Position numbers and translations under genes: made by a program. Source: Fidelibacterota bacterium (GTDB taxonomy: Bacteria > Fidelibacterota > Marinisomatia > Marinisomatales > UBA2128). From it: a stretch of DNA of 12,028 nucleotides. The notes beneath the pieces are model-generated. The model worked only from the letters and a program-made list of their open reading frames with translations. It was not told the origin of the DNA and did no database searches. Within the stretch, counting starts at the first letter, position 1. Each line of letters begins with the position of its first letter. The stretch covers positions 1 through 12,028 of the forward strand of contig JBHHUM010000064.1 of assembly GCA_046861645.1 (NCBI GenBank), given 5' to 3'. Shown one piece after another: positions 1 to 12,028 of the stretch.

Positions 1-78
1 TTAATCCAAATCTTGAACATTTTTCAATTGCATCTTAACGCAGAATCTTCGTGGCGAATAATCCAGACTAAATAATGC

Positions 79-1257
79 TCAAATCTCAATTACTTCCTGC
101 TGTAAGGACTCCAGGGCTCCTTTTACGAGAGTGTTTACATCAAGATTTTCCTCTGCTTGCTCAAGTTGTTTTACCGTTGCTTTAGTTGCCGGTTGTCTGG
201 GTAGGAATAGAGCACAACAGTCTTCATCAGGTAAAATAGAAGTCTCATAAGTTCCTATATCTTTAGATTTGTTGACAATTTCCTGTTTATCCATTCCCAC
301 CAGGGGTCGGAGGATGGGAATTGAGGTAACCGCTTCAATCGTCTCCATATTTTCAATAGTTTGGGAAGCCACCTGCCCTAAAGATTCTCCAGTAATCACA
401 GCATGAGCTCTTTCACGACGAGCCAGAGATTCAGCGATACGGAACATAAACCGCCGGTAGAGCAAAATTCTATATTTTTCCGGACACTTCTCGATGACTT
501 CTTCCTGAATTGGAGCCAGTTCAACCAGAAATAATTTCGTTCTGAGCTGATGTTTCAGAAAAATATCGATCACTTTCTGAACTTTTCTAACAGAGGCATC
601 ACTGGTGTAGGGTATAGAGTGAAAATGCAGATAATTGATATGTGCTCCTCGTTTCATCATGAACCATGATGCCACAGGGGAATCAATTCCACCCGAGATC
701 ATGGACAGTACTTTTCCGCCAATACCGACTGGAAGACCTCCGGGACCACTTATCCGTGAAGTATAGACAAAAGCCACATCATTAACCAGATCGATATGAA
801 AATTCACATCTGGATATGAAAGATTCACCTTCTTTCCTAACTTTTCTACTACTGCAGCGCCAATCTCCTCATTCAGTTTCTGAGGTGAAAGAGCTATATT
901 CTTATCGGATCGTCGTGTAGTAATCCGGAAAGATTTTCCAGGTAATTCAGAAATAATTCCTAATGCTTCTGCTTCCAGAATTTCCTTTTTAGCTACCAGG
1001 CGAGTGGCAGGAGCAAAATAGACCAGTCCAAAAGTATTCCGCAAGACTTCATAGATAGTTTTCAGCGATTGCCCGCCCTTATCAGTTAACTCTATGACTA
1101 TCCGTCCCCGAATTGATCGAGTTTCGCGATAACTTCCCGGGCAGGCTGATGTTAAGCCAGCTTTAATATTATCCTTGAGCTTTTTCTCAAAATGTCGGCG
1201 ATTCTTTCCTTTTGTTCCGATCTCTCCATAGTGACAGATAAAATGGGTAGTCTCCAT
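79..1257 (-). CDS. thiI: tRNA 4-thiouridine(8) synthase ThiI, short form (ferredoxin-like + THUMP + PP-loop, no C-terminal rhodanese)
   Basis: N-terminal YGEIGTKGKNR, THUMP-like region (SFRITTRRSDK...VNLSYPD), GPGGLPVG, PP-loop SGGIDSPVA, GESLGQVASQT, RPL and EDCC. Start placed at ATG 1257, which overlaps the upstream stop (TGATG), rather than TTG 1260. Confidence 0.95.
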   Translation of the reverse strand: METTHFICHYGEIGTKGKNRRHFEKKLKDNIKAGLTSACPGSYRETRSIRGRIVIELTDKGGQSLKTIYEVLRNTFGLVYFAPATRLVAKKEILEAEALGIISELPGKSFRITTRRSDKNIALSPQKLNEEIGAAVVEKLGKKVNLSYPDVNFHIDLVNDVAFVYTSRISGPGGLPVGIGGKVLSMISGGIDSPVASWFMMKRGAHINYLHFHSIPYTSDASVRKVQKVIDIFLKHQLRTKLFLVELAPIQEEVIEKCPEKYRILLYRRFMFRIAESLARRERAHAVITGESLGQVASQTIENMETIEAVTSIPILRPLVGMDKQEIVNKSKDIGTYETSILPDEDCCALFLPRQPATKATVKQLEQAEENLDVNTLVKGALESLQQEVIEI

Positions 1258-1679
1258 CAAAATCTACCTGCGAGATGTGCTCCCAAATGTGCGCCATAAA
1301 ATAATATCATTACGGCTACACCACTCAATCCCAGGTAGAAAAAAAGTATCGGCTTTACAGGAAGTTCCGTTTTTTCCTTTATCCGCCAGATTAACAATCC
1401 TATGAACATAAAGCTCGCCAACAACTGTACCACTCCATGGGTTTGAAATAGGGGAATTGGATTCGCCATATGTCCGTAAATAGAATCCGCAATAAATCCG
1501 GTAGCGATAGCAGCCAGAGAGCTGATTACTCCCACTAAAAGACACCACCAACCGGCATAATGAAGAGATTTATTACGAAAAAGGACACCTAAAATATCAA
1601 ACAGAACGCTGGTAGAGAGCAGAGCAATAGGAAAATGGATAAACAGGGGATGAAGCGACGTTATTTCCCAGGGAAACAT
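1257..1679 (-). CDS. DUF2231-like integral membrane protein (about 4 TM helices, several His residues)
   Basis: Family-typical N-terminal LHPLFIHFPIALL, four hydrophobic segments and C-terminal GAHLG. Its stop overlaps the thiI start. Confidence 0.8.
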   Translation of the reverse strand: MFPWEITSLHPLFIHFPIALLSTSVLFDILGVLFRNKSLHYAGWWCLLVGVISSLAAIATGFIADSIYGHMANPIPLFQTHGVVQLLASFMFIGLLIWRIKEKTELPVKPILFFYLGLSGVAVMILFYGAHLGAHLAGRF

Positions 1680-1694
1680 AGGATTTTTTTCCAG

Positions 1695-2552
1695 TCAGAC
1701 TTTCACCTGCTTAACGGTTATTTCCAAATCAGGATGAACCAATACTATATGATTAGGAGGAACTTCATGCCAATCCTCGTCGACATCCGTAAGTTTTTCG
1801 GAGACAACCAATACAGCATGATCAAACGGATCAGCCTGCCTCATTCGGCAAACACCATCAATACACTCAAATTTCGACCCTTCTGAATGGTAGAGGGTAT
1901 GAGGTTTAAGTTTAGAGTCCGTGGTATAACGTGTGGCGAGAATGGTGTCACCGTCCGTTATCACCATATTCAAAAAAGTGGGACTGGAAATGCCATGTTC
2001 CTCAAGCAACTCTTTCAAATCTGATATCGCCCCTCGAAGCGCAGTAACCATAAACTCAGAATCAACTTCCTTTCCCCCTTCCAGTAACCTTTCCAGAAAG
2101 AGAGCAAAAAAGTGCTCAGAATCGGTCTCTCCTCGCAACCAATCATAAATACTATCCGACAGTCTCATTCTCAGGGCACGCTTGATCACCCTAAACCCAC
2201 CAATACTGCCATTGTGCATGAATAGAAAGGGACCATAATGAAAAGGATGAGAATTCGTTTCCGACACCTGACCATGCGTAGCTGCTCGAACATGTGCCAG
2301 GAAACAATCTGATTTAATCTTGGGAGCCATGGAACGGAGATTGGCATTATTCCACGCCGGTTGGACAGATAGAAAAACAGCTGGATTAGGATCGATCTCC
2401 TTCTGGTACCAACCGATGCCGAAACCATCACCGTTCAGTGGCTCCTCGCGTTCCCGGGCTTTGTAGCTCTGTCGTACCAGAGAATTCCGGGGTTGATAAA
2501 GGAGCTTATCCATAGCGATGGGTGCCCCCTTGTAAACTAAAAAACGACACAT
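1695..2552 (-). CDS. Class II glutamine amidotransferase / Ntn hydrolase, DUG3/EgtC/YafJ-like
   Basis: N-terminal nucleophile M-C-R-F, NGDGFGIGWY, PAWNNANL, AHVRAAT, NSHPF, FMHNG, GETDSE and VVSE. GGAG lies 8 nt upstream of the ATG. Confidence 0.9.
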   Translation of the reverse strand: MCRFLVYKGAPIAMDKLLYQPRNSLVRQSYKAREREEPLNGDGFGIGWYQKEIDPNPAVFLSVQPAWNNANLRSMAPKIKSDCFLAHVRAATHGQVSETNSHPFHYGPFLFMHNGSIGGFRVIKRALRMRLSDSIYDWLRGETDSEHFFALFLERLLEGGKEVDSEFMVTALRGAISDLKELLEEHGISSPTFLNMVITDGDTILATRYTTDSKLKPHTLYHSEGSKFECIDGVCRMRQADPFDHAVLVVSEKLTDVDEDWHEVPPNHIVLVHPDLEITVKQVKV

Positions 2553-2582
2553 AACTCTTTCTCCATTTGTTGACGAATGATG

Positions 2583-2611
2583 AGTTTAGGGTGATGATGT
2601 TTAACTGTCAA
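2583..2611 (-). promoter_or_regulatory. sigma70-type promoter for the amidohydrolase-DUF2231-thiI unit
   Basis: Minus strand reads TTGACA (2611-2606), exactly 17 nt, then TAAACT (2588-2583), about 30 nt upstream of ATG 2552. Confidence 0.7.
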
Positions 2612-2686
2612 TGGATTTCAGAATTACTGTCAACTTCCAGACAATGATTATAGATATAATACTCATAATAGCTTCTAAACAGGTAC

Positions 2687-3481
2687 TTATCGAACCATCT
2701 GCTGGAGAAATTGTGAAGTTAGTTTTATCACGACTTTACGGGGTAGTAGTCGTTGCAAGTTCATGAGTAAGCGGTTCCATCGCCCATACATAACAGAGGG
2801 GACTCTCCCTAGATTTTGCAACGCTAAGGAGACAACATCCTCGGCTTTAACCCCATGTTTTCTATGAGAAGTAGAACTACCTGCCACTTCGTGAAACTCC
2901 GTGGCGGTATACCCTGGTGACAGGGCAAGAACATCAATCCCATCCCGTCTGTACTCTTCCCAAAGTCCCTCACCCATAAAAAGATTGAAAACTTTAGTAG
3001 CGCCATAAACCGTGAAGAATGGAGTAGCCTGGTACGCAGCAGTGGAAGCCACAAATATAATTCCACCCCGTTTTCGCTCTACCATAGCGGGCAGAAACTT
3101 TTCTGTAAGTTCTACTGGAACTACACAATTCAGGATAGTCATTTTGACCTGCAAACCGGGTTCATGCTTATGAAACCGATCCACCGTTCCGAAACCAGCA
3201 TTATTGATAAGAAGTCCTATTTCAAGATCCTCTACAGCAGCAGCCACTTCTTCACTTGCGGAAGGTTCTGTCAAATCCAAGGCTATGACCCGACCATCAA
3301 CATGGTAATCCTGGTAAAGTTTTTTAGATAAAGATTCCAACCGTTCCCGGCGTCTCGCTACTAAAGCAACATTCATTCCTTTGTCTGCCAACTGGAGGGC
3401 AAATTCTTCACCCAGACCAGCTGAAGCACCGGTCACCAGAGCCCAGGAACCATACCGTTCATTCCAATTTGATCGTGACAT
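2687..3481 (-). CDS. Classical SDR family NAD(P)-dependent oxidoreductase (DltE/COG0300-like)
   Basis: TGASAGLG nucleotide-binding motif, VARR (suggests NADP preference), NNAG, catalytic Ser in VASTA, YGATK (YxxxK) and PGYTATEF. Confidence 0.92.
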   Translation of the reverse strand: MSRSNWNERYGSWALVTGASAGLGEEFALQLADKGMNVALVARRRERLESLSKKLYQDYHVDGRVIALDLTEPSASEEVAAAVEDLEIGLLINNAGFGTVDRFHKHEPGLQVKMTILNCVVPVELTEKFLPAMVERKRGGIIFVASTAAYQATPFFTVYGATKVFNLFMGEGLWEEYRRDGIDVLALSPGYTATEFHEVAGSSTSHRKHGVKAEDVVSLALQNLGRVPSVMYGRWNRLLMNLQRLLPRKVVIKLTSQFLQQMVR

Positions 3482-3484
3482 AAC

Positions 3485-4363
3485 CTATTTTACAATAAGG
3501 ATAGGTGCGGTAGCCTTTTCCAGGGTCAACATCGGTTTACTACTGAGAAAAAATTTCTTCAGTGGAGACTGACTGGAAGCACCCATGACCATCAAATGGT
3601 TTTCACCGGCAAATTCCACAAAAGTGGATACTGGATCACCGGTAAGGAAATGTTGTTCGTGGGGAATCCCTTTGCTCTTCAGGAAACGTCCTGCGGCTTT
3701 AGCTGCTCGGCTGTAACCAGAACCAAATCGCTTCGTCTTGGAGACAGTTAAGGTATCCACTGTCATGCCCTGATTGGCAGCAATAGTAGCACCGAAGCGG
3801 ACAGCTCGTCTGGTAGCCTTACTGTCATCAACCAAAAGCAACAGGCGGTAATCACATTCAGTATCAAAGTTCTTTACAACAAAAATGGAAGTGGGAATGT
3901 ATTGCAACAGATCATGAGCCATGGAACGTTTCTGACTACCCCCAATGATAGTAAGAGTATAATCTTCCCTCAACGCCTCCCGGCGCAACTCGTCAATGAT
4001 TTCACCTTCCCGTAGTATGAGATCAACATTCCGGCCATAACTTCCCTTCAGAATGATGCGGATATAGTCATTCTCAGGTACTACATTTTCCAAATTGAAG
4101 CCATTGGTCTGCTTACTCTCCAGATAACCGGAAGAGTTCAGGTAATCAAAAGCCCAGTGAAGAATATCTATCCCGGGATGATAGATTTTCCACTTGGCCA
4201 TCGAATCAAAGACAAGATTGACTCGTCCTGCGAACATCTCCTTAGGCTTGGTACCCACATAAACAACACTGAGATCAGCAGCAAAGGTCCTGGCAATACG
4301 CGAACCAATATCCAGGGTAGGTTCAGAGTATTCCTTGCTTCCTACTGCTAAGAGAAACTTCAT
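3485..4363 (-). CDS. Universal stress protein with tandem USP domains
   Basis: Two USP-like units: MKFLLAVGSKEYS...TSIFVVK and RLLLLVDDSKAT...LMVMGAS...APILIVK. Start placed at ATG 4363 (GAGGT upstream) rather than TTG 4417. Confidence 0.8.
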   Translation of the reverse strand: MKFLLAVGSKEYSEPTLDIGSRIARTFAADLSVVYVGTKPKEMFAGRVNLVFDSMAKWKIYHPGIDILHWAFDYLNSSGYLESKQTNGFNLENVVPENDYIRIILKGSYGRNVDLILREGEIIDELRREALREDYTLTIIGGSQKRSMAHDLLQYIPTSIFVVKNFDTECDYRLLLLVDDSKATRRAVRFGATIAANQGMTVDTLTVSKTKRFGSGYSRAAKAAGRFLKSKGIPHEQHFLTGDPVSTFVEFAGENHLMVMGASSQSPLKKFFLSSKPMLTLEKATAPILIVK

Positions 4364-4425
4364 ATTTGACTCGACCTCATGATTTGATAATCTTGCTCTG
4401 AATTTGTCATTATGCAATCCTCATT

Positions 4426-5853
4426 TTAATATAATGGCCAAAGCAACTGAGAAACCAATAACAGCACCACGATAGACATAATAATCAACTTACCCCCCGC
4501 TTTTATAAAATCCCCCGATTTCACCAGCCCACTGGAGTGGATGATCATACAGGGTGAAGAAGCGGCTGCCGTCAGATAAGCAAAACTGGAAGCCAGGGCA
4601 GCCGCGAGTCCCATGACGATGGGATCACCCCCCATGTTCAATACAATAGGACCCATCACACCAATAGTAGGGGCGCTACTAAGCAAATTTGCCATGGCTG
4701 CAGTCAGTACTACAGCCACCGATATTCTTACCAAAGGTGTGTCACCACTTACAGATACTACTGCTCCAACAGCTCCTTCACCAATCCATTGACCCAGTCC
4801 TGTAGTATTAATCTGTATACCAATAGAAATAGCTGCACCGAAAAGAAGAATAACACCCCAGTTGGTATTCCGATTGAGATCGGACCACTCCACCAGTCCA
4901 AAAGCCAGATACAGAAAGACACCCGAAAGAGCGATGATACCCAAACCAATTTTATGTCCCAGGAAAACCCACCCTAAAAACACGCCCAAGAAGATAGCAA
5001 TGGCTAAAAATTCTCCGCCTTGCATATTTCCTTCCCTGGTAACCTGCACTTTCAATTTCCGGACAGCCGAATCAAGGACTTTTTGCTTTGGGCGAAATGT
5101 GAAAAGAAGAATAACAACGGTAAGGGGGACTAAAAGTAGGAGGATAGGGTAGGTATATTTCATCCATTCGAGATAGGAAACGGTACCATGGCCAAACTTG
5201 GACCAATAGCCCATCATGATCACATTTCTCCCCCCTCCTGATGGAGTCCCTATGGAACCCATGGCACTGCCATAGGCAATGGAAAAAAGCAATAGTGCTG
5301 CAAGACCTGCCACCTTTTTTGCGTCTGAACTGGTATTCCTAACGAGTACCAAACCCACAGGCATCATCATGGCCGTAACCGTATGCGCACCAACAAAGGA
5401 TGAGAGTAAGGCCGAGATGGCAATGAATCCAGCGGTAATACGCCAGGTTTTGTTGCCCGTCAAACGTATGACACCTAACGCTAATCTCGAATTGAGCCCT
5501 TGCTTCACGATAGAAACAGCTAGCATCAGCGATCCCATTATGAAGAATACGGCATCACTCATAAAATTGGAAGCCACATCATCAGGTTGAGCAATTCCAA
5601 ATACCACTTGAAGAACAAGAATTGTTATGGCAATAGCCGGTAAGGGTACTGGACCGGTGATAATTAGAACCAGGGCCATAATAACGATGATCAGGGTGTG
5701 GTACGCATCAGCAGGACGAGACAGCTCGGACATAGTGGCGGGTGTTGGTAAAAGATACAGAATAATCCCCAAAACGATTGTGAACAGAAGCCAACGCTTC
5801 TGTCGAATCCAGTAGAGAAAATTAGTAATCGCTTGGTTGGAAATAATCGGCAT
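4426..5853 (-). CDS. DASS/SLC13 family divalent anion:Na+ symporter
   Basis: About 12-13 hydrophobic segments with motifs FFIMGSLMLA, LSSFVGAHT, GSIGTPSGGGRN, NWGVILLFGAAISIG and ASSFAYL...SSP, typical of DASS transporters. Confidence 0.88.
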   Translation of the reverse strand: MPIISNQAITNFLYWIRQKRWLLFTIVLGIILYLLPTPATMSELSRPADAYHTLIIVIMALVLIITGPVPLPAIAITILVLQVVFGIAQPDDVASNFMSDAVFFIMGSLMLAVSIVKQGLNSRLALGVIRLTGNKTWRITAGFIAISALLSSFVGAHTVTAMMMPVGLVLVRNTSSDAKKVAGLAALLLFSIAYGSAMGSIGTPSGGGRNVIMMGYWSKFGHGTVSYLEWMKYTYPILLLLVPLTVVILLFTFRPKQKVLDSAVRKLKVQVTREGNMQGGEFLAIAIFLGVFLGWVFLGHKIGLGIIALSGVFLYLAFGLVEWSDLNRNTNWGVILLFGAAISIGIQINTTGLGQWIGEGAVGAVVSVSGDTPLVRISVAVVLTAAMANLLSSAPTIGVMGPIVLNMGGDPIVMGLAAALASSFAYLTAAASSPCMIIHSSGLVKSGDFIKAGGKLIIMSIVVLLLVSQLLWPLY

Positions 5854-5932
5854 AAGTAGGCAGAAAGTTACAGAGTGACGTCAAAGAATGCTTTAAGAAA
5901 ATTAAATTCTCAGCAGATGATTAGTTTATACA

Positions 5933-6334
5933 TTATGATGGTATTCTTTTTCCATCCTTCAAAATAGCCCACTTCCAGATTGGGACTCGTCTCTTCAATT
6001 CAGCAATAAACCATGTCATAGCATCCAGACCCTCCTGGCGATGCACAGACCAGATAGAAACATGCAATGCCACCTCTCCGACCGGGATTTCTCCAATTCT
6101 ATGACGGCAAAACAAATCTTTTATCGGAAATTTCTCCGCTGTTTCCGTAGCTATATTCCTGAGTTCGTTCTCCGCCATACCTGCATAACATTCGTAGAAA
6201 AGACTGCGAATATTCCTACCACTTTGTTTACCTCTGACTCGACCGTTGAATATCAACTCAGCTCCTTCAGTTGATCGATTATCCTTACTGGGAAAAGGAT
6301 CTATTGTACTCGTTACAATTTCGGTTATTATCAT
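5933..6334 (-). CDS. moaE: Molybdopterin synthase catalytic subunit MoaE
   Basis: GA..IFNGRVR, LFYECY..MAE, HRIG.IPVGE, SVHR and LKRRVPIWK motifs. Directly downstream of moaD. Confidence 0.93.
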   Translation of the reverse strand: MIITEIVTSTIDPFPSKDNRSTEGAELIFNGRVRGKQSGRNIRSLFYECYAGMAENELRNIATETAEKFPIKDLFCRHRIGEIPVGEVALHVSIWSVHRQEGLDAMTWFIAELKRRVPIWKWAILKDGKRIPS

Positions 6335-6408
6335 GACATTATAGAGTTACTGTGACATTGAATTCCTATTTGATTTTGACGAGAGGGTTCATTGCTTACT
6401 TATCAACT

Positions 6409-6417
6409 ATTATACCA
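6409..6417 (-). promoter_or_regulatory. Possible extended -10 promoter (TGGTATAAT) upstream of moaE
   Basis: Perfect TGnTATAAT on the minus strand about 75 nt upstream of the moaE ATG. No -35 match. Confidence 0.4.
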
Positions 6418-6424
6418 TTAAATT

Positions 6425-6441
6425 CCTCAGAGCCGCTGAGG
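6425..6441 (-). terminator. GC-rich hairpin after moaD (weak terminator or mRNA-stabilising stem)
   Basis: CCTCAG-cggct-CTGAGG, a perfect 6-bp stem 4 nt after the moaD stop. It is followed by AATTTAAT, a poor U-tract. Confidence 0.4.
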
Positions 6442-6445
6442 CACG

Positions 6446-6688
6446 TTAACCACCTTGCACTGGAGGAATCAGAGCTACTTCATCGCCTTCCTTTAACTCA
6501 ACCACTTCGGGAGTGTACTTTCGATTTACAGCTACTCTTAGGCTAACATTTTTCAATTGATCACAAGCTCTGGAACGAATATTGTTTTCCACATCTACTG
6601 TAGTTGATCCTTCTTCAAGTTGAAGGATCAGTTCATCCACTCCCAGATGGTATTTCACTTGTGAAAAGCATTTAACTTTAACTTTCAT
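6446..6688 (-). CDS. moaD: Molybdopterin synthase sulfur carrier subunit MoaD (ThiS/MoaD ubiquitin-like)
   Basis: 80 aa, with VAVN and LKEGDEVALIPPVQGG ending in C-terminal Gly-Gly. Lies between moeB and moaE. Confidence 0.95.
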   Translation of the reverse strand: MKVKVKCFSQVKYHLGVDELILQLEEGSTTVDVENNIRSRACDQLKNVSLRVAVNRKYTPEVVELKEGDEVALIPPVQGG

Positions 6689-6858
6689 CTTGAAATTGTC
6701 ATTAGTTATTATAGAAAATTAATAGTGATCGGTGAGTTCTTCTCATCAATATCACAAGCTACAGTATTTTGAAACCCAATACGATGAACTTATGACTAAT
6801 TTACTCTGAACTTTCATACTACTTACCAGTCATAATTCTACAGCTTAATGATTTACCC

Positions 6859-7845
6859 TTACCCTAACTCAATAATATTCGTTTCATGACTTAACCCGTC
6901 ATAGATGAGCAGCTTACCGGTAAGGTTTGGCTCCAATCCCAGAATGATTTTCATGGTCTCCAGGGCTTGAATGTTACCAATAATCCCCGGGAGCATACCA
7001 AGAACACCTGCATCAGTACAATTATCACCAGCCATTGAATGCTCGGGGAACAAGTCAGCATAACGTGGACCACCATTGTGGTTAAATACCGACACCTGTC
7101 CTTCAAAACGGTAAAGTCCACCATAGACCAGTGGGATCAAATGTTCAGCGGCGAACCCATCCAAGATATGACGAACAGTTAGTGAATCTGTAGCATCCAC
7201 GATTATGTCTGTTCCAGTGAGAAGATCATCCCGATTTTTATGAGATAATGGTACATTAATGGTCACAGCTTTTACTTCTGGGTTAATCCTTACGATTCGC
7301 TCTGCTGCTACATCCACCTTGGGTAGACCCACATCGCTGAGTCGATAGAGCGGTTGGCGCTGAAGGTTAGACAGTTCCACCACATCACCATCAATAATCT
7401 GGAGAGTGCCCACACCAGCGGCAGCAAGATATTGAACTACCGGACAGCCAAGCCCTCCCATCCCAACAATAGTCACTTTAGCTGCTGCCAGCGCCAACTG
7501 ACCTTCCACACCTACTTGTGGTAGTACCATCTGCCGGGCATAGCGACTGAAATCCACTTTGGTTTCAACATACTCATTCCAGGCTTGCGCGCCCCCTAAA
7601 AGGCTATATAGGTTTCTACCATTCTTATTCTGAACAAACCTTTCGGTGTTCTGACCAAACTGACAGATGAGTACTACCGGATCATTATCCATGGTGTTAA
7701 TGCCCAGTTCCTCCTCAGGAATAATCTCTGTATCCAGATGAACTAATGGTTCCTGAATCCGCATTTCTTCTGAACGTATATCAACAACCCGGACCGATCT
7801 TTTCTCATCTAACCACTTCTTCAATTGTTCGGGAGTTATAATCAT
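6859..7845 (-). CDS. moeB: Rhodanese-MoeB/ThiF fusion (sulfur-carrier adenylyltransferase with N-terminal rhodanese-like domain)
   Basis: Residues ~1-92 are rhodanese-like (VVDIR, LICQFGQNT, LLGGAQAW). The MoeB core follows: RYARQ, GMGGLG, DGDVVELSNLQRQ, DATD, NCTDAGVLG. ATGA overlap with the moeA stop. Confidence 0.9.
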   Translation of the reverse strand: MIITPEQLKKWLDEKRSVRVVDIRSEEMRIQEPLVHLDTEIIPEEELGINTMDNDPVVLICQFGQNTERFVQNKNGRNLYSLLGGAQAWNEYVETKVDFSRYARQMVLPQVGVEGQLALAAAKVTIVGMGGLGCPVVQYLAAAGVGTLQIIDGDVVELSNLQRQPLYRLSDVGLPKVDVAAERIVRINPEVKAVTINVPLSHKNRDDLLTGTDIIVDATDSLTVRHILDGFAAEHLIPLVYGGLYRFEGQVSVFNHNGGPRYADLFPEHSMAGDNCTDAGVLGMLPGIIGNIQALETMKIILGLEPNLTGKLLIYDGLSHETNIIELG

Positions 7846-9074
7846 GACGATTTCCCTTTAATCGTTAACCATGGTAACAACCGAAAGGTGACAAAACTAT
7901 CAACCGACAACTTCCCATCACCTGGTTCCACTCCAATGATGCAATTGGCCTCCAACGCAGATGATAACATATGTGAACCAGTTTTAGGGGATGGTTTACA
8001 CCACAGAGCTTCATTATCCACCCAAACAGTACCCAATAGGAAACGGTACTTATGTGGATCACGCGGAAATGGGGTTGCCAATTTGGCTTTGAGAAGTTCT
8101 GATTCAGTTCCCATGATTTGCTCAATCGCCAGCCAGACATATTCCATGAATCCGATAAAGGCTGAAACAGGATTCCCAGGTAATCCGAAGACAAGTTTAT
8201 CACCTTTTGTACCAAAAAAGAGGGGCTTTCCTGGTTTTTGAGCCACCTTCCAAAAATGCTGTATCACACCAATTTCTTCTAGAACATCCTTCATGAAATC
8301 AAATCGCCCCATAGAGATACCACCTGTAGAAACCACGATATCACACCTTTCCAGTGCTTTAACAAGAAAGCTGAGGATAGCACTTCTATCATCAGCAACA
8401 ACGTGTTGCATCACAACTTCAGCACCAGCCAGTTCTACCAGATCGGATATGACAGGCAGATTGGAATTGTAGATTTCTCCTTCTTCAAGAGACTCACCAG
8501 GTGCAACCAGTTCATCACCAGTAGCAAAAAGAGCAATTCTAGGACGCTTGGCGACAAGAACTTCTTTATACCCAAAATTGGCCAAAGTACCGATTTCTGC
8601 AGGACCGATTCGAGCGCCTTTGACAATAAGAACCTTGCCACGGTTAATCTCTTCTCCGGCAAAGCGGATGTTTTCACCAGAGCTGGCCTGGCGATAGATA
8701 TCAACGTTATTATTGGACTTAAAACCACTGGTATTCTCAACTATTACGATAGCATCAGCCCCCTCAGGAATGACTGCTCCAGTCATACACTGTACACATT
8801 GACCTGGTTGTATAAATCCTTTGTAGGGATTCCCTGCAGAGGATATACCTTTAATCTCCAACTTTTTTGGCATCTTCTGGGTGGCACCAATTGTATCTTC
8901 AGCTCGAACAGCAAAGCCATCCATGGCAGAATTATCAAACCGAGGCATTGGAAAGGTAGCCCGTACATCCTGCGCCAGAATCCGAGAACTGACTTTCTCC
9001 AGAGGTTCATTCCCAGTCCCTATAGGTCGTGAGGATCTTTGAACTATCGTTTTTGCTTCATGCACAGAAATCAT
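7842..9074 (-). CDS. moeA: Molybdopterin molybdotransferase MoeA (gephyrin E-domain-like)
   Basis: PRFDNSAMDGFAV, MTGA.IP.GADA, TGDEL, NSN, STGGISMG, QKPGKP, LPGNPVSA and GSHMLSS motifs. Confidence 0.96.
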   Translation of the reverse strand: MISVHEAKTIVQRSSRPIGTGNEPLEKVSSRILAQDVRATFPMPRFDNSAMDGFAVRAEDTIGATQKMPKKLEIKGISSAGNPYKGFIQPGQCVQCMTGAVIPEGADAIVIVENTSGFKSNNNVDIYRQASSGENIRFAGEEINRGKVLIVKGARIGPAEIGTLANFGYKEVLVAKRPRIALFATGDELVAPGESLEEGEIYNSNLPVISDLVELAGAEVVMQHVVADDRSAILSFLVKALERCDIVVSTGGISMGRFDFMKDVLEEIGVIQHFWKVAQKPGKPLFFGTKGDKLVFGLPGNPVSAFIGFMEYVWLAIEQIMGTESELLKAKLATPFPRDPHKYRFLLGTVWVDNEALWCKPSPKTGSHMLSSALEANCIIGVEPGDGKLSVDSFVTFRLLPWLTIKGKSS

Positions 9075-9811
9075 ATCATCATCTTCCTGGTTAACAACAC
9101 GATAGCTGTGACAACAACTATACCCATCATTTTCTGAATTGTACGGGGTTGAAATTGGAAAGAACCCATATACGAACCCACTAAACCCCCTAAAAAGACT
9201 GCACCGATAAGCGGAAACATAAAATCTAAATCTAAAGCTCCTCTTTGCATGCGGGCAAAAAGACCTACAGCTGAATTGACCCAGATAAATAGAGTTCCGG
9301 CAGTAGCAGCCTCTTTTTCATCTCCCAATCCCATCATGATGATCACCGGAACGAGAAAAACACCCCCACCAATACCCACTGCTCCCGCTACAAAACCTAA
9401 CACTGCACCCAAAACCAAAGAACTGGGTAGTACCAGTTTTTGAGATACAGAAGTTTTCCAGCGGAGATCCTGAATAGTATAGATACGAAGGGCTACAAAA
9501 ATTAGTGAAATCAGGAGTAAAACGTAGAAAATATTTTTATCTAAATGGAGTATTCCACCTATAAAAGATAATGGAATAGACGTTATTAGGAATGGTAATA
9601 CTAACTGTAACCTAAGATGATTCCCTCGCCAGAAACTGATAAATGCAATCAATGTGACTAAAAGATTCAGTGTAAGAGATGTAGTAGGTATAAGTTGGTA
9701 GTTTATTCCCCAAATTGCCATGAGAGCCGTGTATGATGATCCACCCCCGAGACCAACACTGGAGTAGAGTACTGCTACAAAGAAAAACAGGATCGGCAGA
9801 ATAAAATCCAT
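9071..9811 (-). CDS. TauE/SafE (TSUP) family membrane transporter
   Basis: About 8 TM segments with the internal repeat YSSVGLGGGSSY / GAVGIGGGVFLVP. ATG 9811 overlaps the moaC stop (TGATG), and its own stop overlaps the moeA start (ATGA). Confidence 0.88.
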   Translation of the reverse strand: MDFILPILFFFVAVLYSSVGLGGGSSYTALMAIWGINYQLIPTTSLTLNLLVTLIAFISFWRGNHLRLQLVLPFLITSIPLSFIGGILHLDKNIFYVLLLISLIFVALRIYTIQDLRWKTSVSQKLVLPSSLVLGAVLGFVAGAVGIGGGVFLVPVIIMMGLGDEKEAATAGTLFIWVNSAVGLFARMQRGALDLDFMFPLIGAVFLGGLVGSYMGSFQFQPRTIQKMMGIVVVTAIVLLTRKMMI

Positions 9812-10752
9812 CAATGCCCACCCCCTTGCAAGATATGGAAGGCATGATAAATGCCCGGAATTAGAACATTGAGAGCATCTTTTACTGCACCCGGATTACC
9901 TGGTAAGCAAATGACAATAGCACTTTCAACTACACCTGCAGCTAACCGGGAAAGCATAGCTGTAGGCGTGGAGCTACGACCCCGTGCATGAAGAGCCTGT
10001 TCAATACCTGGCAACCTTGATTCAAATAAGGGTTCCACAATAGAAAGAGTCAGATCACTAACACTGAGTCCTGTACCGCCAGTAGTCACAATCAATTCCA
10101 CACCTTCTTTGATCCATGAATGAATTGTATCTGTTAAGTCCTTAGCACCGTCTGGGAATACAGAATAGTGCTTCACAGAACAACCATCTGCTTGAAATCC
10201 TTCTTTTAATAAAACCCCTGAGACATCCTTTCTCTTCCCTGAAGCGACCCCATCTGAAAGAGTGATAACCCCCACATTTGGTCGAAATGTTGTGGTAAAT
10301 TGGGTACGACCCCCAGTCTTGGATAAGAGCTTGATATCTTTAATCTTCAGGGTCGTATCGACCCCTTTGCACATATCGTAAATAGTAAGGGCCGCTACAG
10401 AAACTGCTGTCAGCGCTTCCATTTCTACACCTGTCGCTTCGTTAGGTTTCCCGGTGGAATGAATACTGATTCCATCCTCCCGGATATCGAAGTAAATATC
10501 AATCCAGGTGAGATTAAGCTGATGACTCAAGGGAATCAGCTCTGAGGTCTTCTTCGCAGCAGCAATACCGGCAATCTTGGCCGTGGTTAGAACATTCCCT
10601 TTAGGAATAGACTTATCCTGGATGGCTGCAATGGTCTCCGGTAACATGACAATCTTTCCAACAGCTTCCGACGTTCTGAAAGTGGCAATTTTATCGGTTA
10701 CATCTACCATATTGATCTTACCTCTCTTATCTAAATGTGAAAAATCTGCCAT
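9811..10752 (-). CDS. moaC: Bifunctional MoaC (cPMP synthase) fused to a MogA/MoaB-like MPT adenylyltransferase domain
   Basis: N-half: FSHLD...MVDV, KGNVL..AKIAGI.AAKKT, LIPLSH, TGVEMEAL, TIYDMCK, KTGG. C-half: VITLSD, DVSG, TTGGTG...DLT, AMLSR, CLPGNP. Confidence 0.94.
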   Translation of the reverse strand: MADFSHLDKRGKINMVDVTDKIATFRTSEAVGKIVMLPETIAAIQDKSIPKGNVLTTAKIAGIAAAKKTSELIPLSHQLNLTWIDIYFDIREDGISIHSTGKPNEATGVEMEALTAVSVAALTIYDMCKGVDTTLKIKDIKLLSKTGGRTQFTTTFRPNVGVITLSDGVASGKRKDVSGVLLKEGFQADGCSVKHYSVFPDGAKDLTDTIHSWIKEGVELIVTTGGTGLSVSDLTLSIVEPLFESRLPGIEQALHARGRSSTPTAMLSRLAAGVVESAIVICLPGNPGAVKDALNVLIPGIYHAFHILQGGGH

Positions 10753-10785
10753 GTCATCATATTGTTATATTAATACGACTAATAA

Positions 10786-11826
10786 TCATCCTCCAATCTG
10801 AGTCATGCTTTCCCGATGGTATCCATTTATTTTTTGTGCTTCCTTACCATCTCTTGGTTTGAGCCACAAGGCCTGTTTGAACAACTGAGCGATTTCTTCA
10901 TCAGTAGCACCTGTCCGTATCAGATCTCTCAAATTGAACTCATAATCAGAATAGAGACAGTTACGGATTTTGCCATCCGCAGTAAGCCTGATACGGTTGC
11001 ATGAACTACACAAACTCCTGGTAAAAGATGGGATCACAGCTATTTTACCTTCATAATCTGGTACCCTAAATACATATTCCTCAGTAGAGCTTCCTGTTGA
11101 TTTACTCAAGTAGGGATAGTGAGCATAAAGTAGCTCAACAATTCTATCTGCACCTAGAAATTTCCCCGTCTTCCATATCTGGTGGGCGTCAAAGGGCATC
11201 AGCTCAATAAAGCGCACAGTGAGATGATTATCCTTGGTTAATTCAACGAAGTCGCTTATCTCATCCTCAATAAAACCACGCATAGCCACCACATTTACCT
11301 TGACTGATGGGAAACCAATTCCGAGAGCAAGTGAAAGTCCTTTCAGCACTTTGTATAGTCCATTTCGTCTAGTTATCTCCAAAAAACGATCATATCGGAG
11401 GGTATCCAAACTGATGTTTATTCCCTCCACACCTACCTCGAGAAGTTCATTAGCCATTTGTGGAAGGAGTAAGCCATTAGTGGTAATGTGAATGGATGTA
11501 ATCTCAGGAACATTGTTGACTTCCCGGAGAAGTGAAATAAGATCTGAATAGATCAAGGGTTCACCACCTGTGAACCGGATCTTCCTTACTCCGAGTGAAG
11601 TAGTTATTGATACCAGTCTCACTAATTCATCTGGGGTTAATCTTTTCTCTTCTGGTTGGAAAACTATACCCTCTTCCGGCATACAGTAGAGACACCGGAA
11701 ATTACACTTTTCGTTTACAGCAATACGGAGATAATTAAAAACTCGACCGAATTGATCGAGGAGGAGATTGCCATTTGTAGATGATACTACTGGCGCAGAT
11801 GAAATTGTCCTTTCACTTTTAATCAT
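10786..11826 (-). CDS. moaA: GTP 3',8-cyclase MoaA (radical SAM)
   Basis: D.FGR...YLRI, CNFRCLYC (CxxxCxxC), RFTGGEP, NISLDTL, RFIELMP, C-terminal CSSCNRIRL...NCL cluster and terminal QIGG. Start placed at ATG 11826, with AAGGAG 5 nt upstream. Confidence 0.97.
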   Translation of the reverse strand: MIKSERTISSAPVVSSTNGNLLLDQFGRVFNYLRIAVNEKCNFRCLYCMPEEGIVFQPEEKRLTPDELVRLVSITTSLGVRKIRFTGGEPLIYSDLISLLREVNNVPEITSIHITTNGLLLPQMANELLEVGVEGINISLDTLRYDRFLEITRRNGLYKVLKGLSLALGIGFPSVKVNVVAMRGFIEDEISDFVELTKDNHLTVRFIELMPFDAHQIWKTGKFLGADRIVELLYAHYPYLSKSTGSSTEEYVFRVPDYEGKIAVIPSFTRSLCSSCNRIRLTADGKIRNCLYSDYEFNLRDLIRTGATDEEIAQLFKQALWLKPRDGKEAQKINGYHRESMTQIGG

Positions 11827-11978
11827 GAAATCTCCTTCCAATGGTGTCTGTCACAGCTTCAAGAGGATCGCATGGACTGACAGGGAGCAAATTCCGGCGT
11901 TTCCCCCGGAACCGTACCGGCCTCATACCTTATCCTTCAAATTTACTGGATTTAGGTAAGTTGGCTTAGAAACTTCAC
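11825..11978 (-). ncRNA. Moco/Wco (molybdenum/tungsten cofactor) riboswitch-family element, P3-less variant
   Basis: Minus strand: P1 GUGAAGUUUCU/GGAGAUUUCAU (11 bp including GU pairs, covering the SD and AU of AUG). P2 GCC..UACCUAAA-UCC..GGA-UAAGGUA..GGC, with a CCUAA/UAAGG tetraloop-receptor-like motif. P4 GGUA-C-GGUUCCGG-G-G[GAAA]C-G-CCGGAAUU-UGCU. P5 CC...GG followed by AAGGAG. It sits directly upstream of moaA, the canonical location. Confidence 0.85.
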
Positions 11979-12028
11979 TTATGAAACTTAACTAATTTTC
12001 TCAGTCAAACACAGGTTAATAGTAGCCC

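Follow-up and report, generated by a model that had tools for sequence, protein, structure and literature searches.

The leader that precedes moaA at 11978-11825 on the minus strand of the window, the 12,028-nt stretch of DNA analysed here, is a real P3-less member of the Moco RNA family, and it is probably not a tungsten switch. The reading we favour, with moderate confidence and by analogy with the E. coli moaA leader, is that of a junction-remodelled Moco RNA whose likely ligand is molybdenum-loaded molybdopterin (Mo-MPT) and which, on binding it, would stop the moaA operon from being translated. The operon runs moaA-moaCB-tauE-moeA-moeB-moaD-moaE on the minus strand, and its features are listed below with the evidence in brackets.

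11825..11978, minus strand: Moco-RNA-family aptamer and expression platform, P3-less, junction-variant subtype (RF01055 full-model alignment, leave-out HMM, covariation in 66 sequences)
11968..11978, minus strand: P1 5′ strand (anti-RBS), with the family-wide core at 11972-11969 (core 98% paired, 3/4 pairs compensatory)
11966..11968, minus strand: J1/2, UAA in the window copy (comparison with the Regulski supplement)
11920..11965, minus strand: P2 with a GAAA receptor of the 11-nt type, 11956-11951 / 11932-11928 (helices 2-4 88-99% paired, with compensatory changes)
11914..11919, minus strand: J2/4, CGGUAC, no P3, with C11914 where canonical copies have the first G of GGG (alignment)
11890..11913, minus strand: P4 with a GAAA tetraloop cap at 11903-11900 (92% paired, 7/10 pairs compensatory)
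11886..11889, minus strand: J4/5 with a 3-nt insert relative to RF01055 (a variable base, then GCU), a signature of the subtype (cmscan in three relatives; absent from the rows of Regulski alignment block 321-480)
11838..11885, minus strand: P5 (CC 11885-11884 with GG 11839-11838) and an optional inserted hairpin, 11883-11878 / 11853-11848 (invariant pairs; hairpin variable in many relatives)
11824..11837, minus strand: J5/1 (1 nt shorter than canonical), P1 3′ strand, RBS GGAG 11835-11832 and moaA AUG 11826-11824 (sequence, cmscan)
10786..11826, minus strand: moaA, GTP 3′,8-cyclase (TIGR02666, 355 bits, above the cut-off of 284)
9811..10752, minus strand: moaC-moaB fusion (NF002947, 393 bits, above the cut-off of 285)
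9071..9814, minus strand: TauE/SafE-family membrane protein, putatively an anion permease (PF01925, E 9e-28)
7842..9074, minus strand: moeA, the only copy found in the genome (NF007960, E 2e-106, below cut-off; one PF03453 match)
6859..7845, minus strand: moeB with an N-terminal extension, rhodanese-like by eye (NF004281/NF006444, below cut-off)
6446..6688, minus strand: moaD (TIGR01682, E 2.5e-13, below cut-off)
5933..6334, minus strand: moaE (NF007959, E 7e-20, below cut-off)

The landmarks named in the original prediction were all present where it had placed them, namely the GGC that closes P2 (11922-11920), the single C that follows (11919), GGUA (11918-11915), the GAAA loop (11903-11900) and a receptor-like motif in P2 formed by CCUAAA (11956-11951) and UAAGG (11932-11928). 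Its claim that there is no P3 also held, since cmscan placed the full RF01055 model on 11983-11816 of the minus strand with the P3 columns as gaps and a long insert in P5. The covariance-model search it had proposed thus left P3 empty, but at a score of 20.3 bits (E 0.57), below the Rfam cut-off of 36 bits. RF01055 was the sole Rfam match within the window, and the single-sequence fold stood out only weakly from shuffled sequences (z -1.70). Because the Rfam score is below the cut-off and the single-sequence fold modest, the reality of the element rests on its relatives. A profile HMM built from 63 relatives, with the window and its two closest look-alikes excluded, recovered the window locus at E 9.8e-22, and the next best match in the genome was at E 0.11; no second Moco RNA was found in the window genome. 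As in other Moco RNAs, P1, P2, P4 and P5 are arranged around a central junction, a GNRA loop on P4 and its receptor in P2 are both present (with docking predicted), and the element lies 5′ of Moco synthesis genes. It is the leader of the moa/moe operon, as had been proposed, with moaA as the next gene and an RBS-sequestering P1. The consensus junction bases of the family, CUCCGAG / GGG / GCCUCCC / GGAAAGG, are not kept and show four systematic changes.

These changes define a subtype. RF01055 matches in 61 genomes of the same order were of two kinds, a canonical kind (GGG...CCUCCC) and a window-like kind (ACGG...GCUCCC) that stands before moaA. Compared with RF01055, the second kind has CGG for GGG, a 3-nt insert before P5, a J5/1 that is one base shorter and an altered J1/2, which is mostly pyrimidine-pyrimidine-A and is C-R-A in known Moco RNAs (Regulski 2008 supplement, PMC2408646). 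The junction changes were found by eye in none of the rows of alignment block 321-480 of that supplement. Membership of this distinct subtype is the reason why RF01055 scores the window element so low, and both the junction changes and the hairpin inserted in the loop of P5 (11883-11848) had been passed over in the original prediction.

A pattern for the second kind, of which moaA was not a part, was scanned over 185,579 GTDB genomes and gave 77 loci, 76 of them genuine and one a chance match without P1 or P2. At 72 of the 77 loci moaA was the next gene within 200 nt; among the remainder, one preceded mobA and then moaA, one ran off its contig within a MoaA-like frame and two lay before a membrane-NTPase gene. 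Marinimicrobia (or synonyms) accounted for 39 loci and Fibrobacteraceae for three. With its own model the subtype was detected in 25 same-order carriers at 92 bits or more, of which 13 reached E 0.01 with RF01055 and 2 passed the cut-off; a relative, L088, passes at 46.4 bits. A sample of the phylum gave a model match in 47 of 150 genomes, a few of these being weak or canonical. Where model matches departed from the pattern, the GRU of J2/4 varied while AC and GCUCCC were kept, one truncated copy aside. Three identical matches in a viral scan lacked P1/P2 and moa genes and were treated as chance.

Several individual loci were unusual. In G020 (L246 / L014, G020:C139:2773-2883), half of a subtype RNA, comprising the P1 5′ strand and P2, is followed by unrelated sequence, and the contig carries moaC some 36 kb from it; the copy looks broken by rearrangement or misassembly. 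In G045 of the same order, moaA follows a canonical copy that contains a P3-like insert (L020:1501-1655), which makes three architectures within one order. Two subtype copies before moaA occur in one MAG (L073 and L118), and L118 is identical to L084/L096, possibly through bin contamination.

Covariation was assessed in 66 sequences, that is, 72 distinct parsed sequences minus six near-duplicates, with seven loci without assigned ends left out. In the 28 named pairs 94.5% of cells were paired, and 19 of the 28 showed compensatory change. None of 500 shuffles paired as highly, in a test inflated by relatedness, and slid controls reached 31-46%; the pattern columns are invariant by construction, so the invariance of the junction is partly built in. 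P1 and P2, both outside the search pattern, covary nonetheless. The fold is thus backed by covariation in P1, P2 and P4, and P5 is invariant, hence without such backing.

The relatives revised two details. P4 had been proposed to begin at GGUA, one C past P2, and the single-sequence fold does predict this, against the column statistics: the two pairs needed were paired at 0.68 and 0.48, with zero compensation, in the 66 aligned members. G11913 and G11912 with 11890 and 11891, by comparison, were paired in 100% and 98% of them. GGUAC belongs to the junction, and the first base of P4 is G11913 (or possibly C11914, paired with G11888). The 11-bp P1, formed by 11978-11968 with 11825-11835 and containing G-U in 4 of its 11 pairs, does bury GGAG (11835-11832) and the AU of the AUG (11826-11824), which starts 5 nt past GGAG. 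Across the family P1 is only 4 bp long (95-100% paired), and its four outermost pairs were 32-45% paired among the 66 members, so the 11-bp P1 is particular to the window genome and its near look-alikes.

Pair probabilities in P1 of the window copy were predicted at 0.85-1.00, which leaves it almost fully closed without ligand, and opening it would cost 8-10 kcal/mol, the fourth highest of 66 (9.9 against a family median of 5.1). No alternative ON-state fold emerged, and forcing the RBS open cost 8.0 kcal/mol. An opening cost of about twice the median could mean that the long P1 keeps the window copy permanently OFF, or that the fold acts without a small-molecule ligand, as a protein-binding site or a fixed damper; the truncated and apparently decayed copy in G020 fits this too, and the case made for the Moco RNA in PMC2408646 rests on genetics, not direct binding. 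We consider it very improbable, since the conserved junction bases are all intact in the window copy, its seven ORFs are open, and, in the manner of end-product sensors, the fold is found in front of synthesis genes and of a candidate importer alike.

The E. coli moaA leader, a Moco RNA with P3 (RF01055; PMC2408646), resembles the window RNA in the P1/P2/P4/P5 layout, the GAAA loop and receptor, the RBS in P1, the moaA target and, likely, the Mo-cofactor signal. The window RNA differs from it in having no P3, CGG for GGG at the base of P4, the 3-nt insert before P5, a J5/1 shorter by 1 nt and an altered J1/2. With the P3-less 'Tuco/Wco' variants (PMC2408646; PMC11725836) it shares the loss of P3, a short J2/4 of similar length and the outer stems, whereas those variants keep GGG...CCU-CCC and AAAGG and the window subtype does not. 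As described in Regulski 2008, 58 of 176 Moco RNAs are P3-less, some of them on MPT-biosynthesis genes, and the E. coli element tells Mo from W and answers to Moco without MobA (PMC2408646). The association of P3 loss with tungsten, on which the original prediction had drawn, stands in that source for 17 of 19 host organisms, but as a correlation only, and deletion of P3 abolished regulation and did not switch the metal (PMC2408646).

The window genome itself offered no sign of tungsten use. It is 94.5% complete, and all genomes here are MAGs, so that absence means 'not found'. We found in it no member of the AOR family, no PF12849 protein (TupA/PstS fold) and therefore no TupA, no ModA/WtpA fold, no MOT1, no sulfite-oxidase family member and no FDH alpha. 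The same searches were positive in control genomes, and TupA, WtpA and AOR were detected elsewhere in the sets. The host thus carries a P3-less RNA with, among the genes found, neither tupA nor wtpA, which together with tupB defined Tuco/Wco hosts in 2008, nor a tungstoenzyme (AOR family, W-FDH), and the proposal that the operon serves W-pterin and marks tungstoenzyme use was not borne out. Metal uptake casts no vote for Mo either, since no dedicated molybdate transporter was found. The genome's clear pterin enzyme is an XdhA-like protein in a three-gene cluster (731 bits against a cut-off of 780), and next to an XdhC-like ORF, identified by eye, lies a MocA-like gene that scores below cut-off. 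The cofactor of XO-family enzymes is generally Mo-MPT or MCD according to PMC13653126, a paper whose abstract mentions 'Mo or W' and which also notes that membership of the AOR family is no proof of tungsten.

Besides NuoG, the only other DMSO-reductase-family match was a QrcB/PsrA-like subunit. It lies in a QrcABCD-like operon (L064:541-6157, C167), and this molybdopterin-type subunit keeps an Fe-S-type Cys motif and is without the ArrA/PsrA ligand-position Cys, so it does not speak for either metal. A tRNA-SeC was called at G000:C148:11913-12006, in a genome without any FDH found; this ARAGORN call, at coordinates similar to those of the leader, belongs to contig C148, not to the window.

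Carriers of the subtype gave a similar picture. We screened 25 same-order carriers and 50 genomes with pattern hits (the 77 loci minus the chance match, one second copy, 13 already covered and 12 near-duplicates), of which two overlap (G011, G018), leaving 73 distinct genomes. Any tungsten marker (AOR family, TupA or WtpA) was present in 5 of these 73, as against 17 of the 19 Tuco/Wco hosts of 2008 (PMC2408646), a comparison for which we give no p-value because the carriers are MAGs and related, not independent. The AOR family was found in four of the 73 (with no NCBIfam match for the two scanned) and TupA in three, and in a 68-genome subset WtpA was found in one and ModA in five. Neither AOR nor TupA was found in any of the 25 same-order carriers, of which 20 are 90% complete or better. 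PF12849 matches inspected were PstS-like or unclassified, bar the three TupA, and weak PF13531 matches looked like iron or other binding proteins, one classified by HMM and the rest by eye. An FDH-alpha-like gene occurred in 8/73 carriers, three over the cut-off, the match being silent on the metal. XO-family enzymes were found in 54 of 68 carriers, with no match in the other 14.

A tungsten-cofactor-specific switch, as first proposed, is therefore improbable, although the missing P3 and the host record of 2008 favour it, the window genome is not closed, and E. limosum has five P3-less copies, with P3-less copies there regulating tungsten genes (PMC11725836). Against it stand the absence of AOR, TupA, WtpA and FDH among the genes found in the window genome, the scarcity of markers among carriers, a junction unlike every 2008 row compared, and the canonical P3-less copies of the same order, whose genomes are without AOR or TupA in five of seven cases. 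The five marker-positive carriers, two of which (G062 and G092) hold both TupA and an AOR-family gene, keep alive a different alternative, that the subtype is indifferent to the metal and senses MPT or Mo- or W-loaded MPT, in line with the shared pre-metal steps of the pathway. Its main target, moaA, acts upstream of metal insertion (72/77 loci), P3-less RNAs on MPT-biosynthesis genes were already noted by Regulski (PMC2408646), and recognition rests on the organic part of the cofactor according to a review (PMC11672702). We regard metal indifference as doubtful, given that the E. coli RNA can tell the two metals apart and that the subtype also occurs in MoeA-less genomes (4/4 tested), where metal-free MPT would be useless.

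These MoeA-less genomes belong to a family of relatives, f24, in which, at 12 of 12 loci fetched, the gene after the subtype encodes a protein of about 580 aa that combines a membrane domain with an NTPase_1 domain. This fused gene, at L244:815-2566 and the 11 other f24 loci, is a candidate importer of finished cofactor. MoaC was absent from 21 of 22 f24 genomes with a model match; XO-family enzymes were present in 5/5 and AOR in 0/5, and two to four nucleotidyltransferases classified from f24 genomes were MobA-like and MocA-like. The membrane-NTPase protein is homologous to split genes of G019 that follow a TonB-dependent receptor and are headed by a canonical P3-less copy; the module was not found in the window genome. 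If it does import cofactor, the ligand would be metal-loaded and nucleotide-free. Pterin already loaded with metal is the only form that would serve a MoeA-less cell, and this points to Mo-MPT.

Canonical P3-less copies were found in seven same-order genomes (G004, G006, G017, G019, G021, G031, G033) at 50-75 bits on RF01055. Whereas the window subtype mostly precedes moaA, these copies (L236:282-4813, L238:447-2708, L239:431-3296, L240:418-2098, L241:9018-10225) precede TonB-dependent receptors, Pfam-less membrane proteins, a membrane-NTPase and mobA-like genes, some of the targets being homologous to that of f24. MoaC was found in none of the seven and XO-family enzymes in all of them, which suggests cofactor salvage; AOR was present in two and TupA in none.

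A rebuilt pocket might also read another pterin form, most plausibly the MCD of XO-family enzymes. Junction changes that switch the ligand are a known theme among riboswitch variants, the subtype has four such changes relative to RF01055, the XO family dominates among carriers, and MocA-like genes are present. We nevertheless find this unlikely, because 14 of 68 carriers have no XO-family match and because the subtype and the canonical P3-less copies control homologous membrane/NTPase genes, suggesting a shared ligand. A bolder version of the favoured Mo-MPT reading, which we put forward tentatively and with less confidence, is that the subtype is a third Moco-family riboswitch class, with a rebuilt Mo-molybdopterin pocket and no P3, in which junction bases rather than P3 would set the choice of metal and which, in Marinimicrobia without MoaC and MoeA, would gate a membrane-NTPase importer of finished molybdenum cofactor.

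For the window RNA, the mechanism that would go with Mo-MPT binding is as follows. The GAAA loop of P4 is predicted to dock on the receptor in P2, which would pre-organise the four-way junction of P1, P2, P4 and P5. Cofactor bound at the junction would then keep P1 closed over the RBS and, in the window genome, also over the first two bases (AU) of the start codon, so that plentiful cofactor would leave MoaA and the coupled downstream genes untranslated, an OFF logic borrowed from E. coli moaA.

The end of the contig shares a 55-nt overlap with contig C44, on which a co-oriented dsrE2 ends about 60 nt before P1, followed by a divergent mobA-like gene. No sigma-70 promoter was found in 11700-12028, and the only terminator-like hairpin lay inside moaA (11760-11742) and was not above chance. 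Sulfur-related neighbours are found on both sides, with thiI and an egtC-like gene downstream (window 79-1260, 1695-2552) and dsrE2 (L063:69-605) just upstream of the leader. Because no ModA, TupA or MOT1 was found, other routes of metal entry were considered; the metal may enter through a CitMHS+TrkA-C permease 4 kb upstream (L063:3974-5770, C44), which we take to resemble PerO, a DASS symporter 80 nt past moaE (window 4426-5853) or the TauE protein of the operon.

In its proposed mode of action the element resembles a Moco riboswitch, yet it scores under the Rfam cut-off and departs from the consensus of the junction, and we therefore file it as a variant, apparently undescribed, of a known family. 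No description of the subtype, or of Moco riboswitches in Marinimicrobia, was found in the literature searched; subscription journals, the current Rfam seed and the supplements of PMC3766115 (for example the Caldithrix riboswitch figure) lay outside the search and could hold the subtype. Sequence-based assignments of tungsten regulation continue to lean on the absence of P3 (PMC11725836), and the subtype supplies many natural P3-less RNAs whose junction changes are defined and whose genomes appear, for the most part, to use molybdenum only. Four small swappable elements make the basis of Mo versus W recognition testable. As the Rfam cut-off misses most members, Moco regulation is under-annotated in this marine lineage, and in relatives that seem unable to make the cofactor the subtype RNA marks out a gene that may import it in finished form.
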